From: Diplonema japonicum
Lineage: Eukaryota > Protista > Euglenozoa: Diplonemea
Length of the DNA: 64,000 nucleotides
Assembly (NCBI GenBank): GCA_964019335.1
Contig: OZ025649.1
Span: 496,001 to 560,000, forward strand
Direction of reading: 5' to 3'
In this document: positions 1 to 64,000 of the stretch, piece after piece
Layout of the letters: each line of letters starts with the position of its first letter
Numbering within the stretch: the first letter of the stretch is position 1
Made by a program: the position numbers and the translations under genes
The notes under the pieces: generated by a model
Seen by the model: only the letters and a program-made list of their open reading frames with translations
Told to the model about the DNA's origin: nothing
Database searches by the model: none

Positions 1-38
1 TCCGTCCGACATTATTCGTTTTACAGTATATAAATAAA

Positions 39-3000
39 ATGAGCCTCAATACAACAGCAACCATCGATATAGAAGGCTTCGAAGGTGTGATGATGCTTCT
101 AGGCTTTTTAACATCGGAGGGGCTCGTCCTTGGCGAGATGCTACTCGGTATGAGTGCTGCATCGGAACCCGTTAGCGTACTGTACAGAGCAATAGGAGTA
201 TATGGAGTTTGTGGGTTAGGATGGCTGTCGCTAGGGTATGGCATTGCAAGAGGGCATAATGGGGAAGTGATGGGGGTTAGTGAGGTGTTTTTGTCATCTA
301 ATGGGCCTCCTGCCGCAGCGGAGTATTTAAGTTTTCTTGTTTCGTTCTCAGCAGTTTCATATTCCGCTGCCATCTTGAGCAGTGCTTGCGTCGATCGCAC
401 AAGTATCGCCTCCCTCTTCCCATCCGTCTTCTTTTACTCCATATTCGTTTTTCCTACACTGCTTCTGTGGACCTCAGGCCCCAACGGTTGGCTCAAAAAC
501 ATATTTGATACCTCCTTCCTCGATTATAGCCACGCAGCAGTCATTCATATTGCGAGTGGGATGTGTTGTTTGATTATTTCTTGGCTCTCTGGTCCTCGAA
601 TCCTCCCCGGCACTATTGATATCTTCTCCGAGCAAGGGCAGCAGATCTCCCACTCTCTCTCAAGCTGCTACTACAGCTCCTTCGCCAATTTATTTATATG
701 GAGCAGCTGGCCCACTTGGGGCCTTTCGAACAACCCCGAAACCTCTTTCCTCAACTTTTTCATCAGCACTTCTCTCTCCTGTTCTTCATCAGTCTGCTGT
801 TGCTGCATCTTGTCCTTCGTGGACGCCGGTAACTACAACCTGTACCGTTTACAGCGGTCTGTGGTTTCGGGCCTTGTCGCAATACAATCCTCTAGTGCGT
901 TTATCCCTTTTGAGTTCTCGCCTGTGGTGGGTGCCCTGAGCTGCCTCGTTTTCCACGTGCTGTCTGCAGTTTTCAAGAAATGGCGTTTTGATGACGTTCT
1001 TGATGTAGTTGCCGTGCACGGTGGCTGTGGGGTGCTGGGCGTTGTGTGTGCAGGGCTGTTTGCTGATGGGCAGCTTGTTGAAAAGACGCTTGGCAAACCT
1101 TCTGACGGAGGGCTTACGAGTGGGAACCCTGTGCAGCTGGGGGTACAATTGTTGGGTCTATGCGTCCTAGTGGCGTGGGTGGGGGTCAGCTTCGGTGTTT
1201 TCGCAAAGCTGCTTGACAAGGTAGTCCCTTTCAAGCAGAGCGACCTGGTTCTCCGCAGGGGCGTTGACATCGACAACCATCACACAAGTGGCTACGCTGC
1301 CATGGTGAAGGCGGAGCGGGAGTTCCACGACGGCTTGAGCATCATAGGGAAGATGGAAAACTTCCTCGACGCTCTCATCGATTTCAACACAGACTCGGCC
1401 CAAGAACTCCTCACGTCCTGCAACACCAGTGGCCTTCAAGAGCTGCTGAACACAACGAAATACTACACGAACTACGTCCCACAACATTTGTTGAACAACA
1501 CACGTACGTGTCACCTGGTAGAGCCGCCTAAAGGGATGGGATGCATTGTGCAAACCGACATCCAATCATCCACATTGCTGTGGAGCTTCACAACTGAAAT
1601 GGCACAAGCGCTGCGGAAGCACAACAAGGTAATGCGCAGCGTAATCCAAGAATTCGAGGGGTACGAGGTGAAGACCATCGGGGACAGCTTCATCATTTGC
1701 TTCAGCACGGCATCCCAGGCGGTCAGGTTTTGCCTGAAAGCGCAAATGAGACTCCTCGAAACACGATGGCCACCGCTTGTCATGCAACACGAGGAGTGCA
1801 CAGCTGTGTTTTCTCCGGATGGGAAATTGGTTTCCGGCGGGCTTGGTGTACGCATGGGTGTTCACAAGGGCGAGGTGACACCAGAGTGCGATGCATTCTC
1901 AAACAGAGCCGAGTATTTCGGTGTAGTACCCAGAACCGCATCTGAAATGGAGCATCTCAGCACCGGAGGATTCATAATCATCACGGAAGACGTGTACGAT
2001 GAGGTAAAGGGCTTACGTGAAGTCACAGATGCCAACTGCAGAATTCTAAACTCAGTTGATAAGCGGTACTCAAAGAACATATTCGGCCTTATGCCCCTCG
2101 AGCTTGCCAGCAACTTCAAGGGCATGCTAGAACGGTTAAGCGTACGGTGGAAATCTGCACAGAAAGTGATGACCACCGACAAGCTGTCACATAAAGCGAC
2201 CATCGTAGCCATAAGGTCTAGGAACATGGAACTCTGCAGTTTGGGCTTTCTCGCCAACTTGGAGAACATAGTCAGCATACACGATGGTGTTGTCAATCAG
2301 GTGTTCGGGTCCACTCTGATGCTGTCGTACAATACTATGAAGCCGAACGGAAACCATCTTGAGAGTGCTTTCAGGTATGTTGTGTGCCCGACACCTGACC
2401 GAAAATAAATAGATCTCTTGGGAATATTTCGTTGGATCTTACCACAGAAGGTACCAATGCGGGGGTCTCGGTAGGCCCAGTCAGCTCTCGTATGACTCAT
2501 TTTCTTTCAGACTCCCGACAGTGCGCCATAAGGGGAAGTTTTCCACGCTCTTTGGCGATGCGTATGAGATGGCGTGGGCCCTTGCAGGTTACGCGCAGAA
2601 CGTCGAAGCGTACGCATTGTATTGCGACTTCGGCAGCGAGATGCGATTGCTGAAAGGACACGAGTTCTTGCTCAGCCTACTCGTTCACGTTGATACTTGG
2701 GACTTCCTGAACATAGGCACAGTGCCCATCTACCTAGCGGAAGCGACGAGCTTGCAATTCTATTATGACACCGGAAGAGCCGTTCTGTATTCTGACAAAA
2801 AAGATGCGGCACCATATAGTGAATTTCTCGAAACCGGGAACCGGTGCGATCTCCCAAGGTATGTGTGTTGTACCGCATCCCATAAACGCGCAGAGCTGAC
2901 AAAGGGGAAACCACTTTGTGCAATGTAATGACCTCTGTTTCAAGCCTGCATAGAGAACAAAGCTACCGCCCCTTCACGAAGAGAGCATTCTGTTCAAGCC

Positions 3001-3071
3001 CTGGAAGCCCAATGCCGCTTACCTTAGATGCAAGCTTAGATGCAAGCTCGTCTTTCCAGGCGTACTATTAG
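39..3071 (+). CDS. Ammonium transporter (Amt/Mep) domain fused to a class III adenylyl/guanylyl cyclase domain and a second degenerate cyclase domain; join(39..2374,2413..2489,2522..2858,2894..3071)
   Basis: Amt motifs DYSHAAVIHIASG, LSGPR and DDVLDVVAVHGGCGVLG lie in a multi-TM region. Cyclase motifs are IVQTDIQSST, GYEVKTIGDSF and VRMGVHKG. Three GT-AG introns (38, 32, 35 nt) join ORFs 39, 2432 and 2521 in frame through to TAG at 3069-3071. Confidence 0.85.
3023..3046 (+). repeat. 12-bp tandem duplication (CTTAGATGCAAG x2) in the last exon, encoding LDAS-LDAS
   Basis: Read directly from the sequence. Confidence 0.8.
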
Positions 3072-3131
3072 TTAGGTATCCTAATATGTTTTTTCCTTCT
3101 TGTTCTATTCATTATCTACGTTCATTGCAAC

Positions 3132-4749
3132 ATGATAACATTAACAGGAAAGATGGACGACGCACGGGCTGCTGCCATTTTGCAGCGGGCGTGGAAATGT
3201 TCTATGGCGCGTGAGGTGTATTACGACAAGCGAGAGGCCAGAGCAGAGTGTGTACTTGCGGAAATGGAGCATTCTGAAAAGGAAGAACTAGAAGAAGGGG
3301 TCCGCAGGATCAGCGAATGGTGGGTGGCTGTGGTGCGCAACAAACGAGCAGAGCGCGAGCAGGGTCAAGAGAACGTATCCAGCGTGCAAGGAACCACGGT
3401 CACACCGAGTATACAGGCAAGCTCAGGGACTAAGACAAAACGTCTGGATTCACCAAGAACTCACCAACGGCATTTAAAAGAGCAACAAGAGGCAGAAGGA
3501 GAACGGAGAAAAGAAGAAAAGCGGAAGGAACGCATTGCTGCGCGAAGACTTCGAGAGCTGCAGGTTAAGAGGCGAGAGGAAAGACAGCACGAAGAGAAGC
3601 AGCAAGACCCCAAAACAGAACAAGAAAAAGATGAAGCGGCGGAAAAACTGATGCGGCAGCTTATCGAGCAGAAGATGCTTGAAGAGGAGAGATACCGACT
3701 GCGCAAGGAAGACGAGAAAAGAAGGAAAAAGAAAAAGAAACTGCTGGAGGAGAAAAAAAAACAGGAATACCTCGATCTGGAGAACCTGCTGGTGAAAGAA
3801 AGGGTACAAATGGAGCAGAACCAAGAACAGAAAAAACACGATGCAAGGGTAAGACGGTTGGAAGCAATGCAAGAAAGGCAAAGGGAGAAGGAGCTTGCAG
3901 AAGTGAGGCGCAATCAGGAGCTTCATAAGGTGATGAAGAACAAACCACTCCACATCTTGATGGAAGAAAGAGCAGCGCAAGCAAGAGCGGAAGAGGAAGA
4001 AAGCAGAATCAACAGGTTGAAGGAAGTGAGACAAGCTATAAAGAACGGCGACTCGCAAAGCACAGGCAGCAGCGAGAAAAGATATTTTGTCGGAAAGACC
4101 CACGCGGCGGTTACCGGTGAGATCAAAGAGCTTAGGAACGCAAGGAAGACGAAGCTGGAAGAAATCGACTTAAGGAGGCGGAAAATGCATAATTTTTCCG
4201 AACTTGTGAAAGTGATGTACCAGCCAAAACAAGCTTCCCCAGTTCGGCCAGTCACAGAGACCGGTTTCAACAAATCTCCTCTCCCACCGCTTGTCCCCCG
4301 TGCTGGATCTGCGGAGCCACCAGGGCCTGACAGGCGTGCTATTGGGAACAACTACATGAAAGCGGCGAATGAGAAGGCACTGAAGCACCCGAAGGCGGAT
4401 GCTCCTCCTCAAGAAGCAGCTACCCCCTTAAAGCCTGTGAAGTTGGAGAGGGACAAGATCGGCGACAAGTACCTTCAAGACGCCAAGAGGTACACTAAGC
4501 CGCTGTCCCAGTGCAACAAGGCCATCGATGATGTAGAGCGTGCTAGACAGCTGAAGGAACTCCGGAAGAAGGCAAACAAACTGTCGGCCCACCTTGCAGT
4601 TTCTCCCATGAAAGGGAAAGGGATGGAGGTGTGAGGGGGGAAATCTATTTATTTTACAAAATTTTCAACAGGAAGAACAAGTCGTTAACCAGCAGTACTT
4701 CGAAGCTGTTGCTGCGAAGATGGATCTTCTGCTTGCATTGGGAAATTGA
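3132..4749 (+). CDS. Charged coiled-coil protein with an N-terminal IQ-like motif; join(3132..4628,4672..4749); start could be 3153
   Basis: AAAILQRAWK motif and long E/K/R-rich helices. A 43-nt intron (GTGTGA..CAACAG) gives the C-terminus EEQVVNQQYFEAVAAKMDLLLALGN*. Confidence 0.75.
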
Positions 4750-5375
4750 ATTTGAAAATGGAAAAAAAAGATTTTTACCACCGTTTTGTCACCCCCCCCC
4801 CTTTTTTTTGAATTCGCTGCTTTCTTTCTTTTTTTTTTTTATAGTATTTTTCGTTTTGTTTTCCTCTAGTTTCCCTTGCTGTCTTTCTCCTTTTTTTTTC
4901 TTCTCATTTTTTTTTTCCGCAATGTAAACTCTTTATTTTTTCTTTGGGTGGCGGTAAGGAGTTGCTGCTACCACGGGCGGACGGGTGAAACAGAAAAATA
5001 GAAGATTTGGTATGATGACTAAGCACAATGTGGTGTTCATGCATCAGCCTGATAAAGAGGTTTACAGTTTCTTTCTTCTTTTTAGCGGGAGGGCAAAGAA
5101 GAAAATGTACAGCTACTCCCGCCCTGCACTTCCCTTTTTTCATAAAAAAGGGCCCTAGCAATAGGATTTGCTGTGCTGGCACCCACTCCCCCTTCTGAAC
5201 TACTTGTACGCATCTGTTACTTCAGTGAGATCTACCTTTTTTTTTTTTTTTTTTTTATATTCCTCTTCATGTCAGTCTCTTTTTTTTTTCTCCTTCTTTA
5301 AATCGTTTTCAATCCGCCTCCTTGAGGCTTTACAAAAAGTTGGCATGAAGAAGTTACGGGGAAAAAAAAAAAAGG

Positions 5376-5412
<37 letters not shown>

Positions 5413-5654
5413 CCGAAGAGGAAAGACGAATAAGTAAATCGTAGTCGGCTCAAAAGAAAATATCACACCAGTTTTTTTATTTTTATTTTGTTTTTTGTTT
5501 TGGTGCGATTACTTTTTTTTTCTTCTTCTTCCATCCCCCCTGTCCATCCACCCTGCCCTTGTTTTTTTTTTTTTATTCAGTCCACCTTCAAAAAAACTTC
5601 GCACTAACGGCGCACTATCTTAAAAAAAAAAAAGGAAAGGGCAGGGCAGAGGAG

Positions 5655-7172
5655 ATGCTTCCCGTTGTAGTGTCAGCAATGATGGTAGCATCTGTGAATG
5701 TGTGCCCGGGTGCTTTTGTACCACCTGCAGCACCGTTGTTGCACAGCAAGCGTGAAACCGATTTCGAAGGCGTGCCTGTACCTGTGGAGGTGAACGTATT
5801 GAACACGATAATAAACAAACTGCCACAGCACCGAATGGTAGGTGTGGACATGTCTATGAACACAGCCCCATGTGGTGCGAACGCTGCAGATTTCACAAAC
5901 CCCGATTTTAAATTCCTCGTTTCCCAGCTCGCTGGAGGGCTCATTCGCTACAGCGGTTCAGCCACCTCAGTAACCGTTTACAACGTCTCAGAAAACGCCT
6001 GCTCACCCTACAACATGAGCAAAACGCAGCCCAGCGGTCTGTATTACTGTCCTGCTGTTGTAGAAAAGCCCGTCTGCCTCTCTGTACCCAGATGGCAAGC
6101 TATGAATCATTTCGCGTCGTCGGCCGGTCTAGAAGTCGTTCTCGGGCTTAACGGCTGCTGGCTCCGCAATTCATCCACAACCTCCATCTCGTGGAACGGC
6201 ATCGAAGGGCTGCTCTCCACAACAGCATCTGCCTCATGGTCGGCACTACACGCTGTTGAGTTCGGCGATCTGATCACCTCAAAGGTCACCTCAACACAGT
6301 ATTCAAGGGACCTGAACACCTTGAAAGGATACATTTCACAGTATTGGAAACAATCCCCACCAGGCATCATCGCACCTGATCAGATCCCTGCTGATGTGAA
6401 CACATCGTACTTGACACGAGTCGCGAAAAGCACGCAACTGGAAGCTCTCTCAGTACACCTGTTCTACACACAGTGCTTAGATGGGGGTTCACAGGTCCTA
6501 AACGTATCATGCGTCGAAGGATTGGATTATAAAAGAATCCCTCCGTTAAAATCGGCTGCTGCAGCGGGGAACGCATCGCTTTACAGTACACAAACAGCCT
6601 TTTCCGACGACTTAAGACCGGACAAAACCCTCAATGATTTTTCAATGATGTTCTGGTACGCCGGGACCATGGGACGCTTGGCAGCAATGGGCGTTGGGTG
6701 GGTTGGGTACCGAGACCTTCTTGGTAAGAAAGGCGCTTTGATATCATCTATCGACACGACACCTGGACATGGGTATTGGTTTCTACTCCTGTGGAACTAC
6801 ATAGTAGGGACAGAGGTTTTTGAAACCCACTTGACTTGCAACAACAACAACCCTGTTTGTTTGGAGAGCTTCAGAGGCTACGCTTTGTCTGGTAAGGGCG
6901 GCGGTGGGAAAGTACTATTCATGCTAAATTATCATACCGCACAGTCCTTCAACGTTACTTGTTCGTGGGGTGGAATATCCGCAACTTCTATGGACATGTT
7001 CCAGCTTACGGGATCCGCCTCCGACCCTGTTCTATCCTTAAATGGAGCTCCTCTTGTCTACACCGGTAAAGGCATCAGTGGTTTCCCTTTGATCACCCCC
7101 ACGATCTTGCAGCCAACTGACACAATTATCCTCCCTGCGCAGTCCATCACTTTCCTGATCAGAAATATTTGA
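5655..7172 (+). CDS. Secreted GH79 (heparanase/beta-glucuronidase)-like protein, probably catalytically degenerate
   Basis: Signal-like N-terminus; LIRYSGS, CLSVPRWQAMNHFA..GLEVVLGLN, FWYAGTMGRLA, PGHGYWFLLLWNYIVGTEV and FRGYA match GH79 architecture. Confidence 0.8.
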   Translation: MLPVVVSAMMVASVNVCPGAFVPPAAPLLHSKRETDFEGVPVPVEVNVLNTIINKLPQHRMVGVDMSMNTAPCGANAADFTNPDFKFLVSQLAGGLIRYSGSATSVTVYNVSENACSPYNMSKTQPSGLYYCPAVVEKPVCLSVPRWQAMNHFASSAGLEVVLGLNGCWLRNSSTTSISWNGIEGLLSTTASASWSALHAVEFGDLITSKVTSTQYSRDLNTLKGYISQYWKQSPPGIIAPDQIPADVNTSYLTRVAKSTQLEALSVHLFYTQCLDGGSQVLNVSCVEGLDYKRIPPLKSAAAAGNASLYSTQTAFSDDLRPDKTLNDFSMMFWYAGTMGRLAAMGVGWVGYRDLLGKKGALISSIDTTPGHGYWFLLLWNYIVGTEVFETHLTCNNNNPVCLESFRGYALSGKGGGGKVLFMLNYHTAQSFNVTCSWGGISATSMDMFQLTGSASDPVLSLNGAPLVYTGKGISGFPLITPTILQPTDTIILPAQSITFLIRNI

Positions 7173-7743
7173 AAGGATCATATATTTTGCCTGTTGAACG
7201 TGTTCCCCCTTTTTTTGGGAAGCTTTATTCCCATTTCTTTTCTTCGAGCCGATCGTCACGTGTGTGTAATATTTTTTTTTTTTTAAATAAACATATCGTT
7301 TCTCCCTCTTTTTTTTTTTTTTATGGGAGGGGAGACCAATGCGATACCTGATGGTAGCATTCACAACTCACGACCCTGTGACTCTGTGACCCTGCTCCAA
7401 AGAACTGGGCGCGAGCTCCATGCCACCAAAGCCATTAGATCCGATATGTGGCTGCATATTCGATGCCCCCTTTGTCTCCGCTGGGAAGATGGATGTCTAA
7501 AATCCTAAAAAGTCAACCTAAAAACCTTTTAAGTTGCAAGGTTGTGTTTAGGGGGGGGGGGAAAGAAAAAAAGGAAAAAAAAAAAAAAAAAAACGAAAAC
7601 GCCGTCAAAACAATTACTTTGCAAACACACCTCTCCCCCCCGCTTCTCTTAACGGAAAGAAGAAAAAAAAAAGCCAATATCTTTCATTCAGGCCATGGAC
7701 ATTTTTTTTTAAAAACCCATTAAGAAAAAAAAAAAAAAAAAAA

Positions 7744-8430
7744 ATGCCTTTTGGCGACTCAACTGGTGGTACCGCTGCCACAAGGATTAAGCAGCTCTCA
7801 CCAGCTGATAGCATGAAAATACGTGAAAAACAGCAAGGGTCTGGAAAGGCAAAGGTGATACAAATAGACTATGAGACGTTTCAAAAGGAAAACGCGGTAT
7901 TTCGAGATGCCGGCCCGCAGGACACCAGCGATGGACAGCTGATGATGGCGGTGAGGAACACTATGCAGATGAAGGCCCGTGACGAACGAAAATGCTTCAA
8001 CACTATGCTAATCAGTAAGATGGGGTCGAATCAACACGAGGAGCTTAAAAGAAGCAGGGTTTCCGTGAAGGATTTTTTAGACCAGCTAGAAAAGTGGAAG
8101 CTTGCCTTCAACAGAGACCAATTGCAGACCATCTTGCAAACATATGAAAACACGCCAAATGAGGGTCTAGACTTCAGCGACTTCTGCGATATCGCAGCGG
8201 GTGAGGAACCTTCTCACTCCACAACACGGCGCTTTGAACACACACAGCAGCTTGAAGTACAAAAGGCGAAACCGCTCTCTCGATCTGCTGCCTCAAATGT
8301 CCTCAGTTGCACTTCCGCCTCTGTTCCCTCAGGCAAGTACTCTACCTATGACAAGACTATCCCGCTCTACGGGTGTGGCAATGGGCTGGACATCAACACG
8401 GACGGGACCAACAACGGTTATTTCAACTAA
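7744..8430 (+). CDS. Hypothetical protein with degenerate EF-hand-like motifs
   Basis: 228-aa ORF starting after a poly-A leader; RVSVKDFLDQL and YENTPNEGLDFSDFCDI resemble an EF-hand pair. Confidence 0.65.
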   Translation: MPFGDSTGGTAATRIKQLSPADSMKIREKQQGSGKAKVIQIDYETFQKENAVFRDAGPQDTSDGQLMMAVRNTMQMKARDERKCFNTMLISKMGSNQHEELKRSRVSVKDFLDQLEKWKLAFNRDQLQTILQTYENTPNEGLDFSDFCDIAAGEEPSHSTTRRFEHTQQLEVQKAKPLSRSAASNVLSCTSASVPSGKYSTYDKTIPLYGCGNGLDINTDGTNNGYFN

Positions 8431-8563
8431 AGAGGTTATTATAAATAGAAGGAAAAAAAAAGAAAAGAAGAAGAAACCAAAAAAAAAAAACAAAATAAAA
8501 CCAATAACAAGAAAGCGTTTACACGTTTTTTTTCCCCCCCCTCCGCGTCCTTCCTTTCTCCCA

Positions 8564-8594
<31 letters not shown>

Positions 8595-8644
8595 CCGCCA
8601 GAAAAAAAAAAAAAAGTCGGGAGGGGGAGCGGGGAAAAAAAGAA

Positions 8645-9526
8645 ATGATAGCGAGGCTCGAGCTCCTCCAAAAGGCGTTGATCGCCGAGCGAAGCGGGAG
8701 GCACCGTCAGATGGTGGCGCTCATGAGGGAGGTGGCTGAGATGAACGTGGCGCTCTCACTGGAAGAGCGAGAGACGCTTATGGTGGCTTACCACAAATTG
8801 TTGAATGAAAAGACCAAAGCGCACAGCAAACTAAGAGAATGCATCCGAGAAGCAAACCCAACTGAAGAGGTTCTCAAAAGCCTGGAGACCCTCCAAAACA
8901 CCATGAAAAAGGAAGTGACCAACATCTGTGCCGAAGTCACAGGTCTGATAGCCAGACACATACTACCATCGGCAACAACACCTGAAAGCGAGGTGTTGTA
9001 CAAGAAATGGCATGCAGACACATTAAGAGTAGCCGTGAGATACGCAGAGAATGAAGCAGCTGGGGCAGAACTCGAGGAAGCGTCAAAAAACATGTACAAA
9101 ATGGCAGTGCAGGAGGCCGTGATGGAGCTCCCGCCTACAAATGTTATAAGATTGACGCTGGCCTTGAATTATGCTACTTTCCGAGCAGAGGTGCTTAATG
9201 ATGTTCTTGGTGCGGTGGAGCTTTCTGACAGTGCCATCGAAGACGCCTCTGCGGAGTGGACTGGGAAGCGATCAAAGGCAGCAGACCAAGCTGCTACAGT
9301 CATCCACCTCCTTCATCAGAACACGTTGTTTTGGTCCACTGCCGCCAATAAGCTGAGCCACCTCGACCCTGCTTCAGTGTTGCTCTCTGATTCAGAGGCC
9401 TGCAGCTCTATAGACGACCACATGTCTCCCATCGTCTCACCTGCCAAACACCCGTTACCCCCTTCAGACGGGGATCTCCGTTCAATGTTGGAGCATGTTG
9501 TAAGCAGGAAGATGGACTTTAAGTGA
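8645..9526 (+). CDS. Divergent 14-3-3 family protein
   Basis: LSLEERETLMVAY, EVTNICAEVTGLI..HILPSA, LPPTNVIRLTLALNYATF and IHLLHQNTLFWS match the 14-3-3 helices. ATG 8645 follows a homopolymer leader. Confidence 0.85.
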   Translation: MIARLELLQKALIAERSGRHRQMVALMREVAEMNVALSLEERETLMVAYHKLLNEKTKAHSKLRECIREANPTEEVLKSLETLQNTMKKEVTNICAEVTGLIARHILPSATTPESEVLYKKWHADTLRVAVRYAENEAAGAELEEASKNMYKMAVQEAVMELPPTNVIRLTLALNYATFRAEVLNDVLGAVELSDSAIEDASAEWTGKRSKAADQAATVIHLLHQNTLFWSTAANKLSHLDPASVLLSDSEACSSIDDHMSPIVSPAKHPLPPSDGDLRSMLEHVVSRKMDFK

Positions 9527-9621
9527 TGTGCTTGCATTTTTTTTTGTTTCCTTTTTTATTTCTTTCTCTCGCTCTCCTAACTCACAGAGACTTTTAAAAA
9601 AAAAAAAAAATAATAATAAAT

Positions 9622-9937
9622 ATGTTCAGACAAACGGCGTTGCGGTTGTGCGGGTACCGTGCCAGGTTTGCGATTTTTTTTCTCTCTCTTTTCTTTGGCT
9701 TTTCTTTACGAAGGGGGGGGGGAAAAAATACCCTTCAGGTTCGAACAATTGAAAGCAGACCCCAACACTGTGCTCGGTGGCCCCAGTTATGGGTACCTCC
9801 AAAGTCAGTTGGACCAGTACTGCGGGCTGTTGAATAAGTACGGTGGGAAGCAGACGGAGATGGAGAGGGTGAAGAAGCTTGGGAGACAGCTCGGGTTCGA
9901 ATTCACAAAGGGTAAAACGAGGCAAAAGCCAGAATAG
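9622..9937 (+). CDS. Small (about 80 aa) probable mitochondrial protein; join(9622..9665,9739..9937)
   Basis: MFRQTALRLC presequence-like start. A 73-nt GTTTGC..TTCAG intron joins two ORF-track frames: ..GYRARFEQLKADPN.. Confidence 0.7.
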
Positions 9938-10163
9938 TAGAAACCCGTTACAAAAAAAAAAAAAAAAAAAAAAAAAGCACCCGTTTCTACCTACCTTCGT
10001 TAGTTCTTCCCTTTTTCTTTATCACATGATTATACCCCTCCCTTACTGTGTCCCTTTTTTTTCTGTTCTCTTCCGGCGAATCTGGAAACAAGAGAAAAAG
10101 GAAGTGTTATTCAAAAAACCAGCAGTCCTTTACGCACACCACCAAGCGACAGGGAAGGCCTTT

Positions 10164-13024
10164 ATGGGTGCAAAAGGCAGTAAAGATGTTGACCGGCGGC
10201 CGGATGATGGGATCGCTCCCCACGACGTGTTATGCGAAGTGGGAGGACATGAGGTGCACTACATGGATGCAACAAGCTATGCACTGAACACGAGAGTAGC
10301 GAGGATCGAACACGACGTCCAGAAGCAGAGGGAGAAAGTGGACAAGATGCGGGGCAAGGAACCTAAGAAGCGGGTCGTGTCGTCTGACCCAACAAGAGAC
10401 ATCGAAGAGGGCGGCAGCCAGGTGCCTCCGTCATCCGTGCGAAGCGACAAGCCGTACCCACAATTCGTCCCCAAGCACGGCTACGTCGCTCTCCCCACCG
10501 ACAGCACTGGACCCGTCATGGCTGTGCACTCTCGGGAGGGAAAATGGGAGGACTGCTTGTTCATCCCATCTGCTGCAGAGGTACCGATCGAGCCGCGCCC
10601 CCAATCAGCACAGCAAGGCAGCTTCCTCGGAACCACAACGTGGCACAAACGGCGGCAGTCCATAATCTCCACGCAGTCGGGGATGTCCGCAGGCACCGGT
10701 CTCAACGAGCAACGGCTGCAGTACGTCCAGCAAGACCTGCGCCTCAAACGTGCTGCCATGGAGTCTGGCATCTATGAAGTAGCCGGTGTCCGCCCCCTCC
10801 GCCTCTACGCCCACGACAACCCTGAAAAGATGCAGCACACCCTGCTAGAAGAGTGGGACCTGAGCGCTCTCTTAGAGCCCCCTGACGTGACCCTAGCCAC
10901 GCCACCTGACAGCGACGATGAGTCCACCTCTGGAGAGGGGTGCATCGTGCTGTTCCCACACAGGAAGCCAGTCATGGAAATCTCCGTGGCCTCAGTCATT
11001 CCATTTCTGGTGGCTGTCTTCGAACTGCACACCATGGAGGTAGCAGCAGAGGAAGAAAGACAGAAGGCAGAAGCTGAAGAAGAGGAAAGGAACATACATG
11101 CATCACAGCTCGCATCCTTGGAAGACGCAGAAAAGACAGCACGTGCGGAGGTAGCCACCGAGGCAGCAAACCTATCATCTTTCAAGGAGGAATCCGCACG
11201 AGAGAGGCAGGTGCTCATTGAGCGGGCACACGAGGCTGCTGTCCAAGCATCGCTTGCGAAAGAGCGCAGTGCAAGTCCCATGCCTGGGAAGTCACCCACG
11301 CTCGATACTGCCATTAAGAGTCCTTCGGTTCTGAAGCGGTCTGCCAGCCCTTTGCTGGGCATGGCCGCGCCCACTCCTCATGAGATGCACAAACTCATGA
11401 AGAAAAAAGAAGCTGAGGAAGAAGCCGAGAAGCAACGTCATCTGGCGGCGGTTCTTGTCATCCCTATCTCTGAGGAGGAAACACAGCGAGCCGTCGTGAC
11501 AAGGATACACGAAGAGGAGATGCAGGAGCTTGAAGCCCTCTTCGGACGGGAGAACGACGTGCTCATGGCTAAGCAGGAGGCCATTGAGAAGGCGGAGACT
11601 GAGGCATTGCTTGCGAAGGTCGAGACCAAGATCACCGAGGTCCCATCTGTACTTTCTGCTCCTGTACAGGAAGAGCCGGATGTTTCCTCTGCTGCGGTGC
11701 TTGCTGCATCTTCTGAGCCGATGAATGCTGAACAAGAAGAGCATAGTGACAAGGAGGGCAAGGACTCCATGGAAAAACAGAACGCCAAACGCAGGAAACA
11801 GTTAACGAAGGAGCTGAACGCGTGGAAGAAGCGTTATGAAGAAGAACACGGCAAGCCGCCTACAAAGAAGAACATCAAGGCAGACCCACACATTGCCGCT
11901 GTGCACGAGGAGTACCAAGCCTTGAAGAAGAAGAAAGCCAATACCACACCTGAGGAGAAGCCAGTGGAAGATCCAAAGACAAAACAGCAGGAAACACCAC
12001 AGCAGTCAGAAGATCCTGCCGAGTACGAGGTCCCACCAAAAGTGCTGCAGAAAGGGTATGCATGCAACACCTCTGCTACTAACTACACAGATGGCAGTCG
12101 GTCGGCGATGTGGGAAAGACGAGGTACGATGACGATGAAGATGCAGGTGAGGAGAAGGACGACAAAGGTGAAGGAAAGGAAAAGGATGCTCAAGAGGTTA
12201 AACAAGCAGATGACGTGGTGCGAGAAATGGAAGAAGAACCAGCTGAGCAGAAGCAGATCCAAGAGGTGGGACAAATCCAGGAAGAGGTGGAGCAAATCCA
12301 GGAGAAGCAAAAGCAAGAAATGGAAGAAGTCCAAGAGAAGCAGCAGGTACAGGAGGAACTGAAGCAGGAAGAGGTGGAACAAATTCAAGAGAAGCAAAAG
12401 CAAGAAATGGAAGAAGTCCACGAGAAGCAGCAGGTCCAGGAGGAACCGAAACAGGAAGAGGTGGAACAAATAAAGCAAGAGATGGAAGAAGTCCAAGAGA
12501 AGCAGCAGGTCCGGGAGGAACCGATGCAAGAAGAGAAGCAAGCGGCGGAACAAGTGGTGCGTATACAAGAAGAGAAGAACAAGGAACAACTTTGCGATCG
12601 AAATGAACTAAGTGAACCCTTAGACTCGCCCACCGCAGAGGGCGAAGCTTCTCCTAAGACAAAGGGGCGCAAGGCCACTCTTGTATCACAGCTGAACGAA
12701 TGGAAAGCAGCATACACAGAGAAGCACGGTGTGGCTCCCTCGAAGAAAGATATCAAGGCGGACCCGAGCATCGCCCCCATCTATGAGGAGTATGACCAGC
12801 TCAACAGCAAGAAGTCAAAGGAGCCAAAAGAGAAGAAGCCCAAACAAGTCAGCCGAAAGAAAGAGGTTGTCAAAGAGCTTAATACTTGGAAGGCGCAATT
12901 CGAGTCCGTACACGGAAAACCACCCACAAAGAAAGACCTCGCCAACTCCGAAATACGGGAATTGTATCAAGAGTACCAACAGATAATGAAGGCAGGGAAA
13001 GAGGCGAAACAACAGCAAGAATAG
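10164..13024 (+). CDS. Myristoylation-motif coiled-coil protein with three Sld2/RECQL4-N (or FAM13 C-terminal)-like helical modules; join(10164..12055,12091..13024)
   Basis: MGAKGSK start. A 35-nt intron (GTATGC..TACTAAC TACACAG) joins ORFs 9879 and 12110. Three L-N-x-WK..HG..P.KK.(I/L)....I...(Y/H).EY modules are present. Confidence 0.75.
12278..12526 (+). repeat. Coding tandem repeat, 87-nt (29-aa) unit QEEVEQIQEKQKQEMEEVQEKQQVQEELK, about 3 copies
   Basis: Units start at 12278, 12365 and 12452; the third has an internal deletion. Confidence 0.85.
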
Positions 13025-13253
13025 AAAAAGAAAAGAAAAGAAAAAGAAAACCTGAAACTACGGAATCGGGGGTTTCCCTGTTTTATATACCTACTATTTT
13101 GTTTCGTGCAAAGTCTACTTTTTTTCTCCGATTTCTCACTTTTTTTTTTTTTTTTTTTTTTTTTTGAAGGTTATTCAACTTCTTTGATATGCTTTTACTG
13201 CGTTCTTTAGAAAGAAGAAAAAAAAAAGGAAGAGGTAGGTGGTGGGGGGTACA

Positions 13254-13478
13254 ATGCCGAAGAAGGTTAAACTGCCACCAAGATGCACTTCAAAGGAATG
13301 CGGCTATGCGGGGAATGACTGTCAGGTTTGTTCGTTAATCTCATGTTCATCCACACAGATGCGAGCTTCTGCAGGTTCCTTCAACTGCAGGCTTAGTGTT
13401 GATAAGCAGCCGCTGTACGTGGGGTACACTGATTTTTGTAGGTGGCATTCTCTGCTGAGAGAGCGATGCGGTCCGTAG
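13254..13478 (+). CDS. Possible small Cys-rich protein with a possible in-frame 33-nt intron at 13326..13358
   Basis: Island of normal-complexity sequence between homopolymer spacers; GTTTGT..CACACAG resembles the other introns. No family recognised. Confidence 0.35.
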   Translation: MPKKVKLPPRCTSKECGYAGNDCQVCSLISCSSTQMRASAGSFNCRLSVDKQPLYVGYTDFCRWHSLLRERCGP

Positions 13479-13605
13479 TCTAGAGAGTTACCCTCTAGTC
13501 AACCCTCTTTTTTTTTTTTTTTTCCTCTTGTCGAAAACGAAAAAAAAAAGCTCACACAGATTTTTTAGGAAATAAAAGAAAAAGAACCCACCCCCTTTAG
13601 CTAAA

Positions 13606-14006
13606 ATGGTCCAGCGTCTTCACCTCAGGAACCACAGCAAGTTCCCCACCAAGAGCAACAAGTTCGTCATCAAGCACATCCCGGGTGGCAAGCTCCACAT
13701 GCAGTCTATCAAGAAGAAGGTGTCTGGTCCCAGGACCCCCAGATACCTGGGCCACCAGAGGTTGGCTGGTGTGAAGGTAATGTCCCCCCCCCCCCCCCCC
13801 CCCATCTCCCCCATCTCCCCCAAATTTTCTTCACATAGGCCCTCCGCCCCGTTGACGCCACCGCGGCCCCCAAGAGGAGAAAGACCGTGTCCCGTGCCTA
13901 CGGTGGTGTTTTGACCCACACCCAGGTCAGGGAGAGGGTTATCCGCGCTTTCCTCATCGAGGAGCAGAAGATCGTGAAACGTGTGCTCAGGAAGGGCAAG
14001 CACTAA
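13606..14006 (+). CDS. RPL34: 60S ribosomal protein eL34; join(13606..13776,13839..14006)
   Basis: The spliced product ..[51 protein letters not shown] is diagnostic. The 62-nt intron (GTAATG..CATAG) is poly-C rich. Confidence 0.95.
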
Positions 14007-14225
14007 GTATTTTGTCTTTGTTTTTACGATATGTAAGGATGACGAGCCCCCCACCCAACCTCTGTGTTCTGTGAGTGGTTAGTGTATCCCCCACCTTTTT
14101 TTTTTTCTCATATCTTTTTCATCATCCAAAACAAAAAAAAAAAAATTGCTATTCAAACTTTTTCTTTCTTATCTATTAACATTTCTCATCTAGGAGGAGG
14201 AGAGGCGGGGGGAGGTGGAGGAGTG

Positions 14226-17077
14226 ATGTCTAATGTAGAAGAGCTCCAAGAAGAGCTAGACGATCTGGGCGGTCGGTTTCGTATTAAAAAGGTGCTGGGA
14301 CAAGGGAGCTATGGGATGGTGTTCAAGGCAATCGACGAGCGGAACAAGGAAGCGGTGGCGTTGAAGAGGATCCACAAGGATATCATGAAGGAGAGGGAGC
14401 TGGCAACGAGAGTTCTGCGGGAGATCAAACTGCTGCAGCACTTCGAGGTGCCGAACGTGCTGCATCTGAAGCATTTGCTGCTGTCCCGATCGGACAACGT
14501 GATAGACTGTTTGTACCTTGTGACAGATGTCATGGAGACGGACTTGAAGTCTCTGCTCTCCTCGAACCAGGTTTTGACAATCGACCACGTGAGCTACCTA
14601 ACACACCAGCTGCTCAGGGGACTGAAGAGTTTGCACTCCGCTGGAGTCGTACACCGCGATCTGACCCCCGGCAACATCCTTGTAAACACCAAAGACTGCG
14701 AACTTAAAATCGCCGACCTCGGCCTCGCTCGGGAAATTCCCGATGACGGCCTCATGACAGACTACGTGACTGTCCGGTGGTACCGTGCCCCTGAGGTCCT
14801 CTGCGACTCTTCCCACTATGACTCCGGCGTCGACATGTGGGCCGTCGGGTGTATCTTTGGCGAACTCCTTGGATCTAAACCCCTCTTCCCCGGAACCAAC
14901 AAGGCCAACCAGCTCGAACGGATCATCCTTTGCCTCGGCCCCCCCACAGTGGAGACCCTCCGGTCAATGGAAGCCTCACAAAAGTGCAAGGAGTACGTCC
15001 GCAAGCGTCCCCCATCACCGAAAGCACCGCTGTCCAGCAGGATAAACGGCCCGAACTGCACCCCTGCCACCATGGATATGCTGTCCAAGCTTCTCGTCTT
15101 CAACCCCAAAGAGCGCATGAGTGTCGATGATGCGCTGCTGCACCCTGTGCTGCAGGAACAGGCGGAGGAGGAAGGCCCCGTGCGGTATAAGGTAGGGCCC
15201 TTCCTCTACAGAATACCTTCACGGTCGAACACGGCTTACATCACGAATGAGATTGTGAAGACGCAAACGCTAATGATGAAAGGATTCCGGGACAGCACAA
15301 TGGGCGCCGCACTCACTGCAGCGCTGCTGATTGCCTCCATCTCCAAGTTCACCCGCATGGCGTACTGGGACCTCCCTGCCAAGATCACGATCGGCATCGA
15401 CCCTCACCAGCAAGGTGTCGCCGTGCAAAGGTCTGGTGACACAATGTGCCCGCGTAGCGTGCTAGCCGACCTGTCCACAAACTTCGAGCTTGCTGTCAAG
15501 ACAGCACCCGACAGCAAGTGGAGTTCTGTCACCGCTGCGCTGTCCTCGTTCGCAACTCACGAGTTGCAAACAGTTCGACACAAGCAGCTTACTGCACAGG
15601 CGATTCCTCTGCTCCCTCTGCGGAGTGCTCTGAAAGGACACTTCCAATCTAAGGTATGCACCACCACACACTCAATCACACACAGTCAATGGACCTCGTG
15701 CGAGACGTCGGCTCTGACGACACACCAGGCAGGGAGGCCCTAGGGGCGTCCTCGTCACGGACGAACCCTTTGCAGTCTGCCTTCAGCTCCTACAAATCGC
15801 CGACAAAGAAGACGCCACGCGGGGGGCAAGATACACCCGTCACGGAGAGCACAGACGAGGACGACACAGCCAACGGGCACACGAAGAACCCTTCGCAGCC
15901 CACCTCCGTGCCGTGCACCCCCGTGCACACCAGGACACGCTCCGCAGGTGACGCCATCGTGAGCACGGCGCTGGTCAGCCCTTGTACGAGCAAGCGGCAT
16001 AAAAGGATCAACTCACAGCTGCCCGCGTCGATCGTGACGCCCAAACCTCAGGTTTCGCCCATATCGCATCAAGAGCTTCTGAATAAGCTTACCTCCGACA
16101 GGCTGGAGCGCATGCAGCAGGAACAGACTGACCCTTTGAAATGGGGGAACGAGAAGCTTGCGGCAATGGACATCTCGCGACGGCCAGCGGCGTTGGAGGA
16201 ACTGACATTTGAAGATGGTGACGACGACTACGACGAGGTGGACATCACGCAGATAGAGGAGGACAGGATAGAGACACCTGCTGCACCGCGCAAGCGGGTG
16301 GAACAGAAGAAAGTGCTTCCCGCATGTGCAGTGGCCCCTGGCGTGCATATCATACCGCCGCCAGTGGAGCTGATCGACGCTAGGAGCGGGAGGAAGAGCA
16401 TGCTGGGGGTGTCCCCGAGCACAAAGGCCTTGATATATAGCAGCGGGGCACGGCCTGCGGTGGTGAAGGACATCACATATGACGCAGGAACAGGAGTCCT
16501 GATGATGCCGGGCATTAGGAAGGGGGTGGTGCTGCAGCAGGAAGCCGCAAAAGCCGTTTTACAAGAGGTGTCGAAGCTGGCACATGTTGCCGGGGTGAAC
16601 ACGGACTTGGCGCGGGACGGACAGGTCATGAATGCATCCCTCACCAAAATAAAGAACATGGCAGCAGGGGGTGTGAACACAGAGGTGACACCTTCTTTTG
16701 TAGCTGTGTCTTGTAAGGGGCTTCTGAACATGCGGAATAGCGGGCAGATCCTTGCCCCCAACGCCCCTATTAAGTCAGTTTTGCGACATTCCAACATGGT
16801 TTGCGTCAGTTTGCGAATATGTGTTGTCTCCTATGTGTTCTCTGAAATGCCTGTGCCTCAGCCCCAGTCCACCATGCCCCTCTTGCAAAGGCGCAGTTCC
16901 AACGTGGCCATTAGCGCCGCACCTGCGACACCTGCTAGCTCGCGTGAAGATAATGCCGATGACTCGCCTCCCCGCCCTGTGCGGAGTGCACGGGAGGGGC
17001 ACGAGCCGTTTGAGTCGCATGAAAGCAGCGAGACCGACACCAAAGCTAAATGCAAGTGCTCTTGTCAGATAAGCTAA
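14226..17077 (+). CDS. MAP kinase (TDY activation loop) with a long C-terminal extension ending in a CaaX box; intron 15654..15685 and probable in-frame intron 16799..16861
   Basis: GQGSYG, VALKRI, HRDLTPGN, DLGLAR and MTDYVTVRWYRAPE. A 32-nt intron joins ORFs 14064 and 15656. The protein ends KCKCSCQIS*. Confidence 0.88.
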
Positions 17078-17668
17078 GAGGATGTAGGTGGCAGTGGTAA
17101 TACTATTTTTTTTTTTTGTACTTTTTTTCTTTTTTTCTTTTTTTCTTTTTCGGGAAGATAGGGCTCGTAGGATCCTGCACTTTGAGTTTTTTTTACGCCG
17201 CATATCTCAGAAAAAAAAAATGCTATAAAAGGAAAAAAAAGGGGGAGGTCTGAAGCTTGTCAAGGTCCGGAGTTACTACAAAATTCTTTCTTTTTTTCTT
17301 TTTTTTTGAAAAATAATTTTTTTTTACAGAAGGGAAAAAAAAAAAAAAAAAGGTTTTTTCTTTTTCTTTTCGTGGAAAGGTTTTTTTTTCTCAGTCGACC
17401 TTTTTTGGAAGGGGGTCTTCAAAAAATTCCCCCCCCCCCACCCTTGATGTGAAGGTTTGCAGCGTTACTTTGTTTTCTAAATAACTTAAGATGAAGAGAA
17501 TTAAAAAAGATAGAACTACCCCCCCCCCATCCCTAGGATGTCATTAAAAGGTAATAGGTTGAGTAGAGGGTGTGTGATTTTCTTTCTCCCCTCTCTTCTC
17601 GTCTTGCATGGGGCCATATTATTTGAGGGCAAAGAAAAAGCTTGTTTTTAAGAAGAGAATGGGAATGC

Positions 17669-17701
<33 letters not shown>

Positions 17702-18519
17702 AACAGGAAAGAGAAATATAATATAATATTAAAAAAGCACTGTGGGTCCCCCCTCCCCTTTTTTTCCCCTCCCCCTCTTGCGAGTGCTAGGGTGATGGCT
17801 AACGTAGTCCGAGGGGGGTTTTTTTTGTTTGTGTAAATAATAGCTAATAGTTTTTCTTGATGTTCGGAATTTTTTTCTTTTTTCCTTATTTTGCCCCCCC
17901 CTTTTTTTTGCAGTCTGAAAGTCGAGAGAAAAAATGGGCATTTTATGAGTTTACGGGGTGTGGAAAAAATATTTTTTTGCCGAGGAGAAAAAAAGAAAAA
18001 GAAAAAGAATTGGTTTGCAAGTAAGCACCACACCTTTTTAAAAAAAAAGAAGAAAAAAAAAAAAAAAAAGTACCGGACTGACAAATGTCAAAGTATTTTT
18101 CCCGGCGTCTGGTAATATGTCAAGGCCAGACCATTTTCTGTCTGGATTCTTAAAGGCCTCTGAAGGAGTTTTCTTTTTGGGCACCGGGAAATTATCATTG
18201 GCATTTCTTGCACAGTATTTAATTTTTTGAAGTGAAGGGGGGGGGGAAAATGTAACCTACAACATAAGCATTTTCTCGTCTCTCTTGTACCCCACACCAC
18301 CCCAAATTTCTGGACGTAAGTCTGGGCAGGATACACTCTTTCATGTCTCGAAAGTGCTTTGTGAAAATATCCCCAAGATGTTTCCATTGTGCACATTAGT
18401 GGCGTGAAGTGTTGACAAAAAAAAAAAAGAGCCAAACGCCCAACCGTTTTTAGGGAAACGAAAAAAAAAAGGAAAGAGAAGAAAGAAAGCAAAATTAAAA
18501 TGCCTTCGCAGGGCTTAAC

Positions 18520-18560
<41 letters not shown>

Positions 18561-18576
18561 TTCTTCCTTAAGTAGA

Positions 18577-18655
18577 GAGACAAAGGGGCACGTTCCAAAA
18601 AAAGAAAAGAAAAAAAAAAAAAAAAAAAAAAAAGGGCAGGAACTCCCTTTGTCTC
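18577..18655 (+). repeat. Intergenic hairpin element, copy 1
   Basis: GAGACAAAGGG..GTTCC-(A-rich loop)-GGAAC..CCCTTTGTCTC inverted repeat; a related copy is at 59724. Confidence 0.7.
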
Positions 18656-20017
18656 ATCTTTTCTTTCTTCTTTCCCGAAGTTTGTGTGCTGAAGCACAAC
18701 ATCGTGCGTCCTACGATTTCGTTAAGTAGGATAGGTACGCGGGGAGGGAATTGGCTCAGATAAATGGGTAAAAAAAAAAAAATAAAAAAAAAATAGACAA
18801 ATAGGGAAGAGAAAAAAAAAAATAAACAAGAGTGTCCACAGCTATCACTCCCAAAGAAGAATATCCGGACTGAATTATGGTTATGTTTTTATGAATTGGT
18901 GAGGGGAGGGGGAGACAAGGGGTGTACAACATATGGCGATTGGGCTTCACCAGCAGACCGCGGAGAAGCCAGGGTGTCTTCTTTTTCTTTTTTAAATTTC
19001 TTTTTTAAATTTTTACAACTCTGTTTGACACTCCCACTGGATTCTCTAGAAGGCTTGAATTTCAAACTTATGGTGTGGCGATTCTGATCTCTGTTTTTTT
19101 TTTTTTTTTTAAACTTCTTTTTTTTTTTTTACTTACGGTTTTCCATTACGGTGAAATGGTTCCCCCTTTTTTTTAAAGATGGGCGGCCCTTTATTATTTT
19201 CTCTTTTTTGTTTTTTTGTTTTTTTTTTTTTTTTGTTTTTGTTTTGCTCTGGCAAAAAAAAGGGGGGAATTTTTTAATACGCAAAATTAATTTTTTTTCA
19301 TTAAAGCTTTGCATCTCTCTCGTTCTCTCACCACCCCCCCCCAAAAAAAAGGAAAAATAAAAAAGAAAGGTTAGCATGATGAAAGGAGGAAGGCCTACGC
19401 AACCTTCTTTATATTTTTTTAAGGATCTTTTTGCGCCCCCCACTCCCCCCGTTTTTTTTTAGTCGCCTTACTTCGCCTTCTCATTCCCAAAATCTACCTA
19501 CATCGAAAAAGGGAAAAAAAAAAGAGAAATAAAGACGAAAAGGCAGGTTCAGAAGAGACGGAAAAGAAAAATATAAAAAAGGAAAAGAGAAACCAAAGAT
19601 GCCTCCCAACAATAAAATCAGGTCTTAAAAAAAACTCAAGAGTGGCTTAGCTTAGGGGAGACCTTTAAACGAAAAAAAAAAAGAAAGAAAGAAACGAGGG
19701 GAAAAAAAAAAAAAACCGATGTTCCGTGAATAGGAATCAAACACTTGTCTTGGTCCACCCTCTCCCTGCCTCCCTTATTGAAGTAAACAAAGACAGGTGA
19801 TAAGGGAGAAAAAGACGGGTTTCGCCGTGGGAAATGAGAATACAAACAGGGAGACAAAATGGGTGTATTTAGAAAGACTCTCCCCCACCCTACCCCCCCC
19901 CCCCCCCCCCCCCCCCCTCTCTCCCCCCATTCATATTTATTTAATATTCAAGATAATTCTCGTCGCTCTTCTTTTTTTTTAAAAAAAAAAGAGTTATTAA
20001 AAACACAAACAACACCA

Positions 20018-21064
20018 ATGTTCGGTCCAGACTTTGTTGTCGAAGATGGAGAAGAAACCAACAGATGTTTAGGAACAGTGGATGTCATCAGAGAGCTGAG
20101 GGAACATCCTGGCGCCGACCGTCTTGAGCTAGCGGAGGTGAGAGGTTGGCAAGTGATCGTGGGGAAGGGAGAATACAAACAGGGAGACAGAGTAGTATAC
20201 CTAGAAGTAGATTCCATCATCCCTGAAAAGCTCCTGGAGGGACGGAAGGAACACGAGATCATGAAAAACAAAAGATTCAGAGTGAAAACAATCAAACTTC
20301 GAGGCGAGATTTCACAAGGGCTGATCCTACCGTGCGAATTGCTCCCCGATCCTAATGTTGAAATTGGTACCGATGTAACCACAACCCTCGGGCTGGCCAA
20401 GTATGAGCCACCGATGACTGACAATACGAAATTCCCAGGGACCAGGCAGTTGGGCGATTTCCCGAAGGAAGTCCCGAAAACGGACTTGAAAAGAGTGCAA
20501 AACATTGTTGATCTTGTCCCGAAACTTGAAGGCAGGATATTCACCGTCAGCGAAAAGATAGACGGAGCCTCAATGACAGTGCTGATCGCTGATGGTGTGT
20601 TCAAAGTGTGCAGCAAGAACACACACACCAGTGCTGAGTCGAAGTACGGCCTTACTGCAGAAAACCTCAAAATTGAGGAAAAAATGCGTTCTGCCAAGAT
20701 AGAACACCTTGCTCTACAAGGGGAACTCGTCGGTCCCACTGTCTCGGGCAATCGTTACCGCCTTAAAGACCTCACCATTCGGTTCTTTGCGGTATATCAC
20801 ACTGTTGACAAAACCTACCTCCCTACCCTGAGAGCCATCGAGCTCGTAGAAAGCCTGGGCTTAAACTGGGTCCCTGTACTCAAACCCTCCTTTTCAATGC
20901 CACTTTGCACTTATACCGACTTGGTGTCCATGGCAGATGGCAAGTCCACCCTCTCCTCCAACTTGCGTGAAGGCCTTGTCTTTGTTGCGGACCCGCAGGA
21001 CGGCCGTGGAAGGGTCTCGTTCAAAGCCATTTCGAATGAATACCTACTTAAATACTCTCTTTGA
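20018..21064 (+). CDS. ATP-dependent RNA ligase, Rnl5 (DRB0094/NgrRnl) family
   Basis: N-terminal OB module HPGADRLELAEVRGWQVIV..VVYLEVDS and RVKTIKLRGEISQGL. Nucleotidyltransferase motifs I SEKIDG, III LQGELVG, IV REGLVF and V FKAISNEYL. Confidence 0.88.
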   Translation: MFGPDFVVEDGEETNRCLGTVDVIRELREHPGADRLELAEVRGWQVIVGKGEYKQGDRVVYLEVDSIIPEKLLEGRKEHEIMKNKRFRVKTIKLRGEISQGLILPCELLPDPNVEIGTDVTTTLGLAKYEPPMTDNTKFPGTRQLGDFPKEVPKTDLKRVQNIVDLVPKLEGRIFTVSEKIDGASMTVLIADGVFKVCSKNTHTSAESKYGLTAENLKIEEKMRSAKIEHLALQGELVGPTVSGNRYRLKDLTIRFFAVYHTVDKTYLPTLRAIELVESLGLNWVPVLKPSFSMPLCTYTDLVSMADGKSTLSSNLREGLVFVADPQDGRGRVSFKAISNEYLLKYSL

Positions 21065-21425
21065 TAAAAAAAAGCCTCCATGTGCACGAACGTTTTTTTT
21101 TTTTTTAATTATTTTATTTTTTATCGAGCTCTTCCCAGGAATGAGACGGCATCACTCTGTTAAATTGTCGGGCCAGCATATTTGCTGAAAAGAAAGGGTT
21201 GGCGCTTCTAGCCTTGCTGACCCTACGGCAAACGACGCCGCACCTCTACTCTGTGCTCGTGAAGGAAAAACACACCACAAGCCGCGCAGTGGGAGAAATG
21301 CTGTGCACACCTCAGTTTTTTTTAAATGTCTCTCTTTTTTTTTTTTTTTTTTTTTTTCCATGTTTCCCACTACTAACAAGCCTCGTTTCACCGTTTTTAG
21401 AGCCACCGTTGCAGTTTGCACAGCG

Positions 21426-21564
21426 AGGCAGGTGTCGTGTCGGGCTTCTTCTTATTTTTATTATTTTTCCTAATTTCGTTCCTTGTAAGATCCAGTCATG
21501 CATTCTGCGTTCTCTGTTGTAGTATTGCTGCTAGCTTGTCTGGCAAGGCAGGTGCCGTGTCGGG
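21426..21564 (+). repeat. Degenerate intergenic direct repeat with 120-bp period (core AGGCAGGTGYCGTGTCGGG)
   Basis: Cores at 21426-21444 and 21546-21564 are 18/19 identical; ATTTCGTTC also recurs downstream of each. Confidence 0.7.
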
Positions 21565-21684
21565 TTCTCCTCAATAAGGTCTACTGTGTTGTTCTGATTT
21601 CGTTCTCGTTAAGTGTCTGGGGGGGTTACCTTGGTATTTAAACACACACACAGCACATTTTACTTATTTTCTTCATTTTCTAAA

Positions 21685-23439
21685 ATGGCCTACTCACCCA
21701 GCCTGAGCCCCCGCCTCTCCAGCCTGAGCCCCAGGGGGTACATGGTTGTTGACGACCCAGTGCACTCCGTCCTGAGCCACCACCACGCAGTGAACGAAAT
21801 CACTGCTAGGAACAGTGCCCTCGACGCAAGTGGTCGCGCTGCCACCTTGGCGAGCCACGCCTCCATCGCCTCGGTGGATGCTGCCAACTCGAGGGCCGCC
21901 GCAGCCTCGCAGTCCAACAGGGCAGCCATCCAGGCCAGCCTTGCCGCCTCTGCCGAAGCACGTGAGAGGGCCGCTTCCATGGAGCACACCGGTGCCGTGA
22001 CTGACGTCTCGCACGCGTCTGCTGATTTGTCTCTCAGGAGCAGCGAGTACCAGGGAGCAAGGGGCACCGCTGTCACGGCTGAAAGCAGGCTCAACTCTGC
22101 ACAGATCTCTGCCTCTGTTGCCTCCCGAGAAGCCGCGCAGAGGGCCGCCGCTGCAACTGCTGCTTCTGCCAGGGCCGCTTCGTGTGACGCTGAACGTGCT
22201 GAGAAGGCTGCCCACGCCAGCCTCCAGAGGGCCCGTGCTCTTGCAGCAAACACCGATGCCGCTCGTGCCTCCGAGAACGAGAGGGTGATGGCAACCCTTG
22301 CTACTGACGCCAACGAGTCTGCCTCCATGCAGCGCTCCAGGGCTGCTGCTACTGACGCGGCTGCGAGCGAGGCTGAGCAGAGGCAGAATGAGGCTGCTCA
22401 GCAGGCTGCTGCTGCTTCCCAGATGGCTCGTGAAGCACTTGAGGCGGAGCGTGCCGCGGCGGCATCCCTTGCTGCTGCTGGTAGAGATGCTGAGTTTGCC
22501 CGTGTAAGCGCCGCTCAGGCCCGCGCGGAGGCAGCTGTGAGGGAGCAGCAGGCCAGGACCCGTGCAATCCAGCTGGAGGCCGCCCAGACCCACACCTCTG
22601 CGGCTTCCAGACGCGCGACCTCTGAAGAAGCTGCCGCCGCAGCTGCTGCCGAGCGCCAGGCCATGACCGAGAGGGAAGCCAGGACTGCCGCTTTGGAGGC
22701 AAACTCTGCCTCGACATCTGCTGCCCTCGCAAGGGCCACCCTTACCGAGAAGGCTCGCGATGAGGCCGCTGCACGTGCCCAGGCGTTGGACGCCCACAGG
22801 TCGGTGGAGAGGACTGGCAGGAGCCTTGCCTACTCGGAGGTGAACTACACCAGGGCCACCAGCAGGGAGGCAGTGTCCAGGAACCAGAAGGACTCGGCAT
22901 CGCTGCACGCATCTGTCGAGAGGCAGAGGTACGCAACGGAGCAGTCCGCGTTGACGTCTGCGCAGTCGAGGGAGGCCCTTGCCAATGCTAATGAGAGCTC
23001 CGCTTACATGGTAGCGAGGGGAGCGGAGGTGGATGCGGTCAGGGCGCAGTCTGCTGCGGGGTCGGCGAGCGTGGCAAGGGCAATTCACGATAGCAGCCCG
23101 AGGAGGGTGGCGTACGTGGACACCCTGAGCCCCAGGGCGGCATACGAGTCCTTGAGCCCGAGGGCAGCGTTGGTTGACTACTCTTCGCCTGCTCGTCTGC
23201 GTGCGGCGGCAGAGCTGGCTGCGTACTCGTCGTCGCCTGCTCGTGCGCGTGCGCTTGCACTGGAAGAGGCCTACGCATCCCCAGCACGTGCTGCCGCCAT
23301 CGCCGACTACACTTCGCCCGCCCGTGCTCGCGCCCTGGCGGCGGCTGTTGCTGCGTCGACCCCCCCAAGGTCGCCCATCCTGGACGCAAAGCTGAGGGCT
23401 ATGTCTCCTATGAGCACTCCTAGGTCCAGGATCTACTGA
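21685..23439 (+). CDS. Ala/Ser/Arg-rich low-complexity coiled-coil protein with terminal SPR/SPAR repeats
   Basis: 584-aa ORF with strong codon bias; LSPR and (Y)xSPAR repeats flank an Ala-rich helical core. Confidence 0.8.
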   Translation: MAYSPSLSPRLSSLSPRGYMVVDDPVHSVLSHHHAVNEITARNSALDASGRAATLASHASIASVDAANSRAAAASQSNRAAIQASLAASAEARERAASMEHTGAVTDVSHASADLSLRSSEYQGARGTAVTAESRLNSAQISASVASREAAQRAAAATAASARAASCDAERAEKAAHASLQRARALAANTDAARASENERVMATLATDANESASMQRSRAAATDAAASEAEQRQNEAAQQAAAASQMAREALEAERAAAASLAAAGRDAEFARVSAAQARAEAAVREQQARTRAIQLEAAQTHTSAASRRATSEEAAAAAAAERQAMTEREARTAALEANSASTSAALARATLTEKARDEAAARAQALDAHRSVERTGRSLAYSEVNYTRATSREAVSRNQKDSASLHASVERQRYATEQSALTSAQSREALANANESSAYMVARGAEVDAVRAQSAAGSASVARAIHDSSPRRVAYVDTLSPRAAYESLSPRAALVDYSSPARLRAAAELAAYSSSPARARALALEEAYASPARAAAIADYTSPARARALAAAVAASTPPRSPILDAKLRAMSPMSTPRSRIY

Positions 23440-24668
23440 GGTATGTGTTCAGAATAGACAAAACACTACTCTAAAACACATCAACCAGACCCTGTACATC
23501 TAGCGGAAATCATGAGGGACAGTTACTTAGATGTACCTCTTACCTCGTTTCGCGCCGTAAGCTGTAAAACCATCCATGACTTCCAAACAAAATAATGCAA
23601 AAAAGAAAAAGGAAAAGCAAACGAGGAATAAATAAGAGAAAAAGGGATGGGAGAGATAAGACAAAAGTAGCAGACTAGGAGGCGGGGGGAGCGGGAGAAA
23701 AAAGAGAAATAATGTTCCGAGAGCAACGCTTCATTCACCTTTCTACCCCCCCCCTTCTTTTTCCTGTTTATCTGAATTTTTTCTTTTCTTACTTGAGCCA
23801 CCCTCCTCCCTTTTTTTCCTTTCCACATTTTTAAAAAAAAAGTCAATTTTTTTTATTTGTATCTTTTCCCCCTCCCATTTCCCCCCCTCCGCAATACCCC
23901 CCACTTTTCGCAAACCCCCTTTTTTCTTTTTGGCTTTTTTTACTTCATTTTTACATGTATCCGCTACAGTATAAAAAGGAAGAAAATAAAAATATGAATT
24001 CGAAATGAAAACAAGAAACAAAAAAAAAGTTGGTTTCTGTGGTCCTTCAGCAGCTTTTCAAGAAACAAAAAAGGAAAGTTTTTTTTTTTTTTTTTGCTTA
24101 TAAGAAGGTACCCTACAGATTTCATGAGTATATTTTATAAAAGATTGTTTGTATTTGCTATGGAAAAAAAAAAAAAAAAAAAATTAAAAAAAAAATGTTT
24201 TCCCTCCCCTTCCAAAATTCCCCGCCCCCATATCTTTTTAAAAAAACTTTTTTTTTTAATCCTCATTGCTTTGTTGTTGTTGTTATGTTACCCCACCCTC
24301 TTACCCCACCCAGACACCAGGGAGGGAAATTTTCATGAGGATTTTCCCCCTTTTTTTCCCCCTTCCCACTGGAGGGGCAAAAGGTAAGGGAATAAGTACA
24401 CTGTGTCTTGTTTCTTCCTCTTCCTGCCCCCCCCCCCCCCCCCCCTCCCCCAATTTTCTTTTTTTTTCTTCCTCTCCTGCCTCCTCCCATTGGTTTTCTT
24501 CTTTTCTTTTCCCCCCTTTTTCATGCATTAAAAAAACACCTCAACCACACAAAGGACACCCTATATACACGCAAATTTAAAGAATTTTTTTTTGCTTTTT
24601 TTTTAACTCTCACACCCACCCGTTTCTAACCAAAAAAAAAAAAAAAGAAAAAAAGAAAAAAAAAATCA

Positions 24669-26444
24669 ATGGGAGCAGGATGCTGTAAAGGTGACAAGTC
24701 AGATGAGAGTGTAACACGGTCCCAAAGGTACGGACAAGGGGCCTTCGAGGATTCCGTGGATTTTCAAGGCGTCGTCGTAGAGGAGAAGAGGGAGAGGTTC
24801 AGCCTGAAGAAAGGAGAGGTTTTACGAGGAAGGATAATGACGCACATCAACGGCCCCGCTGAGGGGTCTACAGAAATTGACAACAGTAGATTGTTGCATT
24901 CTGTGAGCAGGCAGGAGGTGGGGTCGCATGCAAGTGCAGCGGACACGTTGACATGGATCGCAAGTGAGGTTGATACACAGATGTCGTCAGCCCCGCCCAG
25001 CCCAACGTCGCAAAAGGCACCATGGGCAAGGCTGGTGTGCTTGGACCCCACGTTCCCAACAATTGAAATTGCATCAGAACGGTTCACCTTCGGTCGGTCC
25101 CCAGACTGCACGCACCACTGCCACAATTCCATGGTGTCGCACCACCAGTTCGCCCTCTCTCTTATCGACCGTCGCACAGCCTCTGTTGAGATCGAAGACC
25201 GTTTATCCACAAACGGCACATACATCTCCCCAGGCCTCACAGGCCCCTCCGCTCGTGTCGAAGGCTCCCAATCCCTCCACCACGGTGACACCATCTTCTT
25301 CCAACTCGGCCACAGCAACAAACGGACAAAATCAATGCACCCTGGGTACATCTTCCAATACACTGGTATATATATTTATATAACCCCTCCTTTCAAGAAT
25401 TCTTTTTTTTTTTTTACAGGCGGCTCTGCACACTTACGAGAATCCTCGAAAGAAGACGGTGAAGGCGTCAACGCTGTTCATACACATTACAAGGTAGGGT
25501 CGCATGTGTTGGGTACCGGTGGGTCGAGCACTGTTTATCTGGGGTTGAACAAGGACACGGGTGAGCTGCTTGCGGTGAAGAAACTGAAGAACATGACCTG
25601 CACGGATGTCGAGGAGGAGCTGTCGGGCAGGATGCAGGAGGTGGAGATCCTCAGCAGGCTGAACCACTCTAACATCGTGTCGTACATAGGTGCCGATCAC
25701 GACGCAAAGGGGAGACAGTTCAACGTTCTGTTGGAGTTCGTCCCGGGTGGGTCGATCTCATGCTTGCTGAGCAAGTTCGGTGCATTGGACGAATGTGTCA
25801 TAAGAAACTACATGGTGCAGATTATCGCAGGACTACGATACCTGCACGAAAACAACGTTGTCCACATGGATATCAAAGCAGCCAACATTCTCGTCACCGC
25901 ACAGGGAAAATGCAAACTAACAGATTTCGGTGCTGCTTGCAAGGTTGTTGCTGGTGATGAAAAACAGTTGTGTCAGAAGTTTCTTGGAACACCATTGTGG
26001 ATGGCTCCGGAGGTAGCAAGGGAACGCATGGCTACAAAGAGTAGTGATATATGGAGTTTGGGGTGTACAATGCTTGAGATGGCAACGGGGCGGCATCCTT
26101 GGTTTGAAAAGGGTTTTGAAAACCAGCTTTCTGTCGTGAACTTCCAGCAGAAGAATACAACGGAGCGCCCGTTGATCCCTCCGAACTGCAAGCTTACCCA
26201 TCTTGGCAGAGAGATGATATACGCAACGACCTGTCTTACTGCTGGACTTCGGCCTACTTCTGACTCTCTACTCCGGCATGGGTTCATTACTAGCACCCAT
26301 TTCAACCCTGAGACATCTACGCGTGCTTCACTCCCTTCAGATGGGCTGATCACGTCAAGCTCGCTGGGTACTTTTAATGACTTCGAATCGCTGTCTATTG
26401 CCGATGTGAGTCCGCCAGCTTCGATTATCGGTAATTCGCAGTAG
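24669..26444 (+). CDS. FHA-domain STE11/MEKK-like protein kinase with MGAGCC acylation motif; in-frame intron 25366..25419
   Basis: FHA motifs FTFGRS..VSHHQF..STNGT. Kinase motifs GTGGSS, LAVKK, LEFVPGGSI, HMDIKAAN, DFG and GTPLWMAPE. A 54-nt GTATAT..TTTACAG intron explains the IYIYI..FFFF insert. Confidence 0.88.
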   Translation: MGAGCCKGDKSDESVTRSQRYGQGAFEDSVDFQGVVVEEKRERFSLKKGEVLRGRIMTHINGPAEGSTEIDNSRLLHSVSRQEVGSHASAADTLTWIASEVDTQMSSAPPSPTSQKAPWARLVCLDPTFPTIEIASERFTFGRSPDCTHHCHNSMVSHHQFALSLIDRRTASVEIEDRLSTNGTYISPGLTGPSARVEGSQSLHHGDTIFFQLGHSNKRTKSMHPGYIFQYTGIYIYITPPFKNSFFFFTGGSAHLRESSKEDGEGVNAVHTHYKVGSHVLGTGGSSTVYLGLNKDTGELLAVKKLKNMTCTDVEEELSGRMQEVEILSRLNHSNIVSYIGADHDAKGRQFNVLLEFVPGGSISCLLSKFGALDECVIRNYMVQIIAGLRYLHENNVVHMDIKAANILVTAQGKCKLTDFGAACKVVAGDEKQLCQKFLGTPLWMAPEVARERMATKSSDIWSLGCTMLEMATGRHPWFEKGFENQLSVVNFQQKNTTERPLIPPNCKLTHLGREMIYATTCLTAGLRPTSDSLLRHGFITSTHFNPETSTRASLPSDGLITSSSLGTFNDFESLSIADVSPPASIIGNSQ

Positions 26445-26586
26445 TTGCCCTCTTTTTTTTTGTTTTTTTTTTGTTTTTTAGGAGTTGTAGTAAAAAAAAT
26501 AAAAAATAAAAATCACTTTTATTTGTATCTTAAAAAAAAAAAAAAAACCTGTTTTTCGAAAAGTTTTTTTTTCAAAACTGTCAGAG

Positions 26587-26877
26587 ATGGCCGAAAAGAA
26601 AGCACGACCTCCTCCTATCCCCGAGAAACCTTTCTTGACATCCTCCCTCCGATCCATTGGTGCAAACAAACGGATCCGAGGGTATACCTGCAGACCCACA
26701 TTCGCATCGTACGACAAGGTGCGCTTCATCCTCGAACAGCGACTCGCAACCGGTTCACCGGGGAGAGACGACTGGAGCGACAAGCTCGTGCCGACCTACC
26801 TCGAACCTACCCGAAGTATCCCCACCCCATCTGCCGATAAAAATGCAGCGTCGCAGAAGGGTAACAACACAAGATAG
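26587..26877 (+). CDS. Hypothetical protein (96 aa)
   Basis: Coding-like island with ATG directly after an AG, between homopolymer spacers. Confidence 0.55.
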   Translation: MAEKKARPPPIPEKPFLTSSLRSIGANKRIRGYTCRPTFASYDKVRFILEQRLATGSPGRDDWSDKLVPTYLEPTRSIPTPSADKNAASQKGNNTR

Positions 26878-28168
26878 ACCCCCCACCACGCTGCACACTT
26901 AACGCCAAATAGTGTTGCAACCAAAGCCCCATTTTTTTTTTTTTTTTTGAAATGGGATTTTTTTTTTTTTTTTCCATCGATACATGTGATTATGAAAACA
27001 AGCAACAACAACAAAAAAAGCCGTTCTCTAAAATTCTTCCCTTTTGCCCCCCCCCCCCCCCGTTTGAGAGACAAGGTAAAGAAAAAAGAAATGGGGGATC
27101 TTGTAAAAATCGAAGAACCGAGCTCACCTATTGTTGTTCTCTGTGTTTTTTTTTTTTTTTTTTTAAGCTGCACACAGCAATCTGCATATTCAGGGCTTTA
27201 AATTTGGCTTTTTTTCTTCCTCCCGCCCTCCTCGTCTTCTGCATACTTTTGCTTTTCTTTGGCGGGCCGTTGCTAACCACTTCGTTCCTATCATAGTGAA
27301 TGTCTTTTTTTTTTTTTTTAGAGGAAAAAGAAAGGAAGGGAAAGAAAGAACCTTCTGACCTTCGATACAAGAAGGGGGGATGGGACCTTTACAAACACGC
27401 AATAAAGAAAAACAATAAGGAACTAATGGTAGTTCCATTTGTTTTTTTAGTTTTTTTTTTAGTTCGACGGAACTTCACACACAAAGAAAAAAAGAAAAAG
27501 AAAAAGAAAAATAATAATAATGGAACTCTTCTCGAGGGAGAAGAAGGGGGGAAAAAAAAAAAAGAAAAGAAGCCGGGTTCTTGAATCAGATCCTGGCCAG
27601 CTTTTTTTTTTTTTTTTTGCAACAACCTTCAAAGGCCTCTCACAAAGACCTCATTTAACTCCTCATTCTTTTCGAAGAAAAAAAAAAAAAAGAAGAAAAA
27701 GAAGAAAAAAATTCACTCAATGATAAAAGCTTCGAGGGAGGCGAAAACCATATTTTACCTTCATTTTTTTTTCTCCCTCAGCTTTCGGGTTTTTAAGACT
27801 TTTCTTCTTCCGGGTATTCTAAGGGAGGGGAGAAGGGGGGAGGGGGGAGGTTTGTCCCCCCTTTTTTTTTGTTTGCTTTCTCTTCGTTTATATGTATTTT
27901 TAATTTTTTTTTCTCCATTCTTTCAGGTACGGTTAAATTTCCCTTTTCTTTTTTTTTTTCTTCTTCTTTTTCTTCATCTGTTTTAGAAATTGTCCCTGTT
28001 CACTCTTTCTTCTCTCTTCCTCCACCCCATGAGCAGAGCGTTATAGTTTCCCCCTCTTTTTTTTTTTTTTTTTTCTTTCTAAAAATTTCGTATTTCCACT
28101 TTTCCCGAGGGTAATATGAAAAAAAAAAAAAAGAAGGGTCCACAAATTATGGCCATCAACCTTCCACT

Positions 28169-28199
<31 letters not shown>

Positions 28200-28810
28200 G
28201 AATAAGAAAAAAAGATGAGATGATGAAAGCATTTTTTTTAAAATTTTTATTATTTTTTATTTGAGTCCTGAATTTGTCGACATACGTTGTTCTTACTGAG
28301 GTGGGGGGAAAAAGAAAAAAAAAAAAAAGAAAGAAAAAAAGAACGGCGAGATTGCTTCTTCTTCGTTCTCCACCTATTCCAAGAGGATGTTTTTCCTTTG
28401 AGCAGGAACCACCTGCTTTCTCCCCCTCCTCCTCCTTCTAGAGATAATGATGATAACGAAACGATGCGAAAGGAGGAGAGGGGAAAAAAAAGAATTTTAG
28501 AAGAGGAGGGGGGAAGGGGGTTCTTTTTCCTTCTTCCTTTTATTTCAACATTTCCATTTCTTCCCATTTCACTGATTTAAAAGGAAGAAGGAAGTGAACC
28601 AGAAGAGAGAAGGTAGATGACACACATACACATATTAGTCCCATTTTCACCCATTCCTCGTTTTATGTAAGTTAGTCCTTTTTTTTTATATTATTACCAT
28701 TCCCCACTGCTTGCTAGTCTGTCTACCCACCCGCTTTGTTTTTTAAATCATTTTTTTTTTCTCTCTCTCTCTCTTTCCCACACACCTTATTATTTTTTTT
28801 ATCTGTTGGG

Positions 28811-28845
<35 letters not shown>

Positions 28846-28887
28846 AGCGACGTAAAAAAAAAAAAAAAGAAAAAAAAAACCACAAAT

Positions 28888-29104
28888 ATGCCTCGTTGGA
28901 GCTCATCAGTTGGATACTTCGGTGCGATCTCCGTGTCTTTCCTGTTCGTCACAGCACCTCACACACTCAGCACTTACTTCTATGGAACGCTGAACAAGCA
29001 TAACATGGTTTGTTCCATTGGGAGGGGTTAAAAAAAAAAAAAGGAAAAAAAAAAAAAAACAGGTCTGGGAGAAGGAAAACGAGCGCAGGGCGAAGCTTGA
29101 GTAG
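28888..29104 (+). CDS. 53-aa single-TM microprotein, candidate cytochrome bc1 subunit 9 (QCR9/UQCR10-like); join(28888..29007,29063..29104)
   Basis: Spliced product MPRWSSSVGYFGAISVSFLFVTAPHTLSTYFYGTLNKHNMVWEKENERRAKLE*, with a 55-nt GTTTGT..AAACAG intron. A TM helix is followed by T..Y...NK...W, as in Qcr9. Confidence 0.6.
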
Positions 29105-29745
29105 AAAAAAAAAACTTTTTTTAGTGTACTTTTTTTTTTTTTCTTTTTTTTGGGTTTTTTTTTTTTGAAGGGCCCATCCCCCCTTACCCACCCGATGTCC
29201 CGGCGAAGAGGAAGAAATAGGAAATGTAGTTACTGTAGTTTCTTCCCCCCCCCCCCCCCCCCCACGCTTTTTTTTGTAATAAGATGAGACACGTCTGTTT
29301 TTTTACGATCACTACCGCGAAGGGAAAAATGGGAAAGGATTTTTTTTTTTTTTTCCTTTTTTAAAAAAAAGGAAACTAGTGTGATAAGGGGCAGTATTTT
29401 TTGTTTCCCCTCCCCAACTACCTTTCCCCCCTTAATTTTTTTTTCTTTGAAGAGAAAAAAAAACTTTTTTTAAAAAAAAAAAGACGGGGAAGAAAAAAAA
29501 AAGAGAAGATACGGGGGGGGGGGGACCTTTTCTTGTTTTTCTCTTTTTTTTCAAACCCCCACCCCTCCCCTCGTTTTTTTTTTCTTTTTTCCAGGTTCCC
29601 CCTCCCCTTTTCCTTCTTGTTTTTAAAGCGGTTGATAAAAAAGGCATAACACTTTAAAAGGAACAACAAAGAAAAGAAAAAAAAAAAGAAGAAAAAAACG
29701 GCAAACCGCGCTCTTCGCACCCTCTTGCGTCGCAGATTGTACCAC

Positions 29746-30477
29746 ATGGAAGCACCACCAAAAACCATTGAAGAAGCGATAGGGAAGGTTTACAGCAACA
29801 TAGATGCTGCCTGCGAGAAGTACGGCAGGAACCCAAAAGAGGTCGTCCTCTGCATAGCAACTAAGACGAGAACCATGGAAGAAGTCAGAGAAGCCTGGAA
29901 ATGGTGTCGGGAGGAGTCCCCTATCATGGGGGAGAACCAGGTGCAGTCTGCGTGTGGCAGGGTGGAGGACGGGGTGAACGACGAGAAGGTGGACAAACAC
30001 TTCATCGGGCATCTACAGAGCAACAAGGTGAACCATATCTTAACCTATGCTGACTGTATTCAAACTGTAGACAGTATGAAGCTAGCGGACAAGCTACACA
30101 GCAGGCTGGAGCAACTTGACCGTACCCTTCGAGTGTACATACAGGTAAACACATCAGGCGAAGAACAGAAGTCTGGGTGCCAGCCTGACGAGGCTGTAAA
30201 GCTCGCTGTAGCCATCACTACGTCCTACTCCAAGAGGATCACTGTGGAGGGCCTTATGACCATCGGGGTGAACTCCCCTGATGATGAGCGTGTCGCTGCG
30301 TGCTTCCGGACCCTCCGGGAGCTCAAGGACGAAATCAACAACCTCGAGCACCCTTCCCTCACCATAGCACACCTCTCAATGGGTATGAGTGGCGACATGG
30401 ACCTTGCCATCCGCGAAGGCTCCACCATGGTCCGCGTTGGCACTGCTATCTTTGGCGCCCGCGACTATTCCAAATAA
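29746..30477 (+). CDS. PLPBP: Pyridoxal phosphate homeostasis protein (YggS/PROSC family)
   Basis: IATKT (PLP Lys), GENQVQ, HFIGHLQSNKV, IQVNTSGEEQKSG and LSMGMSGDMDLAIREGSTMVRVGTAIFGAR. Confidence 0.93.
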   Translation: MEAPPKTIEEAIGKVYSNIDAACEKYGRNPKEVVLCIATKTRTMEEVREAWKWCREESPIMGENQVQSACGRVEDGVNDEKVDKHFIGHLQSNKVNHILTYADCIQTVDSMKLADKLHSRLEQLDRTLRVYIQVNTSGEEQKSGCQPDEAVKLAVAITTSYSKRITVEGLMTIGVNSPDDERVAACFRTLRELKDEINNLEHPSLTIAHLSMGMSGDMDLAIREGSTMVRVGTAIFGARDYSK

Positions 30478-30598
30478 TATGTAACACTAACTTCCCTTTT
30501 TTTTTTCCCACCACTTTCCCCCCCCGACTTCGTGCAGTTTATTATCGGTTCATCTCAGATTATTTAAACGCTACGAAAAAGAAAAAGAAAAAAAAAAG

Positions 30599-31828
30599 AT
30601 GATGCTTACCACGCTTCTTGGTGCTGCAGTGCTTTCGTACAACAATGGGGCACCTGACTCGAGGCTGCCGCCGCTTGGGTGGAGCAGCTGGGTGGCGCTG
30701 GGCCCCGGGACGGCGCACCCTGTGTTCGACTACTGCGACGAGCAGCAGGTGAAGAACACAGTGGACGCGTTCATCGCGCTGGGGCTGAAGGACGCGGGCT
30801 ACAGGCACATCCACCTGGACGACTGCTGGGCACACGCGAGGAACGCAAGCGGTTACCTGTACCCCGACCCCGACCACTTCCCGAATGGGATGAAGCCCCT
30901 CGCAGACTACGTGCACAGCAAGGGGTTGGTGTTCGGGCTGTACACATGTGCGGGGACGGAGACTTGCGTCGGGGGCAGACCTGGGTCGAAGGACCACTGG
31001 GAGCAAGACGCGGCGGTGTTCGCGGAGTGGGGAGTGGACTGGGTGAAGATGGACTGGTGCAACACGCAGGGGATGACGCCGAAGGACACGTACCCCAAGA
31101 TGTCCGCAGCGATGAACAAAACGGGGCGCGCCATGCACTTCAACATGTGCGAGTGGGGGAAGGACGCACCGTGGACGTGGGGCCCTGCAGTGGCGCAGTC
31201 GTGGCGCATGGCGGGAGACCACACGGGAGTCTGGTCGTCGACGAAGCTCGTGATCCAGGAGTCGGCAGCGATCCCTGCTGCGAGCACAGGGAGGCCGTAC
31301 GCGTGGAACGACATGGACATGCTGGAGACGGGGAACTACGGGCAGGCGGCGCACGCGAACGGGAGGGAGTCGAACATGACAGCGGTGGAGTACAAGACGG
31401 AGTTCTCGATGTGGGCGATCAACGCGTCGCCTCTCGTTGTGACGACCCCGCTCATGAACTGCTCGATGGGGACGTGCGTCCCGACGATGACAGCCCTGCA
31501 GAAGGAGATCCTGCTGAACACGGAGATCCTTGCGATCAACCAGGACGTGACCCCCCAGGGGCGCCCTCTCAACGGCTTCCCCTCCGACTACCCCTCCCTC
31601 TGGGCACGCGCCCTTTCTGACGGCTCCTTTGCTGTAGCCTTCTACAACCAGAACGACGTCCCCGTCACAGGCTCTCTGAACCTCACCTCCCTCGGTTGGC
31701 CTGCCACCACCTCTGTCCTCCCCCGCGACCTCTGGGCTCACAAGAACCTCCCCGTCGCCACTGGCACTGTCGGCCCCTTTACCGTCCAGCCCCACGCTAC
31801 CACCGTCCTCAGACTGACTAAGCAGTGA
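30599..31828 (+). CDS. Alpha-galactosidase, GH27
   Basis: PPLGWSSW, IHLDDCW, FPNGMKPLADYVHSKGL, VKMDWC (nucleophile), WRMAGDH (acid/base), WNDMDML; signal peptide. Confidence 0.93.
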   Translation: MMLTTLLGAAVLSYNNGAPDSRLPPLGWSSWVALGPGTAHPVFDYCDEQQVKNTVDAFIALGLKDAGYRHIHLDDCWAHARNASGYLYPDPDHFPNGMKPLADYVHSKGLVFGLYTCAGTETCVGGRPGSKDHWEQDAAVFAEWGVDWVKMDWCNTQGMTPKDTYPKMSAAMNKTGRAMHFNMCEWGKDAPWTWGPAVAQSWRMAGDHTGVWSSTKLVIQESAAIPAASTGRPYAWNDMDMLETGNYGQAAHANGRESNMTAVEYKTEFSMWAINASPLVVTTPLMNCSMGTCVPTMTALQKEILLNTEILAINQDVTPQGRPLNGFPSDYPSLWARALSDGSFAVAFYNQNDVPVTGSLNLTSLGWPATTSVLPRDLWAHKNLPVATGTVGPFTVQPHATTVLRLTKQ

Positions 31829-32031
31829 AAAGGCGAAACAAGATAAACGCCTAACGTTGTTGAGACTCATAGTGCCCCTAATCCCTGACTGCTTGACCCT
31901 TGAAGCAAGCAGTACTTTGGGTGTCGGGGTGAGCTTGTCTCGCACATTTTCCCTCCTCTTCTTCCTCTCACCTTCTTGAGAACTACATGTATTTATAACA
32001 ATGTACTTAACACCAACAGGGAAAACTACAA

Positions 32032-35000
32032 ATGGTAGCAGCATCCTTGCTGCTGTGCACAGCTGCCCTGTCGGCTTCACTCGACAGGAAGCACATCAAT
32101 GGTGACAACTGGGTTCAGAAAACCGGCGGCTACAAGGTGAAGCCTTCAATCCCGCTGCACACAGACGTGCCGCCCAAGCAGAGGGGGACACCGCCTTACG
32201 TGCCCCCTCGTGACTGGATCTACAACACGACTGGAGGTCCTGTTGAGGGAAAGATCAATGTGCACTTGGTGCCCCACACCCACGATGACACTGGTTGGCA
32301 GGTGACTGTTGACCAGTACTTCTACGAGGAGGTGTACTACATCTTGGACACTCTCGTGATGCGCCTTCAGGAGGACCCCAACAGGAAGTTCATGTATGTC
32401 GAGACAGGGTTCTTCGCTAGGTGGTGGGACCAGCAGCCTCCCAAGAAGAAGGCACTGACGAAGAGTCTTGTTGAAAGCGGGCAGCTGGAGTTCATCAACG
32501 GTGGGTGGTGCATGCACGACGAGGCGTCGCCATACTACGTGGAGATGATCGACCAGACCACCAGAGGGCACCAGTTCCTTAAGAAGCACTTCGGTAGCAA
32601 GGGTTACCCCAAGGGCACCTGGTCTATCGACCCCTTCGGCCACTCTAACACCAACGCTTGGCTCCTTGGTGCCGAGTCCGGTATGGAATACGAGTTCTGG
32701 GGGAGGATGGACTACCAGGACTTCAACATGAGGGTGAACGAGTCGAGGCTGGAGTGGATCTGGCAGGGGTCGCAGTCCATGGGCGACTCTGCTCAGATCT
32801 TCGCAGGTGAGCTCTTCGGCGGAGGTCACGGCGGCTACGGTGGGTGGTTCGGGTTCGACGGCAACTCACCGCAGGTGCAGGACGACCCCTCGAGGCACGA
32901 CTACAACGTCGACTGGTACGTCGACCAGTTCGTGCAGCACGCAAGGTTCCAGGACAAGAGCTTCCGCACCAGCCACCAGATCTGGGCCATGGGATCTGAC
33001 TTTAACTACCAGAATGCCGACCACTGGTACCACAACCTCGACAAGCTCATCCACTACATCAACCAGAACGGCTCCGTGAATGCCTTCTACTCCACCCCTA
33101 CTATCTACGTCAACGAGAAGAAGAAGGCGAACCTCACGTGGGAGGTGCGTCAGGACGATATCTTCCCTCTTGCGGATGCTGACCACCACTACTGGTCTGG
33201 GTACTTCACCTCGAGGCCCAGCTTGAAGAGGCAGGTCCACGTTGCATCGAACTTCCTGAACGCTGCCCGTCAGATGGAGGTCGTTTCCGGTGTGACCGCG
33301 CAGCAGGTCAAGACTCCCACCGAGCGCCCTGCCCCGCCCGTCGGCCCCAGCTGGACCGACTCTCTGGAAGGAACCGTTGGCGTTGCCACCCACCACGACG
33401 GTATGTCAGGTACTGAAAGGCAGGATGTGTCTGACGACTACGAGCAGCGTATCTCCGAGTCCCATGGCGAGGTTGAGGCTGGTGTTGCCCTCTCCCTCAA
33501 CAAGCTTCTGGGCGCGAATGCGTCGTTTGAGCACTGCAACTGCAACTCTATGGGCGGCCAGAACTGCTTGAACATTTCGATGTGCGCACTGACCACCAAC
33601 GAGGCCTCCTTTACTGTGGCTGCTTGGAACCCGCTCGGCAGGTCGAGCAGGCAGGTTATCACCCTGCCCGTGACGGGCGCCGGCTGGAACGTTTCTGTCA
33701 ACGGTAAGGCTGTGCTGTGCCAAACCACTGAGCTGGATGCCAGGACCAAGGGTCTTCCTGAGCTGTACCTGAACTACTACAACATGTCTGCGTCGCAGGC
33801 TGCTGCCGCCAAGGCGGCCCTGGCAAACAAGGCAACCCATGCTCTCAGCTTCGCCATCACCATTCCCGCCATGGGCTTCAGCACCGTGACCGCACTCCGT
33901 CAGAACAACGCCAAGAGCCACGTTAAAGCCGTGAAGGCAGCGCCTAAGAAGGGCAGCACCATCTCCATCTCCAACGCGAAGTACGAGCTGTCCTTCGACA
34001 CCACCACTGGTACTACTACTGTCCTCAAGAACCTTGTGAGCAATGCCACCACGAGCCTGGTGACAGTCATTGGGTGGTACAACAGCTCTGTGGGCGGCTG
34101 CACAACCGACCCCACCACCAACCCCCAGCACATGTGCGATGGCCAGAGGAGTGGTGCCTACATCTTCCGTTCCAACAGCTCCGACGTGTTCTACCCCGGC
34201 CCCAAGGTGGTCCCTGCCCTCAACGTCGTTAAGGGAAACTTGGTGCAGGAGGTGTACCAGGTGTTCAGCCCATGGGCCACGGCTGTCTACAGGCTGTGGA
34301 GCGGGCAGGCTTACGTTGAGGTGGAATGGACAGTGGGACCCATCCCCGTTGAGACCCCATGGGTGCCCTCTGTTGTGCCCAACATGCCCAACCACTGGGG
34401 CAAGGAAGTCATCGTGAAGTACAGCAGCGGTCTGCAGTCACAGGGTGTCTTCTACACAGACTCCAACGCCAGGGAGATGGTGAAGAGGCAGTTCAACAAG
34501 AGGGGTCCTTCGTACCCGCCGCTTGTGGTGAACGAACCAGTTGCAGGGAACTACTACCCTGTGAACGCAATGATCAGCGTTCAGGACACGCAGCACCAGC
34601 TTGCGGTGCTGACGGATGTGTCGCAGGGTGGGGCGTCGCTGCAGGACGGTGCTGTGGAGCTGATGGTGCACAGGAGGCTGTTGGCGGATGACAACCGTGG
34701 GGTGCAGGAACCGTTGAACGAGACGATGTGCGGGTGCAATGACATCAACGCACAGCCCGGGCAGATGGGTGAGCATGGGCACCTGGGTGATGGTGGGTGC
34801 TGGTGTGAAGGGCTGACAATGAGGGGTAAGCACTTGTTGATCTTTGACACGATTGAGAAGGTGAACGAGCAGCGCAGGCAGTCCATGGAGGAGCTGTCGT
34901 TCTCGGCAACACTTGCCTTCAGCAAGGGATTCCCTGCGTTGGGGAAGAAGACAGAAAGCTACCTCGCGCAGGACCTCCCGGCCTCTGTGAAGCTTCTGAC

Positions 35001-35364
35001 ATTGACGAACAACTACGTGGACATCAACACAGGGAAGCTCTTGCTGCGTGTTGCACACCTCTACAGCGTTGGTGAGAGCTCTGTCTACAGTGTCCCTGTC
35101 ACAGTCGACTTCTCTGCGATCTTCGCCAAGCAGGGCCTCACCATCACCGCCATGGAGGAGACCCAGCTGACCGGCACTTACTCCCTCACTGAAATGGACA
35201 ACAAGAAGCACAAGTGGGAGACTTTCGATCCTACCGGTGGTAAGGTGCTTGAGCAGCTCAATGAGTTCAAGTCCTTCAACAAGAGGTACCCCTTTGATGT
35301 TAAGGCGTTTTCCGTCGTTGTGAGGCCTATGGAAGTGAGGACTTACCTTGTTAACTTCAGTTAG
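32032..35364 (+). CDS. Lysosomal-type alpha-mannosidase, GH38
   Basis: VHLVPHTHDDTGW, GGWCMHDEA, WSIDPFGHS, YWSGYFTSRP, HHDGMSGT, FYTDSN, AGNYYP and ELMVHRR. Confidence 0.95.
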   Translation: MVAASLLLCTAALSASLDRKHINGDNWVQKTGGYKVKPSIPLHTDVPPKQRGTPPYVPPRDWIYNTTGGPVEGKINVHLVPHTHDDTGWQVTVDQYFYEEVYYILDTLVMRLQEDPNRKFMYVETGFFARWWDQQPPKKKALTKSLVESGQLEFINGGWCMHDEASPYYVEMIDQTTRGHQFLKKHFGSKGYPKGTWSIDPFGHSNTNAWLLGAESGMEYEFWGRMDYQDFNMRVNESRLEWIWQGSQSMGDSAQIFAGELFGGGHGGYGGWFGFDGNSPQVQDDPSRHDYNVDWYVDQFVQHARFQDKSFRTSHQIWAMGSDFNYQNADHWYHNLDKLIHYINQNGSVNAFYSTPTIYVNEKKKANLTWEVRQDDIFPLADADHHYWSGYFTSRPSLKRQVHVASNFLNAARQMEVVSGVTAQQVKTPTERPAPPVGPSWTDSLEGTVGVATHHDGMSGTERQDVSDDYEQRISESHGEVEAGVALSLNKLLGANASFEHCNCNSMGGQNCLNISMCALTTNEASFTVAAWNPLGRSSRQVITLPVTGAGWNVSVNGKAVLCQTTELDARTKGLPELYLNYYNMSASQAAAAKAALANKATHALSFAITIPAMGFSTVTALRQNNAKSHVKAVKAAPKKGSTISISNAKYELSFDTTTGTTTVLKNLVSNATTSLVTVIGWYNSSVGGCTTDPTTNPQHMCDGQRSGAYIFRSNSSDVFYPGPKVVPALNVVKGNLVQEVYQVFSPWATAVYRLWSGQAYVEVEWTVGPIPVETPWVPSVVPNMPNHWGKEVIVKYSSGLQSQGVFYTDSNAREMVKRQFNKRGPSYPPLVVNEPVAGNYYPVNAMISVQDTQHQLAVLTDVSQGGASLQDGAVELMVHRRLLADDNRGVQEPLNETMCGCNDINAQPGQMGEHGHLGDGGCWCEGLTMRGKHLLIFDTIEKVNEQRRQSMEELSFSATLAFSKGFPALGKKTESYLAQDLPASVKLLTLTNNYVDINTGKLLLRVAHLYSVGESSVYSVPVTVDFSAIFAKQGLTITAMEETQLTGTYSLTEMDNKKHKWETFDPTGGKVLEQLNEFKSFNKRYPFDVKAFSVVVRPMEVRTYLVNFS

Positions 35365-36288
35365 AACAGAGAAGGAGTTAGAACAGAGAAAGAAAAAGAT
35401 AATCTAACGGATATATCTTGAGTGTGGGTGTTTTTCTAGTTTTCTTTTTTTTTTGCTTCCATGAGTAATGTCATAACGTTTTTCTTTTTTTTTTTCTTTC
35501 CCTTTTTTTTTTCCCCTCGTCGGCCAGACGTTCTCAGAGCGCAAATGCATCCGCATTTTTTTAATTTAAATTATTTTTTTTTTTTGAAATTTAAAAAAAT
35601 CCCCCCCTCTTGACCCAAGAGAAGAAGGGGAATAGCAAACAAAAAAGAAAGATTAAAACGCATATTTTTGGTCTTCCTTTTCGTTCTGAGAATTTAAAAC
35701 TGTTACTTTTGTTTTTGTTTTCTTTTTTTCTTTATTGCCGTATCACAACGTGGGGGGCAGTCATGGCAAATAGGTTCGATTTGCTAAGACGCCCTCTCCT
35801 ATCTTTTTTTTTTTATGTTGTCTGTTGTCCTCTCCCGTTTGTCCCCCCCCCCTTTTTTTCTTTTTCTTCTTTTTCTTTCCGCTCTTTCTTTCTTTCTTCC
35901 CCTCACTTTTCACCTCCCACAACAAGGTCCCATCTTCCTTTAAAGAGACTGCTATAACGAACTAGGGTTCGATTTCTTAGGTATGCAATACCAAAGGAAA
36001 TAAAAGAGGGGGGGGGGGGGGGAGAGAGAGAGGGGCAAACGGGGGGGGGAAAATAAAAGAATACAAGATAAAAAAAGAGAGAGAAAATGTAAAATCGTTT
36101 GTTGTTTTTTTTTCTTTTCTTTTTAGGTGGAGGAGGTGCGGATTTATTTCTACCTCGTTCCACCCCTTTTTTATTTTCTCTCTTTTAACCCCCCCCCCCC
36201 CAACCCTACTTTTTTATTATCACGCTTTTTTTTTTTGCCAAACCGGCAACCAAAAAAAAAAAAGGGAAAGGGAAAGGGGGAAAAAAAA

Positions 36289-38106
36289 ATGCAAAAAGTA
36301 GTGAAATGGACATTGATTTCGATGGTCTTCAGCTTTTTCTTAGTGTTCCAGGGTGGACTGTTTGTTTGGGAAGGAGACACGGGGACGGCGGCCACCAAGG
36401 AGAAACCCACCGTAGGTAAGGCAGATCCACACAGATCAAGCTTTACCCCCACGTCTTCTTCCCCCTCCCCCGCCCCGGAAACTAAAACGAAGCCACAAGA
36501 CAGAAGATCAGTTAAGGTAGAACTCCACACGGTTGTAACAGTTGGATGTGGTGGTGCTGCTACATTGAGAAGAGGCACCGGCCCTTCACAGACGTCCGTT
36601 CAAGTATACCAAACATGGGCAGCAGAACACAGTTGGTACAAAACAGGCATGGAAGGGGAGTTGACAAGAGTGATATCTGGTTGTCAAACCGACTTCGACT
36701 ACGGGTTGTTCTCTGCAACCGCTGTCCCTCTAAAAAACACCATTATAAAACCCGGGGAGAAGATTCCTGAGGAATACTACCAGAATCGCCTTCACTCATA
36801 CTTCTCCTCGTCTGCTAACAACCCAAGCTACGCACAAGGCAACAAGGCACGAATCCTCTTAGAATGGCTGCACGACGTCCCTGTTCGCGGTGACTTCATC
36901 ATGATGGTTGACCCAGACATGATATTCGGACGCAGTTTTTCACCTGTTCAGATGGGTGCTGCGCCAGGTGTCCCTGTTGCACAAGTTTATCAAATCGAGC
37001 TTAAATGGAGGACGTGGCTCACTGAGATGTGTGGTGAGGCGTGCGATTACTTCAAAGAAGTCTCTGATCACGATGCTGTTTACAAATACCACGCAGGTCC
37101 CCCATACATCTTTCACTCTAAGGATTTCACTCCCTTCCTTGAGACGTGGAAGCCCCTTGTGGACCCCATCCATAGGAAGTACCAGCGTATTGAATCCGAC
37201 ATGCTTGCTTACGTCATCACAGCCGTTAAGCTTCGCCTCCCTCACATTCTCCTTGAAAAGTCCGATTGGACCCCCGGTCCTGGTAAAGGTGCGTTGTCCG
37301 GTGGATGTCAAGGTCTCATGTTCAAAAAAGAAGGTCTTCCCAGCCCGCCTGTTCTTCACTACTGTAGTAACTATAAGGTCGACTCGCCAAGCTGGTTTAT
37401 TAACAAGCATTGGTTGAGACCCGGCCAGCTGTCTGTTTTCCATCATATCATCGACTGCGAGATGCCGTTGTTGACCCCGCCGTCCATGGAGAGCACAGGA
37501 AGCACGTCGGGCACAGACGTACAGAAGGATGTGTTCTGGTCCGGGCTTGCGATGGTCAATGGGATCAACGACATGCTTGTCGCACATAAAAAGCTGAACT
37601 GTCCCCCCGGCGTGCGTGTCGGGTTGGAGTACGGGCTGACGTTCCGCGAGAGTCAAGGCAACGACGCGTATAAGTTCGCACCCGGAACGGACCCTGGCCT
37701 CAACAACACCTACCAAGGCCTTGTGGGCGTGCACAGCTTGGGAACGCCTGACGAAAAGCTCTTGACCACTGACATCAAGAAAAGGAATACATTGCGCGAG
37801 ACATCAGGTTGGTCGTGGTACTGCGACACTCACACCACCGGTTTGGGCTGTAAAGTAGTTACTGACCACAGCGGGCCATTTTTGGTGCACCCCACAGAGG
37901 GAACCCCCGTAGTGTTCTGCAAAAAAGCCTCTCGCAGTTTTGCGGCCAAGGCTTCTGAATGCGAGGACACTGATGCCGTGTCTCTCGGCCACGCATCTCC
38001 GAAGCCGGAAAAGTTTATGGAGAGGGAGCTGTACCACTGTGAGGACCAAACTCACGCAGTGGGTGCAACATGCAAGGGAGGGAAGCTCATCGGGTACGTT
38101 GGTTAG
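36289..38106 (+). CDS. Type II membrane glycosyltransferase, hydroxyproline O-arabinosyltransferase / peptidyl-serine galactosyltransferase-like (GT95/GT96)
   Basis: N-terminal TM and stem; LTRVISG, YAQGNK..LLEWL, MMVDPDMIF (DxD), GPPYIFH..D, SDMLAY and LHYC. Confidence 0.7.
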   Translation: MQKVVKWTLISMVFSFFLVFQGGLFVWEGDTGTAATKEKPTVGKADPHRSSFTPTSSSPSPAPETKTKPQDRRSVKVELHTVVTVGCGGAATLRRGTGPSQTSVQVYQTWAAEHSWYKTGMEGELTRVISGCQTDFDYGLFSATAVPLKNTIIKPGEKIPEEYYQNRLHSYFSSSANNPSYAQGNKARILLEWLHDVPVRGDFIMMVDPDMIFGRSFSPVQMGAAPGVPVAQVYQIELKWRTWLTEMCGEACDYFKEVSDHDAVYKYHAGPPYIFHSKDFTPFLETWKPLVDPIHRKYQRIESDMLAYVITAVKLRLPHILLEKSDWTPGPGKGALSGGCQGLMFKKEGLPSPPVLHYCSNYKVDSPSWFINKHWLRPGQLSVFHHIIDCEMPLLTPPSMESTGSTSGTDVQKDVFWSGLAMVNGINDMLVAHKKLNCPPGVRVGLEYGLTFRESQGNDAYKFAPGTDPGLNNTYQGLVGVHSLGTPDEKLLTTDIKKRNTLRETSGWSWYCDTHTTGLGCKVVTDHSGPFLVHPTEGTPVVFCKKASRSFAAKASECEDTDAVSLGHASPKPEKFMERELYHCEDQTHAVGATCKGGKLIGYVG

Positions 38107-38194
38107 TGTGGGGTGTGCACTTTTGCTCATATTGTTTACTCGCTCTGCGATGTCTCTCTTCTGTAACATATCATAAGGTCCGAAACAACCATAA

Positions 38195-39569
38195 ATGGCG
38201 ACCGCTGTGGCAAACCTGCACTCGAGTGCGTTCCTGTCAAGCAGCAAGAACCACCCGTCGGTCCTCTCAGACGACATCATCACAAAGAAGGGACCAGAAA
38301 GTGATGCGGTGCTTGTTTTCAGGCTGCCGGAGTCGAACAAGGGGAGGGTGCAGACGACACTTCGGCTGCCGCTAACAGCAAGTGTAGGGGAGATGAAAAG
38401 ACAGCTGCTGGGGCTAGAGAACTTCACAGACCCAGAGTCGTTGGAACTGTGGCATGACGGGGTTGTGATGGAGGAAGGAAGGACACTGCTGACATACACC
38501 GAGACAGGATTCCTGGGGATGATAAGAGTGCGCGGGGGGCACAAAGAGATCCGCATCGCCACAGCAGGTGTAGACATTGTGTTCCCTATGAAGTGGTCCG
38601 TAGCACAGACCCTAACAGATATTCTGCGCTGCATCGTCACACGGACAAAGAAGCTCTGTGGCCGCATGCTCGACCTCACGACCATCAGGCTCTGCATGGG
38701 CGGCACTACACTCCCTATTGAGAAGTGCTACAGGTACCCAAGGCAATACCTTGACAACTCTCAAACGCTGGCATCTTTGGGCGTCAGCCAAGCAGGGCAG
38801 CCTTGCTCGGTGAAGTTCCGAAGGCTGAGGAACGGAGAGGAAGTGTTTTATCTGTTGCCGTTGGGAGGGGATTCTACGGTTGGGGATTTAGAAGAGGCGG
38901 TGGTGAAGCAGCAGAGGGAAGATGCGGAGAAAGATGCCGACGAAGGGTGGGTCGCAGGGGTGTTACGACCAAAAGCAGCCGGATCCATTCACAGGAGGGT
39001 ATGGGACGATGAGGACGAGACGGTTTCCCCCTGCGGCGTGCGGCGCATCTATCTATTCATGCCCGACAGCCCTCAGTACTGCACCTCTGAAGGGCTTAAT
39101 AAAGGCGAACCGTACTTCACGTTTCACCCTCCTAGCAAAGAGGCGCCGGCGTTCATTGACGTTGATCAGGATTATTCAGTCCCGCACTTGACAGATCTGG
39201 GTGTCATCCCTGGTGTGGTGCTCGAAATGAGCTTCTACTGCCCAGGCATCAAGGCGTGGTCCGGCAGCCTCGAGGAAGCAAAACAAGATGATGGGTCAGA
39301 GGAGGAGATTACTGTAAAGATAGAAAACGGCAGCATCTTGCGCATCCCCGCGCGCCTTGACGAACCCTTCGAGTCCATCTACTATAAGGTATGGTGCGCT
39401 ACAGGCCTCCCTCCTTTCGAGACCACTCTTATCACCGAGCAAAGCATCGCCATTCATCGGCGAGACACGTTGGACTCCCTTGGGTATGACATGACTCACA
39501 GCCACTTCTCATCCTTGCTACAGGCTTCTGCCCGAGTCTGTCTTAATCTGCAAAATCGGACCCACGTAA
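38195..39569 (+). CDS. Multi ubiquitin-like (beta-grasp) domain protein; join(38195..39483,39524..39569)
   Basis: Repeated Ubl-like segments (SVGEMKRQL..LWHDGVVMEEGRTL; LDNSQTLASLGV). A 40-nt GTATGA..CTACAG intron gives the Ubl-like end RRDTLDSLGLLPESVLICKIGPT*. Confidence 0.7.
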
Positions 39570-39778
39570 TTGAGTTTAATTTAACCTTTTTCTTTTTGTT
39601 TAACCACCGCAGCGAGAAGAACTTTCTCATCCCCCCCTTCTTTTTTTTTTTTTTTTTTTCCTCTTGCCCTCTTTGCACTTACGTGTAGGGTTTTGTTCTT
39701 TATAATTGAAAAGCGTCATTTCCCTCCTTTCCACACCTTCAAGTTAATTTGCAAGGAGCCGGATAAAATAAGAAACAA

Positions 39779-41608
39779 ATGCCATGCACGGCCAAGGGAA
39801 GGTTGGTGTTTGAGAAACCGACAGTTTCCGGAGGGAAGAAGCCCATGCACAACACACTGGTCAAGCTTATAGACGATGACTTAGGTCCTGATACAGTGCT
39901 GGCGACCGCGGAGACAGATAAGAACGGTGAGTTTGAATTCAAGTACGACCCAAGGGACGCCGGAAGCTTTGACACCCCGGACCTTAAAGTAGAGGTGTTT
40001 CTCCCTGAGGTGAGGTATAGCAAGAAAACGGAGAAGGCTGTGATTAGTTACATCCCTGTAAAGGGGTACCAACCGAAGGTGTTTTGCAATGTAAAAGGTG
40101 ATCACCATTTTGGGGACATCGTGGTGCCGTGTTGGGAGTACGCGCCTGAAGCAGTATCCTTCACACCAAGGCTGCTCATAGACGACAGCCATGTCATGGC
40201 GCAGGAACAGAGGCGGGGCCGACAGGCGATGACTGTCGAGGCTGGTATCAAGACCGCTGTTGCACTTTTTGTCCCTCCCAAGAACAAGACTATGAAGATG
40301 GATGACGAAGTACCAGGCACATCCCGGTCTGATGAGTATTTTGTCGACTTCCTGTTGAACGGCTTCAACCCGTGCGTGCTGAAGAAGGAAGCCACAGGTG
40401 TCGACGGAGCGGCGCCTCGTTATTACGTTTCTTTCAAATGGGACGGCATCGCGCAGGACGGCGTGCACTTCGCTCCGAACACCACGGCGTACCTCACCAA
40501 GGACGGCGATAGCTTCGTTCTCGCGGGCGTTGAGGTTACAAAACGCAACGGCTTCCTCACCAGATCCGCCAGGGCGGGGGTCGAAAAACCAGTGTTATAT
40601 ACCAAAGAGGGGTGCAAACCCGAGATGTGGGACAGGGTGAAGAGGCTGTGGAGGGTTAACGCGTTTCTATTCGGCGAGGCTGTCACACATTTAGGAAACA
40701 CACACTTGAACGTGGAACAGTACATCGTCCCAATGCAGAGGAACATCAGGAAGAACCCGATTCTGCAGATCCTCGCGCCGCACACGTACGGGACGGTGGC
40801 GATCAACAATGGGGCGGACAACATCCTCACGGGAGGAGCGGGGCTCGTGGTCTCGGTATCGGCAGCTACGAGCAACTCTGTGGCCGTAGTAGTCCGTAAC
40901 GGGTTTGTTGGTGTGAACTGGTACGGGTGGAAGCCGCGGGAGGCAGTCTGCGATGCACATCGATTCGCAAAGTCGCAGAAGTTGTTCTGGGACGTTGTTA
41001 CAAAACATGTTGACATGTTCTTCGAGGAGAACATCGACACCATCGTGGAGCACTGGCATGAAATCGCAAGATTTTCAGAAGAATTAGTCGAAAACAGCGT
41101 CCCGTACACGAACCAAGAAGGCACCGACGATGTTGACCCCAGTGAGGTAAATTTATCAACCCACCCGCACCCTATGCGGGCGAACGGGACAAGATCCTCA
41201 GTGTCCCCCGTCACACTGGTAGACACCCTCGACAACGATAATAAAAAGGAAAACATCGAGAATTTAAAACAGCTCTGCAGATACATCATTCACACAGCAA
41301 CCTTCGTTCACTCGTGGGTCAATGATTCGCAATATGATGTAGGCGGCGATCCCGACTTTGCTACGCTTGGTGTTGACTATGACATCACTGATTTAGCTAA
41401 ATCTGCGGCTGAGTCTGTCAGTGACGATAGCCGTAGGAAGCACACACTCACGACTTACATACTCACACAGCTGAAGTATGGGTACCTTATTAAAGATGAG
41501 GACAGCGATGTTCCGCCCAACCTGAAGAAGATCCTCAATAGTGAACGGCATGCTTTTGAGGGGCTTGGATTGGATATCAATGTTATTCGGTCATGTATCA
41601 ACACGTGA
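39779..41608 (+). CDS. Lipoxygenase-like protein with an N-terminal transthyretin-like beta module
   Basis: SDEYFVDFLLNGFNP, THLGNTHLNVEQY (two Fe-His), NPILQILAPH, TVAIN, TFVHSWVN (His, Asn) and C-terminal SCINT. N-terminal VKLIDDD..DTVLATAETDKNGEFEF. Confidence 0.8.
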   Translation: MPCTAKGRLVFEKPTVSGGKKPMHNTLVKLIDDDLGPDTVLATAETDKNGEFEFKYDPRDAGSFDTPDLKVEVFLPEVRYSKKTEKAVISYIPVKGYQPKVFCNVKGDHHFGDIVVPCWEYAPEAVSFTPRLLIDDSHVMAQEQRRGRQAMTVEAGIKTAVALFVPPKNKTMKMDDEVPGTSRSDEYFVDFLLNGFNPCVLKKEATGVDGAAPRYYVSFKWDGIAQDGVHFAPNTTAYLTKDGDSFVLAGVEVTKRNGFLTRSARAGVEKPVLYTKEGCKPEMWDRVKRLWRVNAFLFGEAVTHLGNTHLNVEQYIVPMQRNIRKNPILQILAPHTYGTVAINNGADNILTGGAGLVVSVSAATSNSVAVVVRNGFVGVNWYGWKPREAVCDAHRFAKSQKLFWDVVTKHVDMFFEENIDTIVEHWHEIARFSEELVENSVPYTNQEGTDDVDPSEVNLSTHPHPMRANGTRSSVSPVTLVDTLDNDNKKENIENLKQLCRYIIHTATFVHSWVNDSQYDVGGDPDFATLGVDYDITDLAKSAAESVSDDSRRKHTLTTYILTQLKYGYLIKDEDSDVPPNLKKILNSERHAFEGLGLDINVIRSCINT

Positions 41609-42152
41609 GCAAAACTTGAGGGAAAAAAAAAGAAGCTAGTAATAGTTTTTTATGTGTTTCCCCCCCCCCCCCCCCCCCCCCTCTTTATAAAAAACCCCCA
41701 TAAGTAACAACAAAAAAAAAGAGAACGGGGAGGGGAAATAGTGCGAGATACTCTCTTTTGGGGGGTTTTTTTTTTCCCCATATAATATTCAAAATGCAAA
41801 TGTGATTTTTTTTTTTTAAGAAAAAAAGAAAATGATAAAAAAAAAAAAATAAAAAAAAAAGATGAGTAAAGGATTTGCGCATTTTCTGCAGGTTCTGTGT
41901 CTTTTTCTTTCCAGATTTTTTCTTCTTCCCTTGCTCGAGCGGGGAGGGGGGGGAGGAAAAAAAAAAGAGAAGAAAGAAATCACGTTGTTTTTGATAGTTG
42001 TGTCGTTCTCCTCCTTTTGTTTTTCAACGTTTTTTTTCTTCTTCTTTCTTTTTTTTCTTGTATGGCTTCCCCCTTTTTTTTCTCCCCCTTTTCCTTTACC
42101 GAGACTCAAAAATGCACACAGGGGAGAAAAAAAAAAACCGAAAAGTCACTAC

Positions 42153-43613
42153 ATGGCGATATGCCCACTAAGTGCAGAGGAGAAAGAGTACCTAAGCGGG
42201 CCACTAGAAGATTTGTTTGAAAAGCTTAGAAAGGGGAATGGAAACAACGCCAAGAAGTGGAATGAGGTGCTGGGAGAGTGTTATAACACTCTGAAGAGTG
42301 ACGCCGCAAAGCAGGCGGCAAAAAAGAAGGTAGAGGTCGGTGCTCTCAAGTTATTTACATGGTCCAACAAAGGTGAGCTAGCTGCTTCGTTCTTCGCGGT
42401 CTGCAAGTTTGCAAAGAACCTTGGTATTGCTCTTTCTCACAGTCAAAACAATGTGTTATCCGCTTTGTGTGCTGCCTTCATCAAAACATCTCCTGTTCCT
42501 CCCCATCTCATCACCACCAAGCGAATCCGCACTAAGATTTCTGACTTCCTTGCCGGTGGTGCCTATCAAGGAACGATAGTCCCTACAGCATCCACCGCCA
42601 CGACACAAAAAGCAACCCCGCCCCCACCAAAAAGGAAACGAGTGTCTACAGCACCCGCTGCATCGCCACCGGGAAAGAAGATCAAGAAAGCAGAACAACA
42701 TACACAGAAAAAGGAAAAAGACGAGGACAACGAGGACTGCACAACCCCGACACAGCCCACTGACATTTGCAACACCCCTCCACATCAGTGTATTAAAAAA
42801 ATACCAGAAAAACTGTCTCCAATCGCTGCTGTGGAGGAGGAACAGCCGAGCACACCAAAGACAAAGGCAACAATGGAGGAGGAGCAACATCCAAGCACAC
42901 CAAAGACAGAGGCAACGGCGAGCCCGTGTGATATTCTTACCACACCACCTAGCTGCAGTTGGTCGAACCCGAGGAGGAAGAACGCGGCAAGACCTCGTCC
43001 TGCTGGCGTTTCACACGACGCGGAAACAACAGCAGCCACACAGTTCTTCACAGGGATCTCGCAGGGGATGTTTTCATTAGAACAGGATAGGTTCGCAGGG
43101 ATGGAGTTACAGGACAGACTTCCGCTTCAGGTGAAGTACACAAAGGAATTGTTAGAAGCACACTTTGAAGGCGTGGTTGTAACAGCGAAGCTAGCGGCCG
43201 CGCTGCAGATGATCTGCTGGGCTGTGAGGATGTGGCTCTACATTGCCGCTCGCATCGTGCACGGTAAGACAACGGAACCCCAAGATGATGTCGAGAAGCT
43301 TATTCCGCACATTGAAAATCTAGCAGAGTTGGCAAACAGGTACCTAGACCATTCCCTCACTGCCCCACACATTGAGAAGGTGTTCAAAGACGACAAAGGG
43401 CCGCAGCTCATTGAAGCACTGAAGCATGTCAGCATCTCGCGTACCCTCCCGCAAACCGTCGCTCTCCTTCGTGCCATTGAAGAAAGCGAGATTTCCCAGA
43501 ACACGCCACTGCCTTCTCCAAGCTCGTTTTCTTCGATCATCCCCACACCCCAGAAGTCGGTTGCTCTCCCCACCTTTCCTGACCTTTCTATCATGGAAGA
43601 TCATAGAGCTTAG
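42153..43613 (+). CDS. Hypothetical protein with NLS-like basic patches and a disordered TP/SP-rich middle
   Basis: Long ORF; PPPKRKR and PGKKIKK; internal duplication EEEQ(H)PSTPKT(K/E)AT. Confidence 0.7.
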   Translation: MAICPLSAEEKEYLSGPLEDLFEKLRKGNGNNAKKWNEVLGECYNTLKSDAAKQAAKKKVEVGALKLFTWSNKGELAASFFAVCKFAKNLGIALSHSQNNVLSALCAAFIKTSPVPPHLITTKRIRTKISDFLAGGAYQGTIVPTASTATTQKATPPPPKRKRVSTAPAASPPGKKIKKAEQHTQKKEKDEDNEDCTTPTQPTDICNTPPHQCIKKIPEKLSPIAAVEEEQPSTPKTKATMEEEQHPSTPKTEATASPCDILTTPPSCSWSNPRRKNAARPRPAGVSHDAETTAATQFFTGISQGMFSLEQDRFAGMELQDRLPLQVKYTKELLEAHFEGVVVTAKLAAALQMICWAVRMWLYIAARIVHGKTTEPQDDVEKLIPHIENLAELANRYLDHSLTAPHIEKVFKDDKGPQLIEALKHVSISRTLPQTVALLRAIEESEISQNTPLPSPSSFSSIIPTPQKSVALPTFPDLSIMEDHRA

Positions 43614-43784
43614 ATATGAATTTTAAAATCTTAAAATGTTTTTTGTTTTTCTGTCCCCCCCTTTCCCTTGTTTTTTATTTTCAGTCTCGAATCGAGCTAT
43701 TGAGATAAAACACCAAACATCCAGCCCTCTCAAAAAGAAAAAAGAGAAAAGTAAACAGCACGTTGTGCTTGTAAGCATGTGAAG

Positions 43785-46700
43785 ATGGGCTGCGGGGCTT
43801 CGCGAGACAACCTCCCTCAAGAAAAACGTGAAAAGAAACGGCATAAAAGGAAAGAAAAGAAAAAGAAAAAACCAGACACGGCGTATCTGAAAAACACTGA
43901 CACGAAGGAGGCAGTGACAGAGAACAATGAGCGCCAAAGGTCCGTGAGCTTCATCGCGCCTCCTCAAGAACAGGTTCCTTCTGGCCCCGAGGAGGGCAAT
44001 GAAGTGACACTATGGCAACCGGAAGAAGTAGATGCCGATCAGACAAAGGTGCTGAAGCTTGTGACCGAGGAAGAAGACGTCTTGTGCATAAGCCAGTCGG
44101 TAAATACAGACCCAGACATTACAGTTCGAAAGGCCACTCAGGCGAAGGAGCTCATCGATGCGTTCGTGCTGTTCATCGAATCTGAGCCACTTCTGCACTC
44201 CGAGCAGAGCATAGCCGACTATCTGTTCGAGCGGATAAAAGAACTTCCAAACGTATTTCAAAACAGCCCGACGGTTTGTCGCGTCGCTGGATCCGTGTCC
44301 AGCTTGCAGTTCTTATGCGACGGGGGAGGGAAAAAGCAGAAAAAGAATGCCAGCAGGCTATCCCCGAGGACCCATCAGTCAGGGAAGCTGATCCCGTTTA
44401 GAGTCGCGACACAGCACCACCTGCACAAAGAGGGTTCCGTGGGGTCGAACGCATGGGAGACAAGCAGTGACGCGTCCCAACGGTCGATGGTGTCGCATGT
44501 CCTGAGCCACATCGCCGGCGGGAAGAAGCGGCCTGAAGAAGAGTCGAAGGTGTCAGTGCTTGAGGGTGACCCCTTGGAACAGCTGTTAATCTCTGCCGCA
44601 GAGATCGTACAAAACTCCGCAGAAGGCCAGGAAACCCTGAGTAGTGTGGTCGCTTCAGAAGTAGCACGGGTAATGAGTGCCGAAAGCGCAACTATTTGGT
44701 GGCTGCGAGGAAGCGAATTTGTGGCCTATGTCGGAGCTGAGCAGCAAACAAGCTCATCTCTCAAAACTGCAACAGTGACAAAGCAACTAGTGATGCCGCT
44801 CGACACTCTCGCCAAGAATAGCCCCGAAAGGGAGGTTTACAACACGAAGAGCCACGTGCACTACCGTGCCGACTTCGACACAGATGGCTTTGTGCACCAC
44901 GAGAAGCATGAAATGCGTGAGGTGCTCTACCACCCTATCAAAAACAAAGGAGTGCTGATCGGGCTTTGCAAGTGCTGCAACAAGAACAGAGATCAGGACA
45001 TCGACTTCTCAGAAGATGAGATCAACTTGTTAACGTCTCTACTGATCTTCACGGGAGTCTGTCTCCACAACTACACGCTGTACGGAGAGCTCAGGGGAAG
45101 CGTTGAAAATACGCAGAGCATGCTGAACCTGACGGCGGACGTCAGCAATGCTGGCTTTGACATCGCAAAGCTGTGCGGGTGCATCATCACCACAGCGCAG
45201 CGATTGCTGGAGTCAGAGGCGTGCAGACTGTTCCTTGTCGATAACCACACATCGGAGCTGGTCACCATCATTGACGAAAAGGAGTACAGGTTCTCGAAGC
45301 ACAAAGGCGTTGAGGGGACTGTCTTTGCGACAGGCGACTCCGTTAACATGGCTGACGCATATAAGCACAGCAACTTTAACCCGCAGCTAGACCGCATGCT
45401 AGGGTTGCGCACAAAGAGCATACTGTGCGTGCCGATCTACTGTGACAAGGAAATAGTGGGCGTGGCGCAGCTGCTTAACAAAAGAGGTTCCTTGCAGTAC
45501 ACCGAAATGGACCAGCAGCAGTTAGTACGCCTGTGCGAGTACTGTGGGAAGAGCATCGGGAACGTCCTTGTTCATGAGAAGATGATGAAGGAAAAGCGGA
45601 CCACGCAGTCGGTGTTGTCGACGGTGCAGCATCTTCAGTCGGTGGATTTGACCAACATTGCGGAGATCGCAAACAAGATAATGGAGAATGCGAAGTCGCT
45701 TGTAGTGTGCGAGGCGTCCGACCTATGGATGGTCAACAAGGAGACAGCGTCGCTGCAAGCACCGACAGCGGAGAAATTGCCTTCTGCTCCATTTGATGAA
45801 ACAGTAGCCGGGCGTGTGGTGGTGCAAGGCACTGTGGTCAACGTGCAGAACGCTGATGAGGACCCTCGCGTGTCGAAGGATCCACTGCTGGCGTCATGCA
45901 AAGAAGTCCGATCCATCTTGTGCCTCCCCATTAAGAACCTTGAGAACGAGGTGCTCGGCGTATCCCAGCTGGTGAACAAGGAAAACGGTGCCTTCACTGC
46001 TGATGACACCCGCATCATGGAGCTCTTCAGCAGCTTTGCAGGGATGTGTTTGCGGACTGCCGGTTTGATAGAGTTCATGAAGAAGTCTTCATCTGCACAT
46101 TCGAAGCTTGTTAAACTGATGTCGTGTGTCGGCATGCCAAAACACTCTAGGGCACCATCGTTATTTAAGGCCAGCACAAGCACAAAAGCGCACAATGTGA
46201 TGATCCCTCTGACCAGCGAAGAACAAACGTTGCTGCTGAAGCCGAGCTTTCCCATCCACAAGTACCAGATAACTCTCCCGGAGCATAGCAGGCTCGTCTC
46301 GTTGTGCGGGGAGCTGTTTTCCTCCTTCGGCATACCCCAGGAGTTCAATATATCTATTGACGTCATTTGCAACTTTGTTGCCTCAGTACAAGGGAAGTAC
46401 AGGCAGATCCCATACCACAACTTTACGCATGCCTTCGATGTGACGCAGGTGCTGTGCATTTGAAAGACAAAACACAAAAAGAGAAAACAATGACAGACGG
46501 TCTGCACCTATCTAGACAGCCTCCCTGATGGGAAGTACATCACACGGTTGGACAGATTCGCACTTATTGTGACAGGTATACAAAAAAAGAAGAAAGTAAT
46601 CCTCCCTCCCACACACACAAAGCACTCTGTCACGATATTGACCATATGGGGCTGAACAATTCTTTCCAGCTGAAAGCGGAGACTCCATTAGGGGTGTTGT

Positions 46701-47330
46701 CAAGGTGTTTGGGAAATTTTAAAAAAAAATAGAAAAAAAAAATAGCATATCCGGGAGCAAGTCGGTGTTGGAGGTGCATCATTGTAATCTAACGATTGAG
46801 ATTTTGAGGTTTGTGTTTTTTTTTTTTTTTTTCCCTCTATTTTTTCTAATTTATTTCATAGCGCACCCGAAACGAACATATTAGCAGGGCTGGAGCATAA
46901 GGATGCCAAAGACGCGTGGCGGACTGTGATCGACTGTATCCTTGGCACCGACATGGCGCGGCATCAGGAGATTTGTTCAAGCTTCAGTGAAATGATGACC
47001 GAGTATGACGTAGAGTCTTCTTCGAGTAGAAGGCTCTTCATGACAATGCTCCTTAAGGCAGCAGATATCAGTAATGTTACCAAACCTTTCGAAATCAGCA
47101 AGCTTTGGGCTCACCGAATCACAGACGAATTCAATTGGCAGGGTGACTCGGAAAAAGCAGCTGGTATTCAGGTCACCCATCAATATCAAGATCTCAAAAC
47201 TGTTCAGCTCGGGTTCATTAATGCCATGGCATTACCAATGTACACAATGCTGGCAACTGGAATACCCGAGCTGGAGTTTATCTTGGAAGAACTGAAGAAG
47301 AATATTGGATTATGGCAGGAACACGACTAG
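43785..47330 (+). CDS. Class I cyclic-nucleotide phosphodiesterase, PDEB-like, with three GAF domains; join(43785..46448,46497..46575,46623..46704,46746..46808,46862..47330)
   Basis: MGCGAS start and three NK..F/Y...D GAF signatures. Four introns (48, 47, 41, 53 nt) rebuild PYHNFTHAFDVTQ-TV..ALCHDIDHMGLNNSF..SVLEVHHC..ILGTDMARH..LKAADISNVTKPF. Confidence 0.92.
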
Positions 47331-47696
47331 GGCTATGCTGGCATGGAAACGCGTTTCCAGCATTTTTTGAAAAAAAGGGAAACGAAAACGGAAACGTTTC
47401 CTGCCAGCATAGGACTGGGGGGGGCGAGGGGGCATGTCTTGCTATCGTTTTCGTCTTTTTTTTTTCACTCCCTCTCTTGTTGAGATGTTTTTACCCGGGT
47501 AGAGGGCAAGCATGCTGCTCATTTTTTTTTGCATGAACAAAAAAAAAAAAAAAGAAAGTAGTAGCATGCAGTGCTTACCTCGGTTTGTACTTTGTGCACA
47601 AATTCTAAGTACCGACTCTTTTTCTCTTACCAAGAACTCAAACTTTGAAAGGAATGTGTTATTGAAAAAAAAAAGAAGAAGAAGAAGAAGAAAAAA

Positions 47697-47770
47697 GAAA
47701 AGAGCAGAGACAACTTGTCCGTTTGTCCCTACTGTAAGGTGAAAACGCACATTCAGCCCCGACTCTTTTT
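47697..47770 (+). repeat. Dispersed non-coding element, copy 1
   Basis: GAAAAGAGCAGAGACAACTTGTCCGTTTGTCCCTACTGTAAGGTGAAAACG..CCGACTCTTTTT; near-identical to the sequence from 62124. Confidence 0.75.
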
Positions 47771-47958
47771 CTTCTTCTTTACTTTTTATCTGTTCTCCTC
47801 CTCTCCTTGACCCCCTTTTCCAAGGGGGAAAAAAATAGTTTTTTTGAAAAAGAAAGAACTTTTTTCTTCTTTACCCCCCCCCCCCCCCCCCCGGAAAGAA
47901 AAGGCAGATCCGAAAAAAGGGGCGAGGAAAGGGGATTTTTTTTTTTTAAAAACGAAAA

Positions 47959-48939
47959 ATGCCAGACCAAACGGACGACTTTGGGTTCTACGTGGGTGAA
48001 AAGTCTGAAGACTACGAGCTGGATAAAGAAACAGAAGCAAGAAGGGAGGAGAAATGGTCGGAAATGTTGGATAAGTGGGAGAAGACAAAGAAAGACCGGA
48101 TGACGAAAGTGAAGGAAAGGGTTCGGAAGGGGGTCCCAGCGACAATGCGGGGAAGGGTCTGGGCGTTGCTGACCGGTGGGAAAGAGCTGGCGGACTCCAA
48201 CCCGGGCCGGTACGTGGCTCTGCAGAAGATGAACGACACTATCCCGCAAGAGATTCGAGATATCATCACCAGAGACCTCCACCGCACTCTCCCAAACCAT
48301 TCCCTTTTCAGAGACGAATCTGCAGGCGGGCAACAGATTTTAAAACGAATTCTCAATGCCTACGCAGCGCATGATCCTACAGTCGGCTACGTCCAAGGCA
48401 TGGGCTTCATCGCAAGCATGCTACTCGTCACTAAAATGACTGAAGAAACAGCATTTTGGACATTCGTCGCAATAATGACAAACCCGACATTTCACATGCA
48501 GCAGCTGTACCTCCCAGGATTCCCGGAGCTTAAAAAAATGCAATTTCAGCTTGATAAATTGACCGAGAAATTCTTGCCGAAGCTCCATGCGCATTTCAAA
48601 TCGCAAGATGTCGATGCCTCTCACTCTGCAAGCCAATGGTTTCTTACGCTTTATGTATATCAGTTCCCTGATCACCCGTACCTCTTAATGCGAATCTTGG
48701 ACACGTTTATAATGGAAGGCTGGAAGGTTATGTTTCGTGTTGCTTTGTGCTTGTTCAAGCTCGAGCAGGAGAACCTGTTGAAAATGGGGATGGAAGAAAT
48801 CTACCCTCACCTGAAGAATCTACAGAATAACAAGGCGCCGGACTACTTCATGCATGAGATGTTGAGGCTGTCTCTCAAGACAGAGCATTTGCAAAAATAC
48901 GGCAAAGAGTACGACTCTAAAGATATTGAAATGACGTAA
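47959..48939 (+). CDS. TBC-domain Rab GTPase-activating protein
   Basis: RKGVPATMRGRVW, ITRDLHRT (R finger), GYVQGM (Q finger) and SQWFLTLY. Confidence 0.93.
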   Translation: MPDQTDDFGFYVGEKSEDYELDKETEARREEKWSEMLDKWEKTKKDRMTKVKERVRKGVPATMRGRVWALLTGGKELADSNPGRYVALQKMNDTIPQEIRDIITRDLHRTLPNHSLFRDESAGGQQILKRILNAYAAHDPTVGYVQGMGFIASMLLVTKMTEETAFWTFVAIMTNPTFHMQQLYLPGFPELKKMQFQLDKLTEKFLPKLHAHFKSQDVDASHSASQWFLTLYVYQFPDHPYLLMRILDTFIMEGWKVMFRVALCLFKLEQENLLKMGMEEIYPHLKNLQNNKAPDYFMHEMLRLSLKTEHLQKYGKEYDSKDIEMT

Positions 48940-50089
48940 AAGAAAAGACGTAAGGCAAAAAAAAAAAAAAATAGAAAAAAAAGAATATACAAAAGACCCC
49001 TTTTCTTCTTTGTGTGAGAATTCTTCCCCCCCCCCGCTTTTTTTTTCTCTTCCCCCTTTGTTTCCCTTGTTCCCTCATAAGAGCTTTTTACCAAGCACAG
49101 CAATCTCCTAATAATATAATTGGGCATTTTCTTTTTTTTTTCCTCCCAGTATTCAGAGGATCTAGGAGAGAAAAGAAGAAGAAGAAAAAGCGGGGGGGGG
49201 GGGGGGGGGGAACACTCTCAAAAGAAATAAATACAAAAGGTTCCGACACAGTGCAAACAAAAAGAAAGAAAGTAAAATATAAAAAAGGAAAAGGGGGAAA
49301 GGGGGGGAGGGGTTTGAGGATCGGTTGCTAATTTTCTTTTGTGCTTGCCCACCTCCCTCCTTTTTTTTGTTTCAGTTTCCGCCAATTGGAGGATTGCGCG
49401 CACATCTTCACCCTGCTCCTTACTCTCCACCCTTTCGTCGCCACTTTTTTTTAAAACATGGCCGGTGAGCGCAATAACGCATATAAGTTAAAGTTGTTGT
49501 TTTTTTTGGGGTCGTGGAGGTTTGAGAAGGAAGACAACTGGGCTGACCTCCCCATTCACCTCCGGGTTGGGAAAGAAAGGGAGCCGCGACTCTGCCCATG
49601 GAGGGGAAGGTACGCCTACGGGTAATGACAGTGCTAACTGACAGTGCTCTCAACTAGATCCAAGGGGTTTGTACTCCTTTACGGGGTTGGGAGGAACACA
49701 AATAGAATCAACTTTACCTCCCTCCCTCCTATTTTTCTTCCCATTATCCCAAGGAGCAGAGTGCTGTAGGTAAGCTGCGTAGTGTAGTGATGTGGCACTC
49801 ACCTGTGCACGCTGGGGCAACCCGCTCTTAAGCCCGCCGACTCTCACGTGGAGCATCCAGGACCAAAGTACCCGCCTACCCATGGCGGAAGAACGCTGTC
49901 TTTTTTTTGTTTTTGTTTTTGTTTTTTTTACAACCGACAACACCCCTTCCCTGCACACTCTTTCCGTGGTTCACTTTTGAATATTGCATCTGCATTGTGT
50001 GGGGGAGAGGGGAACAAGAAAAACAAAACAACAAAAAGCTCCCTCCTTACACGGCGCCAAAAAACAAAACAAAGAAAGAAGAAGAACAC

Positions 50090-51275
50090 ATGCCTCTCCC
50101 AATCGCAGCAGGGCTGTTCCTCACTGGTTACGGCAGCCTTCTAGCCGCACCCTTCGTGCTGGTAAACAAGGCACGTCCAGTGAACAGCGAATTTCCTGAT
50201 TTCGATGAATTAGTTGATTTGGATGTGGAAGAAAGTGACGGGGAAGAAGGGGAAGGGGAGGTTGGAACGGACAAGCCGGATGCAAACCGGGAAGAAGAAG
50301 AGGAAGAGGAGGAAGAAGAAGACGACGAAAACCACAACAGCAAACCGGGAAACAATACTTTCGAACAGCTATTTGTAGAATGGGAAGACATTGATGACGG
50401 GTGAAGACGTATTTTCCTTCCCCCCCCCCTCTCAAAATGCAAAAAAAGAACTCCCCACTAACATTAGAATGGACTCAAAATGGGAAGAACTTGACTTCCG
50501 ATGCAGAGCTTCGATTAATTCTGGAAAGGCTTTGCAAACAATTGTTGTCAGGCACCTAACGGTCCTCAAGGTGATGGCAACGGTGTGCAAACTCTTGAGA
50601 ATATGTGAAACGGCAATGTTTGGGGCGTTCGTGATTTTCGTTGAAGTGATGAACCACTCGGAGGGGAACCACGAGCAGCACGCCATTCTGATCGCCTTGA
50701 CATCTCTGGTCATCAGCGTCAAGACATGGGGGCACCATGCAACCCCAAGCTCCATCATCGCCGCCACAGTAAGAATCAACGAGAAGACTTCCCTATCTGT
50801 GGACGTGCCGAACACCAATTTAATCTTACAGGCTGAACGATACGTCTTGTTCACTGTGAACGCTGACCCAATAGGTGCGTTTCCTTTCTGGGATTGGGTG
50901 TCCACCATTGCAGTCGACATGGGTGTGGGGCAGAAGCTGGGTGTCTACGCAGCGACTGTGTGGGTGCTGCTTCGATCACCGTCGCCGTTGTTTCACTTCT
51001 ACTACACGCCCGGGCTGGTGAAGTACCTTTCTCTTGCCGTCGTGCTTGCGACATCGCCACCATCAAGTGCGCTCCCTGTGTTCGCAACCGATCGCAGGCT
51101 GCTGTCCAACATCACAGCCATGGTGCGCAATGCCATCTTCGGCGATCTACTTCCTATATCCCCCGCTGTATCGTCTTCCAGCAGCGGGTCGTCAGCTGGC
51201 TCGAAACGGAAACGATCAGACCACGATGATGAGCACCTTGTTGCTCGAGCGTGCGTCGCGCTTGGCGTCCGTTGA
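50090..51275 (+). CDS. Hypothetical membrane protein with an acidic N-terminal tract; probably join(50090..50400,50468..51275), otherwise two genes (50090..50404 and 50469..51275)
   Basis: The 67-nt segment GTGAAG..CACTAACATTAG has a branch-point-like ACTAAC and joins the two ORFs in frame (..EDIDDG-MDSKW..). Confidence 0.55.
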
Positions 51276-51411
51276 TGGGAGGGGGGGGAACTCATTTACA
51301 CATAATCCATCTCTCATTTACTTTTTATTTTCCCATTCCCTCCCCTCAGTTTTTATTTTTCTCCACCCTCTCCCCCCGCCACTCCTCTCAGGAGGAGTAA
51401 GCTGGAGGGCA

Positions 51412-51970
51412 ATGCACACAACACGTGGGACGACAAAGAGCAGCACCGCGAAAGGCGGGACAGCAAAGGTGTCGAGCCGATTGGACCCGACGAAGATATC
51501 CGACCCTTTTGGGTATGAAGTCTTTTATGTTTGGAACATCCACCTTCAGGAGTAGTAAGACAAAGTTCAGAACACAGTTCTCTCGAGAGCACTCTGCGGG
51601 TGCGATACCCGTGCACATCCACCACACTGGAAATGTGATGAGCTTGGCGTGGGACTGTCCGTATGAAGAAGTTCCTGAAGCACGGTTGCTGGTGCTTTCG
51701 GCAGCAGGGTTGCAGGAACAGGCCCATCCTTATGTGTTCCTGGCGCCAGCGATGTTTGACTGTTTGATGCAAAGAGAAGGAGTGGGCGAACGGGCGGTCC
51801 TCCCTAACCTGGATGCCATTGTGCCCCACTTAAGAGGAGCAATGCTGTCAGGGGACTCCTTCACACGGGGGCTTCACTCCTTTGGGCTGGTCTCCGATGC
51901 TGTGGGACCCGCGCTGAATAAATTTCTTACAGTGTTGCTGCAGGTATTTCTCTGGGAAAAAAGGGAGGGG

Positions 51971-52002
<32 letters not shown>

Positions 52003-52187
52003 AGAACATTGCAAAGCACCTGAACACAAAAGCCCACCGAGAGCAGATCGAGCTTACCCTCAACAAGTTAGAGCACAACGGTGGTCCCGACGCCTCCAGG
52101 ATCATCAAAACTAAGGTCCCCACTTATAACACCATCCACCGCATATCCAGTGCCAAGCCGGCTCCCAAGAGGGCTGCGTTCACGTGA
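51412..52187 (+). CDS. PACRG-like (parkin co-regulated family) protein; join(51412..51512,51550..51943,52005..52187)
   Basis: GAIPVHIHH, LAW, GLQEQAHPYVFLA, VGPALN and LEHNGGPDASRIIKTKVPTY after removing 37- and 61-nt introns. Confidence 0.85.
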
Positions 52188-52315
52188 GAGAGAATTCGAA
52201 TGATATTTCCTATTGTTCGCACAATTTTTTTTTTTTTTATTAAATTATAAATTCTTTTTTTTCTTCGAGTTTCGCAACACGTTCCTCCGACCTCCAGATA
52301 TTCTTATCTCATTTG

Positions 52316-53850
52316 ATGACCAGAGTGTTGTTAAATACAGCCAAGAAGATCAGAATTAAAATGGATATATCTACGGTGAACCAGCATCTAGTGAACGCGG
52401 AGTACGCGGTGAGAGGCCCGATCGTCATCAAGAGCGATGAGCTGCAGGAGAATTTGAAAAAGCACCCCGAGAAGTACCCGTTCAAGAAGGTCATCCCGTG
52501 CAACATCGGCAACCCCCAGGCGCTCTTGCAACAGCCTATTAGGTTCTACAGAGACGTGAGTGCGCTGGTCACCTCGCCTTGGATGCTAGACGACGAGGAC
52601 ATCAGAAGGAAATTCAAACCCGATGTCCTCCGCAGAGCAGAGTCCATGCTAGAAAAGATAGGACATTACAACAAAACAGGCGCGTACACAGAATCGCTTG
52701 GATACCTATGGGTGAGGCAGAATGTTGCGGACATGATGGAGAGGAGGGATGGTGGGGTCAAGGCTGATCCTAAAAACATATTCCTGACTGATGGTGCCTC
52801 GCCCGGTATTAAGATGATTCTGAACGTGCTCATGGCGAATGAAGGGGACGCGGTAATGATCCCTATCCCGCAGTACCCGTTGTACTCTGCCTCTCTTTCC
52901 ACGTTTAATGGTAAACCTGCTCCTTACTATCTCGATGAATCGAAAGGGTGGTCTTTGTCTATTGATGAACTGGAACGTGCGTACAAGGAGGCCACCGAGG
53001 CCGGGAAGAAGATCCGCGCGCTTGTAGTGATCAACCCTGGCAACCCTACTGGGCAGGTCCTCTCCAAGGATGTAATTCGGGATATTTGCAAGTTCGCATC
53101 TGAGAAGAAGCTTGTCATTCTCGCTGATGAGGTGTACCAGGAGAACGTTTACCTCCCAGGGCTGGAGTTCACCTCGTTCAAATCTGTTGTTGGGAAAGAT
53201 TTCTCCGATGTCATGCTCGCCTCCTTCCACTCTGTCTCAAAGGGTGTTATTGGAGAATGCGGGAAACGTGGTGGGTACATGGAAGTGCACAACTTCGATG
53301 AAGACATCAAAGCGCTTCTTCAGAAGCTTGCGTCCATCTCGCTCTGCCCGAACATTGCCGGGCAGATCTTAGTGGATCTTATGGTAAATCCTCCTAAAGA
53401 AGGTGACGAGTCGTACCCAGAGTGGAAGCGAGAGTACTTTGGTCTCTTCAACTCACTTACTTCCCGTGCAAAGCGTCTTGTTGCTGGTGTTAACGGAATC
53501 AACGGGATGACAGCTAATGACATTGAGGGTTCGATGTATGCGTTCCCTTCCATCACGCTCCCTGCTAAGTTCATCGCCGAGGCAGAGTCGCTTGGAAGGG
53601 CCCCAGATGCGCACTGGTCCCTCCTCCTCCTTGAACAGGCCGGGATTGTGGTGGTGCCTGGGTCTGGGTTCGGTCAGAGGGACGGGACGTACCACTGCAG
53701 ATTGACGATTCTGCCGCCCGAAGATCTTTTGGATGAGGTTTGTTGGAATTAAAAAAAAAAAAAGAAAACCAAAAAAAAAAAAAAAAAAAAAAAAAGGTCA
53801 TTTCTGGTCTTAAGAAGTTCCATGAAAGTATTATGGAGAGATACAACTAA
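52316..53850 (+). CDS. ALAT: Alanine aminotransferase; join(52316..53737,53797..53850)
   Basis: EYAVRG, CNIGNPQ, TDGAS, PIPQYPLYSA, INPGNPTGQ, ADEVYQEN, SVSKG..GECGKRGG and VPGSGFGQRDGTYH. A 59-nt intron restores VISGLKKFHESIMERYN*. Confidence 0.94.
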
Positions 53851-54639
53851 AACACAACCACAACTACAGCTTTTTTTTTTTTCTCTTTTATTTTGTGCTT
53901 TTTTCGCATGTGTTTTTTTTTTTAAAGTGAACTGAAAGGTTTTCTTTTTGCCCCCTGCTCCTTTGTTTCTCTATTCGCGCGCGTGTTCCATTTCAGAGAG
54001 AGACAAAAAGCACCGTGCCCTCGACAAGCCCATGCATTATTTATACCATCTAGTGCATGTCTCTGTGAATGGCACTGCAATCTGTAAATTATATCGTTCT
54101 CCTCCTCAGCGGCGGTACTGGGAGAGTTGTGTTTCTTTACATTGATCCCCCTTTTTCCCAGGTCAGGAAACAGGGATTTCTGACAAAAGAAAAAAAAAAG
54201 AACTGTGACATACCTATTCCTTTGTGCTGCTTTCTGAGGCGATTTTTTTTATTCGGAAGATGGAACGACGCTGCCGGTAGGGCCGAACGAGAAGAAGAAG
54301 AAAAAAAAAAAAGATGGAGGTGGAGAGAGAATTTGAAGGAGAAAGAATGAAAAAAAAAGGGTGAAGGGCGGGAAAAGCTCGCTTCTAAGCTCTTATTTCC
54401 CCCCCATTTCTTTTAAAGGTTTTTTTTTTCCCTTCTCCGGTCGCAAGGGCGAAGTGGGACACACGGGTATAGGTACCGTTGCAACGGGGCCAACCTGTAC
54501 CCCTCTTTTTGTCATTTCCCCCTCCCCCTCCCCCCTTCCGACGATGGCCGACTTTTTTTTAAAGAAAAAAGTCCCACCCCCTTCGTGATTTTACATTGTT
54601 TTGTCACCACCTTGTCCAGTGCCAGACACAGGAGGGGAA

Positions 54640-55242
54640 ATGCAATACCATATTTCTCTTAACGAGAGACCCCCTCCATGGAGAGATGTGTATGAGAAGG
54701 CTGCTGTTGCAGAGAGGAACCACAAGTTCATGGTAGTGTTACGAGACGTGGCTGAGTCACTGGGTCTGGTGTGTTCGTGTGGTGAAAGAGGTGCTGTTGT
54801 AACAAATGTGGACCCGGGAAGCCCCTCTGAAATAGCCGGGATCCGTCCGGGGATGACGCTTGTTACTGTCCATGGCGTGCCTGTTGTAGCAGACGCTGAT
54901 TTGTTGCATGCTAGGCATCTGGCTGCTGCCGAGCTTGCTACTGAGATCTTCGTCACTGCTACCACCCCCTCTGCCGCGCGTCTAGAGCCCCTCCCCGCAT
55001 CCCCTCTCTCCTCCTCGAAGGTCAGCTTCAGTGTAGCCAACGCTGTAGCTATCCGTACTGTTCCCACCTCCCCCCACACCCCAAAAGAGTTTTGTATGTT
55101 CCCATTTTCTTCTTTCACAAATTAAAAAAAAAAAAAAAAAAATGCAGCACCGCACCGGCCCCACTCTCCGGAGAGAAGGTACCTCAGCGAAACGCCCCTC
55201 CAGCCCCTCCGAGCAGGCCTGCCGCCGCGTTTGCACCGCTAG
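54640..55242 (+). CDS. Small PDZ-domain protein; probably join(54640..55093,55148..55242)
   Basis: ESLGL..GAVVTNVDPGSPSEIAGIRPGMTLVTVHGVPV; 54-nt GTATGT..ATGCAG candidate intron. Confidence 0.65.
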
Positions 55243-55358
55243 TATTTTAGTTTTTCTTTTTCTCGACACGCCTTTTTTTTTTTTTTACAGGGACCATCCT
55301 TTCTCTTTTTCCCCCCCGTCATAGGAAGGGCGGTGGACGCTTTTTCATTTCCAGCAAC

Positions 55359-58300
55359 ATGTTGCCCTTCGAAGGCATCAAGACAAGGCAAACAGTGACG
55401 TGCCATCCAGAGAGCTGTCGGATCCGGCCGCACAGCAAGGTGTGGGGGAAGAATGCTGGGGGTGGCGGTGCGATGGTGCTGAGGACCTACGGGAGTGGTT
55501 CAAAGGCAGGGGGCAGACCGGTGCTGCTTCCGGTGAAGAACGAAGGAGACAGCCCGAGGAGCCCGAAGATGCTATCGCCGTCGAGACAGGGCCGCCCAGT
55601 GGCGATCACAAGCGGCAACGTGTCCCCGCCTCCCGACCACATGAATGTAATAAAGTCCCCGCCGCTGCTTTCGCCTTTCAAAGTGATGTGCTCGTTCCCT
55701 GTGCTTGACGAGGGTGACGAGGAGACCACAAGGCCCGCCCGTGTAGGGTCTGTCTGTCTCACAAAGCTGTCGCCGTCCTCGCCTACGATAGATGAGGTAC
55801 GGACAAAGCTGAGGAAGCTCGACCTGACGTGTCCTATTCCGGATACGTCTCCTGGTCTGGTGTGCAGCACCCCAAGGTTCCACTGCCCCAAGAATGTCGA
55901 CTGCACGCAAGGCTACGGGCGGCAGGTTATAGAAGGCTTCGCTGTGAACCCCGATGAGGACTTCGAAGGTGTCGACCAGGCGCTCTTCTACCATGTGCAG
56001 ACGCAGAACGATGAACTCTTCATCGAAGTCCCCAGATGCGACTACTCGGGCACCTTGCGCTTCACGCCTTCATCCAGTAGGCAGGGCGTCGCAAAGTGCG
56101 CTATCATGGTCACTGACCATGCTGCAGTCGAAGACGCCGAGTTCAAATGCAGCCCGTGGGTCGGCTTCACCGTCACTGTACAGCCCAGCCCGATCAAGGT
56201 GCTCAAGGCACGTGATTGGAGAACGTTTTACAACAAAATGACTGCTCCTACGGCCGCCGTCCCTGTCCCAGAAGAACTACGAGGGATGCTGTCACCGAAG
56301 AGCCCGAGGCCAGAGCATTCGTTCCCTCCCGTTGACATCCATTTCTTGCGCATTCCTGCAGAGCAGAAAACAAATAGGGACAAGGCATTGCTTCTGTCCA
56401 AAGGCCTTGCGCCTATCAAGTTCCTCACGTTCCTCAATGAAATCGACACACTCAGAGACAGCATCAATGCCCCCAAAGAGGCGTCGGCAGGTCTGGACAA
56501 GGCAATCCCTATAGTATTCGACCTGTCTGGGGGGCAGGAACTGTGGGAAGCACTGCTCGAGGACCCTGTCCACCCGTTGGAAAACTCCGACGAGCACCTG
56601 CTGGCCCTGGGGCTGGCAAGCGGGAAGCTTGGAAAGGTGTACTTTGCTATGGGGGACTACCAAAAAACCGAGAAGTGTTTTGAGGTGTCGATCACAATGT
56701 ATGAGCGGTACATGGGACTGGAGGACGTGCAGCGAGGGGACGACGAGTGGCTCAAAGCATTACACAACGAAGGCACACACGCACAGAATTTGGTATCTGC
56801 GATTACGCAATTGTCTATATTCCTAAAGCACATGGGCGAGCTCACGCGGTGTGTCCAGTCCTGTGAGCTAGCGCTTCTGGCTGCCAGGAACTTGTCGATC
56901 CCCGACAGGGCTTCATACATGGCCGCGCTATTGCTGCAGCTGGCAGAGGTGCACCTGATTGTGGGTAACTCTGAGAGGAGCCTCTCGATGCTTCAGGAGG
57001 CCAAGACTGCCCTCGAAGAAGTGAAGGGAGACAAAGAGACCCTGAAGTCCCGTGATGAAAAGATGGCCGACTTGGAGTACCTGTATGGTGTGTACCATGG
57101 GGGCTCTGGGAGGTTTGCGCAGTCGCTACAGTCATTCCAGCGATGCATGACAATGAGGAGGAAGCTCGTTGGGGAAGGCCACCCTTCTGTCGCGGAGGTA
57201 CACCTTGCCAAGTCACGGATCCACGAAGCACACGGGAAGACTGAGCAGTGTGTCAAATCAGCGCAAGATGCACTAGACATCTCGGAGAAGAAAATAGTTT
57301 CATGGACAGGTGCCATGCTGCATGTGTATTGCCTGCAGGCTCTCGCTCATGCGTATATCACAAAGGGGAAGTACAGCCTGAGCCTTCCACTGCTGGAAAG
57401 AGCAGAGGAGCGCAGTCATGAGCTCCATAATTCGCACCCCATCTCTGGCGTCGGGCTAGTCATGCTTGGTGCTTTCCACTGTTCTCAGAAAAGGTTTCAA
57501 TCAGCTTTAGAGAACTTGCGGGAAGGACTCAGTATCTTGAGCGGGGCAAACGGTAAAGGCATCACAGTAAGCATCACGAAAGCGATGATGGGCGCTGTAT
57601 TGCTGCAGATGGGGGACGTGTCCGGTGCGAGGCGGGAGCTCGACGCAGCACAAAGCGAGCTGCTGGAGGTCCCAATGCAGTACTACGTGCAGAGCATTGT
57701 GAAAGAGCTAGCTGGGGACGCGCTTATAGAAACCGACAGAGCTGCTGCATTGGAACCGTACACAGAAGCATATAATATGCTGAAACAGGTCGGGCCGGTT
57801 GAGCGGGAGCTACGGCAGACAAGGCTGATGGGGCAGCTGTGCGGAGTCTACTGCGGAACGCTCTTGAAGCCCCCCGAACATCTAGTAGAAGAGTACAAAG
57901 ATGTTCTGAAACAGAAGCAGCAGCAGCATGGTGAGTGGGACTACCACACATGCCCACTGCTGCAGTGCGTTGCTGAGCTGTGCTACGCGGATTGTAGTTA
58001 CGACGAGGCGCTTGAGTCCCTGCAGAGAATGCTGAAAATCAGCGACAACCAAAACCTGCTCTTTTTGCTGGGGAACCTGTTCAAGCCCGCAGCTCAGCTC
58101 ACAGAACAGCAGATCAAAGAAAGGAACCGGCTTGCCTGCGAAAAGATTTCAAGTGCCGGTGCACCATCCTTCGCTGTGGTACTTTTGCAGCTTGCAGCAG
58201 TGCAAGAAGCTAAATCTCTCTGGAAGGAAGCCGAGGCATCTTACCTCCAAGCTCGAGCTACTTTCGAGATCGCTGGGAAGGCAACACACCCTGGCGTTTG

Positions 58301-58570
58301 CTCTGCGCTGAATGGTATTGGGAGGATCCTCTACAACAGCGGCCTCTATGGTGATGCACTGAGCTACTTCCAAAAGACATTGTCCATTGCGGGAGAAGCA
58401 AGGGATCTACACAAGGAGAACCACTTGCAAGCACAGCAGTGCATCCAAATCGTGAATAAAAAGCTGCAGAGCTTGAAGTATCTGCTTGAGAGATACGAGG
58501 TATGCTTTGCAACTGTATGCAACCCACACAGGTGCCCGGCAGTGACCTGACATTCCCTGTCTACATCTGA
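55359..58570 (+). CDS. TPR-repeat protein (kinesin-light-chain/NPHP3-like repeats) with an N-terminal cadherin/Ig-like segment; join(55359..58499,58532..58570)
   Basis: LGKVYFAMGDYQK, MRRKLVGEGHPSVA and ALNGIGRILYNSGLYGDALSYFQK. A 32-nt GTATGC..CACACAG intron lies near the stop. Confidence 0.8.
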
Positions 58571-58692
58571 CCTTAGTCAAGATACATTCAATTGTGTGCT
58601 ACTGCTTTCCAGCGTGGCACTTTGTTGTTATTTTTTTTTTCTTTTAGATTTGAAAATCGAAGAATGCTATTAGCAAACCACCGTGCAGGAGG

Positions 58693-59655
58693 ATGCCGGG
58701 GACATGGCGATGTGTGGTGGCGGCGCTGTGTTTGGCGGCACCAGCAAGGGCAGGGTGGGTGCCTTGGGAAAGGGCGTTGGAGAAGTACGGGCACCACGGG
58801 CAAAACATGAAGCAGTGTAATTTGGGGTGCACGCTGCCTGCTGTATGGACGCAGGAGACGGCACTGGTGGTCGTGACGGTGGAGCTCTCAGGGCTGGTAC
58901 TTGATTCAAAAGCACCGATAGTAGAATACGTGGTTACGAATGCGAGCAATCTGACACCTGCGCACCAGTGTGCCTGCAGGCCATTCAAAGTATGGCCCTA
59001 CATGTACGACCCGTGGGGACGGGAGGGGTCGCTGTTTCTAAAGTTCATCACCGACCATTACGCGAAGCTCCCAAAACACGTGATGTTCAGCCACGGACAA
59101 CAGCGCGCGTGGCACCAGTCGCTGGCGACTTCGAGCTTCATAACTCTTGCAAGTGAGCAGCTTACAGACGGCGAGTCCGACCTCATGATGAGCCCTGATA
59201 AGATAGCTTGCCATAATTTTCGGATGTATTGCAAGCCCAGCTCCACCTCCCGCCGCTTCTGGGCCGTCTACGACGCCCTCATCCCCGACTTCATCGAAGG
59301 CATGAAGCCTTACGCAGAGTACCCTATTTGCCCAGCCCTCTCCTTCAGGGGTAAGCCTTGTTGTGGGGAGTACCTTGTTTCCCGTGCAGTTATCAAAAGA
59401 AGGGAGCATGTTGCTTACAAGCTCCTCTACGCCAAAGGGATCGAGTACACCCAGACGAAGGACGCTGCCTCGGACTACCTAGCCAAGGTACGTTCCAACC
59501 TTGACAAGCGGTTCGCAGGCCATCTCATGGAATACATGTGGCCTTTTATATTTGCACGCTCTCCAGGACAGCTCGTCCTCGACGGTGCGTCACCTCTGCC
59601 GGAGGACCTCACCAGGTGCTCTCAGAAGTACGTACCTGACAGAAACCAGATTTAA
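58693..59655 (+). CDS. Secreted/Golgi DUF3431-like (glycosyltransferase-related) protein
   Basis: Signal peptide; GREGSLFLKFITDHYAKLPKHVMFSHG...WH, PCCGEYLVSR..I and GHLMEYMWPFIF. Confidence 0.7.
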   Translation: MPGTWRCVVAALCLAAPARAGWVPWERALEKYGHHGQNMKQCNLGCTLPAVWTQETALVVVTVELSGLVLDSKAPIVEYVVTNASNLTPAHQCACRPFKVWPYMYDPWGREGSLFLKFITDHYAKLPKHVMFSHGQQRAWHQSLATSSFITLASEQLTDGESDLMMSPDKIACHNFRMYCKPSSTSRRFWAVYDALIPDFIEGMKPYAEYPICPALSFRGKPCCGEYLVSRAVIKRREHVAYKLLYAKGIEYTQTKDAASDYLAKVRSNLDKRFAGHLMEYMWPFIFARSPGQLVLDGASPLPEDLTRCSQKYVPDRNQI

Positions 59656-59723
59656 AGGAGGGAAGGGAAGGGAGAATATTACGGATTAAAACATCCCTCC
59701 CTGTTTTTTTTTTTTTTTTTTAA

Positions 59724-59765
59724 GAGACAAGGGGGGCGTTCCAAAACAGGAACCTCCTTTATCTC
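59724..59765 (+). repeat. Intergenic hairpin element, copy 2
   Basis: GAGACAAGGGGGGCGTTCC-AAAACA-GGAACCTCCTTTATCTC; related to the copy at 18577. Confidence 0.7.
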
Positions 59766-59916
59766 ATCTCTTTTTTTTTTTTTTTTTTTTTGCTTACTCT
59801 TTGGTTCTGAGTTTTTTTTTTTTTCACTTCCTGTTTTTTTTTTTTTGTCCCTTTAGTGTGAGTTGGTTTTAACATTATTGTCCCCCCTGTTCACCCCCAA
59901 AGGGAGGACTGCTGAG

Positions 59917-60342
59917 ATGTTTGTGAGAGCAACAAGGGTAATGCTGTGCAAATTTAGCAGGCAGGGGCAAGGACGGGGGCCCTATCGAAATAAAGCACAA
60001 CCATCTTTTAAAGCGTGTGCGTTGTGCGGGAATAACAGGGAGAGCATTGTGATGGAGGAAATGGGAAGCGGGAGTGGGTTCTATCGCTGCAAAAGATCGC
60101 ACGCGAATGTAGATTGTGCGCCCGAGCGTGTGCCGCCGCACCTGCGGCAGGCTAAGAAACAGAAAGAGCAAATTGCCCAAGAGGCAAGGCAGGCACAGCG
60201 TACTCCTTCAGTTCTTGAAGGAATTCTCACCGCTGCTGCCAACGACCCTGAGGCCCGCCTGGGTTCCCGTGCAGTAGAGGAGCTTGGGAAGCGCCGCCTT
60301 CGCAAGCAAGACAAAGCTGTGAATTGGAGAGAACGGGCGTAG
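59917..60342 (+). CDS. Probable mitochondrial basic protein with a four-Cys (zinc-finger-like) motif
   Basis: MFVRATRVML presequence-like start; CALC...YRC...C. Confidence 0.6.
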   Translation: MFVRATRVMLCKFSRQGQGRGPYRNKAQPSFKACALCGNNRESIVMEEMGSGSGFYRCKRSHANVDCAPERVPPHLRQAKKQKEQIAQEARQAQRTPSVLEGILTAAANDPEARLGSRAVEELGKRRLRKQDKAVNWRERA

Positions 60343-60408
60343 ATCGTTTAAAAGAGTATTCACACACCAACAACTGTTCACTGCACACAGGCATAGAATC
60401 CCATTAAA

Positions 60409-61660
60409 ATGTCGGTTCTCAGAAGATGCGTGCGAAGGGCACACAGGATCGCCCTGCTCCCTGGTGACGGGATAGGCCCCGAGGTGATGGAGAACTGTCT
60501 GGAGGTGCTCGACGCAGCAGGCTTGAAGGCGGAGTACACCCACTGCGACATCGGCTGGGAGTTCTGGAAGAACGAAGGCGACGCGCTCCCAAAGCGCACG
60601 CTGGACATCCTCAACAAGAACAAGACAGACGTCGGGCTGTTCGCAGCCATCACCAGCAAGCCCGCATATGAAGCGGCGAAGGAACTATCGCCCGACCTGC
60701 AGGGCAAGGGCATCAAGTACATGTCGCCCATTGTGAGAATGAGGCAGGAACTAAACCTGCATACGAATTTTAGGCCGTGCAAGTCAGTACCTGGGAACCC
60801 AATGAACTACAGGGACAACATCGACTGGGCGGTATTCAGAGAGAACACGGAGGGGATGTACGGGGGGGTGGAGTTCCACCCGTTGCCAGAGAGCGTTTTT
60901 AACGCACTGGACGCAGCACACCCGAAGATGGGGAAGTTCAAGAAGGCGGGGCTCGAGAACATCGCGATGTCCACCCGTATCATGACCAGGCAGGGGTGCG
61001 AGAACATCGTGAGGCAGGCGTTCCAGTTCGCAAAGAAAAACGGGCGCAAGTCGGTGACAGTGGTGGACAAGCCTAATGTACTTCGAGAGACAGGCGGCCT
61101 GATGATGCAGACGGCACGCAGGGTGGCTGAGGAGTACCCCGACATCCCTATGATGGAGACTAACATAGACGCCCAGTGCATGTTCATGCTGAAGCAGCCT
61201 GAGGCTTATGATGTTATTGTCGCTGAGAACATGTTTGGCGACATTCTCTCAGACCTTGGAGCGCAGCTTACAGGCGGTCTGGGATTTGCCCCTTCTGGCA
61301 ACATCGGTGACAACTACTCCATCTTCGAACCTTCGCATGGGTCCGCGCCCAACTACACAGGGACTGGCAATGCAAACCCTATTGCTATGGTTTGGAAAAG
61401 GGGGGGGGGGGGGGGGGGGGGGAAATGGGGAGAAAAAAAAATTCCAGCTTCGCACCGCCGTAATGATGCTCGAGCACATCGGTGAGACTGAAATTTCAGC
61501 TGCCGTTCAGGCCGCCATCGAAAGAGTTGTGAAGAAGGGAGAGTATGATATTTTTTTTTGGGGGGAGAAACTTTTTTTAAAAAAAAGGTGCCGCATGCGG
61601 GACTTTGGTGGCACTGCTAACCGGACCGAGCTCACCAGGGAGCTCATTAAGAATTTGTAA
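60409..61660 (+). CDS. Isocitrate/isopropylmalate (beta-decarboxylating) dehydrogenase family, bacterial type, probably mitochondrial; join(60409..61389,61448..61542,61588..61660)
   Basis: [35 protein letters not shown] and FEPSHGSAP. Introns of 58 and 45 nt restore [18 protein letters not shown] and RDFGG. Confidence 0.9.
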
Positions 61661-62123
61661 GAAACAAAAACAAAACCAAAAAAAGGGTTGGCGTACGTTC
61701 CTCCCCACCGCCCCCTTTTTTTCTCCTTTTTTCTTTTTTTTCTTCTTTCCGCACAGCCCAGGTGCGTGCGTTGAGTAAGAAACAAAAAACAAAAAAAAAG
61801 AAGAAAGAAAGCGTTAGGTTCCCTTACCACGCCTCCCTAATGCCTTACGATATATTATATTTCAATCCCTTCCTGTTACAAAAAAAAAAGGGTTTAAGGA
61901 GCGGGTGGGAGAAGATCCTCTCAGCCTCCCCTAGTTTTTTTTTTAGAGACACAACATACCTCGCAAGCAGAGAACCCCCCTCCCCCGATCAACCGACAAA
62001 GCTTCGTTTTCTTTTTTTCTTCTTCTTCGAGGGTGAGGTCCTCAAGTGGGACCTTTTGCCCGTAATTTTTTTTTCTCGAAAGTTTATTTTTTTTTTTTTG
62101 CTGGAACAAGTAAACAAATTTTT

Positions 62124-62315
62124 GAAAAGAGTAGAGGCAGCTTGTCCGTTTATCCCTACTGTAGGTGAAAACGGCTTGCACAAACAAAAATATGGCTTGC
62201 GCAGACATCGACCCGTAGGAGTTGTCGGTTATGCTATACCCGGAGGGGGCCCCCACGGCGCCGGCGGACCCGGACTGTGCTGCCGGCTTGCACAAACAAT
62301 CAGCCGACTCTTTTT
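62124..62315 (+). repeat. Dispersed non-coding element, copy 2, carrying a 96-nt GC-rich insert between 16-bp direct repeats
   Basis: Matches the 47697 element on both sides; CGGCTTGCACAAACAA occurs at 62172-62187 and 62284-62299. Confidence 0.75.
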
Positions 62316-62583
62316 CTCTTTTCTTTCTTTCCGTCCTGCTAGTGAGCACACACCCTTTTGTATAACGATCGAAAATCGGTTTTTCGTTTTATTTATTTCG
62401 CCCCCCTCTTCCGTATAATTTAAAACCCTTTCTGTTCTCTTGCTTGCTGTTTTTTATTTTCTCCTTTTTTTCTGAGGTCTGTTATTTTTTCTCTCTCTCT
62501 TCCTTTCATCTTTTGTTCACAACAACAACACCACCACCCCTCCTTAAAGATACACCATCCCCCCCCCCCCCCCCCCCCCCCGA

Positions 62584-63798
62584 ATGTACTGGAAAGAACG
62601 GAAACAAACATGGTCAGACGAAGCCCCCTTAGAAGGCTGCTGCCACAGCGTGGTAAAGCACCAAGATGCACAGTGTGATGACTACTTATACGTGTTTGGC
62701 GGTGGTGTCGTTGGGGTCTACCGCAACATTCTTTACAAGTACAGCTTCAAGCTGGACACTTGGCACAGGGTACGCACTGAAGGCGAGATACCCGGCCTGA
62801 TGTCACACGCAGCAGTAGTGCACAACGGCGAAATGTACTGTTACGGGGGTCTGACAAGCGAGGGGTGTGTCAACGATGTGTGGAAGATCAGCTTGGAAGG
62901 ACACCACAACACATGGAAGCGTCTGAAGACGACGGGCACACCACCAAGCCCCACAAAAGCTCACAGCGCAGTTCTGATCAAAAACGAAATGTGGGTGTTC
63001 TACGGTGCAATGGACAACGCGGAAAACTCCGACACCGTGTCCACCTTGAACCTTGAAACCCTGTCGTGGACAAGAACGCAGTTTCCGGTGGGGGCCACAC
63101 CAGCACCTCGTAACGGGCACACTACTATTGCATCTACTGACCGATACGTTTACCTGTACGGTGGGTTATCTGTGAAGTGCGGGTCATGGGTACAAGCATC
63201 GCGCATTGAGGTGTGGTTGTCAGATATTTGGAGGCTGGACACTGTTACCCTCAAATGGGCTTTGTTATGCCCCGACGCACCTCAGCATGGCCCTAAAGGC
63301 CGTTACAGTCATTTTTCTTGGCTTTGCAATAACGATTTTTTCGTGTTCGGCGGGGATACCGCAAACTGTACAACATACTTCTCGGACCTATGGGTGTTCT
63401 CGCTGTCAAGCCTGCGGTGGGAGCAGCGGCATTTTCCCGGCGATCACCCTCCACCACTGTCCGGGATTTCAGGTGTGCCTCATGAAGGCGCTGCTGTTTT
63501 TTACGGTGGGGAGAAACCCGATTCTTCATATTCCGCGTCGCTTTACACCATTCATACTGCTTCGCTCCCAACGCCGCTTTCTCTCATCATGCAGAGGGTT
63601 TTGATACAAAGCTGTTTGCACCTCACAAACAACGAGTTTCGGGTGATGTGCAAGGCGCATGGTGTGCCCGTTCAATTGGTGGAAGCAATGCTGCAGTGCA
63701 AACCACGTCATCGGTGTAAGAGGGTGGACCACGATGTTGATGCAGAAGGTGACATTTCGCAGGATTCACGGACAAAATGTAGGCGTTTGATTTCGTAG
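62584..63798 (+). CDS. Kelch-repeat beta-propeller protein
   Basis: Repeated H....LYVFGG / YGG...D.W...W units. Confidence 0.88.
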   Translation: MYWKERKQTWSDEAPLEGCCHSVVKHQDAQCDDYLYVFGGGVVGVYRNILYKYSFKLDTWHRVRTEGEIPGLMSHAAVVHNGEMYCYGGLTSEGCVNDVWKISLEGHHNTWKRLKTTGTPPSPTKAHSAVLIKNEMWVFYGAMDNAENSDTVSTLNLETLSWTRTQFPVGATPAPRNGHTTIASTDRYVYLYGGLSVKCGSWVQASRIEVWLSDIWRLDTVTLKWALLCPDAPQHGPKGRYSHFSWLCNNDFFVFGGDTANCTTYFSDLWVFSLSSLRWEQRHFPGDHPPPLSGISGVPHEGAAVFYGGEKPDSSYSASLYTIHTASLPTPLSLIMQRVLIQSCLHLTNNEFRVMCKAHGVPVQLVEAMLQCKPRHRCKRVDHDVDAEGDISQDSRTKCRRLIS

Positions 63799-64000
63799 GG
63801 AGAAGAAGCTACAGCTCGGACGAGGTGGCTCCTACGCGGGCTTGCGGGGTTTTTTTTTTCGTTCTTCCGTTAGATTATTTTTTTTTTTTTTGTTTTGTTT
63901 CTCATTTCCGGTTTGTTCTGTTGATTTTTTTTTTTCTTCCCAAAAATCTTCAGAAAAGAAAAAAAAAAAGGGGGAAAAAAAAAGATGGAAGCGAAGCCAA

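Follow-up and report, generated by a model that had tools for sequence, protein, structure and literature searches.

A diverged fusion of an ammonium transporter fold with class III cyclase domains in the diplonemid Diplonema japonicum

Described ammonium receptors and membrane-bound cyclases

To our knowledge, ammonium sensing in eukaryotes is unsettled, and the yeast 'transceptor' Mep2 is still without a defined output mechanism. For bacteria, the Amt receptors Ks-Amt5 and Sd-Amt1 are proven sensors (PMC5764959, PMC11152129). The gene described here lies at positions 39-3071 (+) of the window, i.e. the whole 64,000 nt-long stretch that we analysed of the DNA of Diplonema japonicum, a marine protist. 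As in Ks-Amt5 (Amt-histidine kinase, 6EU6) and Sd-Amt1 (Amt-HAMP-GGDEF, 8QJ3/8QJ4), an N-terminal Amt is fused via helices to a cytosolic signalling enzyme, and the same trimer-versus-dimer puzzle is posed. The analogy to these receptors drawn in the initial annotation was borne out by structural comparison (Z 51 versus Sd-Amt1 and Z 50 versus Ks-Amt5 for the AF2 model of the Amt half). The D. japonicum protein differs from both in being eukaryotic, in having a class III cyclase rather than a GGDEF domain or a histidine kinase as output and in having no HAMP domain; moreover, the Phe gate and the Trp and Ser of the vestibule are retained in Sd-Amt1 (PMC11152129) but not in the D. japonicum protein.

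Mep2 of yeast and Candida, the best PDB sequence match for the Amt half (E 3e-20), is also a member of the Amt family for which a role in signalling nitrogen status has been proposed, but it has no fused enzyme and, unlike the D. japonicum protein, keeps the canonical pore residues.

On the cyclase side, the closest relatives of the first cyclase-homology domain (CHD1), in both sequence and structure, are GRESAG4.1/4.3 of T. brucei (1FX2/1FX4; E 5e-18, 26% identity, Z 24.6). Kinetoplastid receptor-type cyclases combine an extracellular domain and a single TM helix with an intact catalytic set, whereas in the D. japonicum protein an 11-TM Amt takes the place of the ectodomain and the substrate Asp, the Asn and the Arg are replaced. 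Ordinary diplonemid cyclases, too, have the pre-catalytic helices and the trailing domain of the D. japonicum protein. A polytopic membrane module is N-terminal to a class III cyclase also in the K+-channel adenylate cyclase of Paramecium and Plasmodium, in the rhodopsin-guanylyl cyclase of Blastocladiella and in CYA18, a Chlamydomonas fusion of a membrane transport/sensor module with a class III cyclase (PMC9561859). These protist channel or transporter fusions have other membrane modules and, unlike the D. japonicum copy, catalytically competent cyclases; 6AOA and 5OYH are among the fold matches of the AF2 model.

Gene model and transcript

The four exons of the gene are separated by three micro-introns (38, 32 and 35 nt), all of the GT-AG type. 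The features of the gene, in window positions, are the following.

6..26, + strand: trans-splice acceptor region, at the end of a high-copy dispersed repeat, with a polypyrimidine tract and AG (25-26) for the spliced leader (SL)
27-38, + strand: 5'UTR, after the SL acceptor AG
39..2374, + strand: exon 1, with start codon, Amt, linker, CHD1 and the first strands of the second cyclase-homology domain (CHD2); aa 1-778 plus 2 nt
39..1301, + strand: Amt/Mep-fold membrane domain, aa 1-421, with 11 predicted TM helices (Pfam, AF2)
1224..1523, + strand: Amt C-terminal region (CTR) and juxtamembrane helices, aa about 396-495, with RRGVDIDNH and including ..KYYTNYVPQHLL
1524..2156, + strand: CHD1, class III cyclase domain, aa 496-706 (Pfam, HMMER alignment, fold)
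2181..2790, + strand: CHD2, degenerate cyclase-homology domain interrupted by introns 1 and 2; aa about 715-895
2375..2412, + strand: intron 1, 38 nt, GTATGT...AG; the joint in the RNA contig skips 38 nt
2413..2489, + strand: exon 2
2490..2521, + strand: intron 2, 32 nt, GTATGA...AG; kept in isoform P0001, where the frame is lost and a stop is reached at 2651-2653
2522..2858, + strand: exon 3
2859..2893, + strand: intron 3, 35 nt, GTATGT...AG; spliced out in P0050 and kept in the RNA contig
2894..3071, + strand: exon 4, C-terminal tail, with stop TAG at 3069-3071

The spliced translation of 39-3071 is identical to the Diplonema japonicum protein P027328 of EukProt (P0050, 975 aa); the splicing model first proposed for the three micro-introns was exact. 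Isoform P0001, which keeps intron 2, is 858 aa long. An RNA-derived contig (run X7, record 28) covers window positions 26-2900 with introns 1 and 2 spliced out, is unbroken across the Amt domain, the linker and the cyclase domains, and carries the spliced-leader tail AGTTTCTGTACTTTATT joined at position 26; we considered it as RNA because of this tail and of the removed introns. The two halves of the protein are thus joined in a spliced mRNA, as the initial annotation expected. The 21-mer at 6..26 occurs in 121 copies in the genome (0 for the control), and at least 1.5 kb upstream of the gene is repetitive, with 88-97% identity between copies.

Both the Amt and the first cyclase domain are held by the ORF at 39-2408 (789 aa), in which Pfam found Ammonium_transp (PF00909) at aa 19-419 (163.5 bits, E 8.5e-48, cut-off 23.2) and Guanylate_cyc (PF00211) at aa 502-657 (69.7 bits, E 3.1e-19, cut-off 21.9). 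Since the two matches fall in a single ORF, inside exon 1, the fusion junction is intron-free. These hits and the identity to P0050 establish the single gene fusing an Amt to a class III cyclase that had been reported from the sequence.

The gene is genuine, expressed, nuclear and SL-trans-spliced. It is eukaryotic (euglenozoan); a bacterial or contaminant origin was rejected, since the transcript is trans-spliced to the SL, the introns are of the GT-AG type and the translation is identical to a transcriptome protein of D. japonicum. A pseudogene, too, is unlikely: no break interrupts the 975 codons spread over the four exons, the transcript is spliced and receives an SL cap, the model reaches a mean pLDDT of 83.9, and the protein still has D162, both pore His and the CTR motif.

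Folds and residues of the three domains

Both the profile score, which is above the curated cut-off, and the 11-TM fold assign the membrane domain to the Amt family. Its AF2 model superposes on Af-Amt1 with Z 53.1 and rmsd 1.9 over 386 residues. Because this 11-TM domain is N-terminal, the C-terminus is cytosolic. The CTR motif G-x-D-x-x-x-H is preserved in the alignment, and the AF2 helices H402-485 form the juxtamembrane linker, in agreement with the helical linker initially noticed. The stretch of aa ~396-495 has its homologue in the segment that precedes the catalytic domain in ordinary receptor cyclases of diplonemids, and non-Amt cyclases align from query residue 411 on. In the D. japonicum protein the Amt in effect replaces the usual extracellular domain and single TM helix of a euglenozoan receptor-type adenylate cyclase, its CTR running directly into the juxtamembrane helices, the catalytic domain and the trailing cyclase-like domain.

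Among the pore residues, D162 (AmtB D160), W224 and the twin His H170 and H327 (AmtB H168/H318) are kept; the twin His had been correctly recognised, as had the AmtB WFGFN gate segment reading WPTWG, which the residue table confirms. The changes relative to AmtB are F107 to A105, W148 to S146 (nt 474-476), F215 to W227 (nt 717-719), N216 to G228, S219 to N or a gap and T273 to Q283. Neither the periplasmic NH4+ recruitment site (W148, S219) nor the Phe gate (F107 and the essential F215) is preserved, whereas in the same alignment the canonical paralogues and E. coli AmtB carry W/S/(F or Y)/F at those sites. The ligand site would accordingly be altered, with the aromatic and Ser NH4+ site lost from the vestibule. 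The protein has an Amt C-terminally fused to a signalling transducer, as do the bacterial Amt receptors (AmR, Pflüger et al. 2018/2024). The signature of their high-affinity N1/N2 site, Q-x6-E-x15-N-x2-D-[FT]-x54-60-T-x2-[ST] (from PMC11152129), matched, as a regular expression, neither P0050 nor any of the family members from diplonemids; P0173, a metagenomic relative, was the sole match.

CHD1 has a cyclase fold (Z 24.6 over 207 residues versus 1FX4). Its metal Asp pair, D507 (nt 1557-1559) and D549, is preserved and the ATP-selecting Lys is present (K545), while the partner substrate Asp is E625 (1911-1913) and, on helix alpha4, R632 (1932-1934) and E636 (1944-1946) stand in place of the transition-state Asn and Arg. 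The change of the substrate Asp to Glu is a conservative one. In the HMMER pairwise alignment with T. brucei GRESAG4.1/4.3, 'AEYFGVVPRTASEME' stands against 'YDYYGRTxNMAARTE'. The catalytic set in the family alignment is D-K-D-E-R-E for CHD1 and D-K-D-D-N-R for the canonical relatives; the latter set was found in all the 41 other cyclase domains sampled in the D. japonicum genome, so that DKDERE was peculiar to this gene. By its residues CHD1 is a half-site, with the caveat that residue-based calls of inactivity can fail, and its annotation as a functional cyclase is not supported, given the Glu, Arg and Glu at the three positions. It could still bind metal and nucleotide through the two Asp and the Lys, without the transition-state Asn and Arg; R632, on the same helix as the canonical Arg position but one turn earlier, might partly substitute.

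CHD2 has none of the six catalytic residues (R, Q, S, T, E and A at the six positions). Pfam did not match it even at E 10, whether the query was the whole spliced protein or the exon-3 frame, while hhalign aligned its profile with that of CHD1 in register (E 4.9e-4). In the AF2 model its strand/helix order is cyclase-like, as in CHD1, with blocks of pLDDT about 85. The paralogous domain of L002, a canonical Amt-Amt-cyclase of the same genome, was folded alone in place of the window protein's own CHD2, and in spite of the low confidence of this model (pLDDT 59.7) its top 22 PDB matches were all class III cyclases or cyclase-like (Z 11.5-15.4). The proposal of a second, degenerate cyclase domain thus stands on these three comparisons. 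Judged from the catalytic positions, CHD2 is a dead cyclase-homology domain and would supply nothing to an active site. The last ~36 residues of the protein (940-975) were modelled with low confidence (pLDDT <50).

Family context and readings of function

The gene belongs to a diplonemid family of Amt-cyclase and Amt-Amt-cyclase proteins, and it is the most diverged member of the euglenozoan (diplonemids, euglenids) Amt-cyclase family, whose architecture is found also in Mesostigma. Canonical fusions with the same domain order are D. papillatum KAJ9448406.1, a protein of Artemidia motanka and L002 (at least one such protein in the D. japonicum genome); further ones are E. gracilis EG_transcript_1810 with its relatives and a Eutreptiella UniRef entry. 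The canonical fusions keep F/Y107, W148, F215, S219, the twin His and D-K-D-D-N-R, unlike the D. japonicum copy; the diplonemid ones, which keep all the transport residues, share with it the CHD2-like tail. The euglenid group may represent a separate fusion event, since its Amt is bacterial-like and CHD2 is undetectable. The supposed novelty in eukaryotes held in part: we found no description of the architecture, nor its characterisation, in the searchable literature, but it is not unique: databases already contain it, without comment, for D. papillatum, Artemidia, Euglena, Eutreptiella and Mesostigma.

The Amt half is 25-31% identical to the Amt domains of paralogues, and its Pfam score (166 bits in this comparison, versus 262-376 for the nine best-scoring other Amt domains) is one of the lowest among full-length Amt domains in the genome. 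The gene is on a long branch in both the Amt and the cyclase domain trees, and its placement was resolved by neither; its grouping with P0073 brings together two long branches and should not be trusted. In P0073, the nearest relative, Asn and Arg are also lost, to different residues, and the twin His are lost too, so the two need not share a conserved function. A search of 5.8 billion proteins yielded no close orthologue.

Since CHD1 lacks the Asn and the Arg and CHD2 is empty, no complete active site would be formed by the protein alone or as a homo-oligomer. We infer from these residues a loss of autonomous catalysis and a dependence on partners: the D. japonicum copy is probably a non-catalytic or C1-like half-site subunit or a pseudo-enzyme, rather than an autonomous ammonium-to-cAMP transceptor. 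As a half-site subunit it would modulate, or pair with, the canonical cyclase domains of paralogues.

A specific form of this explanation, which we consider unlikely when taken by itself, has the protein oligomerise with canonical Amt-cyclase paralogues, in mixed Amt trimers or in cyclase dimers. In such a complex D507/D549 and the K-D-N-R of the partner would make one active site beside one regulatory pseudo-site, as in mammalian C1/C2. The pattern of CHD1 is exactly C1-like (metal Asp present, Asn/Arg absent), L002 would be available as a partner, and in plants and fungi Amt paralogues are known to hetero-trimerise. However, no complementary, 'C2-like' degenerate partner was present among the 41 sampled cyclase domains, and the low identity to the paralogues' Amt domains also speaks against mixed trimers. 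The stoichiometry of any pairing is a further difficulty, Amt proteins being trimeric and cyclases dimeric.

The ammonium-sensing cAMP transceptor of the initial annotation, in which external NH4+, by binding in the Amt pore or passing through it, would change the conformation of the CTR and linker and switch cAMP synthesis on, is unlikely for this copy. The part that stood is the architecture, which parallels the proven bacterial receptors (PMC5764959, PMC11152129; Z about 50-51 to 6EU6 and 8QJ3), with D162, the twin His, the CTR motif, the metal Asp pair, the ATP-selecting Lys and the helical linker all in place. Against it, CHD2 does not supply the replaced transition-state Asn and Arg, W148, F107, F215 and S219 are all altered, the N1/N2 receptor signature is missing and the canonical paralogues of the same genome are far better candidates. 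A 'nitrogen-status sensor wired directly to cAMP' would fit the canonical paralogues and orthologues much better, and these are credible ammonium-regulated adenylate cyclases on their residues.

Least probable of all is the drift of a recently redundant paralogue toward loss, under relaxed constraint and with its specific function gone, which would agree with the long branches, the low Amt score, the altered, normally invariant residues, the intron-retaining, frame-breaking isoforms and the lack of a close orthologue, but not with a 778-codon first exon without interruption, a frame kept right across three spliced introns, a processed mRNA, three domains confidently modelled by AF2 and the selective retention of D162, H170, H327, the CTR motif and D507/K545/D549.

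Were the half-site protein a C1-like partner of the canonical paralogues, an ammonium-gated adenylate cyclase of heteromeric build would have arisen independently in diplonemids on an Amt scaffold, and the family more broadly would be the first eukaryotic receptor class turning extracellular ammonium directly into cAMP; we regard this as an improbable, speculative extension of the preferred reading. An Amt hard-wired to an adenylate cyclase, if true, would make eukaryotic ammonium-to-second-messenger coupling directly testable, a step that Ks-Amt5 and Sd-Amt1 made possible in bacteria. Experiments would best be aimed at the canonical relatives rather than at the D. japonicum copy, for example at KAJ9448406.1 of D. 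papillatum, a species which we take to be genetically tractable. The D. japonicum copy, as a natural 'half-site' variant, may show how pseudo-enzymes or asymmetric cyclase pairs originate. Current annotation hides the cyclase half of these proteins: public databases list the family members as plain "ammonium transporter", and a publication that discusses the Euglena member calls it just 'an ammonium transporter' (PMC6776534).

Gene model and processed transcript

The ORF listing gave one ORF of 789 aa at window positions 39-2408, and the Pfam search proposed in the initial annotation matched within it both Ammonium_transp (aa 19-419, 163.5 bits) and Guanylate_cyc (aa 502-657, 69.7 bits). Since both domains are inside a single ORF, the Amt/cyclase junction is independent of any splicing model, and the continuous, intron-free junction annotated initially was confirmed.

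Transcriptome counterparts of the ORF were sought by a search of 5.8 billion protein sequences, which returned a 100% identical match, P0001 (858 aa), with its cluster mate P0050 (975 aa); they are Trinity isoforms i2 and i1, respectively, from EukProt EP01064, Diplonema japonicum (Euglenozoa, Diplonemea). The search gave no close orthologue. The exon limits were fixed by tblastn of P0050 on the window and by an equality test of the joined exons. The resulting model coincides exactly with the three micro-introns initially annotated:

39-2374 (+), exon 1
2375-2412 (+), intron 1, 38 nt, GTATG...AG
2413-2489 (+), exon 2
2490-2521 (+), intron 2, 32 nt, GTATG...AG
2522-2858 (+), exon 3
2859-2893 (+), intron 3, 35 nt, GTATG...AG
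2894-3071 (+), exon 4
3069-3071 (+), stop codon TAG

The introns (32-38 nt) share the GTATG 5′ end; two transcript isoforms each retain one intron, with a shifted frame.

Logan contigs from four runs were placed on window 1-3300. In run X7, judged RNA-derived, one 2,822-nt contig aligns to the gene. It begins with 17 non-genomic letters, AGTTTCTGTACTTTATT, which we take to be the 3′ end of the euglenozoan spliced leader (SL), joined at position 26 after the AG at 25-26, and it extends to position 2900 with GT..AG joints, at which exactly 38 and 32 nt are skipped; this contig keeps intron 3, which is removed in P0050. The ATG at 39 is the first ATG of the mRNA. Given the SL tail, the spliced joints and this first ATG, one processed transcript spans the Amt domain, the linker and both cyclase-like domains, and the contig is unbroken across the two halves rather than splitting them. 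The remaining runs gave the unspliced genomic form, and their source may be DNA. The gene is real, with the architecture first described.

Pore residues and predicted folds

Amt residues were compared in an alignment with E. coli AmtB and 40 family domains. P0050 keeps AmtB D160 (as D162), the twin pore His noticed initially, H168 and H318 (as H170 and H327), W212 and the C-terminal G-x-D-x-x-x-H motif. The replacements are F107 to A105, W148 to S146, F215 to W227, N216 to G228 and T273 to Q283, and Ser is missing at AmtB position 219. An alignment slip at W148 was ruled out, the flanking family motif H-W-x-W reading L-W-T-S in P0050. Unlike P0050, the canonical single-Amt relatives of D. papillatum (P0093), Artemidia (P0070) and Euglena (P0137) retain all of these residues; the second Amt domains of tandem-Amt proteins also keep them all, and the first are degenerate in most. 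The plain Amt genes of D. japonicum scored 369-376 bits, against 166 bits for the gene at 39-3071. The N1/N2 signature published for the bacterial receptors Ks-Amt5 and Sd-Amt1 (PMC11152129) was looked for in P0050 and not found. Its sole bearer among the relatives is the Amt-cyclase cluster P0173 (marine metagenome/Tara transcript), whose cyclase residues are a non-canonical D-M-D-T-N-Q.

An AlphaFold2 model of P0050, built with a 53-row family alignment (mean pLDDT 83.9), has 11 membrane helices, juxtamembrane helices at 402-485 and then two consecutive domains, CHD1 and CHD2, each with cyclase-like strand/helix order. In structure comparison the Amt part matched Af-Amt1 (Z 53.1) and the bacterial receptors Sd-Amt1 (8QJ3, 8QJ4) and Ks-Amt5 (6EU6) (Z about 50-51), and CHD1 matched T. 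brucei GRESAG4.3 (Z 24.6). CHD2 had no match in the Pfam search. Its profile aligned in register with that of CHD1 (hhalign, E 4.9e-4), and for the homologous domain of the Amt-Amt-cyclase paralogue L002, folded alone, each of the 22 best PDB matches was a class III cyclase or a cyclase-like protein (Z 11.5-15.4). CHD2 is thus a cyclase-homology domain, and these results, with the model topology, support the second, degenerate cyclase domain of the initial annotation.

Cyclase active site and probable role

CHD1 residues were read from a HMMER alignment to GRESAG4.1/4.3 and from the family MAFFT alignment, which agree, and CHD2 states from the alignment of the two profiles.

Table. Active-site positions in CHD1 and CHD2.
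Position; CHD1; CHD2
Metal Asp 1; D507 (kept); R
Substrate Lys; K545 (kept); Q
Metal Asp 2; D549 (kept); S
Substrate Asp; E625; T
Transition-state Asn; R632; E
Transition-state Arg; E636; A

It is established for class III cyclases that one domain contributes the two Asp to the active site and its partner the Lys, Asp, Asn and Arg. In P0050 the site is incomplete in CHD1:CHD1 and CHD1:CHD2 pairs alike. In a census of the D. japonicum genome (35 additional cyclase loci plus cyclase-bearing loci fetched before), D-K-D-D-N-R was found in 41/41 paralogous domains, and D-K-D-E-R-E only in the gene at 39-3071. Receptor-type adenylate cyclase genes number in the dozens in this genome, many of them clustered in tandem on contigs C28 and C103; the catalytic hexad is intact in all of the sampled domains (at least 41).

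The copy is the degenerate member of the Amt-cyclase family, and P0050 would most likely act as a pseudo-enzyme or as a half-site subunit that is non-catalytic or C1-like. Of the ammonium-sensing cyclase transceptor proposed initially, the architecture stands; an autonomous ammonium-activated cyclase is improbable, the substrate Asp, Asn and Arg being replaced and CHD2 lacking catalytic residues. Simple decay of the gene is also unlikely, because the frame is intact, the transcript is processed and residues are selectively retained.

Family members and flanking sequences

Many proteins with a single alignment across both Amt and cyclase came out of an exhaustive phmmer search of 1.84 billion representatives, and domain mapping gave Amt-cyclase, Amt-Amt-cyclase and Amt-Amt-other architectures. 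Named sources of Amt-cyclase members are Artemidia motanka, Diplonema papillatum (KAJ9448406.1, labelled 'putative ammonium transporter 1 member 5'), Euglena gracilis (several transcripts), Eutreptiella gymnastica (UniRef entry), Mesostigma viride, and MMETSP and marine metagenomes. In the euglenid and algal fusions the Amt domains are bacterial-like and CHD2 is not detectable; they may represent a separate fusion event, in poorly resolved trees. D. japonicum itself has, besides L002 (Amt-Amt-cyclase), several Amt proteins with a CHD2-like tail only: at loci L004, L005, L006 and L008 (contigs C90, C37 and C85) the dead CHD2-like profile is the sole match of the long C-terminal extension, and a catalytic CHD1 was not detected. 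Two such genes, one with tandem Amt domains, are ~8.6 kb apart on C90. No account of an Amt fused to a class III cyclase turned up in literature topic searches, in line with the initial annotation, which knew of none characterised in eukaryotes. The Euglena member EG_1810 is named only as 'an ammonium transporter' (PMC6776534), and it is absent from the cyclase subfamilies listed in the Euglena genome paper (PMC6366073).

Upstream, a high-copy dispersed repeat of at least 1.5 kb occupies window 1-36 and positions 1-1498 of L001, which is upstream of the window. It ends 3-10 nt before the gene start and explains the spike in read depth in the first bin. There are 121 genomic copies of its terminal 21-mer, and identity is 88-97% among the full-length matches scored, of which there are at least 40 per half. 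The repeat has an internal inverted stretch; no ORF of at least 120 aa was found in its last 1.5 kb. Its terminal TTTTACAG supplies the SL acceptor of the 39-3071 mRNA.

Downstream, a gene at 3132-4634 lies only ~75 nt past the stop codon. Position 3147 is where the same SL tail joins, and the start at 3132 was therefore rejected in favour of the ATG at 3152. Its product, which matched no Pfam family, is Lys/Glu-rich, with an IQ-like motif at the N-terminus, and is probably coiled-coil. The tight spacing of the two genes fits a polycistronic, kinetoplastid-like organisation.
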